Below are positions 1-64,000 of a DNA stretch of 64,000 nt, one piece after another. A program made the translations under genes and the position numbers. The notes beneath the pieces are model-generated. The model was not told the origin of the DNA, ran no database searches, and was given only the letters and a program-made list of their open reading frames with translations. This stretch comes from Takakia lepidozioides (lineage: Eukaryota; Plantae; Bryophyta), in assembly GCA_030704615.1 (NCBI GenBank), contig CM060732.1, positions 46,004,001 through 46,068,000 of the forward strand, in the 5' to 3' direction. The first letter of the stretch is position 1; every line of letters begins with the position of its first letter.

Positions 1-859
1 CATACTACTTTGCTATGCACCTCTGCTCAGAATTCCCCCACGACGTTGACCATGTCAATGACAATCTCATACATGGAGTTCTCCATGATACCATCATGAC
101 CTCACTATAGGATTTATAAATGGAATTGTTGTCCATGGGTTATATATATAGCCTTGGACATTGGTTACAAGATAATACTTGGGCAAGAGATCGAGCATAA
201 TCGTGTTCCAAGGCAACTTCAGCAAATTTTAACTTATTTTCTGAACTTCATTGACCTAAGAAATATCATGTGGTTTCCACAAGTATTGGGCAGTTATTTG
301 TTCTAATAACCGGCGGTAACTACCTATATATATATATACATGAGCATCAGGTGAAAAGATAAGTAACTGGTCTAGTAAGGAACCAGTGGAGGTTGTAGGA
401 GGTTGGTAGCGCATGAGCACGTTGGCGTGAGCTTGCTTACTCGAGCAGATAGGCATATTCCATATATTCCCTAAAAATCCTAAAAATATGTCGTAGCGAA
501 ACTAAACGGCACTCATGCAAAAAACATTACGCAATTATCCAAAATCTCATGAAAACCGTGCTCACGCGACAAAACCACAAAACTAATTGTGATTTTGTCG
601 CACAAACAAGGCGGCGCCTTGTCTCTCTAGCAGCGGGAAACACCGCTGTGAATGCAGTGACATCTTCCCTCCTCTGGCTTTTAATTTTAGCATTGGCATT
701 TGTGCTGGGAAGTCTCTCTCCCCCCCTTCTATTGCCTTGCGAGTTTGCCTGCTTTGCTTCATTGCTCATGTGCTTTGTGGAGCCGACTTGCCGTGGGTGG
801 TGATGGCGCATAACCCTCTTCCCCAATCGCTTAAGGTGAGCATGGTTCTTTTCTATATG

Positions 860-1445
860 TTTAAAATGGAAGACAATAGGAATAATGTAAGAACTTAATG
901 GACGCATGTGATCTGACGGTACTTTCGCCGGATTCCGGTAGACTGGGCTCCTCCGGCGGGGCCCCTGTCAAATCCTCCCCACCCACTCAGTTTCACTATT
1001 AAGTACTTTAGAATCCAAGTGAGTTGTAAGTTGTGGTGGGTAGCAAGATGGTAAGGTGATAGCCTTACAGCCGGCGAGGTTTATGGTTCGATTCTTGATG
1101 GGAGGCGCTTGTAATGTAACCCCGGTAGTGTAACCCTCTATAACCCTGGTTTCTCATGTAACTCTGAGTAGTCCATTTTAAACTTAACCAAATTTGGACT
1201 TGGTCAAATTTCGAGACCAAGTCTGAGTTACACCAAGAGGAGTTACACTCCATTCTGTGTAACCCCGGGTGGAGTTACACACCTCGTCGTGTAACCCCGA
1301 CTCGAGTTTACACTCCTTCAGTTCCATGTCACTCTCAAGAGAGGGTGGGGAAGATTTGACATGCCGGGAACCGGCGTACCATCCTGTCAGAGGTTGCACG
1401 TGTGCATTAAGTTCTTACATTATTCCTATTATCTTCCGTTTAAAA
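860..1445. mobile_element. Foldback/MITE-like element with ~105-130 bp imperfect terminal inverted repeats
   Basis: 860-988 (tttaaaatggaagacaataggaataatgtaagaacttaatg...tgtcaaatcctccccaccc) is the reverse complement of 1341-1445 (gggtggggaagatttgaca...cattaagttcttacattattcctattatcttccgttttaaa). The interior carries many gtaaccc/gagttacac motifs. No coding capacity; no TSD identified. Confidence 0.6.
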
Positions 1446-1580
1446 TTATATTTGCACACCATGTAGACGCTATTAATGCATAAAGACCGTATGTCATTAT
1501 ATGTATTTTCGCTTGCATACATCGTCCCCATAATCGTGGATTCTGCTCACGCCGGGTTTTGTTTTTGCTCACACCGTTTT

Positions 1581-1896
1581 GTGCTCACGCCATACCAATC
1601 CCCGGTGGCAGTGGGCATCCAACTAACCGGCCAAAGAACCTTTAAAAGAACCGCCCAATGTGTGCTCACGCCATACCAATCCCCGGTGGCAGGGCATCCA
1701 ACTAACCGGCCAAAGAACCTTTAAAAGAACCGCCCAATGTGTGCTCACGCCACCAATCCCCGGTGGCAGTGCGCATCCAACTAACCGGCCAAAGAACCTT
1801 TAAAAGAACCGCCCAATGTGTGCTCACGCCACCAATCCCCGGTGGCAGTGCGCATCCAACTAACCGGCCAAAGAACCTTTAAAAGAACCGCCCAAT
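1581..1896. repeat. Minisatellite, 4 copies of a ~79-81 bp unit
   Basis: Unit gtgctcacgcca(ta)ccaatccccggtggcagtg(g/c)gcatccaactaaccggccaaagaacctttaaaagaaccgcccaatgt starts at 1581, 1662, 1741 and 1820. Confidence 0.95.
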
Positions 1897-2569
1897 GCTC
1901 GTCGGGTTTTTGCTAGTAACTGAAACTGGAGGTTATCTCTAGCAATAAAATATTGTAGAATAACCATTCAGGGCCTTCCAAATGGAAGGCTGTAGCTTGG
2001 GGGTAGAGTGACAGCTTTTTTATTTATTTTAAAAGGGGAGGGACAAATAACCATCAAATGGTCGTCGGTTCACATACCACATGATTTGCATTCTACAAAA
2101 CAAGTGTGTTCACATGTGGATATTGGGTTGTGCCCAAACCAGCGTTTTTTTTTATTCGCGAATTTTCGCCAGATTTCGACCTCCAAATATAAAATAGAAT
2201 ATTCTGTCACAAATCCCCTATTTTTTCGTGGATGAAATTTGGCAAATTTCTCCAAATAAAAAATAAATTATGGATGAATTTGCCAAATATAGATGATATA
2301 AATGGATTATGGTACAGAGGTTGATGAATTCAGTGGATGACCAGATTGTGCCGCTATTTTCTGCAAAACTCTGTAGCCGCTCGTGCTGTTTTCCAAATTT
2401 CTTAAGAAAGACACTGGCCCCAAACATGATTCTGGTAACATGCCACATCGTCCAAACAGGCTTAGCTGAATCAATACAAGGGTGGCATCACATAATTACT
2501 TTAGTCACATTGATTACATTATAGTCCCATGATTAACTCTTGTGACTTGAAATCGATGCAATAATGCAA

Positions 2570-3480
2570 TCCCCATTATGAATACGGGGCCTCCCACATG
2601 TGAATCTATAAGCTATACAAAGTTTATCTTTTATGTTTATTTTGTCATTTTTTAAAGAGAAACACAAGAGAGCGACCGCGGCTCACAAATCAGGCCCCTT
2701 TCAGTATAGTGACAGGAGAAAATAACCTCTTTCATAGTAACCTTGCCATTCGGCGCGGCCGACTGTGACAGGGCTCATGGGACACTGCCCATAGGTTATG
2801 CCACATCCGACAAGAGTCACCTGGGTGGCACTATGCACTATCCACCTGAGCTACCAACTGTTGGTCCCATTATGAATATTGGGCCTCACATGTGAATCTG
2901 TAAATTCACAAGGTGAGTCGCTAAACAAAGTTTGTCTTTTTATGTTTGTAGATGAAGTCACAAATGTCCTAATAACAGTGCCAAAGGTCCAAGTCAAGAG
3001 CGACAAACTAAGTTATTGCTTAAGTCAGGCCCATTTTCTTAAGCTTGCTAGCAAGTCATTTTTTCTTGCTATATATATTTTCAACAGTAACCTCGTTATG
3101 AGTGACACACAGCCCAAGAGAAAATTATACTACACCTAAAAGGTGGCAAGAGAGTCACCTTGGTGGCACTCTCAATGCACCATCCAGCTGAGCTATCCAC
3201 CTCTTATGAATACGGGTGAATCTATAAATTCACTGGCGAGTTGCTAAGCAATATTTCCTTTTTTGGAGAACCAAGATTTTATCCAAGGGGAAGAAAATCC
3301 TTCATGTTTGTCATCCCAAGATGAAGTCACAAATAATTTCCTAATAATAATGCCAACTCACTCTCATATTATTAGTAACGGTCCAAGTCAAGAGTTACAT
3401 AGTATTGCTTCAGTCATGCACACATATTTTTCTTAAGCTTGCCAGCAAGTCTTTTTTGTGCTTCTGAAAGCATTCTTGGC
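2570..3480. repeat. Degenerate tandem triplication, ~300-340 bp period
   Basis: ttatgaatac/tgggc..gtgaatct recurs near 2575, 2870 and 3204; aagagtcacc..ggtggcact...cactatccac/gctgagcta recurs near 2812 and 3150. Confidence 0.6.
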
Positions 3481-3664
3481 CATATATATGTATATATCTA
3501 CATCCTTTTTCAACTGTGCATTTGGGCCTCCGTCGCCTTTTTCAACTTAAGCAAAGAAAAAACATGACAACTAATATACCTGATTTTGGCGGTTAAATTG
3601 TTCCTGTAATTTTGATTTTAACAGATATTAGGACGGATAAAGGAACAAGCAGCTAGCGATATAT

Positions 3665-4110
3665 CAGGCCACCTCTTTGCGAATAGTGGAATCTATTTTC
3701 CATAAAACTTGATATTTCATCCATTTGTTCCTCATAAGTTGTTCAAGTAACAGAGATGTTACCTGGAAAAGGCTACACTAGGGAAGTACTTCGTTTTCAG
3801 CAAAGGTGAAGGCACAACAAGGTGCTTAGTGATTTTTGACACTGCCCACATGGTCTCCTTGGCTACCCTTGAGCCAACAAGCGACTAGTCGCATATGGCT
3901 CCTCTTTGTGAATAATGAAATCTACTTTCATCCATAATAAACATTCATCCATTTATTTCTCACAAGTTGTTTAATACCAGAGATATAACCTGAGAGAGGT
4001 GTTACCTGGAGAAGGCACAGAAGGAATGATTTCTCAACAAAGGAGAGGTGGTGACACTTGGGAAGGCACAGCAGGGGCTTAGCCTTTTTTGACACTGATG
4101 CATAGGTACC
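3665..4110. repeat. Degenerate tandem duplication, ~230 bp
   Basis: ggc(c/t)cctctttg(c/t)gaata.tg.aatcta...ttcatccattt.tt.ctca.aagttgtt...gttacctgga.aaggc occurs near 3667 and 3897. Confidence 0.6.
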
Positions 4111-6002
4111 AGTCCCTCTTTAGAATAAAGAGAAGCCAATAAATATATGTACTATGTGGGGGTATGCAACTTGTTTTCATCATGTTATGGGTGGTGTGAA
4201 AAAGGACCTGCATATAAATGGCCATGCAGCAAGAGGAAAAAACCAAATAAAGAACCCAGGTCCACAAAAAGACTTAGTTGGATTTCATTCTTTCCTTCTG
4301 TCCCTTTTCTTAAGAAAAAAAAATAAAAAAAATCCTTTCATAATCCCTTTCAGTTGAAGTTGGGGTTGTCAATTCCGGCCGGCTGCATGAGAAGAAAAGC
4401 CCCCAAGTGAGGAAAAACAAAGAACCCACAAGTGAGGAAGAGTGGGGGTGGGCGAGGGAGGTGTGGGGGTAGCTGCACCGCCTCCGTAGCAACCTATAAC
4501 AACAGTGACATGCGTGGGCCCATAAGGCCAAGATCCTTCGAGCCCACTAGGGTAGGGCTTGGTTTGCTCTTTGTGATTGGCGCTGTCGATGGATTCACGG
4601 ATCTGATTCATGAATGCCATGCGTCAGACTTGACCGGACTTCTCTGAAAACCGAAAGAGAAGGAAGGAAAAGCAAGTTGGATTAGTGTGCATGTATGTGC
4701 ATGTACAGAGGAGAAGAGGGAGAGGAGGGTGGGCCCGGAGTGAGTCTGACATTTCAGATGGGAAAGCGAGAGACGAGGCCTTACAAAACGGACATATTGC
4801 TGACATGGCCCATATGAGCATCCTAAACACTCGCTTCTTGGGTGCTGTTCTTCTTGCAGCCCTGCTGCTGCTTGGGTGAGGAAGAATGCAGCTGCAGTGG
4901 TGGTGACAAGCTGCCATCTACCTCCAGCCGGTCACCTGCAACTGTGTCTCGGAGAGTAGTTTTGTTGGGTCCCTCTCTGTTGCGGAATCTCTTTCGCACG
5001 GGCTGGAGATTGGAGAATTCTTGGAGGGAGGGCGTGTGTAGAGGCGAGCACCCACCGCCTGATCTCGTGTTCAGCTTGCTTTCAAGCAGGTCGGCAACGG
5101 ACCTGTTGGGGTGCCCTTGTAGGAAAAAATTGCGTGCACCCAGCCAAGGAATTCGGCAGCATTCTCACTCTAGGGGGATGGTGATGGCTTGCAGTACATC
5201 TCGATTCTTCCAATTGGGAAGGTGGCTGCTCGCTGTTCCTCTGTGCGTGTTTCTTCAAGCATTGTATCCCCGTCTCGTCCGTGTTGTTGTGCTTGTTTTT
5301 GTTTGTCTTTTACTCCGGACCTCTTCCTTATTGGAGGCGGGTAGGCTCCTTTTCGTTGTGGTTTTTCAAACGTTGATCCTTCTCTGCTTCCCTTCCATGT
5401 TCTGACAATCGTTCGAGAAAGTACATTGTTTCTCTGTCTCATGGTTGCGATCCAGTCGATCGAAGGAGTTCCCCCTCGCAATTCCGTTGTCTGTCTGACG
5501 TTTTCGCAGCTAGTGTTTCCAATCCCTCGATTGAAAGTTTTCATTACTATCTTTAGAGTTCATCAGCGATTGAGATGAAACTGAAGGGAGTTCTGCCTGC
5601 CTTGCCACAGTTCTTTGAAAGTTGTTTACAAACCAAAGCGGATCCAAATGCATATACCGCATGGATTTATTGAGTGCCCATCTATTGCACCTCAGTACGA
5701 ATTGTCGAGGAATTTCTGAAGAATGGTTAATTCTTGTGCAATTTGACCTTGGTCATCTTGTTTAGCTGTAGGTCGGATGATGAGTCGGAAGACCCAGTTT
5801 TGGGGTGCTTGGGTTGATGTTTTGTAAACTGGTATACAAGCACTCACAATGCATGAATATCATATGGATGAAAGTGCACTCAGTTTTCAACTCCTGTCTG
5901 ACAACTCTCTTCTGCCATGATTGTCTCGAAGTGGCCACTCATTTTTGATGAATTTGCAGGTAGTGAGAGAATCAATTTTGTCAGTCGCTTGAGGGTGAGC
6001 AA

Positions 6003-9000
6003 ATGGGCTCCCGCAGCTCTAAGTCCAGCTCCGGACCTTCAGATGAAGGCTTACATATTGAAATCCAAGGTCAGCTGTTCAATGAGATTATCTGCTTTAC
6101 TCTCTTCTCTGCTCTTGGCAACAACTGATGGAATCGATGGGGGTTTCCTGTTATTTACCTTTGTCCTATGGGACCTGTAGTCCTCTCTGGATGTATAGTT
6201 CGTTTATTTCTCTTCCCTGTAGTGATTCAGGTCTGGTTTCACCTTTACGAACTTTGATCGATGTTTGCCTTTCTACATTGTTATTCTAATCTGTCTCCCT
6301 GGCCAATATGATCAATTCTTCTTATACTTCTCTTGGAGAAGTGATTTAGTCTGTCTTTCTATTGGTTACAGCCACCATGTATGTTACACAGGCTCTCTCT
6401 CCATTTTTTTTGGGTGAAACGGGGCAAATCCTAATTTGTGTGGAAAATCACTCTCTGGCTCTCATCTCGCTCCCATTTGTTCCTAAAAAATGCATGTGAT
6501 TCATTTCTGGGAATGATGTTCTTAACAGTCGCTTTCATTTAGTTAATGGTGGGACAGAGACTGAGAGCAAGCAATCTCAAGACATATCTAGGAAGCGGAA
6601 GAGGGATGTATTGGATGAAGTGGAATGGCTGGATGAGGATAGGGATGATCCGTTGTTACTTTCAAAGGTGAAGACAAGAGCTAATAAAAAAAAGAAGGTG
6701 AAGAAAGTCCATATGACTTCAGTAACCAAGGTCAGGAGAAAGCCGGCAGTCCAAGCAGCACCACGAGTGAAGGAGCTCATCCTGGTGAACCCGGAGGCCA
6801 AGGCTCGTCGGTAGGCTCTTAACCCAAGTATTAATGGAAGCCGTGGGTGCAACACTAGATTGTTGACTTCAGCTTGGATGAAATTCATGCTCCTATACTT
6901 GTATCCTTTGAGTCGGCCTTGAGGTTCAAATATATCCCACAAATCACATGAGGGGCAATGTCATTTGGTCTTGGCTTGTGTCACGCACGACATCTCAGGC
7001 ATCAGTTAGCAACTTGAAGAATACATCACGCATAAGCAAAGATCTGTCTTAGTGTTAAGTGCAGTTGTTATCGAAATTTCTTTAGCTATTATGTGACAGA
7101 CCCTCTGACAACGATCAACAACACTGTTCTAACTGATGATCTCCACCCTCTGGGTACTGTTGGTGCAATTACAGGTATCAGCTTGAGTTTCTGGAGAAAG
7201 CATTGCATCAAAACACAATTTTGTATTTGGAAACAGGGTGCGGCAAGACCTTGATAGCAGTGCTTCTGATAAAAGCTCTTGCAAAAAACCTTCGCATTGA
7301 CGGAGAAAAACGCATCGTTGTGTTTCTTGTACCAACGGTTCATCTTGTCCAACAGGTAAGTGAAATGAAATGAAATGAAATGGTACTTTATAACGTCCGC
7401 AGAAAGCTCAAAGAGAGAAAACAGAGAGAGAGAGAGAGAGAGAGAGAAGACTCTTGCCGAAGCTGGCGTAACTAAGAGCCACTTCGCCTTGTGGTTACTG
7501 CCACTTTTCAGGGGTGGGTGAGAGAAAACAAATTATGCAGAGGCAGGGAGATGAAATGAAATGAAATGGTACTTTATAACGTCCGCGGAAAGCTCATAGA
7601 GCTTATGGGACAAAATGGAAACATGAGAGAGGAACAAGTCCAGAAACCACAATTAATGTTCTAGCGAATGTCGAAGGGTGAAAGCCTCGTGCAGGTAGGC
7701 TGCCAAGCATTTTTGATCCTCATAGTGGAAGACATCAGTGAGAGTTTGGTTTTGCACTGATAGTGGAATCTCCCACGGATCTCGTAGTATAGAGGGCAGT
7801 AGAAGAAGAAGTGTGCTTCAGTTTCGAGTTCCTGGCTGCGCCCTATGCAAGCTGGACATAGGCGGTCCTCCCGTTGCAGGTTTTCCCATCTGCCAGTCTC
7901 TATCCGTAGGTTGTGGGAACCCACCCTGAACCGCCCCAATGCCCTCAGGAGGGAAGGAGATAAGGATGCTGGAAGGTAATTTGCTCTCAAGATTCTATTG
8001 TCGCGGAGCACCAAGAATGTCTCTCGATAGAAGTGGAGCTTTGTTGTGAGATTGGGTAGCTTCCAAGTTCTCTGGACATGTAATTCCATAAGCTCTCTCC
8101 TAATGAGTCTGTTGCGGTCATGTCTGGATGTGATGTCCACCTCATCTGGATTCATTGGTAATAGGAAAGCAGTAGAAAGTCCGTTACGTGAAAAGGAATG
8201 GTACTTATTAACGTCCGAAGTACCTAACTTTATAATGTCTAGGGAAAGATCAAAGAGCTTATGAGACAGGAGATAGCAGGAAATGAAATGGTACTTTATA
8301 ACAAAATGAAATGAAATGAACTGAAATGTTGCTTTATAACGTCCGCGGAAAGCTCTTAGAGCTTATGGGACAAAGTGGAAGGAAACATGAGAGAGGAGAC
8401 AAAAGAATAAAAAACTATTGTTTGAGTGATAAGTGGTACTTCGAGTGGTACTTTATAACGAAATGAAATGGTGCTTTATAACGTCCGCGGAAAGAAAGAT
8501 GTAGAGAGATTGAGTGTTCCCCGTGGAATGCTGGTGCCGCTGTATCCTTGAGGGCTAAGTACTTGATGAATGTAAACTCTTCTGGAGCCAGTTCTACCCA
8601 CCCACCAGGGTAGCCTACCATAGCACTTGCACACAGCCAACAGCACTTTAGTTGCATGGACTCAAGTGTGCTGAAAGATTGGTTGGTGTGGGGGGGGGGG
8701 GGACTAGACCTTTGGAGCTCAGTCACAGATGTGAGTCAGATTCCTGTAACTCCACTGCCAGTCACAAGGTACTGGGGGGAGAAGAGAGTAATTTAGTAGC
8801 TCCAAAGGAAACCCAAAGGGCCCATGGGACTGTATGTAAGTGCAAGAAAAAAGAATTTCAGGGATTTCAGCTGTTAAGTTATTCCATGTTATCATCTGGA
8901 ACTGAGATGCTTACCTAATCAATGTTTGGGCCAGCAATCAGATGTTGTCGAAATTCATACAGACTTGAAGGTGGGCCGGTATTGGGGTGACAAGGGCGTT

Positions 9001-12000
9001 GATTATTGGGACTTGCAAGTATGGCAGAAGGAGATCGCTCTGAACGAGGTATCCCATGCCCTTGTCTGTGAGAATTTTGAAAGTTCACTGCTGCAGTTGT
9101 TTGAAGGGCCTACTTCTGAGGACATACTCTTGATTGCTGGGTGATAATCTTGGGATAAATACAACTTGCCACGCAGTTTGACGGCCAACAATGTGTGCAA
9201 CCCCTGTCGGGAGAGTCGGCAGTATGTGTATTTATGGTGTTTGAGCTCTCACAGTAATTTTTCTTTAGAGACATTAATGGAAGTTGCAGAATGCCAGGCG
9301 TACTCACACATTCAACTTTGTGAGAAAATGAAACTACAGAATATCTAACGTACTAACTTATTTTGGCTGTGGATGGCTGCGGCTACTATCAACGCTTCAG
9401 ACAGCAGTTGGACAGACATGCTTGTGGTGAATTTATTTTTGGTCACCTAAGAGGTCTCTGCTTACATATCTCGTATTTTACCTGGCAGGTAATGGTGATG
9501 ACAGCACAAATATTTCTTGATGGGTTGCTTCATGGGTTTTTCAAACTCGATATGGTGGAACTCCTCATCCTGGATGAGTGCCATCATGCTACAAAGAATC
9601 ATGCCTATGCCAAAATCATGAGGGTTAGTTCTCATTCATCATGATCTTATATTTGAATTGGTCAGATGTTGTGTCTTTGCTGGTGCATGTTCTTTTGCTT
9701 TTGAGGGTAGGGTGGGGGAGTACAAATAGAACTTGGTTCTAGCATCTAGCATCACAGGGCTGGGAAGGTCACAATTCAACATAGCACCCTATTTATTTAA
9801 GTAGGTAGGGTTGCCTTGCTGTTTACGGAATGTATGAGGAAGAGTGGTAAGACTGTTCACAGATAACAGGGATAAGAGGCCCAAAATGTAGCCAACTATT
9901 AACATTGCCTTGGGTTGGCAGTGCCACCTTCCTGTCCCCAACATTATTATTTTGGGGTGCTAAGACTATTAATGGGGTGGTGGCTTGGTTTCTCTTGGTG
10001 GCAGACTTTCTATCATACCTCAACCTCAAGGAGGCCAAAGATCTTTGGAATGACAGCGTCACCAGTGACACGGAAAGGTGACACTGCTGTCTCCATTTCT
10101 TGCTTGGGCCATGGAGGGTGAAACTGAACTTGAAGAATTTGCTGAGATTGGAGTGAGACTAAGCAAGATGGTTCTGTTATTATCTTCCTTGTTCTTTGGT
10201 TATGCTGCGAGTATCAGTGGGAGATATGATGGACAGGATGTGCAGCCCTCTAAAGGTAAAGGATGCTTTTGTTTGGACAGGGGTGACCACAAGTAGCGAC
10301 TGTGCAGACGAGCTACAAAGACTGGAAGATATGCTTGATTCTAAGGTGTGCTTCTTTGGTCAACAGCCCCAGACAATCTCCCCCTCCACAAAGTGGTTTG
10401 TTAGAAGGATTGAGTCTCCTTTAGCATATTATCGTATTCCGAGTATTTGTGAAGCATTGGGTATCATCTACTTATGTTAGTGTGAAATGCCATGGAACTT
10501 AAATCACCTGGCATGATTACAGGTACTTGCTTTGAAAGATAGAAGCGAAGTGGAGGCATATGCACCCACTCCAAACATAATCACAAAACACTACAGCCCG
10601 CCGTTTTTCGATACCAAGCCTTATAAATTGCAATTGGAGGCCCTTAAAGAAAAGGTGGGAAAAAGCATTGCCTTACCCTGTTCTCCATGGATTAAGAAAC
10701 TCAATTTCATGTAATGACATGATGCACTGGCTGTTCTGACTATTAGTTGTCTAATCTGAAGTATTAGCTTTGAAGTACTTTAGTCCAATTCATGTTGGAT
10801 GGTATAGGTGGTGGTAATAATCTGCTGTCTAACATCTGCTTTTGAGAAGGCTGCAGTATCAAAAGTCCAGTGGATATGTAAATGGCGGAGACGAAGATGG
10901 GTTCAAAGACAAAGAGGAATTTGTTGTGAAGCTGCACAAGCGGATCGCCAAGCTTCATAGCAGCCTTGAATATTGTTTGGAGCAACTGGGCTTCTGGTGC
11001 ACCTACAAGGTAGGAGCCAAACCAAAGCACCCATAAAATTCTTTTTATGAATGGTAGTACCATGTGATGACATCTAACACTGGTCTTTGTGCTTTTTCAT
11101 ATCGAGGTATTGTCTAAGTTTGAGAGCCTCATGGAGATATGTCACCAGGCATCTCCATCAGGGATTGTCTGTCTCTGAAGAAGCAGTAGTAGTGGCCAAG
11201 GATATTGTAGTAGTGCAGATAGTGAAAGACAACATGTTCCTCAGTCTCAATCTCCTGGCTGCGTTGCCTAGCACATAAGTTTATTGTGTCCACAGGATGC
11301 TCAGAGACTAGTAGGACTAACCAGAGTATAGAGAGATGGGGTGTTGTGATACAAAAACAAAATAGAGAAGAAAGTTCTAAAACTTCTCCTCTTACCTTTG
11401 TGGCCTTGGGTGGACTTTGTGTAACCAGGCTGCCGATTATTGGCTGAAAGGTGATAGTCTAGACCATGACCTGGATACATATGTGGACATTGCCAATGCC
11501 CTCAAGAAACAGAAAGATGCATTTCTCAGGGAGGCAATGCAGGTGCTACAATCTGCTCTCCCGCAAGGTATGTGGATGTTCACACTTTTGGAAATGATTG
11601 TCTTGCAAGACAACATCTGCAAGGTCAAACCACATTCTGTTGCTTGCATCATTCTCCACAAAACTGGATTGAGTTCTAGAGCTGTGTATAGGTCAATGAC
11701 TAAGCTATTATGTCTGCATCCCATATCCCATCGATGAGCCTCACATGTCTCTTTAGTCGTACAAAAATCCACCTTAATGCATTCTGCACCATCTCTACCA
11801 TAAAGGCTTTGAATGCTCTCCCGCACACCCTTAGCCACCTCAATGGGGCTAGGCCTTAGTTGTGAAGTTGTTTAAACACTAGAGTGGGTACTGCTGTGCT
11901 AGGGAAGTTTAGGCAGATGATGACAGCCTGATGACTGGAATGCATCCTGCCAGTTGACAGAAATTGACTGGAATATGCCCATTTGGTGCACTTTGTAGCT

Positions 12001-15000
12001 CAGTCTGCTGAAAGTGGCATGTGAGTTTGTCAGCTAGAATTTAGGGGTTTTGTCTGTTACGGAAACCATTACTCCTTGAATCTCATTAAATAGGAGATTT
12101 ATGCATAGTTCTAAAGATCGTTACTGATTTTCAGGGTTGACAAATTTTGGGAATACTGACGATGAGGTAGCCTCAGCAGTAAAAGCAGGCCTAATGACTC
12201 CAAAAGTCCAACTTCTGGTGAATGCTCTCTTGAAGTACAGGTTATTTCTTCTTTTCTTTTCTTTTTGAAAGGACTATACCCTAGTTAGAAAATCGAAAGG
12301 AATGGTTCTTGACTTCCAATTTTCGACTTTGTCAACATCAAGGTTGATGGAGTTCTCACTTCACATCACTGGCAAAGTACAATGTAGGCTTATGCTTAGA
12401 AGATTAATGGTGGACGATTATGACAAAGTAATGCAACAGTCTACACTTGAACTAAATGTGCCATGTGTGGGGACTTTGCATGAGAACAAGTCTCTTTTGA
12501 TCCTACCTGGTTTTGTGGCATAAGATCATTGTCATAAATTCAGAGGATGACCTCAAATAGATAGACATCTCATGTGTTGTGGATTGAACCTCCAAGTTTG
12601 TAAATCATCAGTTGCAAATTATGTTTGTTGACGTCCTTTTTGCAATCACCCTCCAGTAGTGGCTTTGCATGGCTTTCCTGGTCCACAGCATTTTGGCTCA
12701 CTATGGTGGCTAGCATAGCAAATACAGCTGCAGGACTAGTCGTTGCTTATGTACCGTTGTTGTTTCTAAAGACTGAAATGTGTTCTTTGGTGTTGTAGGG
12801 AGGTTGACGACATAAGCTGCATTGTCTTTGTGGATAGAGTGGTTGCGGCTGTGGTTCTTGCAAGCGTCGTGACCCACCTAGGTTGTCTCTCGACATTTCT
12901 CCGCTCAGACTCTCTGACTGGTTTCAGTGGTCCTGACTCCAATCGTAATCAACAGCTTCGGACCATTGAATCCTTCCGAGCTGGCAAGGTGGGAAGTTCC
13001 TTCTCGTGGATTTATTATGCCCATGCAGCTAGGCTAATTGTGACGAGCCATGATTCATTACCAAGTTTTTCTAACCCTCCCTCTATGTTCTAGCATAAAA
13101 GGAAACTGGGATTATTTTAATGACTATAATTAGGTAGTTCCATTTATAGATAAAGCATTGCTTCATGGAGGTAGGGGACTTCTAGATATAAGAAGCTGGC
13201 ACTTGTGTCTTGCACGGTGCCTTCCATGGTTGGTGGGAGAGCTTCAGTAAAATCTGTTTTATATTTTTTCCTATTATTCCTGATCCTATTTCCAACATGG
13301 TATCAGATAATGCAATATGATCAATCTTGAGTCTGCAGGTGAACCTTTTGGTGGCCACGGATGTTGCTGAAGAAGGTCTGGATGTCCAAAGCTGCAAATC
13401 TGTCATTCGTTTTGATATACCGAAGACTGCAAAAAGCTCCATCCAGTCTCGGGGTCGTGCTCGTCGGCCTGGCTCTGACTTCATTGTGTTGATCGAAAGG
13501 TTTGGATAACAACTCTTTAAGTTAGTCTTGTTATTCACATCTGTCTTGTTATTCAGGGAAAAGTCTTAGAACCAGCTGCCTGTGATTTGAAGCCATATTG
13601 GCTTGTCTTGCCTCAACCAAGACCTGATACAGTATATTGTGGTGTAATGGAGTAGGGACAACGTGAAACAGGAGAACCTGCTGCATTCTGTGATGACTAG
13701 TGAAGCGTCAATGAGGGAGCAAGCTCTCGACAGGGTTCACATTCAGCCTAATGCTAGCTTGCCACCGCAGGTGGCAGTGGAAGCCTTCCATGTGGAGGCA
13801 ACTGGCTGCATAATGGACACCAACTCCAGTGTTGCCTTCATCTATCGCTACTGCTCCAAGTTGCCAGGAGACAAGTTTGTCACCCTACCCTTTCACTAGA
13901 TGATGATATTGTACTTTGGTTGATCTAGACAATTGACGTCACTCGTTCATGGGTTTCCGCTGTGCTTTTCTTTTCGATTTTTGTGAAGGAGACAACTACA
14001 TTGACTTCCTTGGAATATGTGTTCTATCTTCCCTAATGAATGTTGGAACATTTATATATATGATTCTATTCGTTGGATGTGACAGATACTACATCCCGAG
14101 GCCTGAATTTTTCTTTGAAGAAAAAGAAAGTTTGCATGTTTGCACAATCAAACTGCCCCCAAATGCCCCTATCCCCCATGTTGTTGGATCTGCACGGCGG
14201 GGTGCTCTTTTAGCCAAACAAGTGGCTTGTTTGGAGGCCTGTAAAATCTTGTATGCAAATGGCGCACTAAATGTCCACCTGCTGCCAATCTCTGACAACG
14301 AGCAGCTAGATGAGGAAGAGTGCATGAAATTGAAAAATACTACTGGTGCAGGTACACTGAAGTTCTTTGATTGGTTTTGTTCTTGATTCACAAGTCTTCT
14401 CGTTTGAGGTGTTTCTGTTTGTGGTTGTGCTTCAAATTGGGGTTTCCTGCTTGCTGGCACCCCCACAGAACATATCTGGCAAGGAGCAAACTTGGACAAG
14501 CTAATTGCTAGGATAAGTTTGGAAAGTGATACAGGTTTGTCAGCAACTGTAATTGTGGGGTGGTCAATCTAATCTTCAGAATTTCTTAGGTACCAACAAA
14601 CAGAAGGAGCTCCATTCAACTGTGGTGACAGCTGCCTTGCAAGGTGGATGGGCAACAAGCACGGGAGGAGCATGCCTGCATGCGTATAAATTAATGCTTA
14701 CCTCAGATACTCCTGAAGATAAAGCCTTCACAAATTTTGTGTTTCTGCTGGATTCAGAGCTTGATGATGATGTTGCACACCTGGAAACTCAGCTATACTT
14801 GACTCGTGGAAGGGTGGCAAGAGCTTGCTTTGCTCCAGCTGGGAAAGTCAAGCTCACCTCAAACCAGGTGACATAGTAACTGTAAGGTGACCAGTGACTT
14901 TCAGTGAATGTGATAGTTCCACACCATGCTGTGAAAGTTGAAGAGAACCATGGTTGAGCACTCATTGACACTACTCAGAGCTGGTGATGATTGCTTGGCA

Positions 15001-18000
15001 CCTGACTCTCTGGTGCTGGACCTGTTGGAAAACCTAACACTCTGTCCAATCTTGCAGATTTTGCTTGTATCACACCATGATTCTGTATGTGCAGCAAGAG
15101 TGGCCATGGGCTGAATCATCTTCTGTATTTCAATGTTGTGATTTTGCTACTTGCAGGTGATGGATGCGAAGGCATTCCAAGAGTTGCTATTCAATGGAAT
15201 GTTCAGTAAGCTTATTCGACGAACAAGAAAGGAAGGGGAGCCTGACAGGTTGTCGTGTTTGCTGACTTCTGCAACTCAGAAGGCAAAACTATGGCCTTCA
15301 AACCGAATCTACTTGCTACTACCATTAGTCTCCAACAGTTGTGCTGATTTGGCTATTGACTGGGAGGGCCTCAGAGCCACTGCCAAAGCTGGTGAGGCAC
15401 TTTCTCATGCTTTTAATCAGGAGAAAACTCAGGTGTCTGTAAGCCTGGCGAGATCTGCCATATCCTTTTGCAAGAATGGTTTTGCCTCATCAGTGATCAG
15501 GGGACAGGAGGGAAAGCTGCTTCAACTTGCGGAAGGGCGCACAATGTGTGCATCGCAAATGGTAGATGCTGCCGTGATCACAATTCACACTGGGAAGATC
15601 TACTCTGTCACACAGGTTCTACGTGATATCACAGCCCGTAGTCCCTTCCCTGAGACAAAAAAATCACAGCCGGCCGAATTTAGCAGCTACTTCGAGTTTT
15701 TCAAGGGAAGGTAGGTGATGGCTTACAGGAGAGTTATTCCTGGGGACTATTATGAATATTGTGAAGCGAGATCAAAACTCTGCTGTAATCTCAGCTGTTC
15801 TAGAGAGGAGATTTGAAGTTCCGTGTTTTAGTTGGGATATATAGTATGTTAGGTTGGATGGAAGCAAGTTAAGGCACAAGTTCTGGATAAAACAAGCAGA
15901 TTCAATATAGCATCATAAGTCTTGTGCCCAGGACTTCTTCGCCAAAAACATGAGTGTGATTGTCTTTTTGTCAGGCTTCCCAGAATTGGATGCTCCTTCG
16001 ACATGACTGTCAACTGGCTTGTATCTGCAGCATCCTTGGAGAAAGTTTTAAGAATGTAGTCACAAGATGTTGTTTGCCGTAGCAGAAACGAAATGAAATG
16101 GTGCTTTGTAATGTCCGTGGAAATTCATAAAGCTCATGGGATAAAATGGAAGAAAACATGAGAGAGGAAACAAAACCAAAGCCAAGAATAAGAATTATTG
16201 TTCGAGTGATTGTCTAAGGGTGAAGGCCTCGTGCAGGTAAGCTGCCAAGCATTTCTGATCCTCATAGTGGATCAGAAAGTTAGCAGAGAAAGTCTTAAGA
16301 AAGAAAATGAAAGGAAGTTTAATGTTCAGTGATTTACAGATCCTACAACTCTCCCCCAGCGAAGCCCATCAACTGCTTGGTGGAAGCCCTGCAACAATAG
16401 GTCTATATCTGGGTTAGGTGGTGCTAATAGTTTGTCCTGAACTATGTACCTTTCTGATGATTATGTATGTCTGTCTCAAAATCTGCAGACATGGGTGGCT
16501 GCTACAATACCCAGATCAACCTCTTCTTCAATTAAAGCAGACCCATCGTCCTCACAATCTTCTTGTGAAGCAACTGGAGAAGGAGAATGGTAAGAGACTG
16601 CATTTGCCTCCCGCTCCTCATAATGGACACCCAGACAGGAAGGCCAATGTGAGGGAAGAAATAGGAAATTGGCATGGCAGGAACTGGTCAGGTCTCTTCT
16701 ATAGTTCGGTGGATATGTATGGTCTGCTGTGGTGCAAGGAGTTGCTTGAGATATCTTGACTGAACCCTACCTTTACTGGGTTGAATCCTGCAGGAGAGAA
16801 ATCAAACGGTGTCCCTGTGGAGATGCCCCCAGAGCTCTGCCTGGTGGTAGGCTTTTCAAGTTCGGTGGTTCGAACATCATATTTGCTGCCTTCATTCATG
16901 CATCATGTGCATGAAGCCATGGTTGCCAGCCAGCTGCGGAGCCTAGTCCAAACAGCAGTGCCACACTGTCCTACCATACCAGTGATGAGGGTATTCGCCT
17001 TAACTATCCTGTCAAAGGAAACCAAAGAGAGAGATATTTGCAAACCATGCTTGTTGGAGCATGTTTGATTCTTTGATTTGTTTTGCTTTCAGATTGTGGA
17101 GGCGCTTACAACATTGCGATGTGAAAAAACTTTCTCTATGGAGGGCCTTGAGCTTTTGGGCGATTCCTTTCTCAAATATGCGGTCAGCCGGAAATTGTTT
17201 CTTGTTTATGAAAGAAAACATGAGGGCCAACTTTCTGCTCGACGAATGCGGGCTATCTGCAATGCAACACTGCATGGTTTAGCTGTCGCACGAGGCTTGC
17301 CGGTATGGATTCACTGATTCATGTTGGTATTGACTGGATACATTACCTGTGCTGTATTAATGGTGGGTAGTACCAGCCAGACCACTGAACATAGCACTTT
17401 CCCTGTTTCTTTGTCCAATAAGCTCTTTGAGCTTCCCATGGGCATTGCTTCATTTTGTTTCATTTCCTTCTTTCTCGGTTCTGCCACTAATGGCTGTGAG
17501 GTCTGGGCGGGCACCTGGTGTCCCAGTTTCCCTGCTGGGAAAAAAAGTTGGACCACAATAGATGGATCTGACTTATGGAACTTCACATCAGGTGGACATA
17601 GAAACCTTGGTCCTCCATGACGATAGAATCTTGCGGGCCAATTACCTGTCTGCAGCTCTATCTTTCCTCTCTTCTGAAGGCATTGGGGAGGTTCAGGATG
17701 GTCCGTAGATACAGATGCACTAGTAAGACGTTGTTTGGGCGGAACAGACATTACCTTTTGAGGGGCTCACTCCAGTAGTGGGACTTACCATGGTATAGAC
17801 AGTGTGTGGATACAGACTGATAGGTGGCAAAACGTGCACCAAGACGACCGACTATGCCCGCTGGCCCTGGGAACATCAGGGGAATGGAAGGGATGGACAT
17901 TTCTTCTTTCACTGCCCTTTCTACCATGAGTGGGAGATTCAATTGTCTATTCTCTGATATCCAATCTCTCACGGAGGTCTTCCATTACGAGGATCTGAAA

Positions 18001-21000
18001 TGCTTGGCAGCTTACCTGCATGAGGTGTTGACTTTTATAGACAACTCCTTGAGCAATAGTTGCTTTCGGGCTGCTTGCTAAGGGCCCCTCTCTGCTTGTG
18101 GAGGGTCCCTCTCTCTTTCTTGTTTCTTGCTTTCTGGTCCGATAAGCTCTTGGAGCTTTCCGCCATCGTTATAAGTATCATTTCATTTCTTCCTTGTTTG
18201 ACAAAAACCCCAAAACAAACTCTTCAAATGAATTCTCCCTCCTCTCTTGCTTTTGGATTCCCAATTTTTGTGGATAAGAAACTTTGTTTGTTGATTGTCT
18301 ACTCCTGCAGGGATACATTAGAGACGAACCATTTCATGCAACTCGCTGGGTGGCACCAGGCATGTCCTGCCCGAAAGTGGTAATGTGTCGATGCAACCTA
18401 AAAAATCTGCACGGCAATATCAATGGCCAGACACGCCTTAGAGACCAGGAGACCGTGACTGAGACTCTGACTAAAACAGCCAAGCCAAAGCCACTGGTAA
18501 AAATTGGCAAAAGTTGCATCAATGGCCACCGGTGGCTCTGTTCCAAGACTATAGCGGATGTGACGGAAGCTCTTATTGGTGCCTATTTGTTTGAAGGCGG
18601 CTCTGTTGCTGCTCTTAGTTTCATGCTTTGGGCTGGCATAGATATCAACTTTGACCCATCTCTGATGAAGACAGCAAGCAGGCGGTCATTAGTTGGTTTA
18701 GGTGTGAACCCTGGTGTAGATCTGGACAATCTGGAAAAAAGGATTGGATACACCTTTTGTAACAAGGGCCTCTTACTCGAAGCAATGACTCATGCTTCAT
18801 ACCAAGACCTCAAAGGAGGCTGCTGTTATCAGGTACACAATTGATTCCTCACCATGTCTGTTTGTCTTCTGTGAGTGCCCGTTTACTGTCTAGTGGAGAT
18901 TACATGATGTGTGTGGACTACATCTCTGTGCCATACAAAGTTGATATTGTGCCACATAGGCCATGCAGTTGAATGACATACTCTTTTGTCAGTGTTCTTT
19001 CTTTAAAAGGTGTTTCGAAAAGAAATGAAATGAAATGGTACTTTTATAACGTCCGCGGAATGCTCAAAGAAAAGAGAAAAGAAAGAAAAAGATGTAAGTG
19101 GTCCACCTAGAAGCAGAAAGTTGTTTCTCCATTCTCCTTCAAACCTAATTGTCAATATTTTGTCTCACCAATTTTGGCGGAAACAGCGACTCGAGTTTCT
19201 TGGAGATGCAGTCCTCGACTTGCTGATATCTCAGCACCTTTTTACGACACATCCAGGTCTGACTCCAGGGCGACTCACTGCTTTACGTTCAGCAGCTGTG
19301 AACAATGAGCGTTTTGCTCGTGTTGCAGTGCAACATAAATTCCATAGCTACCTGCGGCATGGCTCTGGTTTCCTGCTCAATCAGATCCAAGATTTTGTGA
19401 AGGCTATTGAGGCAGCTGGCAATGAGCAGAAGAATAGCTCATTTGGATGGGATGGAGTCCAAGGCCCAAAGGTAATTCGTCTACATCATCACACTTTGGT
19501 CAGAATAATAGCCTTGAAGTCCTTAAGTAGGAAGAGGAGTTTTAAAATGGTTAGGCATGTCACAGGGAGGCTAAAAGTCCTAGGCCTGATCATGAAAAGG
19601 AACACATTCTCCATCTTCCCTGTAATACATATCATGCAAGCATCCTAAGCTGGAAGTCCTCATTTTATGGGTTTGATGTCCGTAATGCACATAATTATAA
19701 AAACTGTGTCTCGTGCCTATGTACAGCAATATCCAAACCTAGGTATCATAAGACTTTGGAGGAAAATTCTGCCTTGCAGTCAAAGCTGCATAACAGTCCG
19801 GCATATGGAACACCAGAGCTCAAGTCCCAATGGTCACCTCACATATAGTTCTTAAAACTTCACTTGAAGCTGAGGTGCAATTCTTGTCTAGTGCTTGGTA
19901 TCTGGCTCTAACTTCCTGATTGCAGGTTCTGGGAGATCTAGTGGAAAGCATAGCGGGGGCTATTCTGGTGGACACCTGCTTCAATTTGGAAACTGTCTGG
20001 ACTGTCATGAAGCCACTATTGTCCCCAATTGTTACACCAGAGACTCTGACTCTGCACCCTGTTTGCGAGCTTCAGCAGCTGTGCAATCTGAAAGAATTTG
20101 AGTTGCACTGGCTTCTCACACAGGATGGCAACATGACAATTGCTACAGCTAAGGTAATTTTTCTGATCAGTGTTCAGCTGTTGGTCAAATGATGTACTAG
20201 TTGTGGGTGGAAAGGACACCGGTATTTCCTTTGTATCATCAGTCAACTTACCTTCTCTCATTTTTGGGTCTATCATCAGTTCAAAGGGGCATGATGATTC
20301 CTTGATTTGTAACAAATAAAAACTGATATAGTACCAAATTCTTTTCTCACATGCTCCAACCAGGTCAGGCCCAAGAAATCACCTAAAAATGGTCGCTGCA
20401 CCTGGCACTCTCCTAGTAGCATGCGGAACGTCAAAATGAATATGCATTAGACGTCTTTTGCTTGTGCGCCTCTACTTGGAAGGAGAAAATTCAACTATTG
20501 AAGTGTTCCTTTGAAATGTACTGATGAACTCTTATGCCATTATCCAGGTCAATACTGGGGATGACTCTATAGTAGGGACTTCACACAAGATTAAAGAAAA
20601 GACAGCAAAGAAGGACGCTGCACAGAAAATTTTAGCAATGCTGGAGGTGAGTGTTGGGGGGTTCTTGGCATCAACCCATGCCCACTCGTATTCACAATTG
20701 TTGTACAGTATTTGAATTCAGGGGGGTATCAAATTGCTGCTATAAGCAAATATTTGTCATGAATAATTGTACCCTTTGCTTGACAGACTCGGGGCCTTCG
20801 GCTTACCAGTGAAAGCACAGTACTCACCTCTTCACCATCAGAAATGGCCTTGCCAGTCCCCACACCAGCTTTTCCGAGTTATGTGGAGGTCTGCTCTGGC
20901 CTTGAAGCTGCAACTGTGGAGATCTGTCCTGGCCTGGAAGCCGCGACAATGGAGGTCTGTCCTGCCCGTGAAGCTGCAACATTGGAGGTCTGCCCTGGCC

Positions 21001-22217
21001 TTGAAGCTTCTACAGTGGAGGTCTGCTCTGGCCTTGAAGCCTCCGCAGTGGAGGTCCGCTCTGGCCTGGAATCTGGAACAGTGGAGAGCTTCCATGGCCT
21101 GGAAGCTGTGACAAGGAAGGTCTTTCCTGCCCTTGAAGCTGCAACATTGGAGGTCTGCCCTGGCCTTGAAGCCTCTACAGTGGAGGTCTGCTCTGGGCTT
21201 GAAGCTCCCGCAGTGGAGGTCTGCTCTGGCCTGGAAGCTGGAACAGTGGAGAAACTCCCTGGCCTGGAAGCTGTGACAATGAAGGTCTTTCCTGGCCTTG
21301 AAGCTGCAATGTTGGAGGTCTTCCCTGCCTTCGAGGCCACAACAGAACTGGAGGGGGTAACAGGAGAAGGAACAGTAGACAGAGAGAGAATGGCAGTAGG
21401 AGAAGGGGGCAAAGACCCTGCTGAAACCAAGACAGTAGACAGTGGTTTGGGATTGCCAAAGACACCAGCAGCACTTCTCCGGTACCTACAAATAGCAGCA
21501 GTCAAGAGAAAGGTTGAGGTCCAGGAAGATGCTTGCCGTGCAAACGCAAAGCGGGCGAAGTATTCCTGGTCTCGTGACATGGCAATCCTAGCCCCATGTT
21601 CTGCAGCAGCAGTGGCTACAGCAACTCCATTGACATCCCTGGAAGATGTCTGGAAGATGCCATTGCAACCACAACATGAAGCGCAAGCTGGTAAATGGAG
21701 TATTCATTGGCCCTATCCTGTCATTTCTATTTTCTATTTTTCTGCATAGATTGTGAGGTTAAGTTATTTGGTTACGCGCTAATAAAATTCTATGTGATGA
21801 TCTTTGGTCCAGGTGGGTTGACATCCATCTTCACCCAAAAGGTGAGGACTGTCAATAGCAGGCAGGGCTTGAACGAAGTCTGCATGATCCGCAAGTGGTG
21901 CACTCCAAAGTTTGAAATGGTGCTTGAAGAGGGCATGGCACATGCTCGCAGGTAATTTTCTGTTGTCCTATATTGTGTTGCTTTTTATAAGGTCCATATT
22001 GCTGCAACACCCTCATGTTCATAGGGATGGCTAACAGTCTTAAATTGGTTGCTTGATTCATCTGTGAAGGTTTACGTTTTCTGTGGTGGTGAACATGGAT
22101 GACAATGAAGTCGAATGCCGGGGGGAGTCAAAAAAGGACAAAAAGCAAGCCAGGGAATCAGCAGCCTCTGCCATGCTGCTACTTTTGAGAGAGAGGGGCA
22201 TCATTCCAGCTGAATGA
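6003..22217 (+). CDS. DCL3: Dicer-like RNase III, DCL3-type; 27 coding exons, ~1977 aa (DExD helicase, Helicase C, DUF283, PAZ, RNase IIIa/b, 2 dsRBD)
   Basis: Phase-consistent GT-AG model: 6003-6069, 6543-6810, 7175-7355, 8935-9048, 9489-9623, 10005-10077, 10281-10345, 10523-10654, 10857-11009, 11429-11567, 12135-12240, 12799-12988, 13339-13499, 13656-13874, 14086-14351, 14590-14867, 15157-15710, 16489-16589, 16794-16990, 17093-17302, 18311-18832, 19187-19471, 19926-20153, 20548-20646, 20787-21690, 21813-21951, 22070-22217. Motifs: RRYQLEFLEKA..NTILYLETGCGKT, DECHHA, GMTASP, VATDVAEEGLDV, QSRGRAR, YCSKLPGDKYY.P.P.F, EGLELLGDSFLK, YQRLEFLGDAVLD, KVLGDLVESIAGA. GTNKQKELH resembles the DCL3 GTTKRKELH motif. 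Dicer identity is secure; the subtype needs a phylogeny. Confidence 0.9.
7361..8495 (-). mobile_element. Cluster of non-LTR (LINE) 3' fragments with (TTTCA)n tails in DCL intron 3
   Basis: Minus ORF 7661-8155 has the LINE ORF2 C-terminal Cys/His motif RFRVGSHNLRIETGRW..R..RLCPAC....ETEAHFFFYCPLY. The tail motif gaaatgaaatggtactttataacgtccgcggaaagctc recurs near 7365, 7555, 8195, 8280, 8305, 8445 and 8460. Confidence 0.85.
16088..16270 (-). mobile_element. Truncated 3' end of the same LINE family
   Basis: gaaatgaaatggtgctttgtaatgtccgtggaa...aagggtgaaggcctcgtgcaggtaagctgccaagcatttctgatcctcatagtgga matches 7555-7730. Confidence 0.8.
17560..18190 (+). mobile_element. Degenerate copy of the same LINE family in DCL intron 20
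   Basis: gatagaatcttgcgggccaattacct...ggcattggggaggttcagg and aaatgcttggcagcttacctgcatgagg match the reverse complement of 7680-8000; ends in tatcatttcatttc. Confidence 0.75.
20883..21344 (+). repeat. Coding minisatellite in DCL exon 25: 14 x 33 bp (consensus VEVCPGLEAAT)
   Basis: In-frame units VEVCSGLEAAT, VEICPGLEAAT, MEVCPAREAAT, LEVCPGLEAST, ... LEVFPAFEATT, including a duplicated 5-unit (165 bp) higher-order block. Confidence 0.95.
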
Positions 22218-22689
22218 CAAAATCTTTTATTTTCCAGCTCTCACCAGGGGTACAGTGTTAGATTATTTTCCCTGATCTCCTAGTAATCTCATTTTAGGTG
22301 CCAAGGTATCTTGCCCCAGAGTCAGTGATGACTTCTAGATAGTCCAGAGACCTGGGAGTGATACAAGTTGGGGAGAGAATTTCTCCCATGCAGGAGCATA
22401 CTGGTTAGGATTAATTACCAGGAACCCCTTCATTGGCCCCAATATGGCCCGGGACTTTCCTGAAACAAAGAAATAAAATGTGGGTGGTCCAATCTTCCTC
22501 CATAAGGGAACCTGTCGATTGCTGATGGGAGTTTCGGCCACAAAGGTCTACCATGGAGCATGGAGCAGCGTGCGGATTATGCTCAAAGCTTTGTGTGGTT
22601 ATCTCTGTCAATTCATACTACCATGGAAGGCTTGAATCTCCCTACATGCAAGGAGTTCTGTACATATTCCAAAGCCGAATAATGAGATG

Positions 22690-23620
22690 GCAAAAGAGGT
22701 CACTATATCGCTTAATGCTTTGAAAGAACATGGGCCTGATAGATTAAGATGTATCACTTCAAGATACCTCCTCTGGACTTGGGTTTCAAGGTGGTATCAC
22801 CTCTACAGGTCTTTATGGTCCTTTTTCGAGGTATTTTCCCTCCCTTCTCATTTTGCTTGCAGCAAAACGTCTGAACAGTCTGTCCCAGCGGTTTTGTCTA
22901 GTGAATTTTCGCAAATTTTTGACCTCAAAACTAGTGCCAAGTGAGATGATACTTCCAGACTTTGTCAGATTACCCATTGATGAACAACACAAAACTGAAC
23001 AGTACAAATAGCTCACTTGCAATGCCGCACTGATTCATAACGCTCATACTCATCCATCACAGTCTTTGCCCTTGTACTTTTTGGTGAGTGACTTGGCCAT
23101 GGATGGCCCGGTTGGTGCGCGAGGATACTGCAGCTGCACCATAACGTTGCAATCCTTAGTCAATTTCTTGACCTCTTTCGTTGGCAACAGGGTACAGCCA
23201 AGCATACAGAGCATGTACTCCTTCTCTGTTTCTATAGAGACGCCCTCCAAAAGTAGCTCATTTGCGAGAAACCAGGGGTCATCTCAAAGCGGGGGTGAAT
23301 GCCCCCTCCATAGAAGATGCTACTCTTGGATGTAATTACCAGCTGAAGTACACGTGAGACATTAAAACTGTTCTTCGAACCTCCTGCATTCTTATTCAAC
23401 TCCACATCTTGTGAGCGAGAATGTTGCCAGTTGCAACGACATAGTGGGGTATCTCGGAATTAAATCTCTCCTTGACGAATTTGGTTGTGGGAGTGGATTG
23501 TAGAGCATAATGGGCTTCAGACAGTCCCCATTTTGAAATGAGAAAAGGTTCTGCAGCATCCACCATGTAGGATCTCCCTCTAAGAGATCGGTGTGTGAAA
23601 CCCATCCGCGTTCAGCAAGA
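22690..23620 (-). mobile_element. Possible decayed plant-mobile-domain (PMD)-like TE fragment
   Basis: Broken minus-strand frames contain EYMLCMLGCTLLPTK and FVKERFN, which resemble PMD motifs; many stops. Weak recognition only. Confidence 0.3.
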
Positions 23621-23664
23621 CGCCTCCCTTGGTTATTTTCGAGCATTTCAGGCAGGTTCCAAAA

Positions 23665-23897
23665 ACATTGACGATGATGACGTGGTTACAAAACGTGGCT
23701 ATGATGACATGGCATAAATGACGTGGCGTAAATGACGTGGCAAAGCGTAAATGATGTGGCACTATGGCACCCTATTCTTGCTCTACGCTAAAACTAGTCT
23801 CTGACCGCAACGATGACACGACATAAATGATGTGGCACTATGGCACCCTACTCCCGCTCTACGCTAAAACTAGTCTCCGACCTTCGGTCGTCACTAG
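23665..23897 (+). mobile_element. Putative non-autonomous Helitron-like 3' end with TGACGTGG microrepeats
   Basis: Short atgacgtggc repeats, a ~58-bp direct duplication (23748-23805 / 23825-23882), hairpin cgacc-ttc-ggtcg (23878-23890), then CTAG at 23894-23897. The next base is A rather than the canonical T. Confidence 0.45.
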
Positions 23898-24149
23898 AAT
23901 AATGCCTCCTCATAAGCTTCACCAAGCCCAAAGATAAGGGTCCTGAAACAACCAGGAAATCAGAGGATACAATCAAGGCCCTTGACTTCCAACATCGAAA
24001 TTACCAGACACAAAATGACACATCCTGCGACAGCTTGAGACTTTACCAACTTTCAAATCAGTTCCAAGGCCAATCCATACCACTTCGAAACAAAACAAGT
24101 GCGGATGCCTCCATCAGCTATGGTTCGCTCGCAACGTATGTGAAAGAGA

Positions 24150-24757
24150 TGGCCTAGGGACCTCGAGATTTTGATGTCAACAGTGGCGGTGGCAGCATTT
24201 GGCTTCAATGCTGGTGCCTTGACAAGCTGGCTGTAGTTTCCCTTCTGCTTGAAGAGCTGAGAGTAGTGGTGTTTGCAATAGAGCCGACCTGCAAGGGCTG
24301 CATAGTTGGAGGGGCTGATCACACTGCCCCCATGCACACACTTGAAGCAATTCTTGTGATAGGGAAGGCTCTCCACGCTTGTCCTTTCAATGGGGTAGAC
24401 TGTCTTGTTGCATACACTTCTCTTGCGTCCCGGAAAACAGGAGCGAAGAGGGTGTCTTGTTCAAATTGTCCAGCTGCTGGTCAGACGGAGGCATATTTGG
24501 TGTTTACCCCATCGGCACTTTTGTTCTCAAAGCTCTTCTCATAGCTACCGGTCAGCTTGAACAGCTGGTTGAAATGCGGCTTGCAGTGAAGGACCCCTTC
24601 CAAGGATGCATAATTCCCCAGCTTCAAGGTTCCCTTGCAATGGTTGCGTCGGAAGCACGCCTTGTGGTAGATGATACCGTCGGCTGCCAACTGGTCGACC
24701 AGATACACCGTCTTCTGGCACGCCGTGCTTTTTGTTCTGTGTGCCTGAAAACGCCAT
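24150..24757 (-). pseudogene. Processed (intronless) pseudogene of a plant two-LIM-domain protein (WLIM/PLIM type)
   Basis: MAFSGTQ, frameshift, ACQKTVYLVDQLAADGIIYHKACFRRNHCKGTLKLGNYASLEGVLHCKPHFNQLFKLTGSYEKSFE; second LIM FSGTQEKC, frameshift, YHKNCFKCVHGGSVISPSNYAALAGRLYCKHHYSQLFKQKGNYSQL. No introns; frameshifts; a Zn-ligand Cys replaced by Arg. Confidence 0.9.
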
Positions 24758-24812
24758 AGCGATTCCCACACCACCCCCACACTTCTTCCTCTCTTCCCCT
24801 CCGACCTTGTCA

Positions 24813-27800
24813 ATGTCCTCGTGCTTCAGCAACGCAAACCCATCCACCGAAATGGGTTGGGAAGCAGCGCAGATCTGGCCCACAAGCCACGCGAGATCGG
24901 ATAGCTCGCGCGGCGCGAGCCTTGACAAGGTGACCTTTCTTCATGTAGGATGTGAAGGAGTCTCAGGGAGTTTGACGGACCTCTGTTATGATAGTATAGT
25001 GTGGACTGGATTGTACCCCTAGCTGTTGAGTGAAGTTGGAATTCCGCTTTGCTCTGCAAACTCTGCTTTTACTGTCAATATCGTAGGTTGCTCTACCTAA
25101 GCAGGGAATGAAAGTAGGGTGCGCAAGGTTTTTCCCTGGAGTTTGCAAGGTATCCGGAAGGTCTTAGGAGGCCGTGTGTTAAATCTATTCAGCTGCACTG
25201 TGGTGGTTCTCACAGACCAATCCGAGATTACCCGACTACAGACACAAACAAGAGGTACTTTGGGTTGATGGTTGGTTGAATCCTCCGTGGGTGAAAAAAG
25301 AACTACGGGCTTTCATGACACAAGGTCAAGGACAATGTGGTGAGGGCACCTTCTTCAACACATTTAGCCTGTTAAGCTATTATCACAGCCGTCCCTAGTT
25401 TTTCATGTTGAGTTCTGCAAGTGAGCTGATGGGGTGGATCTATGGTGGTTTGGAGTGAGTTTGACATGTTACTGCCAGTGTGGCAACAGGCAATTATCCA
25501 AAAACAGAAAATAGGGCTGAAGAGAAGATTTGGAAGGAATTTTTTTCGGACCCCAGTCAATGGTGGGACAATCAAGGCAAAAAGGTGAATATCTATTAAA
25601 TTACAGAGAGAAGCAGACAACAAGATGCGTCACAAAGCTTTCTTGAAAATTGTCATCCTCTCTCTTCCCAGCACATTTTGAAAGTCTTGGGAGTAATTCA
25701 GCATAGGAACTAGTCTGTGATAACTAGGGTTGGGGTGTCTGCTAGAAAAAAATTAGGTTGTCAATGTTGGCAGCTAGCAGCAAGGGGAGGATCTATGCAT
25801 TATTGGTGCCGAGGCCGGGATGGCTGAAGGAGCAGGGATGGAGTGTGGGTCCAGATTCATCCGAGAGGGCCAGATTTCAAGCACAAGATTACTTATGAAT
25901 CTCTGTGGATTGATAGCCATAAGAAACCTGCCTGGGTACATATTCAACTGGAAGCAGCAGTGGCTGCACAGTTGATAGAATCAGGCACCTCCACCATGAC
26001 CACAGCTTCCAAAAGAGGACCAACAGAGGGAATCCATAATACCTTTTCTGGACATATCAGGACACTATGTGAGGCAGGGCACCTCAAGGAGGCTCTACAG
26101 ATTTTGAACCAAGGAGGCATTTCAGCAGATTCAGATACTTACGTCTGTCTCTTGCATAAGTGCATCAAGACGAAAGGCCTGCAAGCCGGAAAGCAGGTGC
26201 ACGCTCACATTATCCAAAGTGGTTTCAAGCCAAACGTTTTTCTACACAACACCCTTGTTAATATGTATGTTAAGTGCGGGAGCATTGTGGATGCATACCA
26301 ATTGTTCAACAAGATGCCTGAACGACGTTTGATCACGTGGAATATTATGATGGCAGGATTTAACAAGCACAGGTGTGGTAAGAACGTTTTGGAGACATAT
26401 GAGCAAATGATAGCGGAAGGTATGAAGCCCAACCATATCACGTTTGTTAGCGTTTGCAATGCATGTGCGGGCCTGGCAGCCCTGGAAAAGGGCAAAGAGG
26501 TCCATGGTGAGATCATCAAAGCGGGAATTGTACCAGATGTCATTCTGAACAATACCCTGGTTGACATGTATGCCAAAGGTGGGAGCATCGAGGATGCAAA
26601 GGGAGTGTTCGACAATATGGCTGAACGAAATGTGGTGTCCTGGAGCACGATGATTACAGGGTATGCCCAGCATGGGTGCGGGATGGAGGCTTTGGAGACA
26701 TATGAGCAAATGATGCGGGAAGGGGTGAAGCCGGACCGGGTCACATTTGCTTGCGTTTGCAATGCATGCGCGAGCCTGAGAGCCCTGGACAAGGGCAAGG
26801 AGATCCATGGTGACATCATGACAGCGGGAATTGTACCAGATGTCGTTCTGAACAATACCCTGGTGGACATGTATGCCAAAGGCGGGAGCATTAAGGATGC
26901 AAAAGGAGTGTTTGACAATATGGCTGAACGAAATGTGGTGTCCTGGAGCGCGATGATCGCAGGATATGCCCAGCATGGGTGTGGGATGGAGGCTTTGGAG
27001 ACGTATGAGCAAATGATGCGGGACGGGGTGAAGCCCAACCACATTACGTTCGTTTGCGTTTGCAATGCATGCTCGAGCTTGAGAGCCCTGGAAAAGGGCA
27101 AGAAGGTCCATGCTGACATTGTTGAAGCGGGCATCGTACCAGATGTCATTCTGAATACTGCCCTGGTGGACATGTATGCCAAATGCAGCAGCATCAAGGA
27201 TGCAAAGCGAGTGTTTGACAATATGGCTGAACGAAATGTTGTGTCCTGGAGCGTGATGATCGCAGGCTATGCCCAGCATGGGTGCGGGATGGAGGCATTA
27301 GAGATGTATGAGCAAATGGTGGGGGAAGGGGTGAAGCCGGACCAGGTCACGTTTGCTTGCGTTTGCAATGCGTGCGCGAGCCTGGCAGCCCTGGAAAAGG
27401 GCAAAGAGATCCATGGTGACATTATCAAAGCGGGAATTGTACCAGATGTCATTCTGAACAATACCCTGGTGGATATGTATACCAAATGCGGGAGCATTGA
27501 GGATGCAAAGGGAATGTTTGACAATATGGCCGAACGAAATGTGGTGTCCTGGAGCGCGATGATCGCAGGATATGCCCAGCATGGTTGTCATAGGGAGGCC
27601 CTGCAACTATTTGAAGGAATGCAGAAGGAAGGCTTGAAGCCAGACAGTATTACCTTTATATGTGTTCTCTCTGCATGCAGTCACGTTGGCCTACTGGAGG
27701 AAGGAAGACGCTACTTTCATTCCCTGAGTCAAGATCATGGTGTCACTCCGACAGTAAAGCACTTTGGCTGCATGGTGGACCTTCTTGGACGTGCGGGGCG

Positions 27801-28464
27801 ATTGGATGAGGCAGAGGACCTCATTAATAAAATGCCAATCAAACCAGATGCTGTGGTGTGGAAGGCCTTGCTTGGTGCCTGCAGAATCCATGGCAATGTA
27901 GAGATGGCTGAACGTGCGGCAACGTCTATTCTCAAGTGGGATGAACAGGATGCCGGGACTTATGTGTTGCTATCAAACGTCTATGCCGCAGCTGGCAGGT
28001 GGGATGATACTGCAAGGGTGAGAAAAATGATGAAGGTCAGAGGCGTTAGAAAGGAGCCGGGTCGCTCCTGCATTGAGGTTGGCAACAGGGTGCACACCTT
28101 TCTTGTAGATGACAAATGGCATCCCAAAATTGACGAAATCCATGCCGAGCTGAGAAGATTGTCTGGGCAGATGAAGGAGGCAGGGTATGTGCCTGACACA
28201 CGCTTTGTATTGCATGATGTGGGGGAGGAGCGAAAGGAATTTTCTCTTTGCCTCCACAGTGAGAAGCTGGCCATTGGTTTTGGGCTTATCACCACAGCCC
28301 CTGGGACGCCTCTGCGCGTCATCAAGAATCTTCGGGTGTGTGGTGATTGCCACACCGCCACCAAGTTCATCTCAAAGATAGTTGGTCGAGCAATTGTGGT
28401 ACGGGATGCTAACCGGTTTCACCACTTTGAAGATGGGGTTTGTTCTTGTGGGGATTACTGGTGA
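24813..28464 (+). CDS. PLS-E-DYW PPR protein (17 PPR motifs) with N-terminal OSB-type PDF motifs (1.5 copies)
   Basis: Exons 24813-24929 (tentative start), 25216-25339, 25490-25584 and 25855-28464, all phase-consistent. L-S-(PLS)x4-P2L2S2, E1, E2, PG box PGRSCIE, HSEKLA, CGDCH, terminal DYW. The main exon is very secure; the start exon is uncertain. Confidence 0.9.
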
Positions 28465-28764
28465 AAACATTTTTTCCCTGGAAAGGGGTAAGTGTCTTGC
28501 TTCATTCATGATCTGCATAGCTATTTCGTAGATCCACCATTGATCCTGAGAACATAGGCTCTGTTGTACGGTTTGAGACATTTCCTCCGGCAACCTTTCA
28601 AGAGCCCATAGTGGGGTGTACCCAGCATAGGTGGAAAGTCAGCCCATAATTGCTGAATGAGCAGGTAATGGGGGGGAATTGTGACTAACTCTGATAGTGG
28701 AAGGAAATATAATGCAATCTGGAGACGATATTCATTTGTGATTCATTTCCAGGGTTCTCCACCA

Positions 28765-29160
28765 GAGAGACGCTCTCTTCAAATCTATCAAGGGAATTGT
28801 AACCGTACCTCTATTTACCATCTTGAAAATCTCGAGGATGAGTGAAAAGCACAGGCACTTTTGGGGCTTAGTTATTGGCAAACCACACACAGATGCTTGT
28901 GTAAAGGGATTTCTAGAGGATATCTGGAAAACCCGGATCACTTGTTTATTCCAAGGTAAGTCTCACTACCGGCGTCAGCCCCTGACAAAGGTAGGTTCCG
29001 TCGAGGCCATCAAGACCATTCCACGCAATGGGCGATTGCACTCTCCCTTTCCTCTCTGCTTCTGTTTGCTGTTCAAAGGTAGGCTTCCCACCCTGAGTTT
29101 AAATTTCAGTCTAGTGCCAAGAGTGGGTAGAACCTTGAGGTCATCCATGATGTCCTCCCA
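28765..29160. mobile_element. Rearranged LINE 3' fragment (second family)
   Basis: 28765-29000 (+) matches 36595-36830 and 37605-37830 (DACVKGFLEDIWKTR). 29030-29150 is the reverse complement of 37430-37545. Confidence 0.75.
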
Positions 29161-29886
29161 TGAATGAAAGAGAGATGAAATGCATGAAGATGTGCCTTGG
29201 CAATTGGCATAAATGACTGTACTTTTATATATGTTACTTGAGATTCAAGATTGCTCATTGAACTAACTCTAACATTCATGATCCCTCTACAGTCAGAGGT
29301 GAAGGCCAACTGACTGGGAACTGGAATCTTTAGAAAGCGAGACTCACCTCAACATAAGGGTGTTTGTTGTGCTAATCTCTTTTGCCACTTCAGCAACACA
29401 GGCCAAAGCCATTGTGCAATCATTGAGTGGGTGTGCTGGTTTATAGCTCTCAGGAGACAAACTAGAGGTGGTTGTTACTGCAAGTACAATTCCATCAGTG
29501 GCTAATTTATTGCCAAGAGAGAGGCTCAAATGAGGGGTTCATGCACCCATGCTGGGTAGGTCTGTCGCAGTGCAATCAGAAGTTCATCGTTCTCTGACAT
29601 TGTCGTCTCCTTTGCTGTCAGGGTCTCATGTCTGCATGCAAAGATCACCCCTGCACCAGATTCACCCAGCTCCCTGTCAGTGCAGGAAATGTGATAACTT
29701 TTTCTTTCTCTGCTTCGATCACGATCTTGGGCTTCATTTCTACCTCCTGGGTGGTGGACCCCACAATCAGCTCTTGGAGCGTTCATATTCCACAAAGGAA
29801 ATACCCTCAACACTATGTCATAGTTAACATTCCAAGGGAATGGTGACTGAAGCAAGATACTGACAACTTACAGGAAAAACATCATT

Positions 29887-30290
29887 TTACCAGTTTTCCC
29901 CACCACAGCAACAAACCACATCTTTAAAGTGGTGAAAAGGGATGCATACCATACAACAATTGCTCACCCAAAAGTCTTTCGAGATGCTCATGAAGCGTCT
30001 GGGAGGCACTAGACAATTTGGAGGCATCCCTGGGCCGTCCTGATCAGCCCAGAAGCCATGCCCAACTTCTCACTGTGGTGCCAAAGACAAAATTCTGTTT
30101 GCTCCTTCTGCACCCCGTTGAATGCAGCAGCTGACCTGGCAGCTTTTTGGCACTTTTGACTTTCATCAGTTTTCTCAACTTTGGAGTAAAGTTCCATCCG
30201 CCAGCTGCGCCATAGATATTGATAGCAACAATCCCTTTGCATATCTTCACATATGCAGATATAGTCAATAGCTAACATTCCACGGGAGTG
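29887..30290 (-). pseudogene. Degenerate E2-DYW fragment (third copy)
   Basis: YGAAGGW..LRKLMKVKSAKKLPG, EFCLWHHSEKLGMASGLIRTA, and a terminus homologous to CSCGxYW, with deletions and frameshifts. The 3' flank tggtaaaatgatgttttt is shared with the 30365 gene end. Confidence 0.85.
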
Positions 30291-30364
30291 GTGAATGAAC
30301 CCAGCAGCTGAATACTGCTAACAAATGAAGCAAGACACTTGCACCTTACCAGAAAAACATCATT

Positions 30365-33300
30365 TTACCAGTACTCCCCACAAGAACAAACCCCATCTTC
30401 AAATTGGTGAAAGCGGTTGGCATCTCGTACAATAATTGCTCGGCCAACAATCTTTGAGATGAACTTGGTGGCTGTGTGGCAGTCACCACACACCCGAAGG
30501 TTCTTGATGATACGAAGAGGTGTCCCTGGGGCTGTGCTGATCAGCCCAAAAGCAATAGCCAGCTTCTCACTGTGATGGCAAAGAGAAAACTCTTTATGCT
30601 CCTCCTCCACATCATGCAATACAAAGCGTGTATCAGGCACATAGCCTGCCTCCTTCATCTGGGCAGACAATCTTCTCAGCTCAACATGGATTTCCTCAGT
30701 TTTTGGGTGCAATTTGTCATCTACCACGAATGTGTGCACCCTGGTGCCAACCTCAATCCAGCAGCGGCCTGGCTGCTTTCTGACACCTCTGACATTCATC
30801 ATTTTTCTCACCTTTGCAGTATCATCCCACCTGCCAGCTGCAGCATAAACATTTGAAAGCAACACATACGTTGTAGCATCCTGTTGATGCCACTTGAGAA
30901 TATATTTTGCTGCACGTTCTGCAACCTCCACATTGCCATGGAGTCTGCAGGCACCAAGCAAGGCCTTCCACACCACAACATCTGGTTGGACTGGCATTTT
31001 GTCAATGAAGTCTTCAGCCTCATCCAATCGCCCCACACGGCCAAGAAGGTCAACGACACACCCAAAGTGCTCCACTGTAGGAGTGAGCCCATGGTCTCGA
31101 CTCAGGGAATCAAAGTAGTGTCTGCCTTCATCCAGCAGGCCCCCATGGCTACAAGCTTGGAGAACACATGTGAAGGTGATACTATTCGGCTTCAAGTCTT
31201 CCTTCTGCATTCCTTCAAATAGATGCAGAGCCTCCCTACAACAACCATGCTGAGCATATCCTGCGATCATCGCACTCCATGACACCAAATTTCGTTCAGC
31301 CAGATTGTCAAACAGTACCTTTGCATCCTTGATGCTCCCACATTTCGCATACATGTCCACAAGGGTATTATTCAGAATGACATCAGGTACAATTCCAGCT
31401 TTCATGATGTCAGCATGGACCTCTTTGCCCTTTTCAAGGGCTGCCATGCTGGCACACGCATTGCAAACGCCAACATACGTCACCTGGTCAGGCCTCACCC
31501 TTTCCCGCATCATTCCCTCATAGGTCTCCAAAGCCTCCATCCCACAACCATACTGGACATATCCTGCGATCATCACACTCCATGATACAACATCTCGTTC
31601 AGCCATATTGTTGAATACTCGCTTTGCATCTTTCATGCTCCCACATTTGGCATACATGTCCACAAGGGTATTGTCCAGAATGATATCAGGTACAATTCCA
31701 GCCTTCATGATGTCAGCATGGACCTCTTTGCCCTTCTCCAGGGCTGCCAGGCTGGCACACGCATTGCAAACACAAACAAACGTGACACGGTTGGGCTTCA
31801 CCCTGTCCCCCTTCATTTCCTCGTAGGTATCCAAAGCCTTCATGCAATTCCCATGCTGGGCATATCCTGCAATCAGCGCACTCCATGAGACCACATCTCG
31901 TTCAGCCATATTGTCGAACACTACCCTTGCATCTTTGATGCTCCCACATTTGGCATACATATCCACAAGAGTATTACCCAATATAACATTTGGTACGATT
32001 CCAGATTTGATGATGTCCGCATGGACCTCTTTGCCCTTTTCCAGGTCTGCCAGGCTGGTACACGCCTTGAGAACACAACTGAATGTGACCTGGTCAGGCG
32101 TCACACCTTCCTGTACCATTTGCTCATAGGCCTCGAAGGAATTCATAACACATCCATGTTTGGTATATCCTGCCATCATTATAGTCCACGAAAATATATT
32201 TCGTTCAGGCATTTTGTCAAACACTCGCTGTGCATCCACAATGCTCCCGCACTTGACATACATGTTGACAAGGGTGTTGTGTAGAAACACATTTGGCTTG
32301 AATCCACTTTGGATTATATGTGCATGCACCTGCTTTCCTGCTGCCAGGCATTTCATCTTGATGCACTTATACAAGAGAAATACATACATATCTAAATCTG
32401 CTGAAATACCTCCTTGATTCAAAATTTGTAGAGCCTCTTTCAGTTGCCCTGCCTCAGATAGTGTCCTCACATACCCAGAATTGCCAGAAGAGGTCTTGTG
32501 GACTCCCTCTCTTGGTCCTCTTTTGGAAGACGTGGCCATGGTGGAGGTGCCTGCTTTTGTCAACTGTACTGCTGGTGCTGCTTCCAGTTGACCATCTACC
32601 CATGCAGGTTTCTTATAGCTATCAATCCACAGGGGATCATAGGTGCTCTTGTTCTTGAAATCTGGCGCTCTCGGATGAATCTGGACCCACACTCCATCCC
32701 TGCCTCCTTCAGCTATCACTGCCTCGGCACCAATAATGCATAAGGTCCTACCCTTGCTGCTAGCAGCTAACAATGACAGCCTAAAAATGTCCTAGCAGAT
32801 ACCCTACGTATCCCACATTAGTTCCTATGCTGAATTGCTCCCAGGAGAGGGGGAGGATGACAATTCGCAAGAAAGCTTTGCAAGGAAGCTTGTTGTCTGC
32901 CTCTCTCTATGGCATAACAGACATTCACCTTTTTGCCTCGATTGTCCCACCATTGGCTGGGGTTCAAAAAATATTCCTTCCAAAGCTTCTCCTCATCTTT
33001 GTTTTCTGTTTCTGGATAATTGCCTGTTGCCACATCGGCAATAACAGGTGAAAAACACTCAGAACCACCACAGATCCAGCCACTGAGCTAACTTACAAAA
33101 CTCGACGTGAAAATCAGGGTCAAGTCTGATAAGAGGACAAAACAAGCTTAAAGGTGTCGAAGGAGGTGACCTCACCATATTGTCCTTTACGTTGTGTTGA
33201 GAAAGAAGCAAGCTTTTCTTTCACCCAAGGAGGATTCGACCAACCCTCAATCCAAAGGACCTCTTGTGTGCATTGCTTATGTGTGTAGTCCAATGATCTT

Positions 33301-34552
33301 GGGTTGGTCTGAAAACCACCACGGTGCAGCTGAGAAGCCACAATTTAAAGACAGCCTCCTAAGACCAAGCAGACATAACACGGACAGGAACAGCCACTTC
33401 CATAGTACAGACAAACATTCTTCACATCATGTAAGAAGAAATCCCACACCTTGCCATTGTGGTTGTCCCACCATTGTGAAGGATCTCTACAGAACTCCTG
33501 CCAGTGCTGTTCCATGCTCCATGGTTGACCTTCATGCCAGAAACTTAAAGACCATCACCGTATGTTCCTCATTGTGTTGAATGTAATAGAGCCCCGGATT
33601 GACTTGCATGAATGTTGTTGAAAGCTTACACTTGCACTCTAAACATGTCCAGACTTACAGATGCAAGTCAAGCTTGTGCATGACAAGGCTGCCCCTCTAA
33701 TCAGGCTCACTACAAGTCGTACTCACTTTCATCTTCAAATTTTGCAAAAGCTCCACCATCCACACCCAAATAAAAAACGCACTCCCATATCTTTCCACCG
33801 TCACAAAACTGTTCTCGACCTTGTGCCATGGCAATTAGCTTTTCTTTCACCCAAGGAGGATTGAACCAATCGTCAATCCACAGGACCTCTCGTGTGAACT
33901 GAATATTTCTGTAGTCTGGAGAGTTTGGATTGGTCTGTAAAAACCACCAGGGAAAAGCCGAGGAGTCACAATTTTAACAAGCCACAACCATCTGACCCTC
34001 CCCAAAATACCTCGCAAACTCCCAGAGAAGACCTTGCGCATCATCCTATCATGCCCGGCTGAGGATGAACAACCTACGATCCTGGAAATACTTACGGTAA
34101 GAGCAGTTTTTGAAGAACAAACCGAGATTCCAACATCATTGAACAACTGGTTGGTACAATCCAGTCTAAAAACTATCGTTATACCAGATTCAGTCCAACT
34201 CCCTCAATGATAAACACATACTACAAAATCTCACCTTGTCAATGGTGTAGTCCCACCGTTGTGAAGGATCTTTGAAGAACTCCTGCCATTGCTGTTTTAT
34301 GCTCCAACATTGACCTGCGCGCCAGATATACCAGTTATAGCCCTTGTGTGTGGTTTCTGCACAACCCAAGGAGCTCTGTCCGTGGCTCGTTGCCAAGGGT
34401 GAAGCCGGTTTCAGCTCCATAGCCCAGCCCCTGAATGTGCTTGATTTGCTGCATGACGATGTGGGGCCTCTGGCATGACCAAATCGAGAAGACGGGGCCT
34501 TGGGTAAGGAGTCCGCGTGCGCGCTTAGCAGAAGGCTGGAACACGCTTCCAT
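30365..34552 (-). CDS. Transit peptide + 3 OSB-type PDF motifs + PLS-E-DYW PPR protein (14 PPR motifs, ends EYW), ~1035 aa
   Basis: Exons 34552-34235, 33934-33783 (donor uncertain; 33805 is the alternative), 33543-33450 (acceptor uncertain), 33308-33176, 33023-32929 and 32680-30365. Ser-rich N-terminus MEACSSLLLSAHADSLPKAPSSRFGHARGPTSSCSKSSTFR; L-S-(PLS)x3-P2L2S2-E1-E2; PGRCWIE; HSEKLA; CGDCH. Confidence 0.9.
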
Positions 34553-35083
34553 CCCCACCAGCAAGTGAAGGAGGAGCAGAAAATACTTTCTTCTTGTCCG
34601 TGCACTTGGAACCCTAATTCAACACCACCAGGCTCTTTTATTTACATGGAAAGATCATCCAGCTTCAAGGATCACGCACAGGGTGTACACCATCATTGCT
34701 GCTCCAATTTCTGAAGACTCTTTCATTCTTCTCTCGCTGTCTCCCGTCACCAATCCCCACCCAAAGCAGAGGCTGCGTCTCGCTACCTCCCCAATTCACT
34801 TCCCAGCCAACGTCATTCTGCAGATTATCCAGAGCGTGTGCCATCAGAACGTGTTATCACTAGGCATTCCTCAAACTTCACTTGTGCAGACCAGCGCGGT
34901 GACTCAATTGTGTAGTGTTGAAGATAAAGACAGTTTTGAACTTTTATAATACCTCCACACCAACGTCATCGCATTTGAGGAAGGCGAGTTCCTCAAAAGG
35001 GAATCCGAGTCCTAATCCTAGCCCTAGCTGAGGGACAAGGAAACAGACCAAAGGAGAGGAAACAGCTCCCTGTCTCCACCAGG

Positions 35084-38000
35084 ATGGCTCGCCGTGGCAT
35101 TGGGAGACTCTGCACTATCCTACTCTTCGTGATAATTGGAGGTGTGGCACTTTACCAGGGTTTGTGGTCGATCCAAATGGAAATCGATCTGATGCGGGCT
35201 CGCAAAAATGGGTGGGTCTATTGGGCTTCTTACCCGGTTTGTGACTGTTTGGTCCAAATGGAATGGTTCTGATGGGGGTTCTGAGAGTGATATGGGTCGC
35301 CTCTTCTTGTTTGTGAATTTCAATCCTCCTGCCCATTCATTACCTTGGGTAAGTCAATTGAGCTGGTTACAGCTCTGGTGCTCAATGTCACAAGATTTGG
35401 TGCTTCCTTGTCTTACTTTTCGTCTGCTGCAGGAATCATTTTGAAAAACTTTGGACATCGTCAATGGACGAGGTGGCAGAATGGAGAAAGAAGTACGATG
35501 TTGAGAGTAGCAGAGCTGGCGAGCATCTCCGCAGTTTCACTGCGGTAGTAACCTGCCTGTCTTCGTAGCATTTCCTGAACATAGTCGTGATTCTTAAGGT
35601 GGGTGAATTCGTTAGTTCCTCCTGTAGGGATGGACACGAATTGTGTGAAAAACTTTTCAGCTTGTAGTACTGCCTATGATAGCGTGTCAAATTATTCACT
35701 ACGGAAGGGAACACCTAGAGACGATAATCATAGCCTAAGCTGCGAGCATTCGTTCAGGACCCTTGATTCTTACTAGAAATGAGGTCTCTAGTCTCTACTC
35801 CCTGAAAGTTTGAAGTTGTAAAGCTGAGGTCAGTAGGTGTGATTTCTTGTATCCTAGAATTTTTCACAATTGTGGTTATCATAGCAGACCAGCTTCTACA
35901 TGGCTTACACGAGAGATGGTCTGTTTCGAGGCAGCTCTGTTGATGACGAGCTTACAGTACATTCCACATATGAGGCAGGAAAGAAATATAGATTGACATG
36001 GTCTGTGAAGAATCGTGCAATGTAGGCATCCAGATCCAGTTGTATGTCATCACATGTGTATAAATATCTCCCTGATGTTTGAGTGTACTTGTATGCATGG
36101 TTGGGGCAGATAACTCAGCAGCTGCAAAACAAGAGTGACAGTGCTGCTGCTCTAGAGCATGAAAAGAGTAGACTGGAGAAGGTGTGTCTAACTGCTGTTT
36201 CTCATTTTTCATTTTTTCTGTCTCTCTCCTTAAGCAGTTAAGCATAGTAGAACCTAGATATCCTGCAAGGAGTCCGCTCTCTTTTTCTCTGTTTGCACGG
36301 TTTGGTTTCTGTTCTACCTCTCTCTAACGTACCGTTGAGATAATAGATTTCTGTCTCTTTTTCTCTCTCCCTCTCTTTTGTGTGTTCCTTGAGCCCTCCA
36401 GGCCTCCTGCGGGTGTAGCAATTTCCTAGTCTCTCTACAGAAAATCTGGAAGCCCACAACTTTGATTTCAAAATCGAGTTCCAGGCCCTCTGCTTACTGT
36501 GCTCCTCCCATCCCTCTCCCTTTGGTGCCACGGGCCCTTCAAGCCTCCTGTGGATGGAGTAATTTCTCTTTCTCTCTCTCTCTTTCTGTCTCTGGGCGCT
36601 CTCTTCAAATCTATTAAGGGTATTGTGCCTGTACCCCTGTTTACCAACTTTGAAAGTCTCGAGGCTGAGCCAAAAGCCCAGGCCCTCCTGAGGCCTAGTT
36701 TTTGGGCAAATCACACACAGCAGATTGATGCTTGTGTGAAGGGATTTCTAGAGGATATCTGGAAAACCCGGATTAATTCTATATATGGAGGTAAGTCTTA
36801 CTACCAACGTCAGCCCCTGACAGAGGTAGGTTCTGTCCCTTTTGTTCCCGCTCAAACTGGGCGCGGGGTCAATGGCCACAAGGCTACGGCAAACAACGTC
36901 TTATGAGTACAATCTTTCTGTCTCTGGGTCTATGGCCACAAGGCTATAGCAAACGTTGTCTTATGGGTACATTCTCTTTGTCTCTCTATGGCAAACGTCT
37001 TATGAGTACATTCTGTTTTTGTCTGCGGATAGAGACTTGTAGGTGGGCAAATCTGTGACGTGACGACCTGCTTGCACTGGGAACCACAGGGAAATTGAAA
37101 GTGGAGAACATCTCCTCATTCTGTGCCCTTTATACTATGAGATTGGTGGGAGATTCAACTGTCTAATCCAGGATACCCAATCTCTCACGGAGGACTTGAA
37201 TCACAAGGATAAACAATACTTGGCAGCTTACCTGCATGAAGCGTTGACTCTTAGACAATCCCTTGAGCAATAATCGCATTTGGGCTGCTTGTGGCCGACC
37301 CCTCTCTCTTTCTTTTTTCATTCTTCCTCTTGTCCCATAAGCTCTTTGAGCTTCCCACAGACGTTATGAAGTACCAATTCATATCAATGAAAACTTCCTT
37401 GAACTTGTTTACGTGGGTGAGGACCTTAAGGATGATCTGAAGGGCCTACTACCCTTGGCACTAGACTGAATTTTAAACTCAGGGCGGAGAGTCTACCTTT
37501 GAACAAAAAACAGATGCACAGAGGAGAGGGAGATTGTCGATGCCCGATGTGCAGAGGCAATATCCAATTTCTGATACAGGGTTCTGGGGTATTCTCATGA
37601 GAGAGTCCGTCTTCAAGACCATCAAGAACGTAGTCCCTGCACCTCTGTTCACCAACTTTGGAAATCTCGAGGCTGAGCCTAAAACCTTGGCCCTGTTGGG
37701 GTCTAATTGCTGGGCAGTTCACACACAGCAGATTGATGCTTGTGTGAAGGGATTTCTAGAGGAAATGTGGAAAGCCTGAACCAATTGTTTATACCAAGGT
37801 AAGTCCCACTACTGGAGTGAGTCGCTCACAAAGGTTGTGTCTGTTCCCTGTTGTTTCGCCCAAACTGGGTGTGGGGTCTATGGCCACAGGGCCACAGCAA
37901 ACGTCTTACATTCGATCTTGTTCCACCCACACTGTGCACGGGGTCTATGGCTACAAGGCTACAGTTATGAGTACATTCTCTCTCTCATCCCTATCTTAAG

Positions 38001-38253
38001 AGCTTTGACCAGGCCAGGCTGTTATCCCTTTAAAACCTCTGGTTGTGGCCATTCATGGCGTTCTTTCTGGTTAAGTAAAAATGGAGGTGAACTTAAGTTC
38101 TGAATGGTTCTAATTTGCTATGGGCAACTCCACTGGAATGTGCAGGAGAATATACTGTTGACAAATGAGATTACAAGATTGAAATACGAGTTGGACAAGC
38201 GAAATCAAAACGAAAGGTTGGCAGAACTCAAGGAAAATGAAAATAAGACTTAA
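35084..38253 (+). CDS. Small N-terminally membrane-anchored coiled-coil protein (~115 aa), function unknown
   Basis: Exons 35084-35211, 35433-35544 and 38146-38253 splice in frame: MARRGIGRLCTILLFVIIGGVALYQGLWSIQMEIDLMRARKNG-NHFEKLWTSSMDEVAEWRKKYDVESSRAGEHLRSFTA-ENILLTNEITRLKYELDKRNQNERLAELKENENKT*. Additional internal exons are possible. Confidence 0.55.
36595..37985 (+). mobile_element. Intronic cluster of LINE fragments (two families)
   Basis: 36595-37000 and 37425-37985 are second-family 3' ends (FKLRAESLPLNKKQMHRGEGDCRCPMC zinc-knuckle-like; ggtctatggccacaaggcta tail repeats). 37040-37385 belongs to the TTTCA-tail family (cttggcagcttacctgcatgaag...taagctctttgagcttccc). Confidence 0.75.
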
Positions 38254-40120
38254 GTCACGTTCCATATGCACCCAAAAGTAAGTTTATGTACTCACAGGTT
38301 TTGTCATTTTCATTCTGGAGTCTGTGTATTGATCCTCACGATTGCTAGTGTCTGGAGACAAACTTGTCTTATTCCTCTAGCTGCATGTTCTGTCACCATC
38401 AAGATAGTTTTTCTGGACTTCTGGCCAGTATCACTGAGTTATGTGGATCAATTATACCAAAGTTCAAAACCCCTTGATGCACACTATACAGCCCAAACTG
38501 ATACTGGTCATTTGTAATTCCTTCAGTTCAGCATGTGGATTTTGGGACATTTCACACCCGAGGCAGTTGCTCTTCGAAACATTTTGCTATCTAGTTTAGC
38601 GGTGTAAATCCAGCCCATCCCCAACCAGGCACTCGTGGCTTCCCTCTGCAGATCAGCTAGGGAAGCAGGGAGAGAGGCACCAAATGCAAAACAAGAGGAA
38701 GGAGGTGGAATAGCTGGTGAGTGATGCTGTTCTTGATTTTCAGTTGCTCATTGTTTATTGCACTGCACTGGCGTAAGAGTGTCTGGGATGACACTTATGA
38801 TATGATTTCAGAATATGATGGGTCTGAGTCTTTTATCGGGCCTTTCCCTTGATGTTAACTTCATGTTGACCCCTCCCGAACAGTGGCAATGATGAACCAC
38901 TAAGGCGGAATTCCAGTGGGGTATCAGTTTTCCTTGGGCAGGCTGTTGCCTTCCTCCTCCCCTCCCCCCCCCCCCCGCCCCCCCCCCGGGGTATGGAAAC
39001 CCAGCCTGTGTCATTTGGGCATAGCCAAAGAGTCCAGTAACAGGCACTTTGAGTATATAATTTCCAGGACCACGGTAGTAGAATGTTGATTCCAACAACA
39101 ACAATGCGGTCTATTCTCCCATTTTGTGACACTGCAGTTTATTTTTGAGAGATTTGACCTTTTGAAGCTTTTAGCATGGTAAGAGTTATGGTTAGTCTCA
39201 CTTGTATTTTATAAATGTTTGAACTTTTTGGAAAGTGCTCTTTATGAATGCATGCAAGAGTTTTGCCTTCAGACTGCCCAGCTATGGGATCGTTCAACTC
39301 TTGTCTGCACTACTCTATTAAGGCCTGCAATGTACTGTCTGCACACCAACTCCCTCATTGCACTCTAAGGAAGGGATTGTGAGCTCGAATAACCCATTTT
39401 ACTGCAGATGAAAGATTCAAGGGAATGGATATATTTTCCAGATAGATGTTTATGGTTGATGAACGATAATTTTAGATGGGTAGTGGGTAGATTTCAGACG
39501 GTATTGGTTTTAAAGGGAGTTTGAACAGGGAAAACGACAGATGCTTTGTTTTGTTTTAGTGACAATAGATCAGACTTTTAGACGATCTTTACTTTACATC
39601 AAGTAATAAACAAGCGTTACTTTTGTTTTAATTTAGTAATGATACAAAGTCAATGTATAGAGAAACTGTTTACCCGTCACTTGGGTGCCACATTTTAGCA
39701 GCTTAAAAAATGTTACAAAGTAGCTTTAGTGAGATGATTCCACTCCATTCTTCAAAGGGAGGAGTGACAATCCCGAGGACAATTACACACTGACTGCAAG
39801 ATTACAGTAAAGAATTTCATTTCCGGTTTTCGAACGGCGGATGTTCCTCAAATTAAAAGATCAAGTTTCCACAGAAGGTGACAACAAGGATATTCACAGA
39901 TCTGAAGGCTACGAATATGTATAGTTGTCATTTCCTGTGTTCAGATGGTAAGATCAACTCTACTTTCGCCTTGCAAGTTTGACTGTGTCCGTAAAAAATC
40001 TCCACATTTCCTTTGTGTCTAATTCGCAACGACTCACAATAGTGTGTACTAATCTCAGTTGCATGACGAAAGAAGGTTTATTACTGTAAGAGTAATGGCT
40101 ATTAGAAAAGCTCAACAATC

Positions 40121-41715
40121 CTAGTTCCTGCCAAATCCAAGGTTGGCATTCTCGAAGATTACAGCCTGAACAGCCGCTGCCTGCTGGGATACAAGTGCGC
40201 CCCTAAAGCTCTGCTTCACTACCTCAGGTGTAAACTGGAAGAGCCCTGGATACTTGTAAGAGTTGAGGATAGCTGCAGATCCCTGGCGCAAGAGAGATCC
40301 GAAAGCGTCTGGCCGTGTGCTGGTGAGACCTTGAAGAAGAGTAGTTGTTGAGCCAAAGATGCTTCCGGATGAACCACCGAAGAGGTCCAAAATGGTGGTA
40401 AGGATGCTCAAGATATCCGGAAATGTTGATGTGTGAGACGACCAGTAGCTGCAATAGAGCAAGAAGGAAACATTTTAAGTAATTGTGGCAAACGAGTCTA
40501 ACAACATGACACTGGAAAGACAAGGAATCTCAGAAAGGAGTAACAAGAAGTGGAGTTAAATCAAAAGACTTACTCGCACGTTCCAGGGCTAGCAGGAGTG
40601 AAGGTGGGACTGCTCGCTGGGCTACCAACAGTAGGGTCACCATATGACCCGCTCGGAGTGTACCCATTGTCACCTTCGAACTCGTTTACCTGGGCAGCGA
40701 CAACCTTCTCCCCTGAGGCAGACACATGCACTGCTGGGATACTGCTCTCCTTCGCCTGCTTCTTCTTTTCCTCGGCATTCAACTGCTCTGACCACCAGCT
40801 TGGTGTGCTACTACCTGGAGTCGCGAACCAGCCCGAAAGTGGAGGGCATCCTGGGCTTCCAGTTGTTGGGGGACTGTAGGAGGGAACCACGGGGGAGGTG
40901 GAGGGAGACAACGCCGGACCTTGTACAATGGGGGAAGACGACGAGGGAGCAGGAGACACGTATGGTGGGCTGTATGCAGGGGACGACGGAGTGATTGGCG
41001 ATGAGGAACTGGGAGCCGGAGAGCTGGGGGTGGGCGAGTAGGGAGGACTGTATGAAGGAGACGAGTAAGGAGGACTGTAAGTCGGAGACGAGGGAGTCAC
41101 TGGTGAAGATGAGCTGGGAGCCGGGGAGCTAGGAGTAGGAGAATATGGAGGACTGTAGTAAGGAGACGGAGACGAGGGGGTCACTGGTGAAGATGAGCTG
41201 GGGGCCGGGGAGCTAGGAGTAGGAGAGTATGGAGGACTGTAGTAAGGGGAGGGAGACACTGGTGAAGATGAGCTGGGGGCCGGGGAGCTAGGAGTAGGAG
41301 AGTATGGAGGACTGTAGTACGGGGAGGGAGACACTGGAGAAGACGAACTGGGAGCCGGGGAGTATGGAGGACTGTACGACGGAGACGAGGGAGTCACTGG
41401 AGAAGACGAGCTAGGAGCAGGGGAGTATGGGGGGCTGTATGAAGGGGAAGAGTAAGGTGGGCTGTATGCAGGAGACGAAGGAGTGATCGGAGAAGACGAG
41501 CTTGGGGCAGGAGCACTCGGCGTCGGAGAGTATGGAGGACTGTAAGCAGGTGATGAAGGAGTAATAGGAGAGCTCGAGCTTGGTGCAGGTGACACTGGAG
41601 TGGGAGTGGAGGGAGGGTAGTAGTTCTTCTGCCCCAATCCTACATCGGCAACAACCACTGCAGCAAGCTGCCCAACAAAGCACAGCAACAGGAGCGCTCC
41701 ATACCGGCGACCCAT
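40121..41715 (-). CDS. PROTODERMAL FACTOR 1-like secreted Ser/Pro/Tyr-rich cell-wall glycoprotein
   Basis: Exons 41715-40574 and 40448-40121 (phase 2, GTCD/YWSSH). Signal peptide; repeats of SPAPSSSSPVTPSSPxYSPPY; C-terminal domain GTCDYW..H...LLQGLTSTRPDAFGSLLRQGSAAILNS...F.FT.E.VKQSF..AL.S..AAAVQA..FENAN, typical of PDF1-like proteins. Confidence 0.85.
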
Positions 41716-43047
41716 GTCTCCCGCTCCGCTTGTCCTAGGAATAAAGAAAGAGGTGACTAGGAAGACTCCTGCATCTGCAACCTCGGAGACGGGAACACAG
41801 TCTTATAGTGTAAACGAGTGTGATGAGACGGGGAGGATGGGACCCTCTCTCCGCGTCACTGGGCTGGCTGCTGCCACCCTGGGAGTGTTGAATGCTCGCC
41901 TGCGGCCCGCTGCACCCCATTAACTGCAGGCTAACTGTCTCCTGACGTTTATCCTCTGGATTCTGCCTCCGACCTCTGGTCCTGGAAGAAGAAGGAAACA
42001 GGGTTGCATTTAATTTTTTAATAAACTTATTTTCTTAAAACAAAAAACATGGGGACATAGGCCGCTATAACTTTTGTGGGAAATTAACAAAATAAAAAAT
42101 AAGGAATAAAGAAGAAATAAAAAAAATATCTACTGTTTATTGTCTGTTTGCATAACAGAAATTCAAATATATATGAATATATATACTCCACGAATTTTGA
42201 TGTCAACCAACCAATAGAAGGGGGAAATGGGTGAGATTCAAGTTGGGTTATCTGTAAAGGCATGGATGAAAGAGGTGATTTGGTTTGTGTGGCATCCAAG
42301 GGGTGGAAGAGAACTGAGGATGAATGAACTCTGACTGAATGTCTGAGCAGATAGGGATGAAGGTGATGGGAGAAGTGGATGGATGAAAAGTTGTTTTGAC
42401 GGCTATAAAGGAGCATCCAGGGTACAGTACTTACGAGATTTCAAAAATAAAGTAACAAGTCCGGGACCCACCTTTTCCACCGTAATGTATTTATGATCTA
42501 TTTGTTGCGCTTTGACTCACCCAAACCCTAAGGCCTCCAAACTCCAAACCCTAAGAGTTTAATTTCATTTTTATTTTTTTGTTTGAATAGTGTATTGCAG
42601 GTCCTGCAGTGCAGGCTGAGACAAAAGAGGAAGGGTGTAATGACATTCATGATCATTTATGGAATTTTGTACTTGAATTTAATGTCTGTGTTGAATCTTG
42701 TGATGGGTTTTGGACAAACCATAAGTATGTATCATTACAACTCGAGGATGGTGTCATTATTACCAGAATACTGCATTATTCTTATCAGAATATTTCTTTT
42801 CTTCCCTTTTACTTCTTTTTTTCAATTTCCTTTTTCTTTCTTGGAAAACAAAAGAAAAGGAAAGAAAGATAGGGGATGGAAGCACTGATGATTGGCAGCA
42901 GTATCATGCTTATTTTCATTCTTTTTTCTGAAGGGAAACACAGGGGAGAACTACCAACTAATCAGGGCCTTTAATTATAGTGAGAGGAGAAAATAACTTC
43001 TGTCAAAGGGAAGAGGGAGAAGATTTTCATTCCTTTGTGGATAGATG

Positions 43048-44315
43048 TTCATTGATGATATCATCCATAATTGTATCCAATCAATATTCTTAGGCCTAAT
43101 TCTGTTGACGCCATTATAGCAATCATAATAGCCACCATTATTTTATCCTGTGTAATTCGATGTCCGAAATTATGGAAATCGGATTAATCTCGTGTAGAAT
43201 GTTTGTTGTGGGAAAACGATGCGAAAAACAGAGACAATGGGGCGCATGCGCATCATTTAGCTTATGTATGCAAGTTTACTCCATGTGTCTTAGTAATGAC
43301 GTCCGTCAAGGCCTCACATGTAAACTGGTATGGCCAGATTATGTAATTACATTAGCCGGTAGCTAATGTGTCGCGCATTGAAATATACATTACAATTACA
43401 CCAAGACTGTAGCGCCCAATTTTTTTTTAAAATTAAGGTGAAAGGGGAGGAAGCCCATATTAACTTTATTCGAATTATTGAAGGGAAAAAAAAATTAACC
43501 CTTATAGGCCCGAAGGCTGCCATAAGGCCTGAATGGTAGCCCGAAACGGGAAATCCAACGACCGGTAGCCCAAATTCATTGTCCATAATTGTATCCTATC
43601 GATATTTTTAGGCCTAATTCTATTCCTCATAATAGCCACCCATATTTTATCCTTGGAAATCTGATGTCCGAACATATGGAAATTGGATCAATCTCATGTA
43701 GAATGTTTGTTGGCGGAAATGATCCTAAACACTCAGACAGTGGGGCATGCACACGCGAAGTTAGTAGCGCATGTGAGTGCGTCATTTAGCTTATGTACGC
43801 AAATTTAACTCCATGTGTCTTAGTAATGACGTCCGTCAAGGCCTCACATGCAAAAGTGTTGTGGCCAGATTATGTAATTACATTAGCCTGTAGCTAATGT
43901 GTCACGCATTGAAATATACATTACGATTACACCAAGACTATAGTGCCCAAATTCATTGATGATATAATCCATAATTGTATCCAATCAATATTATTAGGCC
44001 CAATTCTATTCCTCCTAATAGCCACCAATATTCAATCCTTTGTAATTTGATGTCCCAACATAGGAAATTGGACCAATCTTGTGTAGAATGTTTGTCTGCG
44101 GAAACCATGCTAAAAACTGAGAGAATTGGCATGCACATGCGAAGTTAGTAGCATGTAAGTGCGTCATCTAGCTTATGTACGCAAATTTAACTCCATGTGT
44201 CTTAGTAACGACGTCCGTCAAGGCCTCACATGGAAAACTGTTGTGGCCAGATTACGTAGTTACATTAGCCGGTAGCTAATGTGCAGCTCATTACACCAAG
44301 ACAATAGCGCCAAAA
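43048..44315. repeat. Three copies of a ~370-bp unit
   Basis: ttcattg..ccataattgtatcc.atc.atatt.ttaggcc.aattct...ttacaccaagac..tag(c/t)gcc.aa at about 43048-43420, 43573-43951 and 43952-44315. Confidence 0.9.
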
Positions 44316-45690
44316 TTCGTTTGTTAACGGGATCCTAATCCTACGATCACACGTTAACTAGCAGAAAACTTAAAAGATGTTAGCTCGCTGATCAGTTAAC
44401 TAACGTATTGGCGGACAGCTTTTCCATTACCGTAGCACAGAGCGCTACCAGAAATCGTTTGGGTAGTGTGCGTCGGGGAGCGGGAAGGGGGGCAGTATGG
44501 GTACTGACCGAAAATTGAATTTTGAACGGGGACATGGCAGGGCATTAAATCAGGGCAGGTGTGCAGTTAATGGATATGAATTGCAGAGCTATTATTGGTG
44601 TTGACATGAGCTTGGCAGGGTCTGTTTAATTCCCTCATTTTATTAAATATGGATGCCATGTCCTTTAATAGCCCCCCCTGTAAATGACCCCTGAACTACT
44701 CTGCTAGTGACCTCCATATTCCCACAAATTCTACTAATTAATGTAGTGCAAATTTAGAATATGCCCCGAATTTGTAATATTATTTTGGTAAAAAGTCTAA
44801 ATTCGACACCACTCAATCTGTGGATGAAGGCAAGAGAAGGGAGGATGTCGTTCATCTGCTGGGTTGCTCATGATAGGACTAACTCCCCATAGTTATAAAT
44901 AGCACATAATTATTAAATATAACAGAAAAATCTTACAAGTTAAGTGAAATTCCGAAATGCTTTGGGATTATGTCTCTGTTTTTATCTTATTTTAAGAGGG
45001 GATACTAGCCCTCAGATTATTTAATATCTTACTAATATCTTAATAAAGATGATCAAATTCTGACATAACCTATGTCCTGGGCTTATGTCCCTCAACTCAC
45101 ATTGCAAAGAAACCTCATGTACCCAAACCAAGAAAACAATACTAGGTATTAGAGTAACTCAGAAAAGACTTACCAAATAAAAAGAGTTTATCTTTTAATT
45201 AAACCCCCTCGGCTCCCTATCTATCTCTCATTTACCTTAACTTTCTCCTCCTCTCTGTTCAAGTGACGGTTTATTTTAGCCCTAGACAGGCACATGGGCG
45301 TGCCAGGCTCTTCTTTTTAGTTTGTTCTTCTTTGGATGCTGTTAGGCATGGCTTGGTCTAGGACAGGAAGGTTATGTTGACACTATCTTGTACTCCTCCA
45401 GTTGGCAGAACGATTCAGTCTTCGTCTTCTGTCACATGGTCTTTTTCTTGGGTTCTCATACCCTCCCATGGGCTTAAAAAAGCCTACTTATTTAGGCAGC
45501 AAGCCGGTAGAGCACTCTATCTTCTTACGGAATATCCGGGAAGTATCCTCGGTGACGAATATCTGTTATCATGCATGGCTCCCATGCGATACGCCTGATG
45601 GCAGCCTATCAAGGGTTTTAATTTTTTTCCCTTCAATAATTCAGCAATAAAGTTCCCAACGAGGGCCAAGTCCCCTGTTTAAAATTTAAA
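43420..45690. mobile_element. Putative non-autonomous TIR element (~90-bp imperfect inverted repeats)
   Basis: aactttattcgaattattgaagggaaaaaaaaattaacccttatagg (43462-43508) versus cctatcaagggttttaatttttttcccttcaataattcagcaataaagtt (45604-45654), with flanking ttttaaaattaa / ttaaaatttaaaa. Confidence 0.45.
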
Positions 45691-46205
45691 AATGTTTTTA
45701 AAAACAAAACCATGTATCATACTTTTCTTTTTTTTTAAACAGGGAACAGAGGCCCTGGGGATTTAATTAAGTGGCAAAAAAAATAAAAAATAAAAAATAA
45801 AAACCCACCAAATATTGAGCTGTAATGCCATGCAACATGGAGTCGCATTCATGTCCCCAAGGGGCAGAGAGGGGTCATGTGGCCACGTGCACGGTCAACA
45901 GCAACATGGTGCACTAAATGCACCATGCAGTACATGAGGTACATAGACGTATGTATCATGTTACAGGTGGAGTTATGAGGGTAATGAGTTTGTCAGGCAA
46001 CGGGTTAAAGTATAATCGTGTGTTTGCATGCAGTTTAGTAGCCATGCATGCATCTGTTAGTGAGTTCATTTCACTAATTACGAGCGTCGATGGGGATGTA
46101 CGCGTTCATTCGTTCGTTCGCTCGCTGGCGTCGTCGTCCTCATTCAGAGCTCAGTCAGGGCGAGAGAGAGAAGACAAAACATCAATTTCCTCGCGATTTG
46201 TGCGC

Positions 46206-49200
46206 ATTTGCTGCAATGCAAGCGACATGGGGTAGGTAGTGATGGTGAAAGTAGGAGGAGCGATGTCAGCGGCGCAATGTCAGAGAGAGAGCGATGGGGG
46301 CGTTGAGCAATTGAGGAAGCCATTTGTAGGATTGAGCTTCTGTTTCTTCTGATTCTTCTGGTACCTTTGCTCATATCATATTCATGTTCACTGGGATATT
46401 CACTCGGGTCCTGTGTACAACATGCCTTCGAAATGAAGTAGAGAAGAAAGTGGGGACTGTAGACTTGTAATCTCGAGATTTTGGGGTGCCTATTATTGCT
46501 CTGAATTGGTTGATGCTTGGAATGTGGATGATTTGTGGAGTTGCGTGCCAGCGGGATTCATGAGGAAGCTTGGAAAATGCGTGCGCGCCACAGCACGCTG
46601 GAGGGTATGTGCGGATGGCAGATGGGCGGTACAGAAAAGGTGTCAGGAAGGAGCCAGCACACGCATAGAGGTCAACAACTAGATGTGTATTATGGATACG
46701 ACTTGGTAGTAAGTACGCAGAGATAGTCGGCCTGATAACACATGCTATACGTACTGTATTCTCGAGGATCAGCTTTTGGATCAGACGCTGAGGATTCAAC
46801 CCATCGCACATGACGTCTCATCCAAAACATCGAACCGGTGTTTATGATGACCACTTAACTCCCACAAAATTTGAAGGATTTTAACTGCAGGAAATGATTT
46901 TAACTGCAGGAAATAATTTTAAACGCGTTTATATACACACATGAGGGGGATGATGGAAAGACCATGACCTTGCAGCTTTATAAGTAGAGCTCAATGAGAC
47001 ACAGTTAGTCGTGACAGTACCATCAATCTCTAATTTCCTAGTTTGCCTCATAGCGTCGAGGTGCTCCTTTGGTTGTAAGTCCAACGGGCAGAACCAGGTG
47101 TTGCCACTTGTATCTGACACCGTAATCTACGATATTGACAAAAACTTGTTCTTCCCAACGCATGGTCCTTTTACGTAAGGAAGTACACAGGATGTTTCTG
47201 CACCAATTCAGCAACTGGACTCTGCCACAGGTGAGTGTGCTCGTCCTAGAAATCTGCCTGAGCCCTGGTTAAACCATCTTAATTGCTGGCTGATGTTAAA
47301 CACAGGGAAGGTAGGAAGGATTGCCCGAATCCTATTACAGTAATTCTTCTAGGCTTTACCTCATAGTAAATATGGGTATGAGATAAAATATATTTTCCTA
47401 CATGGTAAAATCAAGGTTGGTCTCCTTCGCTCCGTTGGATTGTGCAAGGTGGTTCTTCCAATCATTCTTTCACCGGCGGCTCTGCAACGTGGAACTCTAA
47501 TTGGCGGGCATGGATCTCCATTCACTCCAAGCTGTCCCAAAGACCCCCTACCTCTATGGAGGAGGTCTTAAGACAACCTCTTTTTGGTACCACTATCCAA
47601 GACTCTCAGCTGTTGATTAAATGCTCGGCCAAATGGGCCCATTGGGAAGCTGCTGGGGTTTCCAGTTTCCTTCATATTTGGGAGGACGGAGGCGGGGGCT
47701 GCTCTCTCCACCAGAAGGTTAGGAACTGGGTGGGATGTGGTTACTGGCGACATTCCTGTTTCGTGGATCTCCCTTGCCTCTTTTCCAGCTAATAGATGTG
47801 CTCTCTCTCTGTCTGGCTTTGGGGTGTGGGGGGGGGACGCTGGTAATCGTTTTGCCTTTTTTTTGTTCAGAGAGGGTGATTTCCTGCATAGCTGGAAGTT
47901 TCAAGTTTTATCATCTGGTTTCCTGCATTCCCCGCAAATGGATTGTGTGTTGGAGGCCCCCTTTTTGCCATTCGTGTTTTCTGTATGGCTTCAGGTGTTG
48001 TAAACCCTTTTGCTGACAATGGGGGTCACACCAACCCCAGGCTGCTCTGGTTTCTAATAGCTCCCCTCTCCTTATTACAATTTGAACCGGGGGAATGGGT
48101 TTGGGCTGATAATAGCCGCTCTCCCTTTTTTGCTTACACTGTCAAGATGGGCTACTCTTTGCTAAATCCAGTCATCTCTCTAGATGCTAAGTGGACTAAA
48201 AAATGGTTGCATTTGCCTGGCTATCCCACCACATGAAAACCTATTTGGAAGGATGTTTGGCACAAAGACAGGGCAACCAAGATCTGTGGCTTCCTCTGGA
48301 AGCTTGTCAATCGGGTGTTACCTATTCTTAGCCACCTTCCGGATGCTCCCCCCTCTTGCAAGATCTGCAACCTTAATGCTTCCGAAACCTTAGAGCACTG
48401 CTTTGTGGAATGCCAGGTTGCCAGGCAGGTGTGGGGTAAGGCCTTATGTTTTCTACGCCTTTTGGGAAGGATTCCATGCTTCTGTTGGAAAGCCAGATGC
48501 GCTTTCATTTTTTCTGGTAAGCTTGTTTGTGTGCGCACAATCCATTGTAAGACTCACTCAGAATTGATGTCTAAAGCTCGCAAGGCTTGGCTGGTTTTGG
48601 GAGTAGCTCTTCGCAGATGCGGCGACAAGAGAAGAGCCCAATTGCTTGAAGATTTTGATGGAACATGGGGCAGAGGTGGACGGCTCTGTACAAGGGAATC
48701 TGATTCCAGAATTACCTGGTGTGACGCTCTCCCACAAGGCTGGTAGCTCCCTCAGCACTATGCGATCTCCAGTAGGTGGTGAAGATTCGGAGGTCAATTG
48801 GAGGCATAAAAGGTCTTCTAAGATGGACAAGACTCGGGCCCAGCTCTCTTATGGTAGTATCAGCTGACTATAGATCCCAGGGCCTCGAGAAACATGTGCC
48901 TTAAGTTACTTTGGGCTTTCTAGGTCTGGCTCTTGGTGTTTTGCGCTATCTTGATGTAGCTTCTCGCTACCTTTTTCCTTATGGCTAAGTCTGTCCCTAT
49001 TGGGCTAGCTTCTACAGCATTTCTTTCTCTTCCCCGAAGCAGTGTCTTTATGTATCAGCCTGCATGGCATTTTTCATAGAGGTTATTTTTTTCTTCATGG
49101 ACATTTTAAGTCCTATTTATATAAAGTTTATGAGGCCTCCGCCCCTCTTGTGTAAAAAATTTAAAAAATAAAATAAAATCAAGGTAAAACTTAGATTGGC

Positions 49201-50740
49201 TTCAAATCGAGATTGGCTTGGAGAGTCCACCACATATACAGTAGCATGAGCCCCCTCATAGTACTTCTCCTAGAATATTCGCAACCCTAATTGACCCCCA
49301 GATCCCAGAAAATGAGTTTGCACAATACATCTTCGAAGAACTAGCAAAGGTAGCAGAGGGCCTATTGCCCAACTAAAGAAACCTATTTTTCTTTATCCAT
49401 CACTTTGTATGTGTTGTCTTTACTAGTCAGATGTAGCTAACTTCTAGTACTCAACAATGTGTTTCAGTTCACCTGTGGAAGCCTAAATTAGACTGGATTT
49501 CTTTTTAATTTGTTGGCTTGAGTTGCAAATACATAAGTAGTTCCTCATTCCACATTTCTCTGTCCTCAATCTACAATGATATTATATCTCACCTGGATTG
49601 AAAAGGTGTAGAATGTGCTCACTCCACCCCAAATGACTACTGTCTTTTGTTGTATCTCTTGCAATCCAATTAGTCTAATGCTCAAAAGATGCATAGTGAT
49701 GTGTAGTCTGATAAATGTTCAAAGGTTGAGCCTAAAAGTTTGTATTTCATTTCAGGTGTTATTGCTGAGCAGGCTCCATCATAAGAACTTGGTTCGTCTG
49801 GAAGGCTTTTGTGATGACCAAGGATTGCAAGTCAGAAACAAGTTTTCTACTCCCAACTCATTTTGTTGGATTGGATTGGATGTCAAGCATCAATTCTTTG
49901 AGTTTAGCCAGAATGATTTTGGACAAAGCATCTTCTACATAGTCATAGATCATTTCTCCACACTGTGTCATAAGCCTTTTTGACATGCAGGAAAAAGACA
50001 AAAGTGGATTTTCCTTTTTTTTTCTTTCTCTTTTTTCAAGTCCACCCAATGGCGATAGGCTTTCTAGACGGCAGGGCATACAAAAAGACTGGGTGGCCTG
50101 CCAGGGTCATGGTCAAGGGTTTTACTTTTGAAGTATATGTTCAAGGTCTTTTTCCTTCCCCGAGAAATGAAAATGTGAAAGGCAGAAGATGGGGTCCTGT
50201 AGAAAAGGGTGGGATAAGGGATATGTAAAATGGGAATGTGTCTCTTCTTCATTGCTAAGGTGTTGCTATCTCTTGTTGGGGTGCAGATCCTGATTTTATG
50301 AGCACATGAAAAAATAGGAATCTCCATAACCATCTCTTTAATACGTACAACTTTTATCCTAGCTTACCAATACTATTCTGTATGTTAGCAATCATAAGTA
50401 TTACATGAAGCTGGATTATTGACTTTGTCTTGTGAGTATCAGGAAACTAGTGCGTATTTGTGTGCGGTATTTTGTCACCCACATGTGCACATAGGGAAAA
50501 TAGTGGAAAACTAACTGACAGTATACCATGCGCAGTGACCACAGTCACTCTCTTTGTGGTCCCCTCATATTTGTCAATCCACCATGTTCCGGAATGCTCT
50601 CTGACATCAGCCATGCATCCTTATCTTTGTGCTGGTAAAGTAACATTGTCATTTGCTTTCCCTGCAGGGAAAAATATGCTTGGATTGGACATTGCAGTGG
50701 GTGTCGCACAAGGTTTGGAGTATCTCCACTCCTTCGCAAT
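46206..50740 (+). pseudogene. Receptor-like kinase pseudogene
   Basis: Kinase exon remnants: FAQYIFEELAK (~49300-49350), VLLLSRLHHKNLVRLEGFCDDQGLQ (49756-49830), frameshifted ILxYEHMKNRNLHNHLF (~50287-50340), LDIAVGVAQGLEYLHSFA (~50670-50738). No downstream HRD/DFG exons. The signal-like and ectodomain remnants at 46.2-47.2 kb are tentative. Confidence 0.7.
47418..49173 (+). mobile_element. 5'-truncated L1-type LINE with 12-bp TSD
   Basis: TSD taaaatcaaggt at 47406-47417 and 49174-49185; A-rich tail; zf-RVT motif PSCKICNLNASETLEHCFVECQVARQVW, preceded by KICGFLWKLVNRVLP. Confidence 0.9.
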
Positions 50741-52027
50741 ACGCTTTTTCAACATGCTACCTATATTCAGTTTTCTTTTAGCCTTCAAGTTTGTTCATTG
50801 GGACTAACTTACTGGAACATATCACTGCACAACATATCATTGACTATATCATATCATCCAGGCTATCGCAGCTCCAGCAATTTCCATCGATTTTGTGGAC
50901 TCTTTCACAAATTGAGAGTATGCAATACCTGGGATATTTTGCTCTTGGAAAACAGGTTAGTTAGGGAAGACAAAATGGATGGTAGAGAGTCTATTGAACT
51001 ATTCAGTCAAAGAGAAAGAAAGAAAGAAAGAACGAATGGAAGGAAGCGAAGGGCAGAGAAATCGAAAGGCTCAATATCCATGCAGAATTTGTGTGACCAT
51101 GGGAGAAAGATGGATCATGGTAACAATTGCAGCAAGACATATGCAAAGGCAAAAGGCAACAGATCTGTTATTGTATGCTTATGCCAGTATTATGGTAGAG
51201 AACCTTGAAATGAGGGCTCAACATCAGGGCCATGTGAGGATGAGGTCTTTGGGGAAACACTTGAATAGCATGATGCTAGCAGAGATTAGTCGTTCCTAGA
51301 GGATATGGAGATTGATCATGACGAAGGCCATGAGGGAAATGTCCTACATGAACTTGGTCCAAAGATGATATCAGGCCTTCATGAGCTTGACCCTCCTCAT
51401 GTAAGGACTCTCCAACACGCATTGTTACATGAATGCTATTATATGAGCCTAGATGCTTGAGCTTTGAGAACTGTGAGCTTGTATTCGTGAGCACAGGTTC
51501 ACGAATGGGAAAACCCCCTATTCCCACGGACGTTTTTTTAGTGACATAAGAGGTCTAACTTACAATCATGCATCTTGAGATGATTGCAGACAATTACTAC
51601 GAATTACACACCATGTGATGTTATTTTCTATTTTGGCTTGCATGCCTCCAACTCATGTTTTATTTGCATGGAATATTTTTTTCAAGTCCAATTGCATCCA
51701 TTTGCTACATAGAATGATGTACTAAAAATGAATCCCCAAAACTTGGATTATGAACATTTAAGGAGAATGAATCACTTCGTATTCTCTTCATTTAACATGG
51801 ATTACTTGCCCAATATACGAGAAAAAACAAACCATATTGTCTCTCTAAGAATCATCCGCAGTAGAGACGTTATCCTCAATAATATCTCCAGTAGACAGAG
51901 AAGCATCTATCTCCATGAAAACCTCAGTTTGACGAAAAATCTCCATGCGATTAGAAGCACTAGCTCGAGATCCATAGAACCCAAAATCAAGAAAACCTAC
52001 ATTTGCAGTCTCTTGCTCAATTTCGGT

Positions 52028-52465
52028 GTTCATTTCAGTATAAGCAGACGGATACAGGTTTTCTTGGCGAAATGAATCTCAAACAACAGTGCCTTCAGTG
52101 TGTTCATTTTGGGTATAGGCAGGTGCATACTGATTTTCGTGGCCAAATGAATCTCAGACAACAGTGCCCTCAGTGTGTTCATTTTGGGTATAAGCAGACG
52201 GATACATGTTTTTATAGCCAAATGAATCTCAGACAATAGTACCCTCAACGTGTTCATTTTGGGTATAAGCAGGTGCATACAAGTTTTCATAGCAAAATGA
52301 ATCTGAAACAACAGTGCTCTCAGTATGTTCATTGTGGGTATAAGTAGACGCATACAAGTTTTCATGACAAAAAAAATCTCAGACAACAGTTTCCTCAGTG
52401 AGTGCATTCTGGGTATAAGCGGGCGCATACATGTTTCCATGGCGAAATAAAGCTCAGACAACAGT
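52028..52465. repeat. Minisatellite, ~5.5 copies of a 78-bp unit
   Basis: Unit gttcattttgggtataagcag.cg.atacaxgttttcxtxgcxaaatgaatctcagacaacagtgccctcagtgt; degenerate copies extend to about 52630. Confidence 0.9.
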
Positions 52466-54699
52466 GTGTGTGTTTTATTTATTTATTTTTTTAAATTCAT
52501 GTACAAAACGGTGCCCTCATATTTTATGCGCGTTTTTTTTTTTTTGGTTTTTTTGTTTTTGTTTTCCCAAAACTTTTGCAGAACAATGCCCTCATATTTG
52601 GTATGCGGAGGCGCATACCCGTTTTCATAAAATAAAATAAAATTCCATAATTTCTTTTGGGCCAAATCGGAAATCCGAATTTTACTTAAAGAAAATTTCC
52701 ATAATTATTTTTCATAACAATGAGTGAATGACATAATAATAAACATATGATTTATTCGTCCGTTAGTTTCAGGCAATTGCCGGCAGAGAAGATCATCTCT
52801 TGGAGCTTTCCATTCTTTTGTGGAGCTGGGTGAGCGCAAGAGGCTACTGCAAGCAACGTCTCATAAGTACATTCTTTTTTTCTATCTCCCCTCCCTCCCA
52901 ACATGTTATGCTGCTGTACATTAGTCAATAACTCATGTAGTAATCCGCCCTGAGGATACAACAAGGTTGACATTTCGACGACAGTGGGAGTTGCTCTGAT
53001 CAGGGCAGCTGGGTTTTCTCACTCTCTCCTCCCTGCACCATGCTTGCATGTGCATATCATTCATGTAATGGGTGGAATGTGTTAACTGCCGAATTGCATT
53101 TCCACATGCATCCACAATTTAGGCTGTTCTTACTGATTGTGTTGGGGTCAGGTGGTGTAATGTGTAATCTAGTGCATGATTTGGAGGAGAAGCAGAAATA
53201 GTTCCTGTTCAATGTGCAAATTTCCAAGGCAGCGACGCATGCTCTCCACCACCTCAACATCAAGATAGAAATCTAGTACCAACTAAGAATCCTTTCCACT
53301 TCCACTTGAGGAGCTGTGGCTGTAAACAAAAGCAGTGTAAAATTGGCGTTGATGGAAATCAAGAGCACCGAGTCACTCCAAAGAAGATTTTCAAATCTCC
53401 TCGAATAAGTCATAAATCTTTTGACTTGACCTTGTACAGTCTTCTTTGAAGGAAAACTGTCATCCATGTAACTTCATGGTCCCTCCAAAACATCCCCTGC
53501 CTGTGCAGTAAGATCCATGGCTTCACTACTTCTGTTGGATAGTCATCCTTAGACGTGATCATATCAGTGGAGCTTACATAAACTGTAGTGTTGACTTCTG
53601 CTTTCAATGACATAAATTGCTTCCATCAATTCTTTGCTTGCAAAATCAATGGCACATCGACACCTTCTCGCCCATCACATTGGAAAAGACTCACTTTCCT
53701 TTGCATGTGTTGCTTGGGTCACTAGCACTCCCAATGAGGATCCTTGAAGTGCTTTCCGCATCCAGCTGATCCCCACCAATGTTCGAGATGAGTTTGGTGG
53801 TGAAGTGACACAGTCACCACCAACACAAAGTTGCTTGACATGGAACCCGTTGTTTCTTGGGGTCATGGCCTCTGACACCAGACAAGACATGCGAGGGGAT
53901 ACATACCATAGGTTCATAGCAAATTAGGCACCCCAGTGCCTAATAATTATTAAAATATAATTAGGCAGATTCGTTTTTATTATTTAGGCACCTCACCCGG
54001 CCTAGGTATTTTCGAAACATTAGGCATGGGGCTCACGTTATTCGTTGTGGGCATTGGATACAAACTTGATACATTTGATTTGAACCTCAAATCTTAGATA
54101 TGGGCCGAGTCAGCAAGTTCAACCACAGGGAAGGTAAAGGGGTTACCTCATGGAAAAATAGTAAAAGCTTATCCCCTACTTTATCACCTTATTATACTGA
54201 TCGGATAAAATAGAAAAAAGGTAAAAAAAAAATGTATCATTACCTAAATGAGAGCTGGTAAACTTCATGTAAAACACCTCCAATTTACTATGTTGGAAAA
54301 TCTATAATGAATGTGGAAAATCTGTTGTGAGGAGAATATGTCGAGAATGCCAAGTGAATACCATGTGGGAAAATTTATTATAAATGCCATGAGAGAAAAT
54401 CTATTATCAATGTCATGTAGGAAATTCTATTATTAAATTATATTAACGGCACCCGTAGTATCTCTGGCAACTGCACATATAGCAGATCAGTATTACTCTC
54501 CATAAGGATCAATAAAAGCATAAGGCTAACACATTGCTTTCCAATAGATGAAAATGTTTTTCATTAAAGTGCAAACCTGCATGTATATACCCACAGAAGG
54601 AAGACCTGTGTGTTGGCAAGCAAGGGCAGTCATCGGGCGGACAGGCTGCTATCCATAGCCACCCTACTTAGAAAATATACAATTGCTCCTTAGATTGTT

Positions 54700-57600
54700 C
54701 CCTCCAAGCTGAACCTATCTTGAGGTTAAAGATCTTCCAATTCATAGGCAATACTGTGGGGCACGCACAATCTTCATAAATGTGCAAGCATTTCCATAGG
54801 ACGAATGCACGTGTGGTTGTATGGAAACATCCGATTGTTTAGCACAACATGCATGCCAGTTAATTTGTCAACAAGGTCCATTGTGGTCGCAGCTAGACCA
54901 ACTATATCTTAAAGATGTAGGTAGTAGTCTGCGGGAAAAAAAAAAAAAAAAACTCGAATTCCCCATCAAATTCATGATAAAAGAATCTCTTGATATTAGC
55001 CTTATATGGCGTACCAACATCAGGGTCTCATTGAACAACAAAGTCACATCCGAGCTTGTAAAGTTCACCTTCATTCCAATCACCAATGACTCCTTTATCT
55101 CTCAAATATTCAGTTGTGTACCTTTCAAATTCCATGGGCATGGTTTCATTCTTGGTATCCTGCCTTCTCACCATAATTCGCTTGGAAGCTAACAACATCG
55201 TGCAAGCATTAGTCGAGACGATCTTCTGGGGACAGTCCCAAACTTCTTTGGCTTTTTCAATACTGGGAACTTGAATGACACACACTTCGAGTGCCATGGG
55301 AGACATGAAGTGTCATCCTCTGCATGTTGTCTCACACCCTCAGGAAAAATCAAATACTTGTGCACAATTAGCATACACCTCTATTCCTTCGGCAAACCAT
55401 CTTCATCAACTTGGAGTTGTCTCATGACCTTGATAAAAGTTTGCCCCGCATAATACTGAATATAAGATACTTCCATCTATTTGTAATTGATCGAAACCTT
55501 GTGAAATCTTAACGATAGGCGTTCGTAGGGAAAATGCCAATACACCTCATGAGGTCCAAACCGTAGTACGTCTTCAAGCACATAGGCAGCACCTAGAACA
55601 CACAAACCAAGTCTATTGGCTTATCCATACATATGAGTTGTCACTCCACAATCTGAATAACTGTGGGACTTGTTGATGTTGGTTCACACAAGAAGAAGAA
55701 AAAAAAGGCAATACACATATGAAGATCAAAGCAACTGAAGACTTCACACACCTGAAACATGCTCTAAGGGGGCCCCATTTGGCCCATCCAACTCATCTGA
55801 CGGAACACGCCAATATCCAAGCAATGTCTTTACAACTTGAATGTCTTCTGTGGTCAATCCGTAGCCCTAGAATATTTGAATAGATAGTGGCAAATGTCCA
55901 CCAAAATGAGCCCCAACTATTGTCTTGCCTCATAAATCCAACTGCCAACCATATTCAAAACATGAGGCAGAACCCATTATACAAATAACTGGCTTTCTAC
56001 TACCATAAAAGATGTATGATTCTCCACAGGGTTGTGTGGCCACCGACCTTGCCGTAATTCATATGGTCGTTCAACTGATACCATGGAACACAAAGATCTC
56101 ATTTCCTCAAAATCAACCCCAGTACCTCTGAGGTCATGCAGTGTAGTTTTTGAAAAGGTTGAGACTTTGTGATGTGCATGACATTGAAGACTAAATCCAA
56201 AGAAATATCAAAATCATAAAGATGATATAAACGCCAAAGGACATGGGTAGTGGTAGGATAGGGTATCTCACTTTTGGCAGATGGTGACGTCCATGAAAGT
56301 CCATTTTTTTTAAAGCATATTTTTTCAGTTTGATTCTTATAAAGATAGACAATAGTATATTTAAAATATTTAGTAAAGGGACTAACCCCAAATATTATAG
56401 ATATTATTTATTATAAATCTTAATCTTTAATTGGAAAAAACTTTTAGGACTCAAATCTTAGAGCGTATGACCATTTGTCCATATACTACCTGGCCATCCT
56501 GATTATGTGTTTGTATATTTATTAATAAGAGATGATATCCCAAAAACCCAAAAGACAATATGCTATGGACTAATGAAAAACACAGATATATATATATATA
56601 TAGCTTGATAAAACTTTGATAGATTTCCAACTACTTTCACCTATTGAAACATTACACAATTTCTATACATGGCTTTGTGTCCATCACAATTGGTTACATT
56701 GAGATATATTTCTTAGAGTTCATAGCACAAAAAACTGAGCCGATGACAAAACAGTGTTTTGAGATTCAAAAGTCCATAACATTCTTATAGTTCATACAAT
56801 TTACGAAAAAATTATTACATTATATAGGTCTCGTACGTGGTATACAAGAACCAAAGTCTTTTATAATAAAGATGAACTATTGTGAACAAAGAAAAAGATA
56901 ACATAAAGCCAATCACTGAAAAACTGTCTGATGACGTCCAGACTAAGACCCCCTAGCCTGCAACTGCTCACAAATTCCCGTGATATACCACCTTCTTGTA
57001 GTAGAACTTCTTTATCTTGCGCACTCGATGCTTGCTTCCATCTCCTTATACTGGCATACAATTCATCACTCGAACGCCTCAATAGAGGCGCGATCAACTG
57101 TTGGCGGTTGTTACTATACACATAGTGCCCACTCACATAGGCTGAATGGTAAACACACCTTCGACACGGTGATTTGCCAAAGGACTTGAGCATTCCAATC
57201 TTTGTTTGGGCAGGATGATCCCCCGTAAACAGCATCAACATCACCCTCAAAGTGACAAGACCTCTTGGGGTGGCAAGATGCCTACTAATCAACTGAGAGG
57301 CATATGAATAGTTAGTATTAAAGCCCTCTTTGAATAATGATTCTAACTCTTCAACAAATGGATGAAGAAATAATGTCGTAGCTTCTTTCACTCTTGCAAG
57401 AAGGACATCTTGTACCTGTGCAATGGAATGAACAACAGAGGGATGATGCCTAGAGTATCATTTTTTCCAGTATTCAATATTCGGACCTCAGCAAGTTACC
57501 CAACAACTCCGGGTGCGGCGGTTGGAATCCATTCCAATGAGCATCAGACCAATGTTTATGGGGTCATCCTAGTAAACACACTTCAGACAATCAAAATTAG

Positions 57601-58470
57601 AACCATAAGCATGTCAACCTTTCCATGCCTAATTAACATAAAACCTGTCTAAGCCTAGCATTTTTTGTTGGTAAGTATCTGGCACATGGTTTTGGCTGCA
57701 ACAATCGGATACCGACATCTCCGGCATCGAAAAGCATAAACGCTCCGAGTATTATCCCAACCATTGAGTAGTTCATCACACTTCCTTGGGAAAGCTTTAT
57801 GGTTCATTTTGCAATTGGCTCGGGGACACACTATTGGAAGCTACCATTGCTTTTCAGGATCCCAAAATTCTTGAGTGAGCCCTAATTTTTCACCATCCCA
57901 AAAATCCTTGATAGAATATGGAGCATCCTCAAAACCTTTCCCTTTCCATCTCTTGCGGTTCCTCCACATGGTCAAAATCTCATGGCAAAAAGTTTTGGAC
58001 CTCAAGATCATTGACAATTGAGGCCCAATTGACATATAATCAAAAGAAACCATTTCCTTTCTGGGCATACTGCATTGTGGGCACCTTTCAACACATCGTT
58101 GGCAGTCCCTCTTGTTCATACCACATTCACATTGAGTAATTCTACCTGCCATATAAGAATCCTCATTGCTTGGATGGAATACAATGCCTTCGAGTGCATA
58201 TTCAAGTGTCCCAACACATAATCACCACCTCTGGGATGTGACCATTCCTAATCGACAATACACATCCTTCAATTGCCATCAAGATACCCATCCCATCCTC
58301 CAGACAATTGTGACATTAACTGAGAGGCTGCTTCTCAATGCCCTCTTTAACTCCACCTTGTTGCACATGAAACCCACCAAAAGGATGTTCCAACACGAAC
58401 TCTTGCAATCCAATAGATACATCGTGACTGTCACAAAATGTTTGCACATAGATCAATTGGCCTAACAATG
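54700..58470 (-). mobile_element. Decayed CACTA/EnSpm-type transposase region
   Basis: CECG...CQRCVERCPQCSMPR...FDYMSIGPQL...IKDFWDGEK (57841-58152); LFLHPFVEELESLFKEG...LMLFTGDHPAQTKIGMLKSFGKSPCRRC (56861-57391); RFGPHEVYWHFPYER-like (~55515-55565). Many stops; termini not found. Confidence 0.8.
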
Positions 58471-59551
58471 CGCAGGGACGCTAAACCGTGAGCGGTGAGC
58501 ATTGAGCTTAAAATCGTGAGCCCATAATATAAATTTATATGATTATGAGCTGCACTAATCGCTCATATTCTGCATGAAATTTTGGCAGAAAATTGAAATC
58601 TTTGCGAGAAAGTGCTGATGGTGTCTTTGTAAACAATGACAAAAAATGTACTTCAAACTATAATACCAAAAGACTGGAATAGATGTATAAATGGAACATC
58701 GAGATCAATGATGCATTTGGTTGACACTCATGTAAAGACAACAAATTAGTCATAAAAAATAATGAATCAAAATATCATAAGAGTATAAGCCAAATAAAGA
58801 AATTGAAGAGGAAGTGGAAACACATGTTGAATTACGACCCAAATCAACCACCAGGTATGAAAAAATTAAAGAGCCGAAAAACACATCCATGAGATAGAAT
58901 ACAAAGTTTTGTATTGTAGACTCGTCCCTCATCCTCCGGATGTGTTGTATACCTTATGGTATCAATGGGTTTATTTTTTCCCTCTAATTAACTAAATGGC
59001 TGCATACCCTTGGTTAAAATATATATACACACACATATATAGATATACAGCAAAGTAGAATAAAATCAAAATCAAAGTCAGAAAATGATCATTTGAAGTA
59101 CCACAAACAAAACAAATTCAATGAATGTAATCATTGAAATGAGGATAAGAGAACCCAATGATGTAACGATATTGCTGATGTTTTTCCAGTTGGTGATCTA
59201 TTGAATTCTTCAGTGACAAAGCCCACGCACTAGTTGCAATGACCCTCTGCGATCTATGATATATATACCAATATACGAAAAATATATATTCATATTCAAA
59301 ACTGGTATGTAGGATAGTTAGATTTAGCTGCAGGGGAGGGGGACTGCTACAACGAAAGGGGACTGTTAGCTAAATCTAGCTAGGATGAATGTAGCACAAT
59401 CGCTAACAGTCTGGTGCGCACTTGCCGGTTAGCAGGCAGCTATCGTGCTGGTTAAGCTAGCAGGTCTGGCAGCAAACGGGGCGGCGGCCGCACCTGGCTG
59501 CTAACAAACCGCCGCGCGGTAGTTTGTTAAAATGGGCGCGGCTATGGACTA

Positions 59552-59880
59552 GGTAACCGGCGAGAGGCCACGGGTTATCGCATGTAAGCTGAGGCGCGGT
59601 AGCGCCGAAGCTGCAGGCGGTAACCCGTTGGCCTCGAGCCGGTTACCGGACATAACCGGTTTTTCGAAACATCGAGAGTGACAGTTCATCCATGTACAGC
59701 CCGGTTATCGATTCTCGATGTGACAGTCATCCATGCGCAGCCCGGTTATCGAATTTTTACATCCATGCAGAGCCAAGGTTATCAAATCTTGTGAGGATTG
59801 CAGGTTACCGCCTGTAACCAGCGTCCAGTGAGCCAGTCGTTTGAAGACACGTACTCGAGATGCTTCGAAAAACCGGTTAT
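59552..59880. repeat. GC-rich adjacent inverted repeats/hairpins
   Basis: 59552-59590 pairs with 59609-59647; 59652-59680 pairs with 59852-59880. Confidence 0.8.
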
Positions 59881-62522
59881 GGTGGACAGAGCTCGTAAAG
59901 GGAGGGCTGCTTGACTCCACGACTGTGGAACTGGAAGAGGGAGCTGCTTGAATCGACGACTGTGGAAGAAAAAAGGGGGAGCTCGTCAACGTGGGAGTTC
60001 CTCGACTATAAAATCAGCAGGAAACAGTGAGCTCATCAACTAGGGAGCTTGTAAAAGTATGTCCAACCCCACCTGCTGCATTCACTGCATCCACTAAAGG
60101 GTTCTCTGTCCTACTCCCCAGCATTTCTCTGTACTATGTTTTTTAAAATCTTCAAGTGCTGGCAGACCCTTTGATGGTGATATTGGTGAGCAGAGCGAGA
60201 GGTATAACAGGGCGTTCTGTGAGAACGATGAAATATCTATTGACGATCCCAGCATGACTGGTAGTAATGTAGCAGCGACCATTGTTTTCATGAAGAATTA
60301 TCTGGGTGTTATCTTGAACCCTCACTTGGCATGGAAGGAACACTAGACAAAAGCTGCAGGAGGAAACGAAATGGTATTCAGTAATCTCAAATCATGGCAG
60401 TTCCAGAGTTAGCCTGAGTCACAGGGCAGATACTTTTTGTAGCGACCGTGGTCCAATAAGGACAGTGCCCACTAAGGGCCAGCAATCCAAGGGACAGACT
60501 GTAGCCATTGGGGGCATGCATTTTTCCTTGGGAGGGCAGCCTTGTATGGCTCAAATTGTTGCCACAAGGGGGCAAGGACAATGCCCAATAAGGGCCAGCA
60601 ATCCAGGGGACAGATTGTAAATGATTACAAATGTTCCGTCATGTAATGTGTCGGTTCAAAGATAGACTTGCATGAGAAGCACTTGCCAAAGTGTGGGCAC
60701 ACTTTGAAAGTGTGATAATCAATTGCCCTTCTTCTCTATAGGCATGAAGTTGCTGCAAGTCGCTTGACTTGTGTGAAGAATTGGTTGCACCTGCAGCCCT
60801 AAGCCTGGAGCACATGCACTAAAATCCAAGCAAGCAGGACACAGCTCACTGTTGAAGTAGGTGTTTCCTATACAGAAGGGGGTCCTTTGATCTGTATGCT
60901 GTCATGGTACACACATACTCACCTGTGGTCCTCCTATATCCCACCAAGAGTTCTAAACAACTGCCTTGTGTCTGCAGTTCATTTTGTCAGCAAGTGGAGC
61001 AGTGGTGGACCAGTTCATCATGCTAAAATCCTGAGAAAATGATCCCAGTCTCTGCAAGTCTGTCATCCTGATTGACCATCTGTTACAACCACCTTTCTTG
61101 ATATTCCCAAGAACTGCAGTTTGATACAAGGTTGGATGAACTCAATTCTCTAGTCAACCATCCTATAGGCCGCTCCTCGTCCTATTGTGTATTTATGAGA
61201 GAGAGACTGCATATGTTTACCGAGTTATTGCACATCCAAGTGAGTGTCCCAATTACACAGATCAATTAATATGGGGAAGGCAGGATTGGCACTGAACATA
61301 TGAAAAAAGGGAAAGAGTTTATATAATTTCATTGCCTAGTGAAATCATCAGAAATTTGGAAAGGTTAAAGTCTATATCATGCGGATCTTGAAGTACAGTG
61401 GCACTCACATTTCAGCACCTAGTTCCCATCCCCTAGCTACCTTGACAAAAAGAGGGTGAAGAAAAGAGGAATAGCAACAGCAAAGAATCTTGGTCACTCG
61501 AGGAAAACAGAGCCCTGTCAGTGCCGATCAATCTTTGATCAAATATCTTGAGGTCTCTGCACTTGATGGTTGTGACAAATAAAAACATGGCATGGACTAT
61601 TCAATTGGCATCACTAGTGCAGTTAACTGCTATAAGCACCATGATTCCACACTGCCAGTGCTACTCTAGAAGACAACAAGCAATTCTCCGTAAGTGTAAT
61701 TCCAGACTCTTCCTTTAACCATTCCACATTCACTGCCAAAACGCAACATGCCAAAGCCTCCTCACACAGTCATTTCTTTGTTGTGCCCGAGGTGGCCAGG
61801 GTTTAAGGTTTAGCACCAACATTTGACTTCGATGACATTTCAGGGCAGTGCTCTGATAATGTACCCCATTCCACAGTTTCAAAGCAAGCTCTGAAGAAAT
61901 GTCTCTAGGTCTGCCAACATTCAGTTACTCATCCCCGGCATAAACTTGCTGCCCACAATATGGCTCATCAGAGCTAATCACCTTGCCACTCTCAGGACTT
62001 CAATACTAGTTTTACAAGCGGATTCATGTCTTGACTACTCCCATATGCATTGGCAGCTCTGAATATGGTGAGGGAGTGGTAGGCTGTTGGCCAAACCTGG
62101 TCTCATCAGTGAGATGCATGGCTATCATGGGCTTTCAATTGCTGGATGGATCTGTATAGCATCCTAGTCAGGTCCAACCATCTTCAATTCATGCAGGTCA
62201 ATACTCAGCTGTACTCAAACCCAAATATTTATCAGCCTTCTAAGAAATTAAGCAGGAGCTGCTGGCTCCAGATGCAATCGTAAATGGAGCCATTCACTAA
62301 CTGCTCCGCTAGACGCTGGTTCTTGGTGCGGCCGTCGCCGTGCCGCTAACGCCAATTAGCTAAACCTAATTGGCTTCCTAACTGGCAGGTGATTGTGGAG
62401 GAGGGGGGAAAGTGGAGTACCGTTGGTAGAAGCCATGAAGAAATATCCAGCGTAGGTCTCGCTCTCATCTTGTTTTTGTTGGCATAAGCGATCAGCCAAG
62501 GAGAGCTCCTGCACGATCAGCC

Positions 62523-63614
62523 ATGGCCATGGATGACGAGAAGGAGGCGATGGTGGACACAGATCAGGACGAATCTTCGGAATCTGATGGTGAAGAAGAC
62601 GAAGAGGAGAGAGCTCAATTACAGGAATTGGAGGCAGCAGTGGTTGCCAATCCTTCCAGCTACGAGGAACACGTTCAGGTTCTTCTTTCGTTTCCCTTCT
62701 TGATGTTATCTGGAGAATTAGTGTCAGTGCATTCGCAGAGGACATGATTTTGATAGGTATGTCTCTGTCTGTGTCTCCCACTGTGCAGTACATCTCTGCA
62801 CTGAGGAATGCTGGGCTGTTGGAGAAGCTCCGAGTGGCAAGGGAGGCTATGAATGCAGTGTTTCCTCTAAACCCCGGCATGTGGATCGAATGGTGTCAAG
62901 ATGAAGCTCGCCTTGCCTCTGGGTACACTCTCGCAGATGTTGACCTTTGTTGTCCACTATTGCCTGGTGGCAGATTTTTTTTGTGCATTTGATTATAGCA
63001 ATTGCGTCTCTCTTCCTCCACACACACACACACTCTCTCTCTCTCTCTCTCTCTCCTCTCCCTCCTCACACACCCACAGCCCACACACTCAGACCTGTAC
63101 TTGCAGTGCGGAGGACGTCCTAGCAGTGGAAGCGTTGTATGAGCGAGGAGTTCAAGAATACTTGGTACATTTCTGCAGACATTCTCCTCTGTACGTTGTC
63201 ACCTTGAATAGATGCCTGACAGATTGCTCAGCCATAGGAAATAATTGTCACTCACAGAAACTCAAAAGTTCATGATGGTGAATGGAGAGTAATTGAAAGA
63301 CGATGTTAAGTTCTTCAGTGGATAAATTGGCATCCACCAAATGATAAATGTGGCAGATTGTGTGTTTCTCCTGACAATTGTATTTCTGTATGGTGTAGTC
63401 TGTGCCTCTGTGGTGCGACTATCTTGAGTTTGTTGAAGAGAACGACACAGCAGTTGCCCAATGTACAGTAGAGGGAATCGCCAAAATGCGGAGTCTGTTT
63501 GAGCGCGCACTGACTGCTGCCGGTCTGCACTATGCTGAGGGTGGCAAAGTGTGGGAGGCCTATCGGGAGTTTGAGCAGGCCCTGTTGATCAGTGTGGTGG
63601 GGAAAGATTCTGAG
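62523..63614 (+). CDS. SART3: SART3/Prp24-like U4/U6 recycling factor (HAT repeats); first 4 exons, gene runs out of the window
   Basis: Exons 62523(or 62529)-62678, 62789-62922, 63107-63164 and 63399-63614: acidic N-terminus, NPSSYEEHVQYISALR..G.LEKLR.AREAM..VFPL.P.MW.EW..DE, LYERGVQEYLSVPLWCDYLEF, RSLFERALTAAGLH..EG.KVWEAYREFE. Confidence 0.9.
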
Positions 63615-63714
63615 GTATGAAAGTGCACCCCAGACTGGGAAGAGGCCTTAATCACCCTGATGACGTCCACCTCTCTTCCGATGTACCCAGTAACCTTGCT
63701 CTGCTGTCTATTCA

Positions 63715-64000
63715 CCAACTCAGCTGCAACATATGCCCAACACCAGATATCCTAAGTTAATCGACTCTATATCTTGGAAACAGGACCGCCCTGTCAAACA
63801 GGCTAAGTCCTGGCAGAAGAGAGTAGAAGAGATCCTCAAGGACCTGGACCTGGATCCGCAAGTCTTGACCCTGGTGGATAAATCTGACTTAGAGGCTGTA
63901 GTGTCCTCAGCCATGTCTGTTGCCATGAGATTGTCTGATGAAAATGAAGTTAGGCAGAAAACTTCCCTGAACTTGTTTCCAGTCTGTGACATGGGGGAGG
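63715..64000 (+). mobile_element. Probable LINE ORF2 fragment in SART3 intron
   Basis: Plus-strand frame QHMPNTRYPKLIDSISW...KSWQKRVEEILKDLDL resembles the post-RT region of non-LTR elements. Confidence 0.4.

What the first reader, a model, noticed from the sequence alone, without database searches (positions are those of the whole stretch)
30365..34552. OSB-type PDF (ssDNA-binding) motifs fused to a PPR-DYW cytidine deaminase
Seen: five small upstream exons, missed by the ORF track, splice in frame onto the PLS-DYW exon and encode three tandem motifs: WQEFFKDPSQRWDYTIDK/TNPNSPDYRN..EVLWIDDWFNPPWV, WQEFCRDPSQWWDNHNGK/TNPRSLDYTHK..EVLWIEGWSNPPWV and WKEYFLNPSQWWDNRGKK/IHPRAPDFKNKSTYDPLWIDSYKKPAWV. 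Known: this matches the PDF motif of plant organellar ssDNA-binding OSB proteins, where it mediates ssDNA binding. PLS-E-DYW proteins are C-to-U RNA-editing deaminases that normally have only a transit peptide before the PPR array. Inference: a fusion of transit peptide, ssDNA-binding repeats, a programmable PPR array and an intact HxE/CxxC deaminase could tether editing to nucleoids or transcription bubbles (co-transcriptional editing), or deaminate ssDNA site-specifically. I know of no functional description of this architecture, but cannot exclude unannotated database homologues.
Basis: partly seen in the sequence, partly recalled or inferred. Interest (0 to 1): 0.93.

Follow-up and report, generated by a model that had tools for sequence, protein, structure and literature searches.

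The report
RNA-editing gene carrying OSB PDF motifs
This plant gene encodes an organellar RNA-editing enzyme (PPR-DYW type) that carries, in front of its RNA-reading repeats, three copies of the small "PDF" module known from the organellar single-stranded-DNA-binding OSB proteins, a combination found in mosses and lycophytes but not described in any paper I could search.

Summary
On the minus strand, six exons (34552-30365) join with GT-AG introns into 1049 codons: a Ser/Thr-rich N-terminus, three PDF motifs, about 15 PLS-type PPR motifs, E1/E2 and an intact DYW deaminase.

- **Motif identity.** An HMM built only from angiosperm OSB PDF motifs finds exactly the six half-motifs of this gene and three of a paralogue at 25216-28464. 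Nothing else in the window scores.
- **Shared intron.** Each motif is split by a phase-0 intron at the same position as in an elm OSB gene and in PDF-PPR genes of Diphasiastrum and Sphagnum. This supports homology and an old exon-level fusion.
- **One exon.** The last half-motif lies in the same exon as the PPR array, so this is not two genes merged by mistake.
- **Motif quality.** Only the motif next to the PPR array is near-canonical (13 of 15 invariant residues). The other two are degenerate (9 and 8 of 15).
- **Expression.** Support is partial. One contig from a probable RNA run ends exactly at the exon-1 donor, and intron 1 has no coverage.
- **Function.** The role of the PDF part is untested. 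Most likely it adds single-strand binding or nucleoid tethering to an ordinary C-to-U RNA editor; ssDNA deamination is improbable.

This scan had already noted the same architecture many times elsewhere in this genome.

The parts
34235..34552 (-). Exon 1: ATG at 34552, a Ser/Thr-rich, acid-poor N-terminus (possible organellar presequence), and the first half of PDF motif 1 (34241-34297). The donor AAG|GTGAGA follows 34235.
   Evidence: HMM hit E 0.049 at HMM positions 1-19. A near-identical contig of run X1 ends exactly at 34235, and intron 1 has zero depth.
33727..33934 (-). Exon 2: second half of PDF motif 1 (degenerate, PDYRNI in place of PDFKHK) plus a linker. An alternative in-frame donor follows 33799.
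   Evidence: HMM hit E 1.4e-7. Splice context and alternative donor.
33450..33529 (-). Exon 3: first half of PDF motif 2. The acceptor position is uncertain.
   Evidence: HMM hit E 3.4e-4 at HMM positions 1-21. A contig identical to the window covers 33510-33705, which includes part of intron 2.
33176..33308 (-). Exon 4: second half of PDF motif 2 (LDYTHK in place of PDFKHK) plus a linker.
   Evidence: Best HMM hit in the window, E 1e-10 at HMM positions 22-54.
32929..33023 (-). Exon 5: first half of PDF motif 3, including WWDNR.
   Evidence: HMM hit E 3e-8. BLASTP against Elaeis OSB1 gives E 7e-9.
32585..32680 (-). Start of exon 6: second half of PDF motif 3 (PDFKNK), in the same exon as the PPR array.
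   Evidence: HMM hit E 1.5e-6. It aligns to the PDF motif of Diphasiastrum P0013 at E 1e-12.
30941..32479 (-). PLS-class PPR array of about 15 motifs, containing four near-identical P-L-S triplets.
   Evidence: Pfam PPR_2 4.8e-71, PPR 8.2e-65, PPR_1 4.2e-50. Motif count by reading the translation.
30368..30940 (-). E1/E2 motifs and the DYW cytidine deaminase domain (30368-30646), with HSE and CGDCH present and a C-terminus of EYW. The stop codon is 30365-30367.
   Evidence: Pfam E_motif 4.1e-19 and DYW_deaminase 1.9e-43 at profile positions 1-93 of 93. PDB matches: 9kfx 7.5e-80, 7w86 1.5e-44, 7o4e 6.3e-43.
25216..28464 (+). Paralogue B, convergent with gene A. Its exons are 25216-25339, 25490-25584 and 25855-28464, giving one and a half PDF motifs, a longer PPR array and an E-DYW end. 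Its first exon is lost: only the donor at about 24929 remains.
   Evidence: HMM hits E 2.3e-9, 5.2e-6 and 1.7e-8. 606 of 768 aligned residues match gene A's exon 6.

Best explanation
Gene A is a nuclear gene for an organelle-targeted, site-specific C-to-U RNA-editing factor of the PLS-E1-E2-DYW type. It belongs to an old subfamily, apparently not yet described, in which one to three OSB-type PDF modules sit between the presequence and the PPR array.

Shown:
- The gene structure and the homology of the motifs to OSB PDF motifs.
- The shared phase-0 intron inside the motif.
- The same exon layout in a lycophyte and a moss.
- An intact catalytic DYW domain.

Inferred:
- The PPR array reads an RNA sequence upstream of a target C, and the DYW domain deaminates that C. 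This is the established mechanism of the family.
- The PPR-proximal PDF module, the only well-kept one, adds a sequence-unspecific contact with single-stranded nucleic acid. That contact either raises affinity for the transcript or holds the factor at the nucleoid, where nascent RNA and ssDNA lie together.
- The two distal, degenerate modules contribute little or act as spacers.
- The fusion arose by exon shuffling of the two-exon PDF unit from an OSB-like gene before mosses and vascular plants split. In this locus it was extended by tandem duplication of the unit.
For: - **Gene model.** It is in frame with canonical splice sites.
- **Motif specificity.** The OSB-only HMM hits each half-motif and nothing else in 64 kb.
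- **Homology to OSB.** A PPR-linked PDF motif retrieves OSB1/OSB2 at about E 1e-19.
- **Shared intron.** The intron falls after the Lys at HMM position 21, phase 0, in Ulmus OSB, Diphasiastrum PDF-PPR-DYW and Sphagnum PDF-PPR, as in all three motifs here.
- **Homologous proteins.** Five of the 150 best representatives carry a full PDF motif before their PPR array. Among them, P0065 (957 aa) ends in DYW.
- **Fold.** The PDF model is confident (pLDDT 89.7). It matches one SSB/OSB cluster and three PPR/DYW clusters of Streptophyta at TM 0.84-0.87.
- **Deaminase.** The DYW domain is intact.
- **Selection.** Ka/Ks against paralogue B is 0.22 for exon 6 and 0.31 for pooled PDF codons.
- **Transcription.** A contig ends at the e1 donor, intron 1 has zero depth, and 44-45 distinct contigs at 90% or more identity overlie PDF motif 3. 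The fusion is therefore a multi-copy family in this organism.
- **OSB biochemistry.** PDF is reported to be responsible for ssDNA binding in OSB proteins, which prefer ssDNA to dsDNA or RNA (PMC4166229, PMC6963530).
Against: - No binding, localisation or editing data exist for any PDF-PPR protein.
- Motifs 1 and 2 have lost 7 and 6 of the 15 invariant residues.
- In the PDF region, exon divergence between A and B (K 0.14-0.26) is about the same as intron divergence (0.18-0.30), so purifying selection on the PDF exons is only weakly shown.
- The sequencing runs are labelled RNA only as a guess. One contig covers part of intron 2, and no junction of introns 1-4 was listed explicitly.
- One paralogue-grade contig joins the e5 donor to a point 13 nt upstream of the modelled e6 acceptor.
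- The closest Ginkgo proteins lack the motif, so editing factors of this type work without it.
Confidence: 0.6

Rival explanations
1. An ordinary editing factor with vestigial PDF repeats. The protein is made and edits RNA, but in this copy the PDF modules are an inherited, decaying N-terminal extension with no role of their own.
For: Two of three motifs are degenerate. Exon and intron divergence are similar in the PDF region. PDF-less relatives exist in Ginkgo.
Against: The motif next to the PPR array keeps 13 of 15 invariant residues in both A and B. The architecture and intron position persist from moss to lycophyte. No stop or frameshift occurs in any PDF exon.
Confidence: 0.2
2. The PDF modules act as a protein-protein or oligomerisation surface rather than by binding nucleic acid. 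They might dock the editor to OSB or nucleoid proteins, or provide helper contacts of the kind that MORF/RIP proteins supply in seed plants.
For: The PDF model is a compact helix-strand-helix unit with no nucleic-acid-binding fold match in the PDB (best Z 4.3). AtOSB2 is reported as a tetramer (PMC6963530). From my own knowledge, not tested here, such lineages lack MORF proteins.
Against: The only published activity of the motif is ssDNA binding. Its invariant residues are aromatic and basic, as expected for stacking on and charge contacts with single strands.
Confidence: 0.1
3. A silent or dying duplicate. Gene A is one of many recent copies and is not translated into the full fusion protein, because of intron 2 retention or a long 5' leader.
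For: Paralogue B beside it has lost exon 1. A DYW relic lies just downstream. Earlier notes of this scan report broken copies elsewhere. A contig identical to the window covers part of intron 2, and reading through intron 2 meets a stop at about 33710.
Against: All 3150 coding nucleotides are open and the splice sites are canonical. Ka/Ks is 0.22 over the 768 aligned codons of exon 6. A contig ends at the e1 donor and intron 1 has no depth.
Confidence: 0.07
4. A programmable ssDNA deaminase. The PDF modules place the DYW domain on single-stranded organellar DNA and it deaminates C in DNA.
For: Only that the PDF motif binds ssDNA in OSB proteins and that an active-looking deaminase is present.
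Against: The DYW domain is near-identical in its key motifs to RNA-editing DYW domains. PPR arrays read RNA. Nothing in the sequence departs from RNA editors, and a DNA mutator in organelles would be costly.
Confidence: 0.03

Closest known systems
PLS-E-DYW RNA-editing factors (for example Arabidopsis OTP86 and DYW1, PDB 7o4e and 7w86; synthetic PPR-DYW, PDB 9kfx)
   Same: PLS PPR array, E1/E2 motifs, and a DYW deaminase with HSE and CxDCH. The C-terminal 150 residues match 9kfx at E 7.5e-80.
   Different: Described members have only a transit peptide before the PPR array (PMC9459714, Fig. 2 legend). This gene has about 280 extra N-terminal residues holding three PDF motifs, encoded by five small exons.
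[quoted passage not shown] 2006, as reviewed in PMC4166229 and PMC6963530)
   Same: The same roughly 50-aa PDF motif in one to three tandem copies, with the same phase-0 intron inside the motif. A nuclear gene, presumed to be organelle-targeted like the OSBs.
   Different: No SSB-like OB-fold domain (PF00436) is present. The PDF motifs are N-terminal rather than C-terminal and are followed by a PPR-DYW editor.
Unnamed PDF-PPR(-DYW) proteins of Diphasiastrum complanatum (for example KAJ7558693.1 and KAJ7568880.1) and Sphagnum (for example KAH8950714.1)
   Same: The same order of presequence, one or two PDF motifs and a PLS PPR array, with a DYW end seen in Diphasiastrum P0065. The second half of the last PDF motif shares an exon with the PPR array, and the intron position is the same. 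The PPR part is 53-54% identical to P0003 and P0013.
   Different: Here there are three motifs, two of them degenerate, and a longer linker. Those proteins are annotated only as hypothetical or PPR proteins and have no study behind them.
PPR proteins with an added nucleic-acid-binding domain, for example maize PPR4 with an N-terminal RRM (PMC9459714)
   Same: An accessory single-strand-binding module placed N-terminal to a PPR array.
   Different: PPR4 is a P-class splicing factor and its module is an RRM, which is unrelated to PDF.

Membership tests
PLS-class PPR-E-DYW RNA-editing factor | Tandem P-L-S pentatricopeptide repeats | tested here: met
   Pfam PPR_2 4.8e-71, PPR 8.2e-65, PPR_1 4.2e-50. 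About 15 motifs by reading the translation.
PLS-class PPR-E-DYW RNA-editing factor | E1/E2 motifs between the PPR array and the deaminase | tested here: met
   PF20431 E_motif 4.1e-19. PF20430 E+ scores only 0.0035, below its cut-off.
PLS-class PPR-E-DYW RNA-editing factor | Complete DYW deaminase domain with the zinc-binding HxE and CxxCH signatures | tested here: met
   PF14432 at 1.9e-43 covering profile positions 1-93 of 93. HSE and CGDCH are seen aligned to 9kfx.
PLS-class PPR-E-DYW RNA-editing factor | Import into plastids or mitochondria and editing of a defined C | not testable with these tools
   Only composition is available: the first 60 residues have 17 Ser/Thr, 6 Arg/Lys and 3 Asp/Glu. 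No organelle genome of this species was at hand.
OSB (organellar ssDNA-binding) proteins | PDF motif | tested here: met
   An HMM from 12 OSB proteins hits all six half-motifs at E 1e-10 to 0.049. Motif 3 keeps 13 of 15 invariant residues, motif 2 keeps 9 and motif 1 keeps 8.
OSB (organellar ssDNA-binding) proteins | SSB-like OB-fold domain (PF00436) N-terminal to the PDF motifs | tested here: not met
   No Pfam hit in exons 1-5 at E up to 1. The reading frame is closed by a stop just upstream of the ATG. This gene is therefore not an OSB.
OSB (organellar ssDNA-binding) proteins | Preferential binding of ssDNA | not testable with these tools
   Known for AtOSB1 and AtOSB2 only (PMC4166229).
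PDF-PPR subfamily (database proteins, undescribed) | PDF motif directly before the PLS array, with its second half in the PPR exon | tested here: met
   Seen in the window and in loci L001 (Diphasiastrum) and L003 (Sphagnum).
PDF-PPR subfamily (database proteins, undescribed) | Phase-0 intron after the Lys at motif position 21 | tested here: met
   All three motifs of gene A and both of gene B have it, as do L001, L002 (the Ulmus OSB gene) and L003.

The most novel reading that the evidence does not exclude
The PDF modules hold a programmable PPR-DYW deaminase on single-stranded DNA of the organellar nucleoid. Editing in these plants would then be coupled to transcription or replication intermediates. 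In the extreme form, the enzyme would also deaminate C in ssDNA at PPR-specified places, giving a route by which edits or mutations become fixed in organellar DNA.
Probability: 0.08. Interest if true: 0.9.

Novelty: new variant of a known kind. Interest (0 to 1): 0.62.

Why it matters
PPR-DYW proteins are the enzymes of plant organellar RNA editing, and moss members are used as programmable base editors in bacteria and human cells. A conserved extra module taken from the organellar ssDNA-binding OSB proteins would be a new functional part of these editors, present from mosses to lycophytes. It could explain how editors in plants without MORF helpers find or hold their substrates. It also gives a testable link between the nucleoid and RNA editing, and a domain to try in engineered editors. 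For OSB biology, it shows that the PDF motif is a mobile two-exon module rather than a private feature of one family.

Tried and rejected
**Searches that found nothing**
- Word-indexed protein searches with the N-terminal half-motif of exon 6 and of paralogue B. The half-motif is too short and too diverged to share words with database proteins.
- Foldseek of the PDF model against the PDB.
- The exhaustive VIA search of the PDB gave a best Z of 4.3, which is noise level, so no fold-based clue to mechanism emerged.
- The ESM Atlas search by language-model features gave no usable hit.
- The look-up of encoding contigs for P0065 and P0196 returned 'not on record'. Sister proteins P0176, P0195 and P0185 worked.

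**Read evidence**
- The junction table of read laying was filled by paralogue noise from the PPR repeats.
- The one joint near intron 5 (32693 to 32929) matches my donor but not my acceptor. I treat it as a paralogue or an alignment artefact, not as support.

**Readings rejected**
- An OSB gene adjacent to a PPR gene and wrongly merged. The last half-motif and the PPR array are one open exon, and no OB-fold is present.
- A chance resemblance. The HMM hits are specific and the intron position is shared.

Continuity was checked from exon lengths, phases and the two split codons only.
- The species of the window could not be named. The best matches to the PPR part are Ginkgo and Diphasiastrum proteins at 53-55% identity.
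Full report
**What is in the sequence**

The minus strand holds an 802-aa ORF (30365-32773). Landmarks fix a six-exon model:
- e1 34552-34235
- e2 33934-33727
- e3 33529-33450
- e4 33308-33176
- e5 33023-32929
- e6 32680-30365

Every intron is GT-AG, with lengths of 300, 197, 141, 152 and 248 nt. The exon lengths sum to 3150 nt, or 1049 codons plus a stop. The two codons split by introns read AGT and GGC, and none of the six pieces has an internal stop. Continuity rests on lengths and phases.

The reading frame of e1 is closed by a stop at about 34619, so ATG 34552 is its first ATG. The first 60 residues are rich in Ser/Thr and poor in acidic residues. That fits an organellar presequence but does not prove one.

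**The C-terminal two thirds are an ordinary editing factor**

Pfam finds PPR families (down to 4.8e-71), the E motif (4.1e-19) and a full-length DYW deaminase (1.9e-43) in e6, and nothing in e1-e5. Reading the translation gives about 15 P/L/S motifs, then E1, E2 and DYW. The last 150 residues match the solved synthetic PPR-DYW protein 9kfx at 7.5e-80, and DYW1 and OTP86 at about 1e-44. HSE and CGDCH are in place.

**The upstream motifs are OSB PDF motifs**

Pfam has no PDF model, so I built the test from database proteins.
- An exhaustive phmmer search with e6 against 1.84 billion representatives gave 37,988 hits. Five of the best 150 carry a complete PDF-like motif before their PPR array.
- Four of the five are from Diphasiastrum complanatum and one is from Sphagnum fallax. 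All are annotated only as hypothetical or PPR proteins.
- The PDF region of one of them (P0003, residues 20-80) retrieved named OSB1 and OSB2 proteins with the SSB domain PF00436. E-values were 5e-20 to 3e-18 for a database of 5.8 billion, at 58-70% identity.
- From 12 such OSB proteins I built an HMM and searched all 3054 six-frame pieces of the window. It hit nine pieces and nothing else below E 1.7.
- Six of the nine are in this gene (1e-10, 3e-8, 1.4e-7, 1.5e-6, 3.4e-4, 0.049) and three are in a paralogue. First halves align to HMM positions 1-21 and second halves to 22-54.
- Direct BLASTP agrees.

Fifteen residues are invariant across OSB and PPR-linked PDF motifs. Motif 3, next to the PPR array, keeps 13 of them, motif 2 keeps 9 and motif 1 keeps 8. 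Diphasiastrum proteins with two motifs show the same pattern: a good proximal motif and decayed distal ones.

**Shared gene structure**

In the window each motif is cut by a phase-0 intron after the Lys at motif position 21. The second half of the last motif is the start of the PPR exon. The same intron position and phase occur in an Ulmus OSB gene (L002), a Diphasiastrum PDF-PPR-DYW gene (L001) and a Sphagnum PDF-PPR gene (L003). In the latter two the last half-motif again continues into the PPR region.

This rules out both convergence and a merged gene prediction. It points to a single old exon-shuffling event that moved the two-exon PDF unit from an OSB-like gene in front of a PPR gene.

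An AlphaFold model of the motif is confident (pLDDT 89.7; helix, small sheet, helix).
- It finds no solved fold.
- In the ESM Atlas it matches one SSB/OSB cluster and three separate PPR/DYW clusters of Streptophyta (57, 63 and 127 members) at TM 0.84-0.87.
- The fusion is therefore widespread.
- The closest Ginkgo proteins have a plain N-terminus.

**The neighbourhood**

A paralogue, B, lies convergently at 25216-28464, with 606 of 768 aligned residues identical in the last exon. It has one PDF unit fewer. Its intron resembles both intron 1 and intron 3 of A, so A gained a unit by tandem duplication. B has lost its first exon: only the donor remains, next to a LIM-domain retro-pseudogene on the other strand.

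Ka/Ks between A and B is 0.22 for the PPR-DYW exon and 0.31 for pooled PDF codons. Raw exon divergence in the PDF region (0.14-0.26) is no lower than intron divergence (0.18-0.30). Selection on the PDF exons of these two copies is therefore only weakly shown.

**Expression**

Two small runs of the same species label, marked RNA only as a guess, were laid on 30000-35500.
- A 1833-nt contig with two mismatches in 976 nt ends exactly at 34235, the modelled e1 donor. The strand context there is a minus-strand GT.
- Intron 1 (34048-34231) has zero depth in both runs, while e1 and e2 are covered.
- This favours spliced RNA.
- Against a clean picture, a contig identical to the window covers part of intron 2. 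The listed joints were swamped by PPR paralogues.
- One joint uses my e5 donor but lands 13 nt upstream of my e6 acceptor.
- 44-45 distinct contigs at 90% or more identity overlie PDF motif 3, and depth there equals that of the PPR repeats. The PDF-PPR fusion is thus a large family in this organism.

Earlier notes of this scan say the same for other places in the genome. I used them as leads only.

**How it most likely works**

By the established mechanism of its family, the PPR array binds a specific RNA sequence and the DYW domain deaminates a C four nucleotides downstream.

The PDF motif is reported to be responsible for ssDNA binding in OSB proteins, which prefer ssDNA to dsDNA or RNA (PMC4166229 and PMC6963530). 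Its invariant residues are aromatic and basic. The most economical reading is that the proximal motif adds unspecific single-strand binding, or tethers the editor to the nucleoid. This is inference, and I give the whole statement 0.6.

The rivals are:
- vestigial repeats (0.2)
- a protein-contact role (0.1)
- a silent copy (0.07)
- ssDNA deamination (0.03)

**Novelty**

Four full-text searches combining 'PDF motif' or OSB1 with PPR, DYW or RNA-editing terms found no description of the fusion. A broader OSB, DYW and PPR search surfaced nothing relevant either. A review of moss PPR proteins shows only a transit peptide before the PPR array. The proteins exist in public databases without names. 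It is a new variant of a known kind, already met repeatedly by this scan in the same genome.

Noticed in passing
window 24053-24928 (minus strand): A LIM-domain gene copy without introns, with its two LIM pieces in different reading frames (Pfam PF00412, 7e-9 and 5e-7). It looks like a processed pseudogene. It abuts the place where paralogue B's first exon should be.
   Followed up: partly
window 25216-28464 (plus strand): Paralogue B of the PDF-PPR-DYW gene, convergent with gene A. It has an 869-codon last exon ending in DYW and a near-canonical PDFKHK motif, but its exon 1 is lost, so it has no start codon or presequence of its own.
   Followed up: yes
window 30009-30278 (minus strand): A relic of a third DYW domain just downstream of gene A's stop codon (PF14432, E 8.8e-5, below the family cut-off). 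This suggests repeated local duplication of the 3' end.
   Followed up: partly
window 35084-35272 (plus strand): A divergent neighbour gene. Its ORF starts with a hydrophobic N-terminus and has no Pfam match. Contigs of both runs break at 35210/35211, where the plus strand reads like a splice donor. One contig is continuous from there to gene A's exon-1 donor at 34235. I read that as a merge of the two genes' head-to-head transcripts, which would mean their 5' ends overlap; this is an inference.
   Followed up: partly
window 19121-19648 (plus strand): An ORF with a ribonuclease III domain (PF00636, 6.9e-18), probably one exon of a Dicer-like gene upstream of paralogue B.
   Followed up: no
window 56861-57391 (minus strand): A weak match to the tnp2 family transposase (PF02992, 2.5e-4, below the cut-off), probably a transposon remnant.
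   Followed up: no
ESM Atlas fold search, not in the window: The PDF fold model also resembles two clusters of phage (Uroviricota) hypothetical proteins at TM by query of 0.59-0.64. This could be chance for so small a domain.
   Followed up: no
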